This document shows, piece by piece, positions 1-64,000 of a stretch of DNA of 64,000 nucleotides. Under the pieces are notes generated by a model. It made no database searches. It saw nothing but the letters and a program-made list of their open reading frames with translations, and was not told the DNA's origin. Numbering within the stretch: position 1 is the stretch's first letter; the number at the start of each line of letters is the position of its first letter. The stretch comes from Kondoa subrosea (lineage: Eukaryota). Both the position numbers and the translations under genes were made by a program. The stretch spans positions 879,528-943,527 of the forward strand of contig BCIN01000008.1 in the NCBI GenBank assembly GCA_039545335.1, given 5' to 3'.

Positions 1-500
1 AGCATCTCTGCCCTAAGTTGAAAACTTTGGTACTCAATAGTAACCGGCCAATCGCGCACACACAAAAGTGCATCAAGCCCAACACCATACAGAAGTTACA
101 CGCTTTGGCTATCCCCTTGAACGATCTTTTCATTAACAATATGTTGGATCTTGAGAGTTTCCATGCTTTGCCTCAAGTTCTGCTTCTGGACTGTACCCAT
201 TTCGAAAGCACATGGCTATTAGGGGATCTAGCGCTTGCTATTGCAGCATGGGACATTACCGCCAGCATGCAATTGATTCTAGCTAATTCTTACTGGACTT
301 GGAAAGCGATTAGGCAGCGGAATGCGGGCGAGGATTATCGAAGGTATAAGCTTCTAAAGGTGCGCTCATCTTTTTTTTCTTACTGTGAGTGTTTCAGGCT
401 CACATGATATAAGATCGCTTGCAAATATCGAAACATTGAACTTGAGATTATCAATACCGGCGATGTCGACTATCAGAAGTACATTCGGAACTCCATATGA
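1..500 (+). CDS. 3' part of an RNI-like/LRR (probably F-box) protein, truncated by the window edge
   Basis: Open frame HLCPKLKTLVLNSN..., an LRR-like 'CPxLxxLxL'. An intron from ~361 leads to a last exon IACKYRNIELEII...RNSI* (TGA 498-500). Its architecture resembles the next gene. Confidence 0.5.
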
Positions 501-1096
501 AGCCAGCAAGAAGACAGAAGTACTTGGCTCAATGCAATAGCTTTAGTAACGGAATTGAGCTGTTTTGTTCCAGTAAGGGAAGGGAGTGCTTGGGATGCTT
601 GAGAAAGAAGATTCGGCTTACCAATGTAGTATTCGCTAGTCAGCAAGAATTACTGCCCAGACTATGAAGTTTTCTCATTGTCATGAACAGGTGGTCCTGG
701 TCCTTTGTGTTCTGTACAGTTTTGATCTTCCAAAACCGACGATAACTGCTACAACAGATACTACTGCGATGGACTATACCAAGCTGTCCTGCGTTGCTTG
801 CACACTTTCTGCGTCTTTCAGCAAGCAGCAACGGCGCGTCGGCTAAGGTGGACGTGAAAATCTCTTTGGCAAACTCCTCCTCGAACAGAACAGCAAAGTT
901 TGAGCGCTGGTTCGTTGGACACCAGATATATACAAAAGTTGCGGTTGCAAAAGCCGTCAGGTCATCCGGAACAAGATCTGGTCTAAGGGTTGAGAGCTTC
1001 ACGACATTTCGTTCATTAGCTTTTGCTTGAGAAAAGGTTGAAGATTTGGTCAAGTAGGCGAAAGCTAGTAAGGGGCGAGAGGTCAGCTATCCATCC

Positions 1097-2337
1097 ATGG
1101 CTCAAACACCAAGAGCAAATCCAGGTCAGTACTTAGTTCCTATCAGTCAGTTGAATTCAGCAGCTCATCCCATTGTAGGCTCTGGCTTGCTGTCTCTACC
1201 TCCAGAAACTCTAGAGCAGATTCTCCTTCTTCTCGATTCCTCAGAAGTCTACCCCTGTCTTCTCGTTTGCAAGCATCTGTACAAAATTGCAGTCGCTAAA
1301 CCACTTCATCATCGTCTGGAAATCTATTCTACGGCATCGCTACTTCCGTGCTTACGGCATCTGCTGCATTCGCCAAAATATAGGGACCTGGTCAAGATCC
1401 TGGATATTTCACTGCCGTTTCGGTCTTCAGCTTACAGTCAAGATGCCATGGCAATTTTGCAAATAGCATTGATTGAAATCTTACCGAATCTTGGAACTTT
1501 GATACACCCAATAGTAGCAACATCTAAAGACCTTGTGATCGAATTCGTCAACAGCATTATATCTTGCACCACGAAATTGGCTCATCTACGTCTCGACTGG
1601 GATAACGACCTTCTGGAACTCGAGACAATAGCAAAGATAGTCAAATGCAGCAAAGACCTAACTTCACTAAATCTAGTATACTCAGATGTATTCAATGCGG
1701 CATTGGGACTGGAATTCGGTCTAATGTCGTCTTTAAGGGAGGTTACCTTCGACCACCTGGAATTTCAGCAATCGGAATTTGAAGCGTTGGCGTACACATT
1801 CGGCACCTGCAACCTGATTAGCCTGCACTTTATCGAATGCATTAATCTGCCAAATACGACTTTGGCACTATTCGCTACATATTGTCCACAACTGCAGCAT
1901 ATAACTATGCTCGCCAACAAGCACCGCGAACCGTCAGCACCGCGAAAAGGCGCACTCTCCGCTTTCCCAAAGTTACGATCCTTGGCTTTCGATAAAAACA
2001 CAATTCCCTTATCTTGGCTGCTCGAATACAAACATCCTCTGAACGCGCTCTTCCTAAGAAATGTGCCTGATCTATCTGCTGGATGGTTGGCTTTGATTTT
2101 GGGAAACTGGACCTTCAATTTAACGGGCTTGCAACTGGTTATTGAAACCAGCTCTCAAAAACAAACATGGTCCGAAGCGGAAGATGTAGCTCTTGAAGTA
2201 AGCTGCTCTCTAGACTGTCTCTCGCAACCCAGCTGAATCTGCTCTTCAAGGCTTCGTGCGCGGATCGCGGTGTTAAGCTTGTGCAGACTACAGATGCATG
2301 GGAAGAGTTCCAGCACTTGTTTATTCTTTACAATTAG
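1097..2337 (+). CDS. F-box / leucine-rich repeat (RNI-like) protein
   Basis: F-box motif LLSLPPETLEQILLLLDSSEVYPCLLVCKHLYKIA followed by LRR-like repeats (CPQLQHITM, FPKLRSLAF). The last exon after the gtaagc intron reads ASCADRGVKLVQ...YN*. Confidence 0.75.
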
Positions 2338-2610
2338 GGAATACATGATACCGTGGAAGTTCATCCGAAGTATAATACATCGCAGTCCTGTCTCTGCATC
2401 TGTCTCCATTGCTTCCGTGTTAGCTCTTGTTTCGAGGCCTCTGTTCTTCTTACAATTGAATCCAAAATTTTGCTACATTGCTATAGGGACCGCAGCTACA
2501 AGCAGAAGAACGAACAAGCACATATGTATATACTGAATATTGGTCAAAGCCTAATAGTATCAATGCACAGCATGATTAAAGTAGATTACACAGCATACTT
2601 ATGATTTTGT

Positions 2611-4118
2611 CTAGCCCATACTTTCATAGCATCCACCAACGCTTCCAGCTAACACAAAGCCCATCAGCAATGCACAATAGACATACATAACAGCAAAGAC
2701 TTACCAGCAAAGTTGAAATCAGCACAGCCAGCTCCATTGGTAACTATGCCCAAAGTGAAGCCAGGAAGAGGACGAGGATCGCTTCCACCGTTGAAAGCGG
2801 CGTCTTTCAAGAAGCATCCGCTTCCAAAATAAGGTGAACGTAAAACGAAACCGGCGCATCCAGTTGTAGCTGAGCAAGCGGCTTGACAACCTGCAGCATC
2901 GGTGGAGGCGAGGACAGGTTGATTAGGAAGATCATTGTAAGGGCTGGAAAGGTTGATTAGACAGGATCTGAATAGTATTGGAAGTAGGCTTACTCTTCGG
3001 TGGATTCGAACAAAACGTATTTCTTGACTACAACAGCACTGGCCGAAGCAGATGGCGCAGCGGAAGAAGATGAAGCGACTTCGGAAGATGATAAGATGGT
3101 GCTTGATGGGACTTCACTGGATGCAGAAGATGGAACACTGTAGATTGATGGCTATCGCAGATAGGTCAGCCGAAAGAATGGTACAGCTCGACATCAAACA
3201 TACAACTTCTGAAGAGCTCACAAAGACCGAAGAAGCTACCGATGGAATCTGTACAGCTGGAACTGAAGAATCGACAGAAGCTGAAACTATGTAGGACGAG
3301 GCCTGGATGGACGAAGCAGCATATGAAGATGGGGGAGCGACTTGAGCTTGGGAAGAGCTGGAAGATGCAACAACCGATGATGAGCTCTTGACAGCAGAAG
3401 AGGAGCTCTTCACAGCTTGGCTTGAGCTGGAGGGCTTGACAATGGAGCTTGATGAAGATTCTTCATCAGCTGAAGAGGAAATCTTTGCGGTAGAAGACGA
3501 GGAGGGCTTCGGTGCGACATATGTAGAGGATTGAGGTGTAGGTGAAGAAGAAGTAGGCTTGACAGAGATGACTTTGGTAGTGGAAGATTCGTCTTCCATT
3601 TCAAATGCTTTGGTAGAGCTGACTTTGACGGGAGAAGAGGAGGGAGCTTGTACTATTTTGAGAGTCGATGAAGTCTGGAGGAACATCAGTTACATCGATG
3701 TAATGGTATTGCATGAGCAGTGCCTACCTGCTGAGTTTCTTCGACTTCGATGCTTGAGCTAGTCTTCGGTTCAACCGACTTCGCGCTGGATGAGTTTCAA
3801 AGAAGATGCGATATAAGACGACATACCTTGACAGCTGGAGTAGAGCTCGTAGTTGCGACAACTACATTGGAGGAAGTGGTCTGAACAGCATATAACATCA
3901 GCAAGAACGAGAATCAGCAGATTACAAAGACTCACAGGGTCTACCTGGACAGTAGGCGCAGCCATGGTGGCATTGGCAGCTGCTAGAGGGCTATTGAGAT
4001 CGTCGTTGTGGTGAGCTCGGCGAACACGGTGCCAATTTCCTTTAGCGCCATGATTACCAGAAGCTGCGACGAAAGATACGGCACAAAGCAGGACTGCAAA
4101 GTTTGCGACGAGAACCAT
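2611..4118 (-). CDS. Secreted Ser-rich protein with a C-terminal PAN/apple-like Cys domain
   Basis: Signal peptide MVLVANFAVLLCAVSFVAA, a dibasic RVRR site and a long Ser/Ala/Thr stalk. C-terminal NDLPNQPVLASTDAAGCQAACSATTGCAGFVL...GCFLK matches the apple-domain C-x3-C-x5-C...CxLK pattern. Confidence 0.65.
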
Positions 4119-4713
4119 CTTGTATGCTAAGCTGATTGACTGTTGTAGCGAAGTGAATGAAAGCGTAAAAAAGAATGTGTTGAGACAATGAAATGAGACC
4201 AATGCAAGACTGAGTGGGATTGAGGAAAGAGAAGAAAGAGATAGAGAAGGCTTTGTACACAGCGGAAGCCACAGATCAGGCTACCGCGAAGCCGCATTTG
4301 GGTATAATAATTGAATTCAACGCAAAAGGAAATTTCGAATGGCTGCTCGCATTTCACGGCTCTCGATCTTGTCAACATGATGTGTAATGTATCAGTCGAG
4401 CCCTGACTGGTGTATCATCTGTGCTTGGCTGAAATTATAGGTCGCGGTATGGGTCAAGCCTTCGATTTGCGCAAATTGTTTGCATTGGCCATTGTCGAGC
4501 ATCTCCGTCAAAGCATGCCAGAGCCGGAACTGTAGCATCTCTGAAAGCGCTGGTCAAACTCATGAGCTCACGCGACTATTGAGATGCTTTTAGCCGAGAC
4601 TCGGATGCAGATCATTTTGACTTTGCCCCGCGTTCTGCTGTCCCCTCGCGCTGTTCTCTGTCACTTGTTATCTACCGTGAATCACCTCAACAAACTCAAT
4701 ACATCTCATCATC

Positions 4714-5505
4714 ATGAAAGGAAGCTGTTACTGTGTAGATTAGACCTTGCTATGGCCAAGACAGAGCAGCTGATCTTGCACATTTCAGGGCGAAGTCCAA
4801 TACGAAGCAGAAGGCAAAGCAAGTGAGCAAGAAGGTATTGCATGCTGGTGGTGAGTCTGTTCGCTGTCTGGCCAGCTCTTAGGTTGATCCATTTGCTACA
4901 GCAAAACTTGTCAACACTGTCAGCCTATGCGCTTTCTTGTCAATGTTCAAGGCTCACCGGATCTGCGTCTATCACAACAGTACATAGCTTTGGTAGCTAC
5001 AACGTCAAATCGAGCGTTGATGCCATCAAATTGACCAAAGGTACTCCTACTGTGAGTCATGCAGTCGTGTTCGAAGTGCAACGCATACCTGATCATTACA
5101 TCTAGACCTTCAGCGATACCAAATGCGACTCTGGTAAAGGAATGAAGAGGAAATTTTGCGGAACTTGCGGTTCTCAACTTTGGTCAGAGGTATATGCTTC
5201 ATGGCGAATCACTTGCTCGATTTGTGCTGACGGTTGTTAAAGCCTGACATGATGCCTGGTGTAGCCTTCATCAAAGCCGGAACTCTTGATGAAATTGCTT
5301 CAGTCAAGCCGTGAGCCTGCATTTCAACCACGAGAGTTGAAGCTGATCGGCAGCTTCCACAGCACCGCTGAGATCTATGTCGAATCAGCTATTCCTGGTG
5401 CCAAGCTGTAAGTGTGTTACAAAACATGTATAGCGTGATCTGAAAAATTGAGACAGTGATGGGGCTGCCAAACACTTTGAAGGTATGATGGCCAAAGAAG
5501 TTTGA
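4714..5505 (+). CDS. GFA/Mss4-like (CENP-V/GFA) Zn-binding protein
   Basis: Spliced segments MKGSCYC, CQCSRLTGSASIT, DSGKGMKRKFCGTCGSQLWSE, VAFIKAGTLD and PTAEIYVESAIP carry the characteristic GFA CxC, CxxC and FCxxCG motifs. Confidence 0.85.
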
Positions 5506-5669
5506 AACACAGCGAAAGCAGAATATCAGTGAGAGAAAAGACAATTTGTAGCCAACCGACTTGAAAAAAATGAAAGTAGTTATGTGTACCAAACAGGGTA
5601 GCCGATTTCGGCTGAAGCGCAAAGAGAGACACCACGCAGAACACAACCAGTCACATTGTAGATCAAGTA

Positions 5670-7953
5670 CTATGCGACAGCTGCTAGTAATTTTCTGCTC
5701 CAAGTCTTCTTTTCATCTGAATACGTCGATTCTTCGTCGGGTTCCCGATCTGGTGATTGATAGCGACCAGTGTAGAGATCCATATCACGCAGAGATACCC
5801 ATTTTGTTTTCTTGTATAGCTTCCAGCCGAAGTAAAAGGCCGCAATAATAGGGAAGGATATGTAGGCTGAAAGGAAGTCCGAGATATTCCAACTGCCTGA
5901 TAGGAAGACGCCAAAGCCACTGAAGAGCATTCTAATTGGGATCGCTGAGTCGAAAACAGCACAACGAGAACAGCTGACTTACATCAGACATAGCATAATC
6001 AGCCCGAACCACGAAACATAAGGCTGAAGAGGCGCTTTATAGGGAAAGGTATCTCTTGAAACGCCTTGAACCTTGCAGGCAGAGTAGAAGCGCAGATACG
6101 AAGCCAAAATGATTGCCCAAACCATGATGCCAGTAATCGATGAGATGAGATAAAGCCAGCCTGCACCCACACCCTTAATTGCTGAGCAGAAATATGCAGG
6201 AGAGGACAAACTGAAAACTGTAGCGGAGTTGACACCAATGTTCATATATGCCAGAAGACCGAAACTCATGCAGAAGATCACAGAGTAAAGAGGGAGACCA
6301 TCTGTTGGCTGGCATGAGTTCATCTCAATGCCAAAAAAAGACGAGAACTTACTCTTCAAGCATCGACTGAAGATCTTAGGCGCTTGCGAATCTGCTGCAA
6401 GACCGTAGAGTGTTCGCGAATTTGCGTAAACGTAAGAATTGCCAGCGGAAAAAGTAGATAGCAGAATGACTGCATTGACCTGTAATCGAAAGCAACCACT
6501 AGATTAGTACTGACAGTACTCGAAAGAGAGGGTAAAACCAACAATGGAGGGCAATACTTTGATTTGCGCTCTCTCGATGGCTATAACGAAAGGTGAAGCG
6601 CTCGCGTTACCAGCTTCAGACAAGAGGCGATCATCGTTGAAAGGGACAGTCAATCCGATAGTGAAGACGCTTCCAACGCTGTAATACGATGAGCCAAGAC
6701 ACAATAAGATACCTTATGTGAGGCTTACTAGAAGAGCAGAATACGAATGAAAACGCGCTTGGTAGCGAGAGCAAGATTCTTGCCAGGATTCTCGCTTTCT
6801 GCAGCAGCTAGAGCCACGACTTCTGTTCCGAGGAAAGAGAAAGCCGCAGAAACGAAGACGCTCCAAAAAGCTCTGTAGTTTGCAAATATAATTAGTATTC
6901 AACCAGGACAAATGTGCTAAGGGACTCACAAGAAGCGCCCCAGGGCACCAGGAATCTCGTTGTACTGGTTGAATGCTCCAGGAGCTGTCAAGCGATCAGA
7001 ATACTTTCTGCGCAGAAGATTGGTCAACGGACAGATCCAGTATCGGAACCCTAGTCTATCATGGGTCGGTCCACCTCCAAGATCAATGACGAAGCCTAGG
7101 ATAATCAGGCCTATAACTGTTACAATCTTGATCAAAGCGAGCCAGTACTGGAAATTAATTGATCAGCGCCAATGTCAGTATCGAGCGTGTCTCATATCAG
7201 TCGCTTACTTCAACTTCTCCATACACTCGCACGCCGAGAAGGTTGATGATCGATATTACGACAACATACATAGTAATCTATATTCTGTCAGATCAAACCA
7301 CTCCTCGGCAGACTGCTGGCTCACCCAGACTGCTATCGGCGTTTCCGAATCCCAAAAACTGATGACTATCGAGCCGCCGGTAATCTCTGTCGGTAAAGTC
7401 ACGGCAAGTTCGTAAACATATGTCCAGCCCGTCGCAAATCCCAAAGCTGGATCGAGGAAGCGGCTCGAATAGTGGACGAAAGCTCCAGCTACTGGAAACA
7501 GGGCGGCCACTGCAATCCATTTGTCAGAGTATATTATCTCTGGCGAAAGATCTGACCGACTTTCTCCTAAGGCGATCATCGTTGACCATACAATCCCTCC
7601 CATTATGATGTACCCAAGCAGCACTGTAAGCATGTGAGTCACTTCTCAGAATGATATGAGCTTGCACTGACCTCCCACAGGTCCACCTAAAGTGTTTTGA
7701 GCCTATCGATCTAACCTCAAAGTAGTATGGACATACCATTAGCTAAAGCACTACCCAGACCCAGGAAAATCCCGCTACCAATACAGCCTCCCAAGACTAT
7801 CATATTCAGCTGTCTACCGCCCAACTTCCTTTGCAATCCAGGTTGAGAATGGGCCAATTCCTTCATCCCAGCTACATCCACGTTCTTATCCATGTCCACA
7901 TCTTGCAAATCTCCTGCTGAAGCCCTCTTGCTCAATGTAATGGTATCCGCCAT
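5670..7953 (-). CDS. Amino-acid permease (APC superfamily, YAT family)
   Basis: LQRKLGGRQLNMIVLGGCIGSGIFLGLG, FPVAGAFVHYSSRFLDPALGFATGW, DRLGFRYW, ASASPFVIAI, FPYKAPLQPY, YFGWKLYKKTKWV. Many short introns. Confidence 0.92.
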
Positions 7954-8541
7954 GATCGGGTCGTACAGGATCAAAAGATAAAGAGTTTTTGCGAGAATCA
8001 ACAAATCGGGAACTTCTGATAAGGATATGTGCCGAGACGGGTACGAAAAGAAGCATGGAAGGGACGAGGCAGGTTGGTATGACATAGCGAGACTGAGTCT
8101 TGACTCCAGAAAGTCGAGGACGGATCAGTGCAGAAAGTTTGGGAGCGACATATCACAGCCAATCCAGCTCCACTAAGCAGGCAGCAGTCGTGTAAGCGTT
8201 CTAGCTGTGGACGTTTGACATGTGAACACAGTATCGCAGAAATGTATTGCTTAGTCAGCAACTTTTCCAATCCACTCTGCAGAAGGAACTTTGGAAAGAT
8301 CTGGTCGATGATTGCAGCCAATAGCAGCACGTTAGAAGTCGATTCTGAACAGAGCGAGTCACCATTTCAAGCAACGTTGCTTCTCGAAATTTCGTTCAAG
8401 GCTTGATCTGACACGCTGACCTAACACGCAAACAAAGGCTCCTTATACCTCACGATTGCCATCTAGCACTGCAGTCTTATTCTAGCCATTCTACTCAACC
8501 TAATCAAGCGATTTCCTGCTTGTCGCTTTCTTGCGAATATC

Positions 8542-10083
8542 ATGCGACAATTCCACGCTCAAGACATAGAATTGCCAGCTGATTACATTGAAGTACCTTT
8601 TGAACTACCTGAAGAGAAATATGTTGGAATCTTGGCTTGTCAGATGAACCCTTTGCTCAAGACGCTCGAAACGAAGGTGATCAGTTGCGAGAAAGCTCCT
8701 GCTGCGCCTAAAGAGAGAGTTAAGAAGGGGCAGAAAGCAGAAGAGACGAAGCAAGAGTATGAAGTCCAATTCTTGGACACTTGTTTCTTTCCTCTCGGCG
8801 GAGGTCAATCTGAAGATCATGGAATTGTCAAAGTAGTGGATAAAGAAGATACACCTGTTGCCATTACGAATGTGCTACGGAAAGGATTGAAAGCTGTGCA
8901 CTATGCGGATGCACCATTAGAAGTTGGATCGATAGTCAAACAGGAAGTTGATTGGTCTCGAAGATGGGATTTGATGCTTCAGCATACAGGTCAGCATGTC
9001 AGTACGATATGCTTTCACTCTAAATATCTACCTACATAAATTTAAACAGCTACTGTCTGCTGTATTGGAAGAATACGATGACAATCCCACTCTTGGCTGG
9101 TCGTTACAACCCTTTCCTGAACCTTCGTATATCGAACTTCCTCGAACACCGACAGCAGAAGAGATAGCGAAGTGTAATCAAGTTAGTCTGATCCTATCAA
9201 TCTGTCCCGCTCTTAAGCTGATTTATCATGCAAGATATGCAACAAAGCAATAGCTACTGGTGCACCTATTAGAGTCAAAGTCTCACTTCCTCTCGATCCA
9301 GAGGCAGAGCATGAAAGACCTGATACTTTACCAGCTGATTACGTCGGTGGTGTAGTGCGCTGCGTCTCGATTCATTCACCTTACGTTCACGACAAGAACT
9401 ATTGTTGTGGGACTCGTGAGTGCTCAATTGCGCTTCGACATCTTCCTCCTGGAACTGATCAATGGGCGATAGACACATCCGATCTTTCCCATATTCAGGC
9501 GATTCATGTCTTACCATACACCACACCGATAAGAAAAGATAACTGTCGACTCTACTTTCTCGTAGGACCTAGAGTAACGCACAACCTCGGTATCTCACTC
9601 GAGCAAGTCCGACTATCAGCTTTAGAGATGGGTTGCGCAAGTGAAGATGTAGTAGAGCGGTTGAAGCTAAACCTCAGTAATGGAAGAGAAGCTTTAAAAA
9701 GGGAAAAGAAAGCAAAAGAAGAATTAGCTGGTTATTTGGCTAATGATTTAATTCGACAAGCTGAAAACAACGGAGAAGGAAAAGCGATCTTGATCAGAGG
9801 AGAAGAAGAATTGGATTTCCTTTCACTTATTTCGTCTAGACTTACTCAAGAAGCTGGTGTAAAGGATGATCAAGTTTTCCTATTGGCTGCTGCTTGTCAA
9901 ACAAGTTCACCCTTGATTATTGTGGGAAACGCGGAAAAGGTTACGAAATTGGCTGCAGCGGTGAAAGAAGCGTTTGGTAGTCGACTGAAAGGTGGAGGGA
10001 AACATCGCTGGCAAGGCAAACTGGACAAATTGGGTCAGAAGGATTCAGAGTTATTGAAGAAACTGGTGATGCAATTGAGCTGA
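8542..10083 (+). CDS. Free-standing alanyl-tRNA editing deacylase (AlaX/AARSD1-like)
   Basis: DTCFFPLGGGQSED, VDWSRRWDLMLQHTGQH (HxxxH), CCGTH reconstituted across an intron (CxxxH), and C-terminal KGGGKHRWQGK. Confidence 0.88.
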
Positions 10084-10222
10084 GATTGTCAAAAAGTGTT
10101 CAGGATGGATGTAGAAATAGGGTTTAACGGTGTGCACACAAATCAGAGCAATTCTAATATCATGTATTGCTGCATGATTTCATGAAATTCGTCGTTTACT
10201 TTCAAGCAATAACATTCTCAAA

Positions 10223-11639
10223 ATGTCATCAGGTAAGTTAGCTTCAAGGGAGACCTGTCTAGAGGCTATCTCATCGCAGCGAGAACCTTGCTGATCTGTT
10301 GTTGTAACTTTCGAGCAGATCTCACTTTAGCAACTCCGGCGGATGCTGTGTCTGCTGTTACCTGGTCACCGACAGATGCAGACTTGCTGCTTTCTGCTGG
10401 CTGGGATAGTGTACGTCTCGTTTCTCCATTCACGCTGTTTTCTCCTCACAATGGAATTCTCGACAGACGGTCAATCTTTACAACGTTACTGCTCCTTCAC
10501 CAGAAACCAGTCTCAAGAATACCTATCCTCATCAAGCACCTGTATTGGACGTAGCTTTCTCCGGCAAAAGCAATCAAGGTGCAAAATGCTATACCGGAGG
10601 TCTAGATAGACAAGTTCGGGAAATTGATCTACAAGGAGGGCAACAGACTATTCTAGGAAGTCATCAAGAGGCTGTGAGATGTGTCAATTGGTCTGAAGAA
10701 ACGAGTCAGTCTCAAAGTCTTTCAATACAAGCATGATTTTGTATTGATTTTTGACTTATCTGACAGATCTCTGTATCACTGCTTCGTGGGATGGTAATCT
10801 TCGTCTTTGGGATCCTCGATCAACACCATCAAACAATACTCTTCACACACCTTTACCAGGCAAAGCTTTCTCTATGGATGTTTCAGCTACAAGCGTTATT
10901 GTCGCTTGCGCACAAAGACATATAGTTATTTACGATCTTCGAAAACTAGCTGGTGAAATGCAACAAGCGACGGATAAACGTGGAGCTGTTGAACCGGAAC
11001 AAAGAAGAGAAAGTTCACTCAAGTTTATGACAAGAGCAGTGAGGCTCAATCCGGCTGGAGATGCGTTTGCGAGCACTAGTATTGAAGGAAGAGCGGCTGT
11101 TGAGTTCTTGGATCAAGCGCCGGAAGCTCAAGCCAAGAAATATGCTTTCAAGGTTCGGGAAGCGATAGAGGTTTCAGCTTTAAGCTGATACTTGTGTGTC
11201 TGCTCACGAACAGTGTCATCGAGCTGTAGTCGATGGAATCGATACAGTCTACCCAGTCAACGCACTGGCTTTCCATCCTACGTAAGTTTTGCTTTTCCCC
11301 AATACCGATATTTCCTAAGTTAGGCATAAAGACATGGTACATTCGCTACTGGAGGAGGTGACGGAATAGTCTCCATTTGGGATTTAGCAGCCAAGAAACG
11401 TTTACGACAATACACCAAGTACCCATCAAGTGTTCAATCGCTTGCGTTCAACTGCGATGGAACGAAAATGGCTGTTGCGGGTAGTATATTCTTGGAAGAG
11501 GGTACACCGAGTAAAGATAGGCAGAATGGGATCTGGATCAAGGATGGTATGCTGGAGGATTGTAAAGTGAGTTTGAAGTCATTCGTCTTCTATAGGCTGG
11601 AGCTGATGCTTGATTATACAGCCAAAAGTCAAAGCTTGA
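10223..11639 (+). CDS. BUB3: Spindle checkpoint WD40 protein Bub3
   Basis: PADAVSAVTWSP, QRRESSLKFMTRAV, SIEGRAAVEF, KKYAFKCHR, VYPVNALAFHP, TFATGGGDG, WDLAAKKRLRQY. Confidence 0.9.
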
Positions 11640-11944
11640 TGAATCTCAATGTACACTTGTCTGCATTGCTTTAGTATCTATGCTGGCAGTTGGAAAGGTT
11701 CTTGCTTTTACCATTCCTTTCGGAATTCACTGCAGCGCCGCCCACGATAATGTTGATTGAGTGCGCGTCAGAGACTGATCGCTGCGGTTCCATGGTCAAA
11801 GTAGATTCAAAGTACATACATGCAATTGCACTGCGAAGAAGAGGTATACATGGATTGTTCAGATTCACCTGAAACAAATGCTTGAGCTTCACAAAAGAAT
11901 GATGTGAAGGCACGTACCCTGTGATCAAAGCTGCTAGGTCGAGT

Positions 11945-12507
11945 CTACTTGGTGTCGAGCTTTGTCTCATTCTTGACGTAAAATTGCTTTGGTTCAGAAG
12001 ATAAGCATTGAGCATGTGCCTAGATACAAGCTTACAAGAGTATGACCTCCTCTGTGACAAGCATGAGCCATTTCCTTTGTTGCATAACCGAGTGAGTTGA
12101 GAGCAGTAGAGGGACAATTGCGATCTTCACAGACGAACTTGCGTCTTTGGTCATCCAGTCTGCCTTGCTGGAGGGGGACAGATTTGTACAACAGTGCAAT
12201 CAGCTGTAGCACATCGTATTAAGCAAGTCAAACGTACAGAAAGTGGGTGTCCAGCCTTGTGGCAAGCTTCTGCCTCTTCTGCAGTCTTGTGCATGTCCGC
12301 ATAATGGTCGCTCTGAGCTGGATTGGTGTGACACTTAATATCAGTACAGTGAAAGCCTTCTTTTATGACTCGTCGAGGGTTTTGTAGCGCAGTGGCTACA
12401 GCCCAGCGCTTTGTCCAGTCATACGTAGCCTGGCATGGAGAATGCAAGCTCAGCCTAATTCGTAGTATGGGAAGAGACCATACAGAAGCTTGATTCTTGG
12501 CGTTCAT
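11945..12507 (-). CDS. Small protein with two atypical C2H2-like zinc-finger repeats
   Basis: Four-exon model. FHCTDIKC...TAEEAEACHKAGHPL and FVCEDRNC...TKEMAHACHRGGHTL are clear internal repeats. Introns are canonical GT-AG. Confidence 0.55.
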
Positions 12508-13400
12508 GATAATGCACTGCCCGTCAGAATAGAAGATCAGCTAAGCTAGAGCAATTGAATTGCAACGAGATATAGCATACCTTCTAGCTTGATTTGGCAA
12601 AGAGATCTGAGGGAATGCGAGTAGTTCAATGAAAAAGGTTAAGAGCAAGAGCAAGAGGGAAATGGCTTCGTATAGAATAGGCCTCCAGAGGTACCATTCT
12701 GAAGACGAAAGGAAGTTGCCTTTCCGGCGTGACGAATCCCTGTAGCTGCTAATAGCTGCAACACAGCATCCGTACAGTAGGTATAGCATGCTGCTACTCT
12801 TTCAGAGCAGATGTCAGGAGATGCAAACACGCCAACACGAAGAATGAGGCGAAAGCTAAGCCGAGAATGGAATGTCATCACCAACGCCCTGTCACTCTGG
12901 CGAGTACAGATAACTTTCCAGCGGTAGTGAAACGCGAGAAGCACAACATCATAAACTTGGAAAGGGGAGCGAACCGTATAGTACTTGTAGCTGTATAAGA
13001 TGTAGTCTTTTTATTACAGCCAACTGAGAAAGGAGTCGCAAGTTTGAAAGATCTGCTGCAATGAATCCAGGCCCAGGAATTCCAAGATGGCAGAAGAGCT
13101 CAAAAGCTAATACAAAATCACCAGATTGATTCTCTCGTGATAGCTGGGATTATAACGTTATGGGCCTGCGAAGCTTGGTCAAGAGAGTGGGATGAAAGAA
13201 GATGACTATCATTGCGAATGCTACACGCAGAAGTGCTGGAAGAGGACAAGTATAAGCCAGCGAATGCACTGCAGGACAATATATAATATCGGAAGTGACG
13301 AACAAACGCCGGCTTCTGCTGCCATGAATTCCTGAAGGTCAAACGAGTCGAGTCAAAGAACTGGCAGGCTCAACTAATCCGCATCCGGGCCCGATGAATT

Positions 13401-13695
13401 ATGGGAATGGTTCGTCAACTGTCTGAATTAATGTCAGTATGCTGTTTGCGGAAGACTCATTTCGAACTGAATCAGGTCACAACCTGTGTAGCCGACGGCG
13501 TCACCATATATTGTAGTCAGTTCTCCACAATCTTTTCAGTGTCGATGATTGTGCTGATACTCATTACTTTGCAGATCAAACCTGCCAAAGAGCTGGTACG
13601 CAGGTTTTAGCTAGCAGAGGCTGTTCTGAGATATACAGAACGCAGACTGGAAGAAGCATCGACTAGAATGCTCAAGAATTAATCTCGTCGAATAA
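13401..13695 (+). pseudogene. Degenerate or truncated MYND zinc-finger gene
   Basis: Two phase-compatible introns give ...TTCVADGVTIYCNQTCQRADWKKHRLEC...*, a MYND tail. The upstream CxxC pairs are degenerate and in-frame stops lie just upstream (13296, 13395). Confidence 0.5.
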
Positions 13696-13876
13696 TCGCA
13701 ATTTTCAGCTATTTCAATCAGATTCTTTACCTCGTTACCTCTATCTGCAATTGATGCGATCTAATACATTGTCGCCCTCTTTTGGTTCGTCTGCCATGTT
13801 TCAGTTCTGGGCCGCTTCTGACGGCTCTAGATTGCAGGTCCCTGCGTTTGTTTTGTTCGGCAAGCTGAATATTCTG

Positions 13877-13901
13877 CTCTCTCTCTCTTTCTCTCTCTCT
13901 C
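13877..13901. repeat. Imperfect (CT)n microsatellite in a 5' region
   Basis: ctctctctctctttctctctctctc just upstream of ATG 13929. Confidence 0.7.
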
Positions 13902-13928
13902 CTCTTGATCTGCTACCATTTTATCAAT

Positions 13929-15875
13929 ATGGATCGTCTTTCAGTGGAACTCAAGGTCAACATCCTTGAACTCTGTGTAGGCAGCTTCGCAAATCACAAG
14001 GAGCGCAATCATTTCCTGCTCGCGTGTTGCGTCCTTTCAAAAGACTGGACCACTCCCTCTCGCGTCGTCTTGCTTCAGCATATTGAAATCAGCTGCCTGG
14101 TCCATCAAGAACGAATCGAATGGCAAGGAAATTCGACGTGGGCAAGACATGCAAGTTGTCAAGTTCTTGGCAATGTCTTCAATCGGACTCGAAGTCGATT
14201 GAGCAAACTGCATGCTTTCTTGATCAGCTATAGGTCAGGTTTCTATCAAATCAAGACGTTGAAGATTTCGAGTATCGAAGGTCAAACTGAAGAATGGTCT
14301 GGATTGGCATGGAAAAGAAGCGTCAAGACTCATTGTCAGCACCTTTCGTGCGCTGAAGTGCCAGGTTGTGTCGGAAAGCCGTATAAGAAGTCATCTCAAA
14401 AGCGGGCTCTCAAAAAGCTTTCTACCCTCCTTACTTCCACTGCTTCAGTCCATCTTGACGTATCACCTTCTCAATTAGAATTCTTTGGCAAGTTTTTCTC
14501 GGCCAAAGTCAGAACAATCACTACCTTCTTTAACGCACCAAATACCGACATTGGATTATTTCATAAAGGTGTTCCGTCATTTGCCAATCTTGACAAGCTC
14601 AATCTTTCGCACGATGACCTCAATTGTCTCAAGCACTCCCTCTGCAATCAGATTGGACGATTTCAACAAGTTTGCGATTTGGCTCGTTCTGACTTCGGGA
14701 GGGCAGAGCTCTTATGGCCCGCCATTCTCCAGTCAAGGAATGCTAAGAAGGCTAAGATTCAGACATTAGCTACTTTATCTCCATCTCTTCTTCCATCTCG
14801 CATAGCTCAAAATCTCTCAGCCCAAATCTGCTCTTTCATCCTAGTAGCCGGAGCGAGATCTTGTACTACTTACAAGCAGCGCAATGCTTTCTTACTATCA
14901 GCTTGTCGCTTCTCAAGGAAATGGGTCTTACCCGCAAGAAAAATATTGCTCGAAGATGTTCGGGTTAACTGCAGCGTTCATCCTGAGCGCAAGAGATGGG
15001 AAGAGAAAGATAACTGGTCTCGAAGGGCAACATGCGAGACTCTCACTGCAGTCTTCGAACGCACTAGAAGTCAGTTCAGCAAACTCGATTCGTTTTTAGC
15101 TGGTGCACCAGATTTGGGACAACCGATCAAGAATCTTACTATTACCTCTTTCTCTGCAAGTCCGGAAGACGAAATTTGGTCAGCTGAAGAATGGAAGAAG
15201 CTACTCGCCCATACTCCTCACGAATATTGCGTTAACAATCAAGTCAAGCAGGAATCGGACGTACTCTATGGCAAGAAACCACTTCGAAGAGCAATGAGTC
15301 GACTTTACGCTTTTCTTTCGCCGATCGGCACTGTTTCCTTACAACTGCCTACCTCTAGTTTGCGGGCATTCGTACGAACTTTCTCAACTCATCTTGTCGA
15401 AGTCGATACTTCCCGCTGTTTACCTTCTTCTCTACTTCGCACGAGCAAGCTTCTGACTTATCTAGCCGATTGTCCGGATCTGCATACCCTTTCTCTCGAT
15501 TCTTATCATTTCAACACCAAGGATCACCGCAACCCAGATCAATATCACCACAATGTCAAGAGCCACAGTAACCCTCTCTATTTCTTACCGCTGCGACTGG
15601 GGAATATTTCTTTGACTGCTTGCACTGGGATAACAGAAGGGAATTGGCTGCAGGCAAAGAGAGATCCGAACTGGATTTCAGGCTTAAAGACACTAAGATT
15701 CAATAAACCCAATGCGAATGTTAGAGTAGAAGAGAAGAAGTTAAGTCATGATTGGGCTTGCGAAATGGCAAGGGATCAGGAGAGATGGGTTCTGGTTGAG
15801 TTTGTTTGCGAAACGGCAGATGAATTGGTTTGTGAGTTCAGTACAGCTTTCTTATTGCTTCCGGTTCAATGCTGA
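13929..15875 (+). CDS. Intronless protein made of two tandem copies of an F-box-like module
   Basis: Uninterrupted ORF of ~648 codons. The halves align (ERNHFLLACCVLSKDW vs QRNAFLLSACRFSRKW; VFNRTRSRLSKLHAFL vs VFERTRSQFSKLDSFL). Paralog at 61153-62220. Confidence 0.75.
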   Translation: MDRLSVELKVNILELCVGSFANHKERNHFLLACCVLSKDWTTPSRVVLLQHIEISCLVHQERIEWQGNSTWARHASCQVLGNVFNRTRSRLSKLHAFLISYRSGFYQIKTLKISSIEGQTEEWSGLAWKRSVKTHCQHLSCAEVPGCVGKPYKKSSQKRALKKLSTLLTSTASVHLDVSPSQLEFFGKFFSAKVRTITTFFNAPNTDIGLFHKGVPSFANLDKLNLSHDDLNCLKHSLCNQIGRFQQVCDLARSDFGRAELLWPAILQSRNAKKAKIQTLATLSPSLLPSRIAQNLSAQICSFILVAGARSCTTYKQRNAFLLSACRFSRKWVLPARKILLEDVRVNCSVHPERKRWEEKDNWSRRATCETLTAVFERTRSQFSKLDSFLAGAPDLGQPIKNLTITSFSASPEDEIWSAEEWKKLLAHTPHEYCVNNQVKQESDVLYGKKPLRRAMSRLYAFLSPIGTVSLQLPTSSLRAFVRTFSTHLVEVDTSRCLPSSLLRTSKLLTYLADCPDLHTLSLDSYHFNTKDHRNPDQYHHNVKSHSNPLYFLPLRLGNISLTACTGITEGNWLQAKRDPNWISGLKTLRFNKPNANVRVEEKKLSHDWACEMARDQERWVLVEFVCETADELVCEFSTAFLLLPVQC

Positions 15876-16392
15876 AACCCTTTGACAGTGCGATAAGCTA
15901 CTTCCTAGCGCGTTCAAGAAGAGGGTCGATTACCTCGAAGATCTTCTCCGCAATCGTTTGGGTTCATCTCAAGTGTAATAGACGACCGGACGGCAATAGT
16001 ACGAGGACTTCCATCAGTCCATGATAATACATAGACGCGCTTTGATGCGGTTGGTGCCGCTCGGCAGAAATGCGTGCAATTTACAGTTATTAATGCTATT
16101 GTTTTCAACATGACACGAGCTCGAGCTTGCTCTTTCTCTCGCTTTGTATGATTAGGAGCAACATCTGATACCACAATCAGCTAGGAAGAGCAGGTCATCT
16201 TATACGCCGTGGAATCTCGCTTCGTTTCTTTTCAGGACTTCTTAGGCCTCTCACTGGATTCTGAGGCTGACGCTCGAAATCTTTGAAGAGCAGCAGCCAG
16301 CAAGGATTCAGCACAGCTGAAGGAAGCTCAATCAAATAAAAGACTCGAAGCTCTCAATCTCGCTGACGGAAGCCCAAGTTCTGCCATTTCGA

Positions 16393-18676
16393 ATGAGCTA
16401 CACACAAACAGAAACAACTCTATCCTATATGCCTGCAAGCGCACCCCCAACGCTTCAAGTCTACCCTCAGTTTCCTGACCAGCTTAGAGCAGTCAATACT
16501 TCCACGACGTCCTTGCCTTTGCCTCTCGCACAGCAATCTAGCAACAGCAGCATGAGTAACGAGAAGTATAGACGGTCAGAGCTACCGACGCCTACTCGCT
16601 CTACTCCTCCCGCTCTACCAAGCAAATCTTCTCGACCTAAGTTCATGCGCAAGTTATCCGCTCCATTTACTTCCAATTCATTCGTTGAAGTACCACCTTT
16701 ACCTGCTCGACCTGGTACTGCTCCTGTCAAAGACACTCCCAGCACAAGTCTCTCTCGACCTGGTCTACGGAATCGAACGACTTCTTCTCCCTTTCTACCA
16801 GCAGCTTTTCAAGCAGCAGCCAGTACAGGCGCAACAAACGCATTGAATCGAATAGCAACAGGAGCAGGTAAAGGCAAACAATTGGCTGTAAAGGCGAATC
16901 ATTGGGGTAGAAACAAGTTCAACGCTTTATCCGCTTCGACCAATGATCGATTATTACCTTCTTCTTCTTCCTCTTCTGGCAATGCAAGAAATAGATCAGC
17001 TTCTTCTCCTCCTATCTCTTCATCTTCATCGTCTTCGCAATATCAAACTATATTAGGTGTCAAAGTACCGAAATCAGCGTTGCTCACGGATCAAGGTCAA
17101 GTTTTTGGCAAACCATTATCGGATGCAGTAGATCGGACGAGATTGATTTCACCTGAACGATTGGCGAGTGAAAGTTTGCTGCATACTCTTGGTGCCAAGA
17201 GTCAAAGAGAAAAGGAAAGATGGGAAGCCACAGCTTGGTTACCTGGGATTGCTATAAGGTGTTTGGAGTATATTGAGATGCACGCTGAGGAAGAGGGTTT
17301 ATATCGGCGAGTTTCGAGCAGCCTGTACTGATGTTACATGAATCTAACTTGAAGCTTAAACCCACAGAGTTCCTGGAAGTGCACAACAAGTACAGCAACT
17401 TAAGATGCTTTTTGACTCTGGCTTGGATTTGGATCTACGGACCAAGCCTGCAAGTGAATTGGACCCTCATGCGGTCGCTAGTCTGTTCAAAACATGGCTC
17501 AGAGAATGTGAGAATGCGCTTACCTGGCCAACTCGCTGGCTAACAATAAATATCACAGTACCTGGTTCGCTCTTCACCTTGGACCTGGAGCCCATATTGG
17601 ATCAACTTATGTATTCAAGCTTGGGCGCACCAGCAACCTCCAGGCATAGTCTAGCGCACTCGCCTTCCTTGAATTCATCTGGCCATCACTCAATAACAAG
17701 ACCGCCGATACACTTATTGGACAAGATGTCGATAGTCCTTCTTACTTTGCCTATGGAGCGATGGCAGCTCTTACGAGAAATAGCAGCGCATCTTGCTCAC
17801 TTGGACGCTTATTCGGACCAGAACAAGATGACTCTTTCTAATCTTCGTCTGATTCTTTCCCCTACTCTACACATGTCTCCCGCTATGCTTCAAGTCTTAG
17901 TCCAAAATCGAGCAATGCTGTTCGATCGCGAAAGAGCCAAAGCCTTAGCATCACCTCGACCTTCTCCAAATAACTCTCGACAACCTTCTACTATATCCAA
18001 CGCTTCTTCTGCCACCCGTTCTCCAACTCAAGAACAGTCTGCCTCCTTTGCAGCCCAACAAGCTCAAACACTGGGTACACAATGGCGAATGTCTCCTTCA
18101 AAAGCTGCGAGCGCTCCCTCTTCTCCTACTCCAATAGCTTCACAATTCTCATCTCCTCAACCGACGCCAATAGCAGCCAAATACTCTTCTCCCTCTTCTT
18201 CACCAATCAAAGACTCCGTACCCTCTTATATTCCCAAACGAGATCCAGAAGGCAATATTCTTTTCGCTAACCGAGAACGTCGAATGTCTACATCTAGCAT
18301 GAACAGCGTCGTATCGCAAGTCATTCCAATTCGCAGAAAACCTTCTTTTAGCGAAACTCGTCAACCCTCCTCTCTACCTCCACCTGTCTCATTACCTTCT
18401 TCTCTATCGAAACCGCAACCCTATGGTGGGAATTCTACACCTGACTTATCGCGATCGAGTGAAGAAGAGGGTGCAACGAGTGAAGAAGCCGTAGAAATCT
18501 GTGAAACTGGCGGAATCGCTACTTCGACAATGATGACAAGTACAAGAAGTCCACCAATTTTGGCAACGAAACCTTTGCCGAGAAGTTCACCTAGTTTACC
18601 TCCCCTAGTACTAGAGGAACAACCTTTCGAAGAGTTTTTGAGCGTGGAAGACAGGAAGAGGTTCTTTGCTGCTTAG
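16393..18676 (+). CDS. RhoGAP domain protein
   Basis: GQVFGKPL, LPGIAIRCLEYIE, EEEGLYR|VPGS (arginine finger across an intron), DPHAVASLFKTWLRE, NKMTLSNL. Pro/Ser-rich flanks. Confidence 0.9.
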
Positions 18677-18917
18677 AATTGATAAGTAATTGATCACGGG
18701 GAGGACTTTTATCTTTGTTATAATTATCTAGTATCTGTTGTGTATTTCGTAATCATGGGGAGAATCATTGCATGCGAACTTTTAGTGAACAGTCAACGAA
18801 TCTTCATTTGAAAAGCGACAATAACGAAGTAAAAAGTATTACACCGTATATAAGACAGAAAAGAAAAAAAGCTATATTTGATACACGACTATTTTGCGAG
18901 ACAATCGTCCTGGGGTT

Positions 18918-20865
18918 TTACTGAGCATAGAAACCACTTGCATCACTTGCTCGGTGAGAATGAGTAGCCATCATGCTTGATCTGTTGCTAGTCCTGCTAT
19001 GCGCATGCGCGTGACCTTGAGCGAAAAAAAGATCTTCTCTTTGATCTTCTTGATCTTGAATACCCAAACCATTAGTAGTAGAAGTCTGGATGTTTGAATA
19101 GCTTGAATAATTAGAATAAGTGGAATCTGGTCGAAGAAGAGCTGGAGAAGGTTGGTTCAACAGCAAGTTTGGAGTGAAAGTCAAAGAAGTAGAAGAAGCT
19201 GAAGGAGTCATGAATTTATCTTCGTCTGCTTCTGCATCACCTGGTTGAGTTGAAGCGATGCTGTTCTTTGATTGGGAGGGAGTAAGGAATTGACGAAGGA
19301 CATTCTTCTTCACTTTGGCATCGGTAATAGGTAAAGTATTCTTGTTCTGAGAATAGACCTGTCAAATGCGGCGGCCTGGGTATCAGCCTTTATCTGATAA
19401 ATGTGACAACCTGCACTGACCGCTAAAGCTTGATCAGGGCTTAAAGAATCCCTCGCAGCCATTCTAGGCATCTTCATACTAACTTCACTAGTTTTCCTCT
19501 TGTGTCCTCCACCAGTTGTCTCTTCATCGTTGGAGGAAGTAAGAGCTTGCATATCATGTTGCGAACCAATCACTTCTTGTTCCATACCCAATTTACTCAA
19601 TCTAGATTTCCCAGCAATCACACTTAAAGCACCAGCGCAAGAATCATCATCTTCCATACCGTTGGAAAATTCGTTACGTAAAGAAGAAGTCATTGATGGT
19701 TTCCCACTTTTATGAGATCGATTGAAATCGCCAGTAGAAGTAAAAACTGAAGGTGAATCTTGTTCGGGAGATAGAGGACCAAGAACATCTTGTGCATTGT
19801 TTGATGAGATTGAAGTGTTGAATCCACCGTTTCTACCTACTTTAGGGAAAGAGATACCAGAAGAAGGACGAGCTTGGTGAGTTTTGCTAGGGGATGGGAA
19901 ATTTGGAGGTGTAGCAAAAGAAATTCTTGATCTTCTATCACCACCTTCCCTCATTGTTTCTCCTGATGGACGAGAATTGACCGAAGCGAAAAAGTTGGAG
20001 TTGCGTAAAGGAGAAGTATTTGGACCAGCGAAAGAATTGCGATTGTCTGAAAAAGCGTATGAAGCGTTTGAACCACCTCGAGCATGAGTGTTGGCGAAAG
20101 AAGGTGCTTGAGACATTTGCGACATTCTGTGCGACATTGAAAAACCTTCATGAGACGATGCTCATAAGCGAAAAATACCCTGACGCACCTTTTTTGAACA
20201 ACACCAGACCAGCGTTTGCTTGAACTCTTGCTCTTCTTTCTGCTCCATACCAAATACCCAACCAAGCAAGCGATGATCGCCAGGAGAGGAATAGCGACCG
20301 CTGCGGCTAGTTTTCCACCAGTGACACCAGTTTCTTTCTTTGGTGCAACTTGAACCTTGTTATCAAAGTTTGGGTTGGAAGTGACTGATTTAGGAGGAGC
20401 TGTTCCATTGAAGTTGACATTGAAAGAAGGACCGACGGCCATTGTAGTTGCCCAAGGAGGATCTCCAGCTGTAAGCCGCGGATCAATGCATTGTTCAATG
20501 TCAAAACCTGATTCGGACGACTGACCAGCAACAAATTGTAATCTCATAGCTTCGTCTCCAGCAACAGTAGCATTGTACCAGTTTGCCATAATCTGAGTAT
20601 CAAATTGACCATTTTTGGCAGGAATATCTTTCCAAGCAAAGATGGGGCCATTGTCTGATTTGCCTTGTTCCAAATCATACAAATAAATGTCGAGCAATGA
20701 AATTTCAGCAGTCAAACATGAAGGGTTCCATTCTAATGTGATAGGAGAGTAAGCTGAAATGGTTGCGCCTTGAGCAGGTGCAGTGTAAGGAGAGCAGGTT
20801 TGGCGCTTCTTGTGAATAGATTTCCTGAACCGATCGAAAGGTATACCAGGGAACAAATGAGCCAT
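18918..20865 (-). CDS. Single-pass membrane protein with extracellular beta-domain and Ser-rich cytoplasmic tail (Mid2/Axl2-like topology)
   Basis: APAQGATISAYSPITLEWNPSCL domain, TM segment GKLAAAVAIPLLAIIACLVGYLVW followed by SRKK, then a long low-complexity tail. Confidence 0.65.
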
Positions 20866-22947
20866 GTTGGGGATTGATGCTTAAAAGAAGAAGGGCGTCG
20901 ATGCAAAGCCAAGTGTGTTTGTTTGTTTTGAATTTTCGAGCGTAGATCCTACTTGAACTTGTGCAGAGTCGTGTACTATGAGAGTCTCAAGCCAGTTGTA
21001 AGCAGACTGTGATGGGTAGAAAGTCGAAAGATGGGACAGAAAAGAAGCGAGGTTCGAGCTGAGGGGTGGAAAGTGCAGGCCGTCGAGGTGTGTTAAAGGA
21101 ATGTGGATTGGCGCTGTAGTCTAGTAGTACGTGTGCAGCTCTGAGTGCAGAGAGCTGTTCAAAAGCTTATGAATAATGGTGGAACTGAGAAAAGAAGAGC
21201 AAGGTCAAAACTCACAAAAAGGCTCCTCTTGAAACCATCCTCGATCAGATCATTAAAAGCCAGAGCCAGTGCATGATATCCGTACAGTGATACCAGAGCC
21301 TACTCAGTACCCTTCCATTCGTTTTATTCTCCGTTTCCTCGTTCTTCCCTTCAACTTCGCGATTCGATATGACTAGTGCACTTGCGATTCACTGTGACGT
21401 GCATATCGCAGACAAACATGGCAATAGTGTCGAAACAAAGCATGCGCTTGCTTTGCCTATCCGTCTTGTATTCCCTCATGTACGCTTGGACTCGTTGACG
21501 CGAGGCGTGTCTGATTTTCCTCGAACGGAATGCCAGCTTACAGAAGGCGAGCGTACTGTGGTTATATCAAGCTACGATCAATTATCAGATGACAATGAAG
21601 CGATAACTTTGATTGGCAAATTTTGTCATGAAGTGAGTGGGAACAAGGCTGCTGCTTATGCTTTATGGATTAATGAGCGGGAGGCAAACAGAAATTCGCT
21701 GTTCCTTCTCTGCCAAAAACTACTTGGTACTGTATCTCTTGCGATAAAGCGACACAAGAAGCTGGATACGGTATCACCTTTGTTAACAACGAATGCGACC
21801 CTCCAGTAATCCATCTCTACGTCAGTGACCTGAATGATCTTTCTCCTGTCTCTCGATCTTGGCGCTAACTTGCGCCAGGTCCGATTTGCGATCGATCAAA
21901 TGCGGACTGTCAAGCAGCTGTCAAAAAGTATACTAACAGGCTGGTGGACGCGGACATGAAAGACAGAAGTGTGGCAGTTGAAAGGCAGATCCGGAGGGTG
22001 TGCGCAATGTGTGGTACTGTTGACCATGTCAGGAAAAGATGTGCATGTCGTCTGAACGATTACTACTGCAGTACGCGTAAGTTGTTCTTTGTCTTACATT
22101 GTTTGTGATCGATCTAAGATGGATACATAGAGTGTCAAGCTAAGCACTGGGAACACCATAAATCTATCTGTTTGAAAGCTCGCAAGATCAAGACGAAGGC
22201 CCCAGAAGCAGCTCAAGCGACGCAGCAGAGTTCTTAATGTGCCGCTGCAAGGTATATCAGTCAGACCTGTACTGCCAAACACTTCATCACGATGGCGATG
22301 GCAAACTCTTCAAGCTTGCGCACTGGCTTTTCGTCTTCTTCTCCCGTCTTCATTCCTTTGATGCCTTCTTGATCTGTATATCTGAGCTTTCGGCGATCAT
22401 TTAATATTCTATGCTCCGGTACTCTGGCGAAAGCTACAGTCAAACCCGATTCCAAGGGTCTTCTTGCAGTTTTGTTCAACCTCCATCTGTACACTATGTC
22501 TGTAGCGGAAACATTCTTCCTATACAAGGGTCCACAGATCATTTTGTGCGAAATCCCTATACATTCACCCAGGCAAGGGACCTGATGAGAGCTGATTGAT
22601 AACTATTCAATACTTACCTTATCAGAAGACTTTCTTTCCGTCTTCTGTTCGTTTTTGCCACTCTTCATCTACCTTTTTGAGCTTTCAATGGATCAGTGTA
22701 CTTGGCTATGCTTTCTGTTTTCTTGCAGTATTTACAACTTTAGTTCAGTACATACAATGCTTGTTGCGGTTCGCATCCTCCGCATGCCAAGTTCCGCAGA
22801 TCATCTTTCTGAAAGTCATCTGCGCAAATTCACAATCACATGAACGAACACACATCAATCTAATCAACATCGCAAAAGTCCAGCAAATTACATCCATTGA
22901 TAATCTAGCAAGCAGTACACTCAAATAAATAACGACGAGATCTAAGT

Positions 22948-23779
22948 CTACAAAACCACTGCAGCAGCCAAACCAACAACGAAAGCAATGACATTTCCTC
23001 CGGCTATCAATTTCGTTCCTGATGAAGTAGGAGTGCTGGAAGTAGCTGATACAGCTGAAGAAGTTGATGATGCCATACCTAAAATTCAAGATCAGCATGT
23101 CTTTAGTGTTGCTATGTATTCACTCACTCGAAAACATTGACGAAGTAGGCATAGAAGATGAAGTAGGCATAGAAGAAGAAGAAGAGACCATTGATGCTGA
23201 ACTTGATGATGCACCACCAGAGACAGCAGCGGAAGAAACGGCAACACCACAACCAGCTTGAATTTCTATGCCCAAATATTTAAGTTACCTCGTTCGTCAA
23301 ATAAAGGGGGAGAAACGTACGAGCTACTCCTTGAGTTATTTCCTGAGCTGATGCAGCAGGAATGGTAGGATCAGAAATGGTGCAATCCACACAAGCCTGC
23401 AATTACCAAGTTGGATCAATAAAAACTTATAACGCGTTGATAAACGGGGAAAGCTTACTTGTAATTGAGACAGATTGTCCGTCGTACAAACGCAATTCAC
23501 ATAATCTGGTGTATTGTCACCATTGATACAGGCCTGTACGGTAGCATGGCACATAAGATTGTATGAATCTTCAGCGAGCCATTCGAACGTACTTGAACAA
23601 TAGTGTTGACTGATGAGCAGACTGTAAGGCATTGAGATTGCCTAGCGACCAACTGCGAAGGCATGAAAGCCGCTATTCACGCGCGCCTTTATCAGATCCA
23701 TTCCTTTGAGTTTGTTATTAAATCCCATCTCACACGTTGAAGCTGCCAAGAAAGCGCTGACAATAATGAGGGATCTCAT
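22948..23779 (-). CDS. Small secreted Cys-rich, probably GPI-anchored protein
   Basis: Signal peptide MRSLIIVSAFLAAS, a Cys domain (CLT...ACING...NCVCT...ACVDC...GC), a Ser-rich linker and a hydrophobic tail GNVIAFVVGLAAAVVL*. Confidence 0.7.
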
Positions 23780-23897
23780 TGTGTATGTGTGTAAGGACAG
23801 TGGATAGGAAAAGAGCGTGGGTTGAAGAGTGAGGAGAGGCAAGGGTGGACTTTGGAGATGTTGGATGCAGGCAGACAAGGTTGGAATTAGACAAGCA

Positions 23898-24608
23898 ATG
23901 AGCTTTTGGCAAGCCATCACTAGATTCTTTAGTCCTGCTCCTGTGTGTCCCTCTGATACTATTGACTGTAGAGATCATCGGTCTAACATGGCTTTGCTGA
24001 TTTCCTAGATCTCGCCTCAAGATATGCAAGCAGCCAAAGCAGTCGTTGAAGTACTTAGTCTCTTCTTCAATCATCTTTCCTAGTGTCTTATATATCCTCT
24101 TCTGTTGATTAGAGTTTGATCTCTCGTTATCCAGTTGCGGTCTTTTCCAAATCATGTACTTCTTTCTCCTTCGATTTTTCTCTGTGTCGATCACCTTGCT
24201 TACTATAGCATTCTAGACTGCCCTTACTGCACAAGAGCAAAGAATACTCTCTCTTCAGCTTTCCCAGCAAACGCAATCGGTGTAGTGGAACTAGATGATG
24301 TCGATAACGGATCTGATATTGTATGTTGATTCCTGATCTTACGATGAAAGATCTTGCCAACTGATCTGCGTGCTTAGCAAACGGCATTGGCTGAAAGAGC
24401 GAACAGATCAAGAGTTACAGTACCTCAAGTAAGTGTCACTCTATGTCTTTTTGCTTTCTTCGTGCTAAATGAGAGACCTCATTAGGTCTATCTCAAAGGC
24501 AAATTGATCGGAGGCAATGATGATCTTCAAAGTTTCGCAAACACAAGTGAATTCAAAGAACTCATCAAATCAATTACAGCGGACAGTGGTAATGCAGCTA
24601 AATTGTAA
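23898..24608 (+). CDS. Dithiol glutaredoxin (CPYC) with N-terminal extension and C-terminal AKL
   Basis: VAVFSKS, CPYCTRAK, VVELDDVDNGSDIQ, TVPQVYLKGKLIGGNDDL. Ends GNAAKL*. Confidence 0.9.
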
Positions 24609-24675
24609 TTCAATATGAACGATATGTAATATATACACAATGTATTATTCACTATCTTACGCTGTTTACTTGTAT

Positions 24676-26490
24676 TCAACCAGGCGTCTCACCCAATGCG
24701 TCACTCAATAAAGCTTCATTCTGTTGAGCACGAGGTGTACCAGGCATCATCATCACTTCTTCTTGAATATTATCAAAATAACCTCCTCCTCCTCCCTTTT
24801 GCTGTTGTTGTTGAGCTAAACCAGGTCGAAAAGCTTTACCCAAATCACCAAAGGAAATAGGTACGTTTTGTGCCAAGTTTGGCATAGAAGTCGTTCGATT
24901 GAATTTAGCTGGAGTAGCCATGACTAGAGTTCTTTTATTGCTCATGCCTGTGATACGAGAGTATGTATCAGCTGATGAGAGAACCACTTCAAGAATGAAG
25001 AAGAGAACCAACGTTTTGGACTTGCTTGTTTCCTTTTACTAGGTCTAGCTTTCCCACCATTGACAGGAGGTACGTTTGAACCCATTTTCTTACTCTGTTG
25101 CTGATCACCGTTCATAATACCACCACCAAAACCGACAGTAGTAGTAGAAGAAGAAGGTCCTTGACTCATGCTTCTACTACTCATTTGAACTTCTCGATTC
25201 CCAAACAAGTTTTTACCAGAATTGCTACTTTTACTTCTTTGCAATTTACCCTTGTTCAAACCAATACTACTTCCATTATTATTCATCATCATCGTATTAG
25301 GGGGTAAAGAGGGAGCTTTATTGATACCCATTAGTTTAGCTAAAGTAGGTGAAGCAGGAGCTTTTTGACTTTCGGCAAAAGCAGTTTCTTGAGCTTCTTG
25401 TTTCGTTTGGGCTAATCGTAATAAATTCGGTGTAGCTGATACAGCTGATGCTAAGATTCTTTGAGATTGAGATTTACTCTGTTGGTTGTCGTTTCCTTCT
25501 TCATCTGAGGAAGAAGCTGGTGAACCAGGTGCTGAAGGGAAGAGTTTGGCTTTATGTCGAGAGAGGTACGGAGTTGGAAGACGTGAGGCGTATCTGTGAG
25601 CAATCTTATATCATCTACATCCAACAGATGAAGGTGATAAGCAAGACTCACAAGTGCTCTGCGACCTTCTCCCAAAACAGCTGAACATCATCCAAATCTT
25701 GAACAGCTTGCGAATCCGTTCCAATGATGTCGCCCAGGTCATTGACGGCCTGATGGATCGCCAACCGATCGGTAAGCATGTCTAAAGCAGCACTTGTGGG
25801 ATCGCTTGATTGTCTTGAGGTTTGAGGTGAAACGATATTGGCTAAAGCATCGGTATTGAGGCAAGCTAAGGATTCCAGTAGTAGCAATATCTGTAGTTCG
25901 TGTCTATTGTCCCCATATCAGCCTCCCAACTCCAGAAGATCGCTGAGAACTGACTCTTGCAATTCCTGCAAACCAACCCATCTCCTGATTTGAGCCTTCT
26001 TCCACTTCTCAGTCTTTCCCTCATCGTTCAAACGACTATCTTCTTCCCAAGCAGCATAAGCTCTAGATAAAGCTGTATGTTCCTCGACCGATTCCAAGCC
26101 AGCAACCTGATCTCCTTCGCTCAATAGAACAGGTACCATTGTTCTCCATTTCTGATCCAGTTCACTTAGTGGTACGAGCAGAGATTCAAGCAGTTCTGAC
26201 GGCAGTTGAGAGGAAGAAAGCAAAAGTCCAAAATCTAGTATTCGATTCAGAGGTTCTTTGAGCGATGATTTGCCAATTTTATCGGCTGAAGCGGAGTACA
26301 GAGCATGGAGATAGCGCTCATGAACGGCAGACGCGTCCAGAATGACAGCTCTGCCTGCTGTTCGAAGTTGTTTTGTTGCACTACTTTCTGCAACATGCGA
26401 AGTGCTAGAAGAGCCTGGTTTAGAGTCTATAGGGTAATTAGGTTCCAAAGGCCATGGTATAGGACAGTTGTAAGCCAAGAGCTCGTACAT
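24676..26490 (-). CDS. SLD3: Probable DNA replication initiation factor Sld3/Treslin-like
   Basis: ELQILLLLESL...LDMLTDRLAIHQAV...VQLFWEKV resembles the Sld3 Cdc45-binding core. A disordered C-terminus contains NREVQM and TP CDK sites. Confidence 0.6.
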
Positions 26491-26510
26491 GGAAGTTCCA
26501 AGACAGGAAA

Positions 26511-26667
26511 CATTTTGTTCGACATGAGTGTATGAGAATATGAGAAACATTGTTACAAGACCCGTGCCAAACTAGCAGAAGACCACAGCAGACACATATT
26601 TTATTCGACATGAGTATATGAGAAACATTGTTACAAGATCCGTGCCAAATTAGCAGAAGACCACAGC
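26511..26667. repeat. ~70-80 nt direct duplication in the FMO-SLD3 intergenic region
   Basis: 26511-26589 and 26597-26667 share ttcgacatgagt.tatgagaaacattgttacaaga.ccgtgccaaa.tagcagaagaccacagc. Confidence 0.9.
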
Positions 26668-26766
26668 CTAGCCACACTGTTGAGATCAGAAGCGTACGTC
26701 CTTGTTTTCCTTCTCTCTATGGACGATTGAGGGTCAGACATGCTCTCGCACGCAAATGTGATGGAC

Positions 26767-29486
26767 CTACACAGGGTAAGGAGTATCTTTGGGTACCATT
26801 CCCAATTCGATCTGCTGGATTTGAAGAGCCAGTAGTCGAGAGAAGCATCTGGCCTGGAAGAAATTTCCACACTGGAGGTATAATCCTTCAACACCTCTGC
26901 GACACGGTTAATAATGTCATTAAAGGCAAAAGAACGGTAAAACGCACGAATTTCTCCAGCAAGTTTGAATTTCTCCTTGCTTATCAAGGCCCTGTACACC
27001 TTGTCAGACCGGTAGATCAGTACAAAACAGTACTGCTTACCCAGCAAGTGTGCATCTTGTTGGCGGCTTCTTCGCTGATCAAACGACGAGTAGCATCACG
27101 CATTGATCCATAACCAGTAGCAAGAACAACGATATCAGCAGGTAAGAAGGTGCCATCGGCGAATTCTATTCCATCAGGCTTGAAGCGAGTGATTTCTTGA
27201 CCTTGCTTGACTTTGATCTTGCCATCGGCAATGAGCTTAGAGCAACCGACATCCAGATAGTATCCTCCTCCATCTTTGAAGTACTTCATGAAGAGACCAG
27301 AGTTGTATCTGTTGAGCTTGAAGCCAACTTTCTCGAGACCGTCAAGAATGTCTTTGTCCTTTTCTTCGATCTTCTTGGTTGCTTCGATATGGAATTCTTC
27401 AACCATTGAAATTGGCAGGGACGTGAAGAGAATATCGGCATCATCGATGGCAGGGCCGCCTGTAAGAAGACATTCGGTCAGACAAAAATGAATGTAAAAC
27501 ACTACTTCCTGCGACATACCTTCTTGGTAGAAACCGTTCAACCAGCCTGGCAGACCATGTTCAGACGAGACTACGTAGGTAGAGCTGCGTTGAACAATTG
27601 TAGTATCAACTCCATTTTCGTAAAAGTCTGACACATGGCGCATCAGCTACTTGAGACAACTTCAAGCAGGAAAATGTCGCTCACCAGCAGCGATATCGTG
27701 ACCTGAATTGCAGCATCCAACAACGACAGCTTTCTTGCCTTTCCATTCTTTAGGACCAATGTGTTTGGAAGAATGGCAGATTGTTCCTTTGAAAGTATCC
27801 ATGCCTTCAAACTTGGGCATTCTTGGTTCTCCAGAGAATCCAGTAGCTTGGACGATGTACTTAGGGTGAAGTTCTCTGGGCTCGTAACCTTCGCGGTGAA
27901 CAGTGCAGGTCCATTTTCCGGATGACTGGTTGAATGCATCGTTATAAATTGCGGTGCGAACGATTAGAAAATGGACTCACTTTATCGTAGGTAGCTCCAC
28001 CTTTGATAGTTGCCTTTAGACGGAAGATTGTTAGCTTGGATGCATGAGGAAGGCTTCAAACTACTTACTTTTGTCCAAACATTCAGTTCCATGGCTTCGG
28101 CATAGTGTTTGAACCAGGCAGCCAACTTGTCTTTGGCTGTAGATAATCAGAAGATCAGTGATGTGCTCGAGCACGAAAACAAATGAAAGACTGACGTGTG
28201 AAAATTGGCCAAGAATTAGGATATGGGAGGTAAGGGAAGTGATCTGCGTAGACCGGGTCGTGCAAGACAAGGTTATAATATCTCTGCATGCAAAAAAGAT
28301 CAGCTCAGTCATCTTAAGTGAAAGAGAAAGCTTACGTTGGCCCAGTTGTCGCCTACGTTCTAAGCCATGTCAAGAACATGTCAGTAGGAAGGAATTGGAT
28401 CATGAAAGGCATGACTTACATCGTTCTTGTCAAGGCAAAGGGTTGGAATTCCAAGAGCACCGAGACGAGCAGAAATCATCAATCCGTTTTGACCAGCACC
28501 GACTCTGTAATAGAAATTGTACATTAGCAACGGTCTGTACTGGTTGTGAACCGATACGCACACAAGCACAACTGGATCACTCTTCTCGAACTTGACTGTT
28601 TCCGCTCGAAGATCTTTCCAGTTCTTGGCGTTTGCGCTATGCACTTCAGCGCCCAGAGGTCGTCTTTCATAAGCCTGTGGTCATTGCACATGAGTAGCTG
28701 CTCTCGTGGCAAAGACAGCAGAGACATACGTTTTCTTCATGACCTTTGACTTCCCAGATAGTGGTGAAGAAAGTGTAGGCCTTTTCAACTATTGGTCGAG
28801 GAGGTCAGCAGATGTGATAGTCAAGAATAAAATGAACGAACATTTGCCATTCTCTTCAATCAAGCGCAAGAGACCTTTGCCCCGGCATTTTTCCGTCTCG
28901 TATGTCAAATAAGCCCTGCGGAAGAGGATCAGAAAGGCCTCAAAAGATAGAGGTGAACCGTACTGAGCCCAAGTGATCTTCTCAAGTGGGACAATAGAAG
29001 CATCGGTAGGTCTGATAACTTTCAAGTTCTTGATATCAGGTACACCAAACTTCTTCATGTATTCCTTGATATCGCCCTCTGTCATTCATGCATGCGATGA
29101 GCCCGCTTTGCCACCGACATACTAAGGAACTTACTTCTCAAGGAGTTGAAATCCGAGCGATCGATAGTCAACATATCCCGCCAGAATCCAGTCTCGTGGA
29201 ACGAGTTGACAATCTTATCCACATCCTTGGAATTGATGGCGTCTTGGAAGGCGGAAACCCATTGATGCGCAGCTTTAGCAGCTTCGAGCGGTTTGATGTG
29301 TTCATCACCAAAGCCAGGTGCAGAAATGGGCTGCAAAAAATGTGTCAGCTAGAGCAGAACGTCAACGGAAGAGTAATGACCTCGTAAGTAGGGCCCTTGG
29401 CGTTGTTCTCGGGTGAAATATCAGCGATAGACACTGTTGCAGGATGATGAGCACCATCAAGACTGATACTGAAGGTCGCACTAACT
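26767..29486 (-). CDS. Flavin-containing monooxygenase, type II-like with N-terminal NTF2/SnoaL-like extension
   Basis: VGAGQNGLMISARLGALGIPTL (FAD GxGxxG), FKGTICHSS (FxGxxxH), GCCNSGHDIA (NADPH), GGGYYLDVGCS, DIVVLATGY, N-terminal FWRDMLT. The start codon is split by an intron. Confidence 0.9.
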
Positions 29487-29736
29487 GGTTGTAGATTGTT
29501 TGTGACTGAGTGAACGTCGAGGAAAGAGAAGGAGAAGGACCGCGGATCCCCAAGGTTGCAGTCCAAAGCGGAGAAAGATGGGGCAATGGATAAACTCAAT
29601 TTTTCTGGAACACTATTAGCGCGCTCCATCGCGTTTTATCCGAGAGTCCCTTCTGAATAATAGCAGAAAACGCGTTTAATGCCCCACAGAGATGCTCAGC
29701 AATTCAATGCAATGTTCTAGTCATTATCTTCTTTCT

Positions 29737-32122
29737 CTATTGCCCGTCAGGTTTCAACGAACTCCTCCCGGCTCGCATAATCTCCTGCTCGAACCTATCA
29801 GTACACGCAGCGGAAGAAATCGTACCGCAACTTACATCCACTGAAACTGCAGTATTATCAGAACTATTACTTACGGGACAATTCGCAAAAGACCGAGAAC
29901 GTACGAATGTTCATAGCAATCACAGCGCTGGAATAGCCGCTTCAGTTAAGTGAACAGCCTATTGCGCAAGACACCTACCACGAATGCAACAGCTGCCTTT
30001 TGACCCTAAAGTTATCCCAAATTCCTTCTACAGCGGGATCGCATGGTTCTCCTGTTTTAAGATCAATACCAACGATATGACCTTCAGCCTGTTCGTCTTG
30101 CAAAGCAACAATCACATCTTGCACATCATAACCACCATTCTGAGCTAGAGTTTTAGGAATGATGAGCATCGCATCAGCAAACGCTTGCACGCCCAATTTC
30201 GCTCTTCCTTTAGCTGATTTCTTCGTCTCGTCTTGCAAATGCGCACAGCAAGCGATCTCGAAAGCTCCTGCACCCGGAACGACTGATTCGTCTTCTATTG
30301 CGTTCTTGACAGAGCGAAGTCCATCTCGGATTGCATCGTTGATTTGAGCAATAGTGTACGCATTCGGGCCTGTGCACTGATGAGTATTTGAATGAGCACG
30401 ATGAGGTAAAGGCAGCGCACCTTTTATAAGTAGAGTCACACTCTTTGCATCCTTGACTTCTTCGACAAAGGTGAATTTCTCCTCGCCAAGAGTGTGTTCG
30501 TACACTAAACCGGCATATCCCAATACACTGGGCGAGAGATCTTCTACTGAATTCTGCGCTTGTCCGCCGCAGACTAGTTGAAGTCTGTGCAGTATATCTC
30601 GTCGTCAGCAAAATGTATTTGCAAACGAGGGAGACAATCGCACCTTTCCATATTCCTCCTCTTTGCTCTTCTCAAAGCCATGATACCGTTCTTGGCCAAC
30701 ACATCCAAAGATAACGGATCAATACCTTTTTGGTTGATGATAACAAACGATTTCGCTCCCTTTTCACTCGCATCCACATCTTGATCGCAAACGTGTTTCT
30801 TGAGTTCAACAATTTTCTTCAGTTTCGCATCAATGAACCTCCTTTCGGATTCAACCAGTTTTTCCCTTTGTTCTGCTGAAGAATAGAAGAACCCAGAATT
30901 GACCTCTCTGTACATTTGCGGAAACGGTCGCATCAGTACGAATCTGAACTCGAGTGCACCACAACGCACGTCTTCTCATATTCTAGCGAAACATTCAAAG
31001 TAAGGATATAGCAATTCTCTAGACGTTTAGGCATATCCGGATGCCGAGCACCGTGATCCAAAACTAGACCTCTAACCAATCTCGTATCCAGATCAGACTT
31101 GTGTTGCATCTTCATTATCTCGACCATATGTAAATCAATAGGTTCGAAACCTTCTTTGCCTGAAGTAGAAGGTTGGCGTATTGACAGAACGGCATCAACT
31201 ACTGAAGTAGCTAAAGAAGCAGCAAGTCGAGCATGAAGTTTGGTTGAGAGTGAAGTTCGAGCTACAGATGTAAGAGTTGCATGATCTGGTTTCTTTTGCT
31301 GTACTTTGTAAGTGTCGAGGAACTCCATTCCTCATCATTAGCATATACATAAAGGCAAGTAAAAAGAGAAGACTTACTTCCATGGCTGCTTTTTGAGCAA
31401 CTTCAAACCCTTCTGCGATAACTCTAGGATGTACACCTTCGCTAGTGTATCGTTCAGCTTGCTTCAGTAGTTCTCCGACGAGCAGCACAGTTGAAGTAGT
31501 TCCATCTCCAGTTTGTTCATCTTGCGCTACTGCCGTTCTTGCAATCATAGCTGCTGTAGGGTTCTGTCAAAAAACAGCATCCCTCCTCAGACATGAGTTG
31601 TCATGGAGGTAAATCTGCTCTGACCTGTATCTGCATCTCGGTGAGAAGTACTTTGCCGTCCTGTCATACCAAACCTATCACCACAGGTATCAACCTCAGG
31701 TGAGAGCGCTGCTGACCTTTGTCAATTTCAATTGCCCAGATCCATCTACAAGCATTTTGATAGTTCCTCTAGGACCCAAATTACTCTTGACGACATTAGC
31801 CAACCCAATAGCCTGTTCCATATGACAATCTCTGAGCTCATTTTCCAAGCGAAAGATTGAAAACGAACACCAGAGGTATTGACCATCAAGGCCTGTGACC
31901 GCCTGACGCTCTCTGCTTTGGCTGTAGTAGCATGCAAGTGAGCAAGATCCCTTGCCAATACAGAGATTGGGAGCATACGGTTTATCAGCTTTGAAGGAAG
32001 TCCAAAGTCAGCTTTGCATTTCCATTACGAAGGAAAGTGGTCTAGCTCACTTGTACAGCACTCCTGTTCAAAACCTCTATCGTTAGCATATAACATGCAG
32101 TGACAGAGCTCCATACGAACAT
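29737..32122 (-). CDS. CCT6: T-complex protein 1 subunit zeta
   Basis: [89 protein letters not shown]. Confidence 0.96.
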
Positions 32123-32290
32123 ATTTGCCAACCAGAGAACTGGACGTGCAAGATCAAAGCACAACGCGAAATTTATTGGAAGTGTCATTCAAGTCTTCTC
32201 GCGGCTACAACGCGTTCCACACTCGCTCTATAGTATCTGCAGTATATACACATGTTTTCTTCTGCTCCTTTCATTAATGACAACATTTTC

Positions 32291-33410
32291 TTACACCCAA
32301 CTTGAATGTCTTTCTCTTTCTATTAATCTTTTTGATCGCTCTTGTCTTGTTGAGTGATCTTCTGGGAAAGAGGGGATGAAAGGTTTATTGATCGTTGCAT
32401 CAGAACCATTTCTTTTGTGATACCTTGAATCACTCGAGTGACTATCTTTGTGATGATGATGGCTTGCATGATGATGCTTTCTAGCTGGAGAAGGTGGTTG
32501 TCGATGAGGTGAATGAGGAGAACGAGGAGAACGAGGAGAAGAAGGTATATAACCCATCGTTATAGGCGAATGCTGATCTTGCATGAGAAACTTGTAAGAC
32601 GACAGATATAACGGCGGTGGATATTGAACAGAATGATCTTTCGCAGGGGTAGAAGGAGACTTGTCTGATGTGGCAGGTGATTTAGAGGCAGAAGAAGGTG
32701 AATCAGGTAACTTCTTTTCCGAATGATGAAGCTTGAGATGCTTCACTGGTCTGTAATACAAGATCAGCGATAGTACCTGCATTAGATGAGCAAAGCTCAC
32801 CCGTGATGTGGTTTCTTGGTGCTGTCTACCGCTTTACCCTTCTTCGGACCGCTTTTCTTTTTCTTCCAGGAAGTGTAAAAGATGTTGACCCAGTAGACAA
32901 CCGAAAATCCGGCTAAGACTGGTACCAATTGCATCAGATTTTGAGCAGACCCAGTATGACTATAGCTTACTACCTAGCGATAAGATAGCGCCAAGTAAAG
33001 AAGGCGAAAACCCGCCGAAAAGTACAGGCTTGACTAGTAAAGCTGTTCCAGCATTGCCTGCGCAGATATCCAGTAAGCGAGAGTCACTAGGCCCTTGATG
33101 CATGGATGCTTACCACCAGAGGTTACAGTGGGAGTAGCTTTTTGCAATCTTTCAGCTTCGAAACTGACTTCTAGAAGATCAGAGACTTACCTCTACGATA
33201 TACAGCAGTGCCCTCAATGACCTGCTTCGAAGTCGCAGATGGCAGAGATCTCATTGACCTTGGTTGGTATACTTCACTCAAGGAGTACAAAAAGGCAGAT
33301 AACCAATCATTGCGGTAGGATTGATGAGGACGAGTAGCACGCCTTGATTGAGCAGCAGCTGCGTAGCAATGTACAGAAACGGTACTAAGAACAAAGGGGG
33401 AAAAGAACAT
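32291..33410 (-). CDS. Hypothetical single-pass membrane protein with a His/Ser/Pro-rich tail
   Basis: Spliced hydrophobic stretch LLGAILSL|VLAGFSVVYWVNIF followed by WKKKK, then a SPR/His-rich last exon. The start is uncertain. Confidence 0.45.
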
Positions 33411-34119
33411 CAGATCTGAACAAGCAACGGAAGACGAATGAAAGCTGGATCTGGAAAGACACTACCAGATGACGCCGGACAGAAAGAGCTTGAGTGATAG
33501 AGCAGAGCAATAGCTAGCCAATAGCTGAACTTTCAAACCATTCAAGAAGCAAAAAATCAGAGAGATTGCATTTGCCCCATCTCCTTTCCCTGAAGTCTTG
33601 CTGTATCCTACATAAAGAGATAATATGTTCCCTAGGCGCGAAGCCTTACTCGCATAGAGATTTGCAGAGCGTGCATTATTAACCTGGCCAAAAAATTGTT
33701 CTAAAGGCAATTCCATGATGAAAACCGTTGATGTAAACGAGACGGCCGCCTTGGTATAATCGCCTTATAAACATACTCTTTCGAAAAAGTAGTATGCCAA
33801 GTTTCTGAAAAGAAGAGTCTCTTCTCGAGCTCAAAGTCATCGAGAGGTCGGCTAAAGTACCGAGCTGAACCGCTGTGAACAGAAGAAGAGACTGAAGAGT
33901 CCATTTGCGAATGACTTGTTGTACCCTGTTACATGTATGCCTCTGTCGAGAACGCCCCGAAAAACCCAATAAAATATACCAATACACGCTTGAATAATGA
34001 GGGTAAGATACTGAAAGTGATGAAATATTGACACGTGAAAGGTACAGTCTGCCAGCAAGAAAAGGATGAAAGCTGATTAGCGATAGGACTTGGAGAAATA
34101 AAGAGTCGTGAGATATAAA

Positions 34120-37100
34120 TTAGATCGGTGCTGAAGTTGGTTCTTCATGCGGAGGAGTCGGCGAAGGAGCTGCTGAACGATGACTGATGTATCCATCTTG
34201 ATTGGCTGCATCGTCTGCTCGAATTTCCGCTATTCGTGCTCGAGCGTTCTCTATCGCATCCCTGGACATGGAGATTAAGCTATGGCAAGAAGCATCGTGA
34301 CTTAGGACACTCACCTGACGTTGCGCTCAAGTACGGGTTTTGTGAGTATACGATCGACACCCGCTTCCAGGTATTCATCTTGATCTTCTTTCAAGGCATT
34401 CCCAGTAACACTATGCATCAAATAAGTGGTGCTCGCTCTTATGTGGAGTGAACGTACCCGCAGAAGAAGTTGCGTAGGCCAATTCTTCTAGCTTCTCGTA
34501 CTGTATCGACACCAGTCATGCGAGGCATTTGGTTGTCCAGAACTGTAGATTGAGGCATCAGTGCGGTTTGAGCCCCGGGATTCAAGACGTACAGATGATG
34601 TCAAAGCGATTTGGATCACCAGTCGACCAACAGTCTCGAAGTAGATTGAGCGCAACTAATCCATCTTCTGCTGTTGTAACTTCATGTCCCATTCGCGTGA
34701 TCATCCTTGTCATCAGTTTGCGAGTGAGAGCATCATCGTCGACAACAAGAACATTGAGCTAAATCATGATTCAGCTAGGTTAAGTACAACAAGCTTTGCA
34801 GGACTTACGTTTGTCCTCTGGCTATCATCAATTGGCGTTAAAGCTGGAATTCCGCTAACAGGTATGTCTTGAGGATTCATCGCAATTGGAATCTGAAAAG
34901 CATGGTCAGAAGCCTTGCTCGACCCAGAAAGACTCTCTGGACCTACTTGTGATGCGACCAATTCTGCTCTTTGTAAAGGATTCTTCAAGCGATCTTTCAG
35001 ACTACCGGTACCATCAGGTATAGTGAGAGAGGAGCGACCAGGAGAGGGAGGAAGATCAGAAGCCGGTTCATCTAGCTTTTGCAAGATCGAAACATCGCGA
35101 GGCATAGCTGGCCATTTTTTGTCAGGTAGGCGTTGTGTTGACTTTTCAAAAGCCAGTTCGAACCAGAAAGTAGAACCTAATACACTTATCAGCGCTGCAA
35201 TCGATGATCATTCAGCTGACACACCTGCGTTGAGCGCCGAATGCACGCCTAGACGACCGCCGCTGAGCTTTATAATTTTTCGTACTCTGTCATCTTTATT
35301 AGCCTTTGCATGTCATACAATCACTAAAGGATCACTTACAAAGCTAGACCAAGTCCACTGCCTTTTCCGCCTTGTCGCCGACCGATATCCGTTTGCACAT
35401 AAGGCGAAAACAACCTGTTATCCACAAGGTCTCTTGGTCTAATCCCGACACCCGAATCACTTATCTCCATTCGAACAATGCAAACATCTTGCCTTGGTTG
35501 ACGTTCTTGAACAGGACTATCTTGATTGTGCGATCGAGCTGAATCTGTAGAAGGTCGAGTGATAGGTTGTGACTCATCATGTACGGGAATAGTGATTGTT
35601 TCGGGTTGATCGAGTGCAGTTGGGTAGAGCAAACGAGTTTTGAATTTTACTGAACCACCGCTTGGTGTGAACTTGCATGCATTGCTGGTCAAGTTGGATA
35701 CTACTTGACTGATACGCATTTCATCACCGAGCAAGAAAGGTGAGAAGGCGTCGACAGCTGGATCTAGATCCAGAACGAGATCGATCGATTTGGCGGCTGC
35801 AACACCTCTGAAGGCCATAAGAATTTGTCGAACAGTAGGATGCAGTTCAAAGGGCTGCGATAAATGGTTAGACTGATATCCAGAAGATCAAGCAACTGAT
35901 CAAGCAGTAACGTGCCTTGTTGGTAACGATGAGCTTTCCAGCTTCCATACGCTGTTGTCGCGGTCAGCTCGGCGCAAACCACAAGCTTGAGAAGAATCTT
36001 ACATTGAAGTCCAGTACGTCCTTTTGCGGCGAGAAGATGATGAGCGAGAAAGTAGTTGATAGCAAATTCAAGCTTACATTTAATACTTTCTCCATAGTGA
36101 TAAGCGAGGAAGAAAGACCGGTGACCACTATGATCAAATATCAGTCTGCGTACATACTTATCGCACATCCTTGCTGCTCACTCTCTCGACTATCTTCAGG
36201 AACTTGCTTGAACATGTCCTCGCCTTCAAGGTTTTGGAAAGCGAGCAAAGCAGTATTGAGCGGTACTCGAACTTCATGGAAGCTGTGAATAATCATCCGC
36301 ATGAGAGGATAACCTCAGCACGTGAAAGAATTGCTCACATATAGGACACGAAACGCTTCTTGCTTTCCGCAGACTGCCTTTCTGCAATTTGAGCTTTCTG
36401 AGTGGCTTTGTACTATTCGTATTCAATGTATTCAAATCAACCTGACGGCACTAGCAGAAAACGTGAACGAACTTGTGCTTTCAGTTGTTCTCGCATGCTA
36501 AACATTCTACGATTGCTCTTCTCCTGCAAGAAAGAGGACCATTGAATAGCTGTGGTTTCGTCGAACATTGCTTAGCTTCACAAAAAAGTAAAAGATGTTC
36601 AAAGAAACGCACCGACGTGAAACAAGATAAAGTTGATCAAATTTCTAGAAAACTTAGGTCGATCCATCACTACCAATCCACCAACCAATCCGATATATCC
36701 TATCGCACCAAAAGCTGCAAAACTTCTCTTCTGTCCCATCATAAACAAAGCGAAAGTAGCAGGTGCTAAAGCCCAAAAGAAGAGAGAAAGAAAATCTTTG
36801 CCATCGCATCTGTTGTTGACTGAGTAGAAACCGCAATACCAAAGATCAAAAAGTTGACCTGAAATTCCAATAATGTCAGTCTGGGATGTACATGAAAACT
36901 GCGGAATGGCCCATACAATAAGGAAATGCCCAAGTACCAATAAATAGTAACAGGTTGTAAGTCCAAGGTCTCTTCCTCGGCCAATCTCTTGCGATGATGA
37001 CAATCAAAGGAGCAATCGCAGCGCCACAAACCGGTAAATAAGTTATCTTGTTGAAGAACGGTATCGGCTGCACTTGAGTAGCCATGGTGATGACCCAAAT

Positions 37101-38069
37101 CAAGATGAAGAATACAGCACCAGCTAAAGCTGCTGGTTTTTGAATGAACCATCTTTCCTTATTGAAACTCGCTTCTTTTGCTGGATCTGGAAATCGCATC
37201 TCAAAGAAGTATAGGATAGCTGGACAGACTCGATAGCGAATGAAGGTATAAGGTGGAAGTGATGCGAGAGAAGCAATGGTATGCTGTCTTGATACGCCTG
37301 AGCGAGAAGCGCCAGATTGACTTGCTGTTGCTCTACCATTGTACTCCGTACCACTTCGTTCTGATCGTACACCTTCTCTTGATCCAATTCCACTAACAGA
37401 TGAAGGTTTGCCAGTAATGCCTAGTCCATTGATACCACCGCTATCTAAATTAGGTGCAGATCCAGCGTTGTCACTTCCAGCTACACCGAAGCCAGCGCTT
37501 CCATCAGCACTTGATTCAAGCACTTCTGAGAAATCTCTTTCCACCACAATCACGTCGACAGCATCTTGTTCGAAAGTTGTACTACCTTGAGCATCTTCAA
37601 GTAAAGAGTTTCTTCTTGATCTAGCAGATTGTAGGCGAAACTCTGTTCCAACAGCTGCACCTCCCCAATCTGATCCACCTCTGGTAGTATCTAGATCCGT
37701 TGCATTGGTCATTGATTCAGAAGGTGCAGAAGGTGGAATGAGGGCGTTTTGAATACCGCTGAGAACTTTCCTGATCCTCTCGCCAAACGATTGAGAAGGA
37801 AAGCGAGCCGCATTTTGGCGAGGTGAGTTCTGTGTTGAAGCGGGATAAGTAGCATTTGAGTTGCTGAGAACGTATTGCTTGGTTCGAATGCGACTATCGT
37901 CTGATCCATGTGCCGAAAGAGGTTTCTTTGTTGAAGAGTATGAAGATTCAGGCGTTTCCCTCTCTTGCTTCAAAACGACAACCTCTCGCTTGTCCTCTGG
38001 CTTCAAGCATGGCCGAACGTTAATCATGTCCTTCTCAATCACCGCTTTTTCTGGGTCATTGTCTTTCAT
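34120..38069 (-). CDS. Membrane-bound hybrid histidine kinase (TM region + HisKA + HATPase + receiver)
   Basis: H-box HEVRVPLN, N-box LGDEMRISQVVSNLTSNACKFT, DSGVGI, LFSPYVQT, GSGLGLAL. Receiver VDDDALTRKLM...DNQMPRMTG. Several hydrophobic helices precede HisKA. Confidence 0.93.
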
Positions 38070-38547
38070 GGATCGTCTTTGGGATATAGAAGAGCGCGTG
38101 GTATCACTGAATGCAGCTGTCTAACCACCGAAGCCACCAATTTGGTTCCTTGGCTCTGATTTCGATTGGGGGCCACAAGGAGACAATTTCTTGATACGTC
38201 AAGGGAAAACGCCCTTGATAGGCACAAAGAGTGCTCTGGGGAAGCAGAATGGGTATCTTGGCTCAGTGCTGGTATTTCTCTTGAATCGTTGCGTGACAAC
38301 TCACATACATAGAATCACTTTTTTGGAATCTCGACTAATTCGGCGACGGTGTTACGCCCGACACGCGGATTTCTCAAGGAGGTGAACCAGTTCGTGGACG
38401 CACGCGTCAATCTACTTCAGCTCATGCAGCAGTACTGCTCTTAATCAGTGTAGTCTTCTAGTCAGTAACCAAAAGCGGAGGTCCAGCGATAAACAAAAGA
38501 CGGCTGATCAACGGTCTCAGCTATAAGGCGAAGTGAAGCCATACTCT

Positions 38548-39275
38548 ATGGCGGACTTCTCATCACAGCGATGTGCTCTGCTTCCGTATGCACTAACTCC
38601 AGAAGGTTCAGTCAAGGTGTATTTGCTATTCGATGGCTCGGTGTTTGGGACGTTCCTATTCAAGCTAGACGAGTCAGCACTTGGCGAAGATGTTACAGTT
38701 GAGGAGTTCGATATTCGAGTAGATCTTTGCTTCCCATTGGCGATCCAGGTGAGTTCAATTCAATGAGCATACAAGAAACTTGCTGATCTTTGAAGCGCGA
38801 ACCAAAACAAGACTATCAACGAAATTCTATACCTTGTCGAAAACTCTAAAGGCAAATGCGATCCAGAAACTATCCAGAAATGGAAATCAAGTTTGCTCAA
38901 ACGCGGCGGAAATGTTATATTTGACATTGTCGAATCTGATAACTTGAAGTACATGGAATACCTTCCGAAGCTGTAAGAATCATGTGTGTGTCTCGTCGAA
39001 CATGGTCCTGACTGGCTGCATTCATTTAGAGGAGCTGAGCAGGATGCAAAGGAAAAGTTTGCTCTAGCTCAAATCAACTACCTCTGGTGCCGAGCTACTG
39101 AAAGTGTCCGCAGTAAGTGATTGCTGCCCTTACTATTGCACTTTTGCTATCTATCTCATTGACTTGTCAGATAAATTATGTGAAGCTGGTACTGGCAGCC
39201 ATTGAGCAAAATTCAGAGCAGTTGCAAGACGGCTTACGTCCGGAACCCCACGAAGAAGACAAATGCTATTTCTGA
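38548..39275 (+). CDS. Hypothetical protein (4 exons)
   Basis: ATG 38548 (MADFSSQRCALLPYA...). Three canonical introns lead to a last exon INYVKLVLAAIEQN...CYF*. Confidence 0.5.
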
Positions 39276-39577
39276 TGTACGTTGTAGCTTGAGGTAATTC
39301 AGACATTATGAAAGCCGTTCCAGATCTGATTATGTGCTTACAGCCGAAAAGACATCATCTAAGACATCCATAGTCATCAAGACATATACACCAATGCTTG
39401 TCCAGCTCATGTTATAGCTTCAACCAATGGTCAAAGGGCACGATATACTGCATGGGAATCAGCGCGCTTTCAAGCGGGATAAATAAGTAACGGGAGATAT
39501 ATGATACAATTGTCTCAGCTGTACAAGGTCAACTGAACTCGAAAACTAATACCAAAACCTTCTCTACCCCTTCTCTA

Positions 39578-42418
39578 CTAAAAGTTGACAAATTCGCTCA
39601 AACCAGGTGGAAGGGTATTGCTGTCTTCCGTTTCTATCACTGTTTCTTCTTCCAACTTAGGTAAGAAATCAGATAGACCAGGTGGAAGAGCCGCTTCTTC
39701 CGCTTTAGTGACCAATTCAGATAGGCCAGGAGGGATTTCGATGATGGAAGGTTGAGTAGAAGCCAAGAAATCTGCCAATCCAGCTGGCGGTAGTCCAGAT
39801 GAAGAAGTATCTTCTCCCTTTGCTGGTTCTTGATTCGAATCTTGGGACATGAAGTCACTCAATCCAGCTGGTATATCCACCTTCATCTTGTCCTCTTCGT
39901 TTTCTTCTGCTTTTTGCTCTTCTTCTTCAGGTAATTTATCCCAAACCACTCTTTCAACCACAGTAGTAACAGTTCTTGTTTCCCTAATGACTTTTCCAGC
40001 AGCTCTAACAACTCGAACTACTTTAGTTTCAGAAGTAGTAGTCTTGACTTCCACTTCTTCTTCAGCACCAATCGAATCATCTTCTAACGGTCTTCCCATC
40101 CGCGCTTTGCTAGTAATCGTTTCAGCTGGTTTAACTTCAGCTGCTCCATTATTTCCACCAGCTGCTAAAACTCCATTGGTAGTAGTAGAGAATTTCGATC
40201 TAGGAGAAGAAGTAGTAGTAGTAGTCCCATTTGAGAAGTTTTTGATTCTTGCATGTTTGTTCGGTACATGAGCAACCGGAGGCTCAGAAGATTGTTTCCT
40301 TTTTCTCGAAACAACAGGCGATTCAGATCTAGAAGGCATTCTCCTTTCTTCTTCTTCTGTTCGACCTAATCCTTGTAATACCAAAGCACGAAATTGAACA
40401 GAGAGTTTTTGTGGTTGATGTAGATCTTCCCATGGTACATGGTCGGTCGCCCATCGTCGTTGATCTGGTGAAGCTGTCGATGATTCGTCTATTCGGCGAG
40501 ATTGTTCGAGCAAAAAGACAGACAGAGCTTTGAGACCTTGCAGTATACGAGGAGTGATTTCGGGAGGTAAATTTGATGGAGAAGGAGGACCACGAAGAGC
40601 ATGGAACAGTTTTGTGTAGTGCTGAGCAACATACCAAACTGGATAACAATGTGTTAATACAGTTTATGCTGAGACACGGAACGACTCACGAAAGCGGACA
40701 AACATAGGAAAGCGGAACTTTCTTGGTACTTTGGTAGCGATCTCGATACGATATAATTCAAGCTGCGTTCCGATATTGAGAGAATGCAAGAAGTTTCCTC
40801 CAAAGACGAGTGAATCGGACGGCGTATACTGTGCCAGCAAATCCCCATCTAAGTACTACATTATACGAAGAAGATAGATGCTGCTCACGACCGCATGAAT
40901 CCATCCAGTCGGAATGATCATAGTATTGCCTTGGATAAGTTTGACCTGTAGAGAGGTGACCCCCATATCAGTATTAGACTGATACAAGCAATCTCCTCTC
41001 TTACCTCATAAACATGATCCACTTCATCGCCTAACCAAGTGTTTTCTTGCCGATCTGAATTACCTGACCATCGTTCGTATTTGCGTAGATTTTCCATTGT
41101 AGGTTTGATGAAGTAAAACGTCTTTGATCCTTTCAAAATATGATACCAGACCTGTGAGATGAACGAAGCTCTGAGCTGATAGCCTGCTTAAGAAATCATT
41201 CCGCTCACACTTGATGCTGCAAAATCGACATGCTGTCAGTAGAATATGCAGAGGTATCAGCATAAGCTTGAACCTCTAGAATCCCCACTGACCCAATCCT
41301 GAACGCGCGATCAGTATTAGATTATTTGCAGTAATAGAAATCTGACTGACTGTCCAACATTTCGCAACGCTCATCAAGCAATATTTCTGAACTTTGGGGT
41401 ATTCCAATCTTCCCTTTCTACTCTTTGGCCAAATCGTATCAACCCAATCAATAGCTTTCACAGCAGCAGGTGGTGAAATTTGAGAAGCTAAAGGTGTATC
41501 CGATACTTCTAACGAAATCACGTTTCGTACTTTGGATCGATTTGGATCAGAGTAATATTGGGCCCATTGACCTAATGTCCAATTCGCTAGATCTGATTGT
41601 GATGCTACATCTTATTTTCCAATTTCTATAATCAGTAACTTCATAAAAAATGTGAGGATAAGGAAAACTAACCAATGACTTCTACTGGTGTTTCAGTACC
41701 AACGATTTGAGCTACTTGATTGATGGTCATATCACTACTAGGTACTCTCATTCCAAGACCATCTTTGTTCTTGATAATCAATGGTTCCAGCATGCTTTCT
41801 GGATGATGCAAAACCCAATCTTGATCTACTCCATGACCATCTTCAAGTATCTTGAAACTATGTGGTGTGATACGTTTTGACTGAATGATATGGTAGAAGC
41901 GATGAGGATCTGGTTCTAGACCTTGATGTAGATTGGCATAGTTGAGATTTGAGGATTTGGTAGAGCGGGAAGATTTCCTTTGCTGATTGATATATTGTAT
42001 AGAGAGAGGTTGAGCAGAAGAAGAAGCAGCTTCCAAGCAGCTATGACAGGTTCTAATCAGCAAGTTGCATTACCTAATACCTGCAAAGGCTTACTCGCTG
42101 CAATACCACTACAAACACACTATAAGCACTCTACATTGTATCCAGTGTGACTAAACACACCTTGTCTATATTCTCCAAGTTCGCAGCCGGTTCATCGGTC
42201 ACACAAGCCCAATGAAACCAAACAGCACATTGATCACAGCCTATCCAATCTACGTTATCCTCAACTCTCTTAGGTCTGCCTCGAGTGTTCGTAGATCGTG
42301 TAGTAGGGCATCGAGGACAAGGTTCGCCAGTACTTGAGTTGTTTCGTGCGTGTTTATGATTTGTGGAAGCCGCTATAGCATTCGCTGCAGAGGTTGCAGC
42401 ATTTCTCTTAGGAGGCAT
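39578..42418 (-). CDS. JHD1: PHD-JmjC histone demethylase (JHD1/KDM2-like)
   Basis: PHD finger [15 protein letters not shown]. JmjC segments [47 protein letters not shown] helical domain WYVAQHY...ILQGLKAL. Confidence 0.88.
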
Positions 42419-43042
42419 TTGACCTCAGATATAAGTGTACTGGGCCTTTCCTGAGTTCGGCCTAACAACAATGTCACGGATCAAGACAAGAGGTGGAGCG
42501 AAAGACTGATTTTTGATTGGTAACGATGTCCGGCTATGAGGAATACCTGGGAGCTGCTTATACCAGTGCTATACATATACCAGTGCTCTATCTTGCTGAA
42601 TTATTGCTATCGAAGCGAAGAAAGTGGCACAAGTCAGCAGATGCAAGCCAATATCTCTACCTTCGGGTGCTCAAATCATCAAGAAGAGAGCCTCCATGAT
42701 CCCTGTACATGTTCATGATCGAAAGAAAGCACTCGCAAGCGGTTCTGATGAGTCTTACTATATATTTTTGTGAAATCTTGTTGTCAGTTGCGCCTCTAGA
42801 CTGCTGTCCGCTCACGACTCGGCTCTTCCCTTGCTGCTCTCAATGTCGTCCTTTCCCCAGAGCTTGCTCGCATGACTGCGTCTTCACGACGAGACTACCA
42901 TTTCTTATATGAAATACTTTCGGCGCAGAAAGAGCTTGTGGCTATTGGAATGAAGCTTGGGTCGTCAGTAACGCGCATAGTATCAACAAATAACTTTCAT
43001 CTGGCCTTTCCTCAGACTTTATACTTGCTATAATACAATTGC

Positions 43043-43656
43043 TCAAGGCTTGTAATCAGGATCAGCAGCTGGATCATCAGCACCACCATCAGCCACAGTA
43101 GCTTCAGATACTCGTCATTAGCTCTGTCCAACACCACAAAGGTACTTTTAGCTAACCTTGGGTACTCATTCCGCCTTCTCGTCCAGTTGCGCCTACGCCA
43201 GGAGCTGGATTTGACCTGAATAAAGGTATCAGTCATTCGTCAATAATCAAGCAGAAAGTTCGAAGTACTGCTTGACGTTATCCCTTGTGTCAGAATATCT
43301 AAATCTGCTATGTCAATGAAAGGTCAACAGCGAACAGGAGAAAAGACTTACGGTTTCTCCTTTGATTCTCCACCTTCTGGCAGGTATTGACCATCTTGGG
43401 ATTGAGCATCAGGACCTATAATGTATCGTTCAGGGAAAAGTGGGAACTTGAACAGCATGATACTCACCTCCGTCGGCCACGGTAGCTAGAACATGTTGTC
43501 AGCAAGCTTACTAGCTTGTAGTTGTATGTCATTTACCAGCAGTTGCTGTTACCTCACATGTCAGAAAATCCGTCAGTCAGGAGGCAGGCTGAACATACAA
43601 ATTCCTCCATCCTTCGATGTTCCACCTACTCCTGGGGCTGGATTGCTTGTAGACAT
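43043..43656 (-). CDS. Small hydrophilic Gly/Asp-rich protein with an internal repeat
   Basis: MSTSNPAPGVGGTSKDGG...ATVADGG...SNPAPGVGATGREGG...ATVADGGADDPAADPDYKP*, spread over several micro-exons. Confidence 0.55.
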
Positions 43657-44301
43657 GATTAAATTGATGTTATGGTAGCGTTTGGAGGAGAGGTTAAGTC
43701 TGGACTCGAAGCCAAGCGGAAACGTGATTTGTAGCATTATTTCCCCGCAATGACGAACTCGAAAGAATAATGCAGAAAGATAGGCACAATATTACAGTCG
43801 TATTGCAATCTACGGGTCAGAATCTTTTCTTGTTCTCTCGTGCAGTTCACACTCGTTTTGATTGGCTGTTCAGCTCTTTACTGCCCGCATGTAAGCTTGT
43901 CCCCCACATCTGCAAGAATGAAGCCATTACTCGAAGAAACAAGTAGGTCTTGATGAGTTGCTGAGAATGCAGGAGACGAAATTGACTTGAAAATAAGAAG
44001 TATCAGAACATGGTTCGCAATCGAGGGAATCTCCACATTCGTACTTTAGATGCAAACACCTTCCCAATCGCAGTCTGGTGGTCAGAACGTACGCGACATT
44101 CTAGAGGAGTTGCAAGCGCTCGGTGTATACAGAATATTGAGTATTGCGCGTAAACAGTAGGATCGGGTCTTCATGCTCTTTATGTTCTTTGTTTGAGAGA
44201 TGCTCGAGGTAGTATAGGAACATGTATTCATAATGATACTCCAGACGAAAGATAGCCAGAAACGAGCTAGAGATGAGATAGTCATAAGTGTTGAGAACGC
44301 T

Positions 44302-45444
44302 TCATTTAGAAATATTTATTTTTGAGCAATGAGTTTTGTGAGAAGTCCAACCTGGGAGAAACTCAAGTTTGAGTGCATGAAATACAAGGAGTGAGCATCT
44401 GGGCATACCTTTCTTCTGACAAGCTTTATCTGATTAACAAATAAGCTGACTGATCTTGGTGCAGAAATGATAAAAAGACTGACCACAATATGAAGCTACC
44501 CCGCAAGCGGAACATATCTTTCCCGGTCCGTCTAGATTAATCCAGCAAGCCATACAATAAGATCCACCATACCAAAGCTCTTGCATGAAGATTCGTCTGC
44601 GTCTATTTGCTGGATTTCCTCTCGCCAGTGCCTTCTCATATGCTCGGATCCGTGTGATCGGGTCGGTAATAATTCGTAAGGCTTCAGACTCTGTGTCCAT
44701 GTGGCAATCAGATGGTAATTCGCCAAAGTAAACAAGTACTGCCAGTAGTGAGTAGAATGATGCGGATTGAGGTGACTGCTTGAAACCTGAATCATCGCCG
44801 TCGAAAGAGGCAACGCTTCGCTTGACGAATGTATGAAGATTGCCAAGCATTGTTACAGGACTGTACCGTGCGAAGCTTTTGACTCCATCGTGAAAGATTT
44901 TTTGACTAGCGGCTGGATTTGCGGAATGAAGCACTGAAAGAGAGTGCAGGATAGAGCACAGTGATTCATGAAAGAGCTCATCGGTCTCCATATTGGCGGA
45001 AGTAAGAGCGCAAAAAGAAAAGAGTCCAATAATGTTCCAACAAGCGCAGACAATGAAATGAAATCTGTTTCCCATATAGCGGCAGGCGATTGACGGTGCC
45101 AACAACTTGCGAACGAATTCTGCACAGTAGATTAATAGTTGAAATTGTTCTTTGATGTTTGATCCTGCTTTAGTTGTTGCTTCGTTGACATGAACCGTAA
45201 ACGATCTCAAGAGCACATCTGGCCGGCGGGAAAGGATGATTTTGAAGCAGACCTCACTGGCAAGGGAGTGCATTTGTGACGAGCCAAACCATATAGCATC
45301 GAGCAGCTCAAAGCCTTTGCCATCGGGTCGCCCGCTGATAACCTTGATAATGGACATACTCCGCTCCTCCAACTCCTTCACAATGCATACACACAGTACA
45401 TTTGATGGAACGCTGTTTCCGCATATAGCACAAAGTTCATCCAT
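44302..45444 (-). CDS. C-terminal MYND zinc-finger protein
   Basis: CMAC...CSACGVASYC, then via two introns DKACQKK and WTSHKTHC. Confidence 0.8.
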
Positions 45445-45637
45445 CTTATTGATCTTCCGAGAACCGGTCTGCTTAGTTTCTCTTTGACTTCTTGTTGGAG
45501 AGATTTGAGACGCTGAATGGGTAATGTGGTACCTTCCTGGTAATGCAATGTAATGTAATGGTGCAGGAGATAAACTAATACAAGTTTCGCTGGTTGGTAG
45601 GAGAAAAGCGCCGAAATAAGCTCGACCTCAAGCAAAA

Positions 45638-46734
45638 ATGTCGCCTCCTCTGCCTCCGCCGACGCTGTATCAGCGTCTCATGGGTGCCATTGCTCCATTC
45701 ATGATGATTCTTGTAGTCTTGCAGCACGGTCTAGGTACTCCAAACTCAATTTCCCAAGTTTGCTTTGGCTGAACATTCTTTAAGGCCCTGCGATTAAGAA
45801 GCAGCTATCTTCTCCTTCACTGCTCCTCTTCTCTCCTTCTGCTTGGTGGGATTATATTCTATCTAATGGCTTTGGCTTCATTCTGCGAGCATCCGACGAA
45901 GACTCTGCTGCTTATAAGCGAAAGCTCATGGCTCCTGCTCGCGGTACAGTGCTGGAGATTGGTCCTGGAGCAGGTCAGTAACTTGCTTATCCGGTGCTTC
46001 CCTGAGCTCAAGCTGCATGCAGGCCATAACGTCAAGTACTATCCTTCACAAGTCAATAAAATCATCGGCGGTAGACACTCTTTGATTGCGAAGATGTCAC
46101 ATTAATTCTTGTGAACAGTCGAACCTTTCCTTGGTCTCCATCCAGAACTGAAAGCAGCGATTAAAGCCGCCGGTATTAGCTCCAGGTATACCATTGCACC
46201 TGTTTCGATCGAGGATGAAGTCGCGTTAGCTAAATACGGAGTGACCGAAGAGAAGTTTGATACTGTAGTATGCATTCAGGTAAGACTCTTGCTTTGAGAT
46301 TCTTGACCATCACTGAGGTGCTACATTCAGTGCCTTTGCTCTTGTGTAAGTTTGTCAAAAGCCGCTCAATTTTTTTCCCTGATCAAGATATCAGCCCAAT
46401 CCTCGACTACTCATACCTCGACTGCAGAAATGGCTCAAACCGGGTGGAACACTTATAGTTTATGAGCATGTCTTTTCCGACGACTCCCTCAGCAACATCT
46501 TTCAAATCCTTTGGACTTCGCTTTGCTGGAGATCGTCAGTATCTGTCTAATTGTCTTGAATTATCTGATGTGATGATTCTCAGTCTGTTTGCGGGATGTG
46601 AAATGACTAGAAGAACAGAAGAATGGTTACGAGAGCTGGGAGGCTGGAAAGAGATCAAGCTGTCGGCTCTGCCTGGTGAAACAGGAGGGATGCTCTATCC
46701 TCATTGCGCGGGAACGCTGACCAAGGCAGATTAG
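45638..46734 (+). CDS. Class I SAM-dependent methyltransferase (METTL7/type 11-like)
   Basis: ARGTVLEIGPGAGHN, VEP, FDTVVCIQ, CLCS, PGGTLIVYEHV, GCEMTR. Hydrophobic N-terminus. Confidence 0.88.
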
Positions 46735-47405
46735 GTGTTGGCAAATGTTCGGAATGTTCAAATGTCAAATGTCGATACTTTTCTCGTCGTATCATTGTTC
46801 GCAACACATTGTGCTAGATGCAGTGCAGCTCAGCAGGAGAACGATACAGTGCTTCAAAAGCACGAATTTCTTAGATTATGTAATTGCCTTCAGAACCACG
46901 ATGTACCCTTTCCAACGCGATACCAGGAGCCTGTTGAGCATACCAGTCATGCCAGGGACGATCAGACGAGCAGGATCTGCAACGGGAAGAGGAAAACTCG
47001 CATCATCTAAGCCATCCTTGACAATAGCCAAATCCGTCGAGTAATTATATTTGATCTCCTCGTTTTCTTCCTTTGTCAGCCTGGCCAGAGTCCAATCAGC
47101 CTCGTCTTTGTGTCCCGAAGTCGGTATAATGCAATAGTCTCCTACCGGCTGGTGTTGTGTAGGGCTTGATTCTGCTTCGACTCTTGCTCTGCCTCTCAAG
47201 GAATCGTTTGTGAACCTATTACGTACCTATGCAAACCCACGGTATGGTCATCATGATCGACTCGATGCTCGAAAGTATTCATTCCGACCACTCAGACGAG
47301 AATTCGCGCGGCATGACAGTCCAATCTCGCTTTTATGGCATGCCTGATCAGGTATGTTGTTCTTTAAACGGTGTCTATCAACGCTCATGATTACTACAGT
47401 ATCAA

Positions 47406-49610
47406 ATGCGTGGACCTGCAACACCTGTAGTCGATAGACGAGGTCGAGATTGGGAACCAGAACCTACTTCTCATTGGTCACCTGACAGCAGAATCACTCA
47501 ACATTCTTCCCGCTCCTCTTATGCATCGCGACCAGAAGAAGATCAATATGACGTCCTATCATACTACGCCGATTATGTACCAGATCTACAACAACCAAAT
47601 CTACCTACTCCTCTAAGCTATCCTGAATCATATCAGCCTCTGCCATCTGTTAACATAACTACAACAGATCAACAGTCACCTGCTCGTAAACGTCGTCCCT
47701 CTTTCGGTCAGCAACTTGTTCGCACATTCAGCTCAAGTTCTCGTCGCAAGAGTTCAGCTCAATCATCAGACATCGTCGTTCCTCCTCTACCGGTCAATGC
47801 TGCTGCCATCACAGCTTCGTATGGTTCTCCTCGTCTAGCTGTCCCACCTTCTCCTTCTCCTACTCGACCCCACTTCACTACATCAGTGCCAGTCCCAGAA
47901 CCTCGGGCAAGACGTCCTTCTCTCTTCCAGTCTTTCCGCAAATCTTTCAGCAAAGGATCAACACCTCATGGCTCGGAACCTAACAGTCCAAAGTCAAGAA
48001 AGGGGTCAGCGGAGGAAAGGAAAGGTTCAGCGGATTTCAGGAAAGGATCAGCATCACGTAAAGGATCGAATGGTTCGGATAGGCTTCTTCCAACAGCACA
48101 AGATATCCCGACAGCAAAGGATATTGCTCATTCTTTTATTGCTGCCGCACGAAGGAAATCAAGCAAAGGTGGAATCGATCTCTCTGCACTTCGTCTGGAT
48201 CCTCGACGTGATTCGACATCTGCTTCTCAATCAGCGTCATCGCTATCAACGGAACGAGTGCATCCTTCTTTTAGCTCTTCTTTGAAGGAGACTATTAGCC
48301 AGCCATACGAATTTCCAAGACGTATGGAATTTTCTCCTCCTTCTTCTTCAGTCGCAACCACATCAACAGCTGCTGTGCGACAAATCAATCACTACTCGTC
48401 GCCTTCAGTCAGCAGCCAGAAAGCCACAGTCCATCAATCTGATCTTGGGCCTAGCGTCTCTTTACCACAAGAAATCGATACTCATTCAATCTACACTGCG
48501 AGTGAAAATGAACTTGCTACTCCAGCATCGGAAGTCAATGGTATAGCCTGGGATGGATTCCAATCCTCAGCTAATTCGGGTTTTGTCAATCCCTGGACTG
48601 CATCAGCTACTGCCAAAGACAAGCAAGCTAAAGATGGAAGTGGTGAAGATAGCGAATGGAGTCACTCACCAGGAGGAAGACGCAATTCTTTCGCTTCATC
48701 CTTATCTTCACGCAATTTCATCTCACCTCCTGGTCAAAACGGTGATGTTCCGCCTAGACAATCTTCAGCTGCTTTTTCGAGAAGAGCAAGTCTGGCTGCT
48801 AGTATCAAAGATCAATATGTCATGACCTCCAAAGTACCTCTCCCTTCACCCGAAGAAAGCAGTATAGCTCTACATCCTTCTTTTAGCTCATACGCTTTCC
48901 CAGCCAAATCGTCAACTGCTCCAACTGCTACTTCAAGTTCCCTCAGCAAGAAAGATAAACGCAACCGTGCTCGGACAACAGCCATTATTGATGGCACTTT
49001 ACAATCTCAAGCTTACCCCGCCAGCAAGCAGCTTCAGCACAGAAGGAAATCCAGCTTGAAATCTATGGATTCTTCGTCATTACCCAAAAGAAGGAAATCA
49101 AGGTTGTCTGTCTCTTTTGAGATGGATTCACCCACCAGACCAATGCCACTGCCAACACATCATCATCGAGCAACTTCTTCCATTACTTCTTCTATTACCT
49201 CGAGCGACGTACCTGGAGATTCATCTTCCTCTTCCAATTATACAGCATCAGAATCAGAAACGGATGATGCACCTGATCTTCCTTCTTTATCTGGAAGTCC
49301 AACAACTACAGGAAGTGAAGATTTCTTTCAACTCAGAAACCCTTGGACTGGTTATTCTGTTGCTCATGTTATTGATGCACCAAAACAACCTTGGATGGAT
49401 GAAGAACGTAGAGGAACTTTAATGCCCACAACACCTTCAAGCAAAGGATCTTTTTCTTCTCCTAGTGTTGTTGACGGAATGCTTAAAAGAGAAAAGAAGA
49501 ATGGTGGTGGATTTTTTTCAACTCCTCAGACCTCCTATGGTGGACAAAATGGATTCAGAGTAAGCTTGGATGTTGGTCAGGGCCAGGGAAATACGTATGA
49601 ACCGTTTTAA
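47406..49610 (+). CDS. Ser/Pro-rich intrinsically disordered protein (upstream exons possible)
   Basis: 734-codon ORF of low complexity with many R-R/K-x-S motifs. An intron acceptor just before 47400 suggests a further 5' exon. Confidence 0.65.
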   Translation: MRGPATPVVDRRGRDWEPEPTSHWSPDSRITQHSSRSSYASRPEEDQYDVLSYYADYVPDLQQPNLPTPLSYPESYQPLPSVNITTTDQQSPARKRRPSFGQQLVRTFSSSSRRKSSAQSSDIVVPPLPVNAAAITASYGSPRLAVPPSPSPTRPHFTTSVPVPEPRARRPSLFQSFRKSFSKGSTPHGSEPNSPKSRKGSAEERKGSADFRKGSASRKGSNGSDRLLPTAQDIPTAKDIAHSFIAAARRKSSKGGIDLSALRLDPRRDSTSASQSASSLSTERVHPSFSSSLKETISQPYEFPRRMEFSPPSSSVATTSTAAVRQINHYSSPSVSSQKATVHQSDLGPSVSLPQEIDTHSIYTASENELATPASEVNGIAWDGFQSSANSGFVNPWTASATAKDKQAKDGSGEDSEWSHSPGGRRNSFASSLSSRNFISPPGQNGDVPPRQSSAAFSRRASLAASIKDQYVMTSKVPLPSPEESSIALHPSFSSYAFPAKSSTAPTATSSSLSKKDKRNRARTTAIIDGTLQSQAYPASKQLQHRRKSSLKSMDSSSLPKRRKSRLSVSFEMDSPTRPMPLPTHHHRATSSITSSITSSDVPGDSSSSSNYTASESETDDAPDLPSLSGSPTTTGSEDFFQLRNPWTGYSVAHVIDAPKQPWMDEERRGTLMPTTPSSKGSFSSPSVVDGMLKREKKNGGGFFSTPQTSYGGQNGFRVSLDVGQGQGNTYEPF

Positions 49611-49912
49611 GTAAAAATCGTTGGCATCTGTACAATAGAGGTCTGGCTATATTATTTATCGTTTATGCATTGCTATGTAACTGTCATTTTCCATTGCTAG
49701 AGTCCATCCCAACAAATGAGAGCAATGAGATATCATGATGCTGAGGTAAGCTAGATATACTCATGTGTAGTATCGCGCTGCGCTGCAGAGCCCAAGAACA
49801 CACGACACAGTCGTCTGTTAGTCCCGTCCATCCAGTAAGCAAGCAATTAGGCAAGCTTACTTATCCGATCATCTAAGTCCGACCTGCATCATCGATTGCT
49901 AAAAACACGTTT

Positions 49913-51661
49913 ATGTTCAGAACAGCGATACGGAAAATGAGTGAGAAGAACGATATCACCAAATGGGCTTCTAAAGATGGTCACTTCAAGAGGTGCGTTC
50001 ATCAGCATAACGCGAGAATTGGATTCCCATTTGCTGAGATTCCAAAGCACTACAGACAGCAAAGTGCTTTCAGGGATTCGATCAGCAGGGATAAGAACGC
50101 AAAGTACCCTGCTGAAAAGGGCAGATATCATTTATGTGAGTACAGTCTTTGAGAATCGAGCAAGGGTAGATGACTGATCGGAAGGATGGTTACAGATGTC
50201 AGCTACGCCTGGTGAGCTATACTCGCAATTCAATGGTCATACACTAATCCTATGTGGCAGTCCTTGGGCGCATAGAGCTTTGCTAGTCCGACAGCTGAAA
50301 GGCTTGGAAGACATCATCGGTACGTCTTTGCATGGACCGCTGCTTTGGTAGCTTAGACTATGCCGATACGTACAGACGTCTCTGTCGTTCACCCTCACAT
50401 GAACAAGCAAGGCTGGTCATTCAACGGAGTAGGTTACGAAGGCCGTTAGTTCTTCCTTTATTTATTTCAGCTTGCTGCATACTCATACATGCATAAACAG
50501 AGGGCTCCGATAACGGAAAGGTTGCAGATGTCATTCCAGACTCAGTCAACAACTTTGATCTGTTGCAAGAACTCTATTACAAGCATGAACCGGATTATGA
50601 AGGTCGTTACACTGTTCCAGTCGTTTGGGATAAGAAGACTTCAAAGATCGGTGTGCCATATTCTTTACTATCTACAGAATAGCGCCTGACTGTCTTGTAG
50701 TCAACAATGAGAGTAGCGAAATCATTCGTTTCTTGTATACGGAGGTCAGTCGAGGCAAGCAGTAGGCCGATGGTCGGCTTATTGTTTGATGTCGATATGA
50801 CAGTTTGATGATCTGGTTTCCAAAGAACATCAAGGTGTAACATACTATCCTGAAAAGCTAAGGAAGGAAATTGATGAGCTCAATGAATGGTTAGTCTGTT
50901 CTGTTTGCCCCCTTGTTGCATAAGCTCAAGATACTGCAGGGTTTATGATACCGGTGAGCATCTCGGCTTCATCAGTCGGACCTCTGCTGATTAGTGAACA
51001 GTCAACAACGGAGTGTACAAATCAGGTTTCGCTACTACTCAGGATGCTTATCTTGAAAACGTCAAGGCTCTCAAAGGATCTCTTGATCGTCTTGAAAAGA
51101 TACTAGAAGGTAAAGAATACTTGATTGGCGAGACTTTGACCGAAGGTGAGCTAAGCTCAAACTTACTAAACGTGATGGTTTGGCTGACAGCTTGTATAGC
51201 CGACATTCGGCTCTACCCTACTATCAGTGAGTGGTCGTTGCTCTTTCTCTCTTCAGAGTAATGAACAATCTTGCCTTCACAGTTCGCTACGATCCGGTTT
51301 ATGTTGGTCACTTCAAATGCAATACTGGCACTATTAGGCATGATTATCCTAATCTGAATCGTCAGTGATTTTTGGCCATCCGCATTACACGATGCTGATG
51401 GTCTTGCGTTGCTGACAGGCTGGTTGAAGAATCTCTACTACAAGCATGATTTCAAGAAGACCACTCAGTTCGATCACATCAAGATCCATTACTACAGTGA
51501 GCGAACTTTGTAGTGCGTTGCGCTGCTGTACTAATTGCAATCACCAGCTTCTCACCCTCAAAGTAAGCTCTCGGTTTCTGAACACGTCTCGATTTGCTGA
51601 TCTGTCCTTCTTGATAGTCAATCCCACTCGTATCGTGCCTTTAGGTCCAATTCCAGCGTAA
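49913..51661 (+). CDS. ECM4: Glutathionyl-hydroquinone reductase / omega-like GST (Ecm4 family)
   Basis: DGHFKRQQSAFRD, AEKGRYHLYVSYACPWAHR, YEGRYTVPVVWDKK, VNNESSEIIR, NNGVYKSGFATTQ, HFKCN, FDHIKIHY, NPTRIVPLGP. Confidence 0.92.
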
Positions 51662-51763
51662 GCATTCGTTCCTTTCCGTAAAGTATGTCACTAACACGCA
51701 GGCCAGCATCGAGGCAGAGTGTTTGTGTCAAAAAAAATATACATATGACAGACGTAATTAATG

Positions 51764-53551
51764 CTAATACAATCGTCCGAAATAATGCACTAGCCTGTTC
51801 AAACCCAATGGCAGTACCCATTCTCTTGTAAAATATGGTCTTCCATAATAAGCAAGCACCAATATTCCGATCGCACTAACGATTGCGAACTTCCTTCCAC
51901 TGCTCATGCCTTGCGCCATTGCTTTCTTTACCGGTTTCTTCTCTTCTTCCTCCGTTTGATGTGGTATAACTATCCCAACTCTACGCATCACAATTTCTTC
52001 CGCTTCAGAATCGCTTAAAACAGGTATTGGTTTCCAAGTCCAAACACAACTTTTTGGTCCCATAATCTCTTTCACACCTATTTTCTCTAAAGGAAATTCG
52101 ATCCATAATTTCCTAGCGTGTAAAAGAATATCTTCTACTGATACGCTGTTTGGACTGAGTTCAGGGGAAGAAGGATTATCAGATTCGATCAAAGATGTTG
52201 GAGAAAGAGGATCAGGTTGGAAAGCTGGTGTATAAATATCTGGATCATCATATGTCGCTATACCTAGATCTGAATTGATTGATCGAGGTGATCTTGATGA
52301 AGATGAAGAAAGGAAAGAAGCTGATAGAGAAGAATCGGATTCGGTTGATGATTTGGCACGACGGGAAGAAGGTGGTGGTGATAAAGAGCTATGAAGGGTA
52401 GGAAGTTTAGAGAGGGTGTGATGTAGTATCGCAGGATCCGATGCGCTATCCGGATCCAAAGCAGCCAGTTCTTCTTTCTTGGCTTCAATCATCTGCTTGC
52501 TTCTTAAGTATTGGCTAGATATGGCACAAAAAAGGACTTACGGCTACACCTAGATAAACTACAAAAGCTGGATTTTCTGTCAGAAGAACATCGAATAGTC
52601 GAGTGATAGTAGCCAAAGAGTCGAGATCGTGCGAGAGCAGAGTGAGAACCCAAGATAATGAGAAATAGGGAAGTGCCGATATCCTTTGCATTGAAGATTA
52701 GCTCCGTCATTGCTTCAAGACGGCTGACTTACTGCTCGACCAGTCCCGATAATTCTGGATCCACCTTCGCAAGTAGGTTCTTGAGTATCCTGCAGCTCAT
52801 CTTCGCATTATTATCACATGATCATATGCTTGACTAACCTTAAGTAGCCCAGAACTGCATCCAAACTCGGGCCCATGCTGTCTCGCGATCGATGCAAACT
52901 CATCTTTTCTGCACTAGCTTTGGCCAGATCTAGATCATTGAGTACCAGGAGAAGTATAGACATAATATCATGATATCCCTAGCATTGATTTCAGCGTATT
53001 TCGTAGCAGAAACGAGACATCAATCACCTGAAAGTAGTGTAGACCTGGCCAGCTACGTAATACGTGAATGATCAATCCACTAAGCTGCTCTTTTCTCTTC
53101 TCCTTCTCTAACTTGGAAGCGCCTGCACTCTCGCATCAGCCTAAATGCGAAGAGAACCGAATAGCAGTTTCTTGAACGGACCATTGAGCAGCGAGATGAA
53201 GGACCTATTCACATCCAATCCAACCTGGTGTTCATCTCTATGAAGTACTACTTCCTTCGCCTTGCCTTTGCCTTTAATATCTCTCACACCCAATAGATAA
53301 GGCCAAACCAGATTCCTCACTCCCTCGCCTTCAAAGCCTTGAGGAGCATAAGCTAGATCTTTCAACCCTTCCCAATCATTTGTAGCTATCAAAATCTTGC
53401 ATTGCTCCAACAAATCCACTTGTTCGTTTGCTGAACTTGCAGATTTCAAACTCAAGGTAGAAGAGTCTATTCGTGCCAAGGAATCATCCAGAGGATCAGA
53501 TAAGGGTATATGTACAAAAGTACCGGTATCACTTTCTTGTGAATCCTGCAT
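51764..53551 (-). CDS. GYP8: TBC-domain Rab GTPase-activating protein (Gyp8/TBC1D20-like)
   Basis: VRNLVWPYLLG, HRDEHQVGLDVNRSF, LHYFQGYHDIMSI, RDSMGPS, and a C-terminal tail anchor FAIVSAIGILVLAYY. Confidence 0.82.
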
Positions 53552-53583
53552 CCTCGTTGTTCTAGAGCAACCATATAATAATA

Positions 53584-54133
53584 ATGTCATCGAAAGTGAA
53601 AGTCGTTAAAGCTCATGAATTGCAGGAATCGGGCAGCCAAACTAAAGGAATGATAAGACAGAACGCTTTAGTGGATCAAAGTGATCAAATCTGTTCATCA
53701 TGCAAGTTATATTACAGCTTCATACCCCGGATTTCATGCAGAAACTGACAGAAGCTGCAGTAATGATCGCTAAGCCTCATTCGGAAAGTGATGTACACAG
53801 TAAGCTCATGATTGCAGGGAATGGCCTAGAATCTAATTCCTTAATTTCCATTGTTCAGCTCACGGAGATCAAGATACAATCGTATATGCTGCAAGCGGGA
53901 CAGGATTAGTAGTCTGGGACGGTGGAAAGACTAGACAAGAGCTCAAGCAAGGAGACTGGGCTTTGATTCCTGCTCATACGGAACATCAGTACGTTTGCGT
54001 GAACCTCGATCAAGGAATGTAGCTCAAAGAAGACTACAGGGAAGTGAATGAAAGCGATCAAGATGTGGTTTGGGTCATCTGCAGAGGAGGAAGAGTGCCC
54101 AAAGTGAACAACCTTGAAGGATGGACTGCGTAG
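53584..54133 (+). CDS. Small cupin (RmlC-like) protein
   Basis: Spliced product: GMIRQNALVDQSDQICS...MIAKPHSESDVHTHGDQDTIVY...LKQGDWALIPAHTEHQEVN...NLEGW. Confidence 0.85.
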
Positions 54134-54139
54134 CGGTAT

Positions 54140-57100
54140 AACGGAACCTGACTCTTTGTAAAGAAGCCTGCGTCACCATCACGGACGCAAGAGGAACATA
54201 ATCGCGTAGCATGTTGAGGTCACAAATCACCAATGAACGAGACGAAGCAGTCCAGAGCAACAAATCGCTGCACACAAAACATGCAAAGCAGAAAGGCGCG
54301 ATAAATCAGATGATCAGGAGATGATGAGTATCAAGGACGTCCGCTAACGATAGGGCACTGCAAAACCGCTTGCGGGCACGCATCGCAAGTGCATTCGTTC
54401 TTCACAAAGCTTCCGATTCATACTGTCACAGGTGTTCTGAACCGCCAGCCTGTGCTTGCTCATGCACGACTTCGAGTGCTACCGGAATCTATCGCATCTT
54501 TTGTTGCTGTGTACTGCTGGAATCAAGTGAAGTCGTTGCACTAGGTCAAGCCGTGAGACTCTGTTTTGCAAATTGCAAAGAACTACCTACATAAACACCG
54601 CGCGGCACAGCCTGCTGCTCCAGGACTTTCGTTGCGAGTGATCTCTTCGTGTCACCGAACGTGATCATCTCAGCGAAGTTCGCGCTCAAGCGAATCGTTA
54701 GGCCAAACTAGTGAAGCCTCAATGATCGAGCTTCTTCGTCTACAGGAAGAAATATATCGTCTCTGTCATTTCTTACCTGCTATACATACCGCTTCTCTCA
54801 TTATTCGGGCCGAGTGTTCCAAGTGCCCGAAGCGTAAACTTCAGATTGATGATGGCCTAAGACTGTTTCCTTGCAAGATGTTTCGGTTTTCCTTTTGCTG
54901 GGGTACAATTTGGCCAGTAGAAAAGTTTCTGGCTCTTGTAAAGGTTGTCCAGACTAACGATATCTATGTCTTCCCCTCAAATCATACTCGGTAACCCAAC
55001 TTCTCCTTCTCCTGGTGAGTCATTCGTATAGCCTAGATAGCCTAGGCACCTATGCTGATAGATTCGTTTACAGCTTCAGCTTCCTCTTCTTCTGCTACTC
55101 CTTCACCTTCTTTGCGCAAGACTAAGAAGCAATGCCCAACAGCTAAAGGGTACAGCGCGCTGATCCAAGCTATTTCCAGCTTGACAGAGGAAGACTGTCT
55201 ACTATCTCAGGCTCAAGCACTACAAAATATAGAAGCGCAGCGAGATGAAAGCTCGACTTCATCTGGAAAAGAAGCAAAAAGAAGACAAGCTGCAGAAATC
55301 GCTGGTCTCGAAGCTTGGTGTCAGAAAGTCGGCAAAGGTCGTCAGATATTGACCAAGGACGCGTCCTTTCCTAAAGGTGAGCTCTATCCCTAAACTATCG
55401 ATACTTCTTCTAACGATCGAATATCATCAGAACAAGTAGTCGGGTATCTCAGCTTCAAAATCACTTCTCGAGCAGCTTTTGGTCGTCAATCAAGTCTGAA
55501 GAAAGATGGCAAGAAAGCTATTGGAAAGAAGACTGTTCTACGATGGTGGGTCGACCTGAAAGCTGCAGTACGTTTCGACTCTCGCGCTTGATATCTGGTC
55601 TGACGGCACAGTAGCTCCGCAAGAAATACAATATAGTTCCTGAAGAAGTGTTCTCGCTGCAAAAGGTATACACGGGTGCTCAGAAGTGATCGCAAAGCTG
55701 AAAGTTCTGTTAGACTCTCGAGCGATGGACCAAGGCACATGGCTTGACTGACTCTAAGAAGAAAGAGGTCTTCGTTCCGCTAGACCTGAGCTATCTCCTG
55801 GCATTTCTTGTATCGTCAGAAAGTCCGATTAAGGGCAATTATAGAGTAAGATTACCCATCAAATTGCACTGGCTATCTGACGTATGGCGATAGCGCGCAA
55901 GACTTGCGCTTTCTCTAGGGATCATTCAAGGGCACGGTGACAGGCCTGGCGAGGTCTCGCCACCTACTAGTCGCATCAAGAATGCGGACGAAGGGATAAA
56001 TTATTCGGTAGGTCAACGACCTTATCTCTGATACGGCTAAATGACGTTCGATACAGTCATTAGCGTTGTTCGTTGGTAGCAAGGAGGAGCGTGACTCGGA
56101 AGGCCCGACATTTGCTCTTCGCATCGGAACATACATGTCGAAGGTTCAAGGCAAGAAAGCGATGTGAGCTAATTCCCTACAGCCTGTCAACTTGTTGCTA
56201 ATATAGGAATACCGCAGCAAGTCAAAGACATATACTACCAGATCTTGCGACAATATCTTCGATGATGTTGCCACTTTGGCAGTAATGTTTCTGTTGAAAG
56301 ACAAGGCTCTTCGAGATTACACAACCTTTGACGAGCTTGACGAATTATCCCGGAAGACGACTGGAGGAACTCTCGTGCAGATCCATCTCAAGCCAGAGCT
56401 AGACCACAAGCCGTTCCTCCAGCAATGGAACCATCGAGGAGATGGTCCTCTGCCGGAAGAGCAGCGAAAACATCTCGGATATCATTCGGTCGCTCATGGC
56501 TTCAACAAACTCAAAAGGGCGTTAGGCATCAAACGAGGTGTGTTTAGCCAGTTGAGGCGTCATTGGTCTATGCTCACTTACTCCTGACAGAAATTACGCT
56601 GAAGGACTTGCGACCTTCAGTCATTATGCAAGCTGGCTCTGAACTATCATCTGCTCAGATCAAAGTCATGTTGGGTCATTCGATCAACTCCAATACCTAT
56701 GTAAGTTGTCAATTGGCGAGCTTGAGTGTTTGCTCACTATATTGCAGGATTTACACTATACTTCCATGAACGCCATCGTTGATACTCAAGCTCTTGGATT
56801 CGGAGAAGAACAGCGCGATCACCTAATACAGGTAGACTGTCTTCTCTTTAATCCCACTCCTTCTGAATCTATCTGTTAGGCAGCGAACAGTATTCGACAC
56901 ACTGCAGACTATCCAGATAGAATCTATACACCTCCTCTTTTCATGCAGCAGCTGGAGAAAATTCCACAGGCGACTCGGCGAGCTTGGCTCATCAAGGCTG
57001 CGAGCAATTGGTTGGATGAATCGTGAGCCTCTTTTCGTTGTATTGGAATCCTCGGATCCTCTTGCAGTGTTAAGCCAAACTCTAGCAGTCCTTCCTCGAA

Positions 57101-57650
57101 GTCGAAAGGCAAAGGTCGAGCCTTAAGCGAAAGCGAGTCTGAATCGGAAGAAGAAGACAACGAGGACTCTGAAGAGGAAGACTTTCGAATTATTACCGAA
57201 GAAGAAGACAACAATCTTCTCTACAGTGAAGATGGTCAATCTGACGTAGAGCAAAGGTATTCAATTCCAAGGGTTGCAACTTCTCCGATGCGCAATCACA
57301 ACAGCAGGGATAGGCAAGCTTTCCATGTTGAAGTGCCTTGCATCGTAACATCAAGACACGCTAAGTAAGTAAAGCTGTAGATATCTTGTTCATGACAGCT
57401 AAATCCGATTCTTTGCAGACCTTTGAGACGTTCTTCGCGCTTGAGCGTACACACGGGAGAGTGAGAAGAACGGCATTATATATAAAGTCTGCTATCACAT
57501 CATCAAGCATAAGCATAGCATAGCATTTGCATCTTCCATTCGCATATCACTTCGCACAGTTATCGTCGCTTGTCATAAATTATGGTATCGATCTATATGA
57601 TAGATATCCCTTCTGTCCGTCTTTTGTTAGAGTATCACTCGTCTGTCCAT
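54140..57650 (+). mobile_element. Maximum interval of a putative short tyrosine-recombinase element (ends not identified)
   Basis: Space between the cupin stop and the bestrophin stop, containing only the recombinase gene. No convincing terminal or direct repeats were seen. Confidence 0.3.
54966..57464 (+). CDS. Tyrosine recombinase, DUF3435 (Starship captain)/Crypton-like, 13 exons
   Basis: Hand-spliced frame with no stop over 12 GT-AG introns: GLTDSKKKEVFVPLDLSYLL, GDRPGE (Arg 55942), MSK, FLLKDKAL, LKRALGIKREITLKDLR (Arg 56611), MLGH (56677), YDLHY (Tyr 56757) TSMNAIVDTQALGFGE. Confidence 0.8.
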
Positions 57651-57652
57651 TT

Positions 57653-59306
57653 TCAATAGAGCTTTGGTTTCTCATCCAGTGTCGGAACATTTGATCCGCC
57701 TAGACCAAGGTATTCGCGATATTCTATCAATATTATCGATTCATCAGCGATTTCAGTAAGCCTAGACTGAAAGTACCAACCTGACTCTATATCCGCACAA
57801 AATCGATCCAAGGGCAGATCATTTTCTACCGGACAATGCATTAGCTCACGGGGACAAAGAGCGAGCATGATTATCTTACCTTCCCTCCCAAATGGATCCG
57901 ACAATTGTTCAGCAGCACGATCGACACCGAAGAACGTGAAAGTAGCAATTGCTGTTGCTGGCTGTATATTCCGAAGATACCTTTGCATGAGCATATGATA
58001 GTCCGAAGTAGCAAGTACGAACGATAGTGAAGATTCCTAGAGTCTTGACCAACGAAGGAGGAATGGCCAGAAGATAGACTGCCGCGCGATAATCCATCTC
58101 AGTGATCGCAACTCGCCTATACTGATTCTGGCTTACGAAAGAGCATTTGTTGCAGATGCTGTATCAAAAGCACTGAGAATAAGACACGTCGAGAAAGATA
58201 TGACAACTGACAATGGAAAGGACAAGTGGAATGGGCGTGTCCTTGATTCTTTCGCATGAGGTAACGATGTCCGTGGCTTCCTTCAAGCATTGCACACAAT
58301 TCTGTCAATGTTCTTCCTTTTAGCTGAATGACAGCAAATAAGTTGAAACACTGACTCCCAAATCCATTCCGCTTAGGATTTTGGCATCACTAGCTAAAGC
58401 GATTTTGTTGATCCTGTGAAACCCATCCGATCTTCCATCAGCACAAGACTGAGGGGATGTCTAATAGGCTCACGGAGTCTTGCTGGCCTTGATCAATTTG
58501 CTATGCAACTCTTTGATCAAAGCAAGCGGTACGTTTTCTTGTAATCCTTTCTTATGCCTTTGCAATTCCGACTGATTATCATCATTCATTGCTGAGATAC
58601 TTCTTGAGACTTCATTATCGGCTGATCTGTTGATTGTTTGGGTAGAAGTAGATTGGGTTAAGGTGGATAGATAGGTTGGAGATAGGAAAGAACGGAAAGA
58701 ATTGGATTGTAACGGGTCTTCATCTCGTAGGTGATGTCTGCGCTTATATCAGCTATACCAAATTAGACGAGCGATTGTCACGTACTTCAGAGCATAAGGT
58801 AAGGCAACGAGAAGTCCAAGAATCTCGCGAACAGCTGGATCATGCTCTGATTCTAATTCAGGTAGAGCGATTGACAAAGTCCGGAGTAGAGTTCTTGAGG
58901 TAGCTGTTAAGCTGGCCCAGAGCTTCCTTCCTGTATACCCCCGTACTTTCAACAGATTGCGACGAATGATCGAAAGAAGCGGCCGTACCTTCATGCCATC
59001 GATCCGAGCTACTTCCAGAGCGATAGGAGACCACTACGGTGCAGTCTCAGTTGACATAGAACAGCATTCGAGCTCAAATGACATACTCAGGCCGACGATC
59101 ATGCTCAGCACTCCTGCCAGACTGGAGCCTCCAGCACCCAGCCTAGGTGCGATAGTCATCCAATCAAGTATGTAGATAAACAGAGCATAGAGCGAGAACA
59201 GAGCTACTGGAGTTGCGACATGAGGTAAGACTGAGCCTTTCGTTTGAAACAATAGAGGCAGAGGAGCTCCTCGTGGGTGTCTACGCGTTGCAGGCAGAGT
59301 ATTCAT
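57653..59306 (-). CDS. Bestrophin-like (UPF0187/RFP-TM) anion channel
   Basis: GSVLPHV, VSYRSGSSSDRWHEG, GRKLWASLTATSRTL, LLVALPYALK, TFTFFGVDRAAEQLSDPFG, NDLPLDRFC. Confidence 0.85.
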
Positions 59307-59475
59307 CTTGGCTTGAATCCTTCGTCGAGCGAGAGAAAGAAGGACAAGGCTCAAAATGCAAAGTACGTCAACTTCGCCTCGAAGAAATAGCACGAAAGAT
59401 TACAAGGCGAAAGACAGTCTTCTGCATTGTAGTTCAGTACAAACGAATGGCCTCTTATCACGAAGCTTTTTGTAT

Positions 59476-60728
59476 TCACTCTTCTGCCTCTCCTTCCGAT
59501 TCTTCATCGCCTATCAGCAAAGCGAAACGATAGATCAGCATAAGTCTGATCCTTCTCGTACATCCACTGACCTGAAACTTCCTTGTTCTCCCTTGCAACC
59601 CTTTCCATCAAGGCATTGAGTTCCAAATCATCAGTTTCAGAAACGGCTTTTGGCTGTCAAACGCGATACAACAAGCTATCAGCTCTACGGTGATGCAGCT
59701 ATGTTACGCGTCTGACCTTTAGTTTAACGACACATTGCCCTTGGTTTGCCTCAATGACCGTCGTTACTCTCTCAATGGCCTTTTCCAATTTCTCTATCGC
59801 TCCCAATTTATCCGTCGCGTTTGAGATCATGACATACAAAGGAGGAGCAATCAACCGAATATCGATAGGTATCGATTCAGTTGCTACTTGTTGACCTGCT
59901 TCCAATGCCTTTTGAATAGCCAGTACTCCAGCGTAAGAGAAACAAGTGACTTCTAAATCCGCTCGAACTTTGACTGGTTGTGGTGTTAAGCGTCGAGCGA
60001 TGTTGGCTTTGAGATCAGCTAAGACTTCAGGCTCGATTTCTAGATCGCCAAAGACAGAATCCGGTTCTCTGTGAGTCATACAAGAAGGCTCTGAGTACAG
60101 ATAGTACAAAGAATTCTCAGTGACCCACGTGATTGAGATCTTGAAAGCTTCATGTGCGTGACCATACTTCTTGTAGCAAGGCCAGGTGATAGCTTGATGT
60201 AAACTTTCTAGATCTTTGCCAGTCTTTTCCGCTACGTTGCGCATAATCGAATGCACAGTTTTCGACTTGTTGTACTTGTCTTCACATTTCTGAATATCTT
60301 CTGCTGAGACTCTTCGTTTCGACAAATCTATGTAGCCTGTGCGTCGAACCATACGAAATAAATTCAACCCCGAATTCATGAAAGTGCTCAAACGCACCTT
60401 TCTCTTTATCTACCCTCATGACGACCACTACTTCGTTCCTTCCTACTCTAATGAGTTTCTGAATAGACCGGATACGCCTTCGAGAGAGTTCAGAGAGCAG
60501 AATCATTCCTTCCACATTATCGTATTCGAGCTACAACGCATCCAAATCAGCCCGCTATTGGCTACAAATATGCGCTGACTGACCAGCTTGACGTAGGCTC
60601 CCATCTCTTGAATCTGCTTGACCTGCACCATCACCTATTTCATGGATTTCAATTTCGCTCTGTCAGAGGTGAAAGCGACAAAATACGAGCTCATCCACGT
60701 CTGGCAGCGCATTGGCATAGTACCTCAT
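59476..60728 (-). CDS. SUI2: Translation initiation factor eIF2 alpha
   Basis: [73 protein letters not shown]. Confidence 0.97.
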
Positions 60729-61152
60729 ACTGTATAGCAAGGGAATAGAGCTGCTAGAGAGGGTATAAAGGTTGACTTCGCGCTTGCCAGAAAAGAGGGC
60801 GAAATTTCGTGAATTAAACGATGACTCAAATCGTATTTAACGCTCGGAGCCACCGCAGCTATGAGACAGCGAAAGCCTTACGAGTAAGGAGTCTCATTGA
60901 ATGACTTTCGGATTACTAAATCAAAACCTTCCGATCGTTTGAACAGCAATGCCAATGCATCTATGATCCGCAATATCCCTTGACCATTTGCCTACTGTTC
61001 TGTAGATCATGCTGCCCGCTCTGTCTGGTTCACAGAAGTTTTCTGCAGATTACTGTTTCCTTTCCGACTGATAAAGCTACACTCACGAATCTCAATAGGA
61101 ATGAATGAGCAGGAAGAATTAAAACTTACCTTGATACTCATCGAAAGTTTGA

Positions 61153-62220
61153 TCACCTGCGACACGTACAGCTCCTGATATTGAAAACGAAATCTTCTCC
61201 TCTTATCCCTTGAACAATTGTCCTCAATCTTTTGACCCTGCTGATCCATTCACTGGGTAGGTGGGAAACTTGCAGCATCGGACAGTCGATACTGCCCTTG
61301 AGTTGTAAAGATTTGAGAGAAGGTAGCCATCGTGCTTCTTTCAACATGTAACAATATTCTTCAAAAGTGACTAGAGTGCAGCAAATGAGCTCGAGATGCT
61401 GTATGGTGGGAGGCAGACATCTTAAAGCGGATTTGAGCCCTGGAGAAGCTAATTGCTGTGCGTGGAGAGACAAGCTGACCAGGCGGGTTAGCCTCACCGG
61501 TCTGTTGCGTGCTTGCAACAGAACCTCAATGCCGTCCATGATAGTGGTTCTGCAGTTGTTAGGTGCACCAATCGGAGATGAGACGATGGTTGTTATACGG
61601 GAACCGAAGATACAGAGAAATGGATATAGCTGAGGTATGGGTATATGAAGAGATACGACGGCGCTTGAAGCTGTGAAAGAAGATAGCCTCCATAGCGCAC
61701 GGGAGAAAGGCTGGAGTTGAAACGTCGGCTTCGACGACATGGTGCGCCAAATGTGGTAGCGGCGACGAGCAGCTTTAGATCCTTCGATGCCATACACGAT
61801 ATGCGCCATCGTTGAACAATCTGGGAGTAACAAGCTGGTATTGACAAAACTTGTAAGAGGGGAGCGGATTATCAGAGACTTGATAGGCTGACAGAACCCC
61901 TTTGATCCATTCGCTAGGAAGAAATCGAGCTTCTGGAGTTGACAACGAGATCGTCGGCGATCCTGCATATCTTTCATCCACGATTTCCAGCTTTTCTTGT
62001 TCAATGGTCCATGCCATTTTTTATCATCTTTAAAAGATTCCCATGTATTCTCGAATCCCACCTCCACTTTCTCCAGCATCACAATTCGAGAAACGTACAC
62101 CCAGTCCTTTGATATCAAACAAGTTGACAATAGGAACCGCATTCTTGCTTGATAGCTTTTGCTTGAAATGGCTCCAGCTTGAAGTATCAAGAGCTTCAAT
62201 TCGAATGGTAAAACGCTCAT
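61153..62220 (-). CDS. Intronless F-box-like protein, single-module paralog of 13929-15875
   Basis: MSVLPFELKLLILQAG...RMRFLLSTCLISKDW, QKLDFFLA, QPIKSLII, PFSRALWRL, WLPSLKSL. Confidence 0.7.
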   Translation of the reverse strand: MSVLPFELKLLILQAGAISSKSYQARMRFLLSTCLISKDWVYVSRIVMLEKVEVGFENTWESFKDDKKWHGPLNKKSWKSWMKDMQDRRRSRCQLQKLDFFLANGSKGFCQPIKSLIIRSPLTSFVNTSLLLPDCSTMAHIVYGIEGSKAARRRYHIWRTMSSKPTFQLQPFSRALWRLSSFTASSAVVSLHIPIPQLYPFLCIFGSRITTIVSSPIGAPNNCRTTIMDGIEVLLQARNRPVRLTRLVSLSLHAQQLASPGLKSALRCLPPTIQHLELICCTLVTFEEYCYMLKEARWLPSLKSLQLKGSIDCPMLQVSHLPSEWISRVKRLRTIVQGIRGEDFVFNIRSCTCRR

Positions 62221-63689
62221 TTGTTATATTTGATACCCAAATGAATAGTTGGAAAGGGATGTGGTCCTGGAAAAGCTGCAAACTTTTATTTCAACTCTCG
62301 GAATCGGTAGAAGCATGAATAATTGGAAAGTCTGCCGGATATTCCGAGAAAGAAGCTCGCGAACAAGAAACTGCACTGTAGTAGCGTATGTGAAGAATAA
62401 CATGTTGATTGCTGCAGCTTCTGCAAGTACGAGCATCGAACAGGTAGCAACGCAGTGAGCTTATGTCTGATGCATCGATGAAAGCTTGCTTGGGTTGGAT
62501 TTTGCTGGCAATTGGAGAATGGATAACAACACTGTATGTACAGCAGGATATATTGACGCAAATGAGGTTCATGAACGAAGCATTCCAGGAAAACAGGTGA
62601 CGGATGCTAAGCGATATACTGTGGGCTTGAAGATTTGGCCTGTTGACACCGCCAATCACAGACGGGATCTGAGAAAGTAGCCGAGCTTTATCAAGCCTTG
62701 TAATCACCAGACAAAGAATTGAGCCTGATACTCCAGTAGGTTATTGCAACATGAGTTACGCAATTGCCGATGCAAGGCTGATCAATTGACAATACGGTAC
62801 TTGTCGGAAAGCGAAAGCAGCTGCCCAGTGATACCCTCTATAGTTGCCAGACTTGCGAGCGAAGTCGTTGATGTTGTACCAGATCTACGTCCAGATCAGC
62901 GAGGGATAGATCTTCTTGCTCATTACCAGTTGAGCTGATCGGCGAATGACAAAGATATAGAGAATACGTGTGTGATAGAGGTATAGGAAGAGCTGCAGAA
63001 CTTGGAGCTGAATTATCTTCGCCTAGATCTCAGCACAATTCACCGTGTTTGACAATAACAAATGAAGCTGTTCTCAGTCCTGCTTGATATGCGGATGATC
63101 TGTAGGCTCTGGTATCGTTCTTTCGCGGGTATTGGCATATCGTGCTTCAGGTTTGCAAGGTCGCTGAACGAGAGCAAGCTTGCCCCGTGACGATCGTGAT
63201 GAACTGGCCCACTTGCAATAAGTCTACTAGTAGTCTACTAGTAGTCTAGTCCTTGCCAAAGATGCTCAGTACACCAACTGCAGAAGTGAGCTTGCCTCAA
63301 CAGAAGAGCTCTTGCGACGGCTTCAGACAAGCATTGATACTCCTTCTGACCCACAAACGCTAGTTTACAGCTCTCAGCACGTGCAATGTTCCATTCAACG
63401 GAGCAGCGATAAGAGACGCTGGCTGGTATGCCCATAACTTTCTATCGGCCAGAATATGAATCCTTTGGCTGATCTCAGCTCTGTGTGAAACTTCCACGCC
63501 GAAGTTCACGCCTATGGGTTCATTTCACTATGCATCTACTGTATGTAAAAAGCACCTCTTCAAAGTCTGGCGTTTCCGCTCCTGTATGCAGACTAAATAG
63601 GTGCAACATGCGGTTTCTTATGACTTCGTGTGTCATCTTGTTCGCTTGTATGCTTCTTCTTCTCCTTCCTCCAAACCATTACTTTCGCG

Positions 63690-63712
63690 CTCTCTCTCTC
63701 TCTCTCTCTCTC
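63690..63712. repeat. (CT)11 microsatellite
   Basis: Perfect ct repeat upstream of ATG 63742. Confidence 0.85.
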
Positions 63713-63741
63713 CCTCTTTTCCTGGGTCTTGTATTTACATC

Positions 63742-64000
63742 ATGCCAACCCTGTCTGAAAAAGGATGGTCACTTCAAGTGGACGGCTCATATGAACGCAA
63801 ATTATATGGCGAAGAGTCTACTCTCCTATACGTCAGGTGAATGAACACTCGTGCCCACGTCTACATCGGATACTTACTCCGCTTGCATTGGCAGTCGACC
63901 CAATCCAAACTTCGTGCTTGGTAAGCTTGCGCTCCTCTGTATGGTAGCACGACTGTTGACTCATTCTTTAACAGGAGGTCAAATGACATTCCGTACTATG
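63742..64000 (+). CDS. 5' part of an unidentified gene running off the window
   Basis: MPTLSEKGWSLQVDGSYERKLYGEESTLLYV, then a gtgaat donor and further donor/acceptor sites. Confidence 0.45.

Follow-up and report, generated by a model that had tools for sequence, protein, structure and literature searches.

An intron-split, single-copy gene of a basidiomycete-type yeast whose product is probably a highly divergent tyrosine recombinase of the Crypton/Starship kind

Does the DNA between a cupin gene and a bestrophin gene of a basidiomycete-type yeast hold an intact tyrosine recombinase, and does such a gene still move? Fungi are not known to carry tyrosine-recombinase DNA transposons other than Starship captains and Cryptons. 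We analysed a window of 64,000 nucleotides, that is the whole stretch of DNA, in which the first-pass annotation had proposed a hidden, intact gene with 12 introns and a Starship-captain-like product. The origin of the captains and Cryptons, and their presence outside Pezizomycotina, are described as open questions in PMC11162782.

The unannotated, intron-split gene at 54966-57464 of the forward strand is a real, intact nuclear gene. Joining its 13 exons at 12 GT-AG introns gives 1872 nt with zero internal stops, coding for 623 aa from an ATG at 54966 to a TGA at 57462-57464. All 12 introns read GTR...YAG and are 44-66 nt long, and 11 of them carry a CTRAY/CTCAC branch-like motif 15-21 nt ahead of the 3' splice site. 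Retention of any single intron brings an in-frame stop within 1-22 codons. The start of exon 4 is forced to 55615, behind the acceptor TAG at 55612-55614, with the CAG 3 bases upstream leading to an in-frame stop.

Both ends of the predicted model, in terms of the start and of the intron 11 acceptor, are ambiguous from DNA alone. An alternative ATG at 55052 lies within intron 1 and in frame with exon 2, and its use would make intron 1 vanish. The alternative acceptor of intron 11 at 57067, also in frame, would add 7 aa and give a 630-aa product, with exon 12 starting at 57068.

The existence of the hidden gene with its 12 introns, as first proposed, was borne out by a blind dynamic-programming search that allowed any GTR..YAG intron of 44-66 nt, up to 12 introns. 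On the real strand this search returned a 1944-nt frame in which 10 of the 12 model introns reappeared exactly, while the reverse complement gave 534 nt at best. The 100 shuffles had a median of 450 nt and a maximum of 1110 nt, so none came up to 1872 nt. Under a looser GT..AG rule none of 20 shuffles did either, although one came to 1698 nt, so that a stop-free frame alone is only moderately rare.

Furthermore, a metagenome ORF fragment, P0004, which spans exons 6-8, aligns to residues 248-400 of the spliced product (E 2e-29, 38% identity). The alignment crosses the exon 6/7 joint with just a 3-residue gap, and a 17-residue insert of P0004 falls exactly at the exon 7/8 joint. Alignment across two exon joints is independent support for the predicted gene model.

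The exons, all on the forward strand, lay out a protein with a Ser-rich N-terminus and a C-terminal extension. Exon 1 (54966-55014, aa 1-16) has the uncertain start, and exon 2 (55074-55376, aa 17-117) holds the Ser-rich part together with the start of a presumed core-binding region, placed at about aa 90-225. Exon 3 (55431-55567, aa 118-163), exon 4 (55615-55665, aa 164-180) and exon 5 (55714-55845, aa 181-224) follow, and a putative catalytic domain would occupy about aa 225-470. At the other end, exon 11 (56880-57022, aa 470-516) is a C-terminal extension with no family match, exon 12 (57089-57364, aa 517-608) codes for an acidic, Ser/Glu-rich tail and exon 13 (57419-57464, aa 609-623) for a basic end with the TGA stop.

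Within the putative catalytic domain, the order R, K, KxxR, H, Y that the first-pass annotation had read is present in full. Exon 6 (55894-56007, aa 225-262) has GDRPGE at residue 239 with the candidate catalytic Arg, R241 (55942-55944), and exon 7 (56057-56163, aa 263-297) has YMSK at 288 with the candidate Lys, K291 (56141-56143), which is conserved in P0004 (LMSK). Exon 8 (56218-56537, aa 298-404) lies between this Lys and the KxxR of exon 9, as expected within a recombinase catalytic domain. Exon 9 (56591-56700, aa 405-441) contains LKDLR at 408 and MLGH at 431, giving the candidates K409 (56602-56604), R412 (56611-56613) and H434 (56677-56679), and ends on Y441 (56698-56700). Exon 10 (56748-56831, aa 442-469) contributes DLHY at 442, with Y445 (56757-56759) as the likelier nucleophile, and VDTQ at 452.

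Order and spacing of R241, K291, K409xxR412, H434 and Y445 (or Y441) are canonical for a tyrosine recombinase. The intervals K409-Y445, R412-H434 and H434-Y445 measure 36, 22 and 11 residues, and the same three intervals in E. coli XerD measure 35, 23 and 9. A Lys stands where the HxxR/YxxR motif has its first His or Tyr, giving KxxR. Type IB topoisomerases have a KxxR active site. In the Starship captain HhpA, Y381 and Y416 are 35 residues apart (PMC11162782; PMC10104507; PMC9156397). Order and spacing alone are weak evidence, since a loose motif pattern of this kind was found in 204 of 20000 shuffles.

The profile scores are weak. For a profile of box II only, 133 of 5000 shuffles reached the same score. 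A 13-sequence E. coli recombinase profile, run on the full spliced protein, gave 2.0 bits, a value equalled by 42 of 2000 shuffles; its best local match is aa 395-448, with R412, H434 and Y445 on catalytic columns. The same box II stretch is picked by hhalign, with P = 0.12.

In terms of domain models, no recombinase-family match in Pfam at E <= 10 was found on 10 exon pieces, 6 stop-to-stop frames and the fragments of 3 relatives, where the longest scanned piece had 173 aa against a PF11917 model that spans the whole domain. PF11917 (DUF3435) itself had no match at E <= 10 on the exon pieces, the frames, P0001, P0003 or P0004. Nothing relevant came from PHROGs and NCBIfam for 7 exon pieces and P0004, and PDB sequence and profile searches of the pieces gave chance matches only. 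AlphaFold2, run on a fragment alignment (A2), gave a mean pLDDT of 41.

Of all the pieces of the gene, exon 8 alone has relatives in the databases and features that resemble those of DUF3435. Its exhaustive phmmer search against 1.84 billion representatives gave 3 matches at E <= 0.001. P0001 (E 2.3e-15, 44% identity) and P0003 (E 1.3e-6, 40% identity) look like true relatives. The third match, P0002, is a 6301-aa repeat protein (E 1.6e-11 across 15 repeated stretches) and was discounted, its likeness being probably a chance similarity amplified by repeats. No matches were found in word-index searches of exon 8 against longer proteins, of alignment A2 against longer proteins (E <= 10) or of the exon 9 frame against near-length proteins (E <= 10). 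Locus scans found no relatives in metagenome contigs (queries A1 and P0003), genome contigs or viral contigs. Judged by these protein similarities, distant relatives exist in other environmental organisms.

The family signal comes from the Atlas language-model search. For exon 8 the nearest clusters are DUF3435 (0.93, 181 of 256 shared features, 11 of 30 matches), followed by DUF3504 (0.89) and the Crypton-derived NDC10_II (0.86); all ten best family-bearing matches are from one family or clan, with a recognition value of 2610. P0004 lies closer to DUF3435 (0.90) than to Phage_integrase (0.82). Furthermore, the Atlas model of this fragment (identity 44%, or 38% in the alignment to residues 248-400) matches a 617-aa DUF3435 protein in superposition, with a TM of 0.67 across 142 residues, a result graded by the tool as “meets the bar for a name”. 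The tool itself rates such scores as leads, with 4-10 in 100 shuffled proteins reaching 0.9, and the two Atlas results are not independent because the query sequences are homologous.

The earlier preference for DUF3435 over phage integrases is thus favoured by the Atlas neighbours and the superposition, and finds no echo among the Pfam recombinase models on the scanned pieces. DUF3435 membership is a lead and not a passed test, since no scanned piece reaches any of these models, and the recombinase reading of the 623-aa product likewise stands at the level of a lead. The gene product is probably a very divergent DNA-cutting-and-rejoining enzyme of the Crypton/Starship kind.

As first described, a cupin gene lies on one side of the gene (Cupin_2, 53837-54022, forward strand), a bestrophin gene on the other (Bestrophin_2, 57653-59399, reverse strand, convergent) and eIF2-alpha nearby (59699-60409, reverse strand). 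These host neighbours are housekeeping genes, about 0.8 kb upstream and about 0.19 kb downstream. The gene is single copy: the window has no second copy or paralogue, and in each of two contig sets of about 18.8 Mb, which are DNA possibly from the source sample, one contig covers the stretch at a likeness of at least 80%, with no joints. The GC content of the gene (0.465-0.477) shows no compositional contrast with the window (0.39-0.48). Crude models of three neighbour genes have 4-8 introns each, of 43-89 nt, and the 12 introns in 1.87 kb are denser than in these three crudely modelled neighbours.

A single-copy, intron-rich gene of host-like composition amid housekeeping genes could be a domesticated, recombinase-derived host gene, acting in DNA binding, chromatin or programmed recombination like Ndc10/Cbf2, Gcr1 and the DUF3504 genes. 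The relatives of about 40% identity in other organisms suggest a maintained coding sequence, and the acidic and basic tail might be used to contact proteins or chromatin. Precedents for Crypton domestication are described in both fungi and animals (PMC3212892), and these derivatives (Ndc10/Cbf2, Gcr1, Msn1/Hot1 and DUF3504 genes) are, in that account, single-copy host-type genes of recombinase-like ancestry, as would be the case here; the Atlas search also brings up DUF3504 and NDC10_II clusters for exon 8 and P0004. However, the known domesticated derivatives are said in the same source to have lost most catalytic residues, whereas the Arg, Lys, Arg, His and Tyr candidates are all retained here, save for the Lys in place of His. 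Moreover, just 3 relative fragments in 1.84 billion representatives are thin for a conserved host gene. We consider domestication unlikely, and yet the best placed of the alternatives.

The first-pass annotation had also named a minimal, cargo-less element as one possibility. In the version considered here, the recombinase of an active or recently active element of about 3.4 kb, of the Crypton type or a cargo-less Starship, would excise the segment between the cupin and bestrophin genes and reinsert it via short cryptic direct repeats. The size fits Cryptons, and no candidate catalytic residue is missing. The first Cryptons to be found came from a basidiomycete yeast (PMC3212892), and “solo” captains are common, with 10212 of them against 559 bounded elements in the counts given by PMC11162782.

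The flanks give no sign of such ends. The upstream spacer from the cupin gene to the ATG (54140-54965) has no above-chance repeat in common with the downstream spacer to the convergent bestrophin gene (57465-57652); the longest shared repeat, direct or inverted, is 9 nt, within the shuffle range of 7-12 nt. An inverted pair at 54839-54854 and 57498-57513 (16 nt, 81% complementary) brackets the gene and was rejected, being 1 of 23 such pairs in 8.5 kb. There is no cargo at the locus, and no transposon-type family among the 24 and 16 long frames of the window. Undetected ends do not exclude a Crypton, because these elements are described as lacking long terminal or inverted repeats and as flanked only by repeats of 4-6 bp (PMC3212892; PMC7175516).

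Several observations stand against a mobile element all the same: the single copy, the lack of compositional contrast, the dense introns, the convergent host gene only ~190 bp away, the lack of a GCR1_C match at E <= 10 on the exon 11 and exon 12 pieces, and the Atlas ranking, with DUF3435 first and Crypton-derived NDC10_II lower. Evidence of mobility is absent, the locus having a single copy, chance-level repeats, host-like composition and introns, and housekeeping neighbours. The proposal of a minimal mobile element is not upheld, and we regard it as a little less likely than domestication.

The least probable of the alternatives is that the protein is no recombinase and, as a lineage-restricted product, has its R, K, KxxR, GH and Y motifs by chance, which fits the lack of HMM, PDB or profile matches on the scanned pieces, generic recombinase tests at p of about 0.01-0.03 and hhalign P = 0.12, the low-pLDDT fragment fold and the fact that language-model neighbours can be wrong, but sits badly with exon 8, which lies outside the catalytic motifs first read and independently points to DUF3435, DUF3504 and NDC10_II, with the TM of 0.67 between P0004 and a DUF3435 protein, and with a motif order and spacing that match XerD and HhpA.

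We hold it somewhat better than an even chance that the gene is a resident, “solo” and very divergent tyrosine recombinase of the Crypton/Starship (DUF3435) clan, carried in a real intron-rich gene. In such an enzyme R241, K291, K409, R412 and H434 would activate the scissile phosphate, with a Lys at the position that is His or Tyr in HxxR/YxxR. Y445, or less likely Y441, would then attack the phosphate to give a 3'-phosphotyrosine link, the chemistry of Cre, XerD and the Starship captain HhpA. The gene would have resided at the locus for a long time and have acquired or kept host-type introns and host composition. It has no recognisable element ends or cargo, and would not be a currently active cargo-less Starship. 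Recombination of specific sites may still be possible if such sites exist, and none was found.

A further reading is about as improbable as the mobile element. A catalytically competent clan recombinase, with a KxxR active site of the type IB topoisomerase sort, may have been kept for long as a single-copy, spliced host gene in basidiomycete-type yeasts, either as a “domesticated but still active” captain that carries out programmed rearrangement of host DNA, or as a missing link between the small Cryptons and the giant Starships outside Pezizomycotina.

Among known systems, the gene is close to the Starship captains (DUF3435, PF11917), above all to solo captains and to Family 11; DUF3435 proteins are the nearest language-model neighbours of exon 8 and of P0004, and the Atlas structural match of P0004. 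The R-K-(H/Y)xxR-H-Y layout and spacing of HhpA resemble those of the present protein, and the host kingdom, fungi, is shared. Captains average 588 residues at the family level, close to the ~600 aa found here, and the clades are given with HxxR or YxxR where this protein has KxxR (PMC11162782; PMC10104507; PMC9156397, within what these sources present). Family 11 and most captains are reported without identifiable element boundaries (PMC11162782), which is also the case here. The scanned pieces of this gene have no PF11917 match. Captains are placed at the 5' end of large cargo elements bounded by direct and sometimes inverted repeats; this locus shows neither cargo nor such repeats above chance level. 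The present gene is single copy with 12 spliceosomal introns, and its host looks like an intron-rich, basidiomycete-type yeast and not like one of the Pezizomycotina.

CryptonF DNA transposons are said to have been described by Goodwin in 2003. Crypton genes in basidiomycete yeast contain introns. CryptonF elements of fungi and oomycetes (Kojima and Jurka 2011, PMC3212892) are, like the locus as read here, small units of about 3.5 kb that consist essentially of one recombinase gene and have no long terminal repeats. They differ in carrying a GCR1_C DNA-binding domain after the recombinase, with none seen on the C-terminal pieces, and in that the present gene is single copy. As for the bacterial and phage recombinases (XerC/D, Cre, lambda Int; PF00589), box II aligns weakly with the XerD type, but the stretch from the Lys to KxxR within the catalytic domain has about double the length, and the protein has eukaryotic N- and C-terminal extensions.

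Lastly, the first-pass suggestion of an undescribed basidiomycete lineage has in part been anticipated. An enrichment of Starship-type recombinases in Basidiomycete lineages, that of “Family 11” in particular, is already reported (PMC11162782), and the finding is so far a modest addition because boundary-less clan recombinases of Basidiomycetes are already on record. If confirmed, a basidiomycete-type yeast would here carry an intact, single-copy clan member with heavy splicing, too divergent for standard domain scans of its pieces to pick up. The failure of gene callers and HMM scans on such genes would then mean that they are under-counted, and this one, being small and tractable, could be used to ask whether solo captains are active, in decay or exapted.

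The ORF listing shows the gene at 54966-57464 (+) as fragments only. With 12 GT-AG introns removed and 13 exons joined, the region gives a stop-free frame of 1872 nt encoding 623 aa, which confirms the hidden spliced gene reported by the first-pass annotation. All 12 introns are of the form GTR...YAG and measure 44 to 66 nt, and in 11 of them a CTRAY or CTCAC motif lies 15-21 nt upstream of the acceptor. Retention of any single intron brings a stop in frame after 1-22 codons. The stop-free frame requires exon 4 to start at 55615; a CAG acceptor 3 bases upstream introduces a TAG.

Chance controls used a dynamic-programming search allowing any GTR..YAG intron of 44-66 nt and at most 12 introns. 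The real strand yielded a frame of 1944 nt with 10 of the 12 model introns recovered exactly. Under the same rule, the longest frame on the reverse complement was 534 nt and none of 100 shuffles attained 1872 nt, their frames having a median of 450 nt and a maximum of 1110 nt. With a looser GT..AG rule this length was reached by 0 of 20 shuffles and one got to 1698, so the open frame alone is moderately rare at most. Two ambiguities surfaced in the search. An ATG at 55052, within proposed intron 1, shares its frame with exon 2; if it is the start, the intron count may fall to 11 and the N-terminus may differ. Intron 11 (57023-57088), the sole intron without a CTRAY-type branch motif, can end in frame at either of two acceptors: 57067, which makes it 45 nt long, or 57088, which makes it 66 nt long. 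The shorter intron lengthens the product by 7 aa. Exon 12 (57089-57364), which encodes the acidic tail, contains an exact 15-nt direct repeat, GAAGAAGAAGACAAC, at 57147-57161 and 57198-57212, which mirrors repetitive Glu/Asp-rich coding sequence.

Independent support for the gene model comes from a relative that aligns across exon joints. The metagenome ORF P0004 (173 aa) aligned with spliced residues 248-400 (E 2e-29), spanning the exon 6/7 joint, where the alignment has a gap of 3 residues. It carries a 17-residue insert (residues 50-67) exactly at the exon 7/8 joint (56163/56218), the position of a 54-nt intron in the window. The insert resembles an unspliced in-frame intron at the matching position, and suggests a conserved intron position that a prokaryote-style gene caller may have read through.

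As for the surroundings, a Cupin_2 gene (+) adjoins on one side and a convergent Bestrophin_2 gene (-) on the other, with eIF2-alpha beyond the latter. Other pieces in the window correspond to F-box, amino-acid permease, alanyl-tRNA synthetase, RhoGAP, Psg1, TCP-1 and HATPase_c, and no transposon-type family turned up in 24 + 16 long frames of the window. GC at the gene is 0.465-0.477 (window range 0.39-0.48). In crude models, three neighbouring genes have 4-8 introns each, of 43-89 nt; the introns of the recombinase-like gene are therefore host-like, though denser. Two long uninterrupted frames, 47391-49610 (+; 739 aa) and 13869-15875 (+; 668 aa), are unusual in an otherwise intron-fragmented window, and neither has a Pfam match at E <= 0.01.

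The catalytic motifs named by the first-pass annotation are present in the protein, in the order R241 (GDRPGE), K291 (YMSK, kept in P0004 as LMSK), K409xxR412, H434 and Y445 or Y441. The spacings K409-Y445, R412-H434 and H434-Y445 are 36, 22 and 11, with XerD counterparts of 35, 23 and 9; Y381 and Y416 of HhpA, a Starship captain, are 35 apart (PMC10104507). The best local match of a profile built from 13 E. coli K-12 recombinases covers aa 395-448, with R412, H434 and Y445 on catalytic columns. Its score was equalled by 42 of 2000 shuffles, and hhalign against the recombinase profile gave P = 0.12. A box II-only profile was equalled by 133 of 5000 shuffles, and the loose motif pattern occurred in 204 of 20000. 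Given these weak statistics, the motif evidence is suggestive only.

The family tests covered exon pieces and fragments of the relatives. At E <= 10, none of the 10 exon pieces, the 6 stop-to-stop frames or the ORFs P0001, P0003 and P0004 matched a recombinase family in Pfam. PHROGs and NCBIfam scans of 7 pieces and P0004 returned no relevant match, the matches in PDB sequence and profile searches were all at chance level, and an AlphaFold2 model from the fragment alignment was of low confidence (pLDDT 41). The positive results, all leads, come from Atlas, a language-model feature search with structure models, on which the clan assignment mainly depends. Exon 8 (56218-56537) lies nearest to DUF3435 clusters (0.93, 181/256 shared features, 11/30 matches), followed by DUF3504 (0.89) and NDC10_II (0.86), and its best ten family-bearing matches all fall in one family or clan. 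P0004 also scored as DUF3435 (0.90), and its Atlas model aligns structurally with a DUF3435 protein of 617 aa (TM 0.67 over 142 residues). The exon 8 signal is independent of the catalytic motifs because the exon has none of them; it lies, as expected for a recombinase, between the candidate Lys (exon 7, 56057-56163) and KxxR (exon 9, 56591-56700). The original observation stands, and its DUF3435-type interpretation is borne out in part: by the Atlas signals of exon 8 and P0004, against the lack of a Pfam recombinase match on the pieces.

As a putative Cre/XerD-type enzyme, the protein would use its Arg, Lys and His residues to activate the scissile phosphate, and Tyr445 would become linked to the DNA in a 3'-phosphotyrosine intermediate. 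Two short sites would then exchange strands, with excision or integration of DNA as the outcome. Type IB topoisomerases have Lys at the position equivalent to the first of HxxR, so KxxR chemistry is plausible. HxxR or YxxR is described for Starship clades (PMC11162782), whereas the present protein has Lys at the first position.

Among the alternatives, an exapted host gene is improbable: domesticated Crypton derivatives have a similar genomic habit, but they have lost their catalytic residues (PMC3212892). A cryptic minimal mobile element is slightly less probable still. CryptonF elements are of similar size and, like this gene, are without long repeats (PMC3212892), but no GCR1_C domain was found by Pfam on the gene's pieces. 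No second copy occurs within the window, and in each of two ~18.8-Mb contig sets, from which this DNA may come, exactly one contig matches 52500-59500 (at least 80% likeness), without joints or loose ends. Flank repeats do not exceed chance, the longest being 9 nt, direct or inverted, versus 7-12 nt in shuffles. A 16-nt imperfect inverted repeat (54839-54854/57498-57513; 81% complementary) flanks the gene at distances of 127 nt from the ATG and 34 nt from the stop; it is within chance expectation. That the protein is not a recombinase at all, as the Pfam result might suggest, is the least likely reading, set beside the ordered residues and the Atlas leads.

The reading we favour, with moderate confidence, is a solo recombinase that belongs to the Crypton/Starship clan and is resident at this locus. 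Starship captains are its nearest neighbours and share the active-site layout, but the gene differs from them in having no Pfam match on its pieces, no cargo and no ends, and in being single-copy with 12 introns. Boundary-less Starship-type recombinases ('Family 11') have already been reported from Basidiomycetes, and solo captains number 10212 versus 559 bounded elements (PMC11162782). In an exhaustive phmmer search of 1.84 billion representatives, 3 sequences matched exon 8 at E <= 0.001. One, the giant repeat protein P0002 (6301 aa), matches over 15 repeated stretches of ~70 aa (TLVQ...FL.SW...DPL) and was set aside as probably repeat-amplified chance similarity. The others, P0001 (44% identity) and P0003 (40%), look like true relatives; both are short ORFs, and their contigs measure 1-3 kb. 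The lineage is thus almost unsampled.
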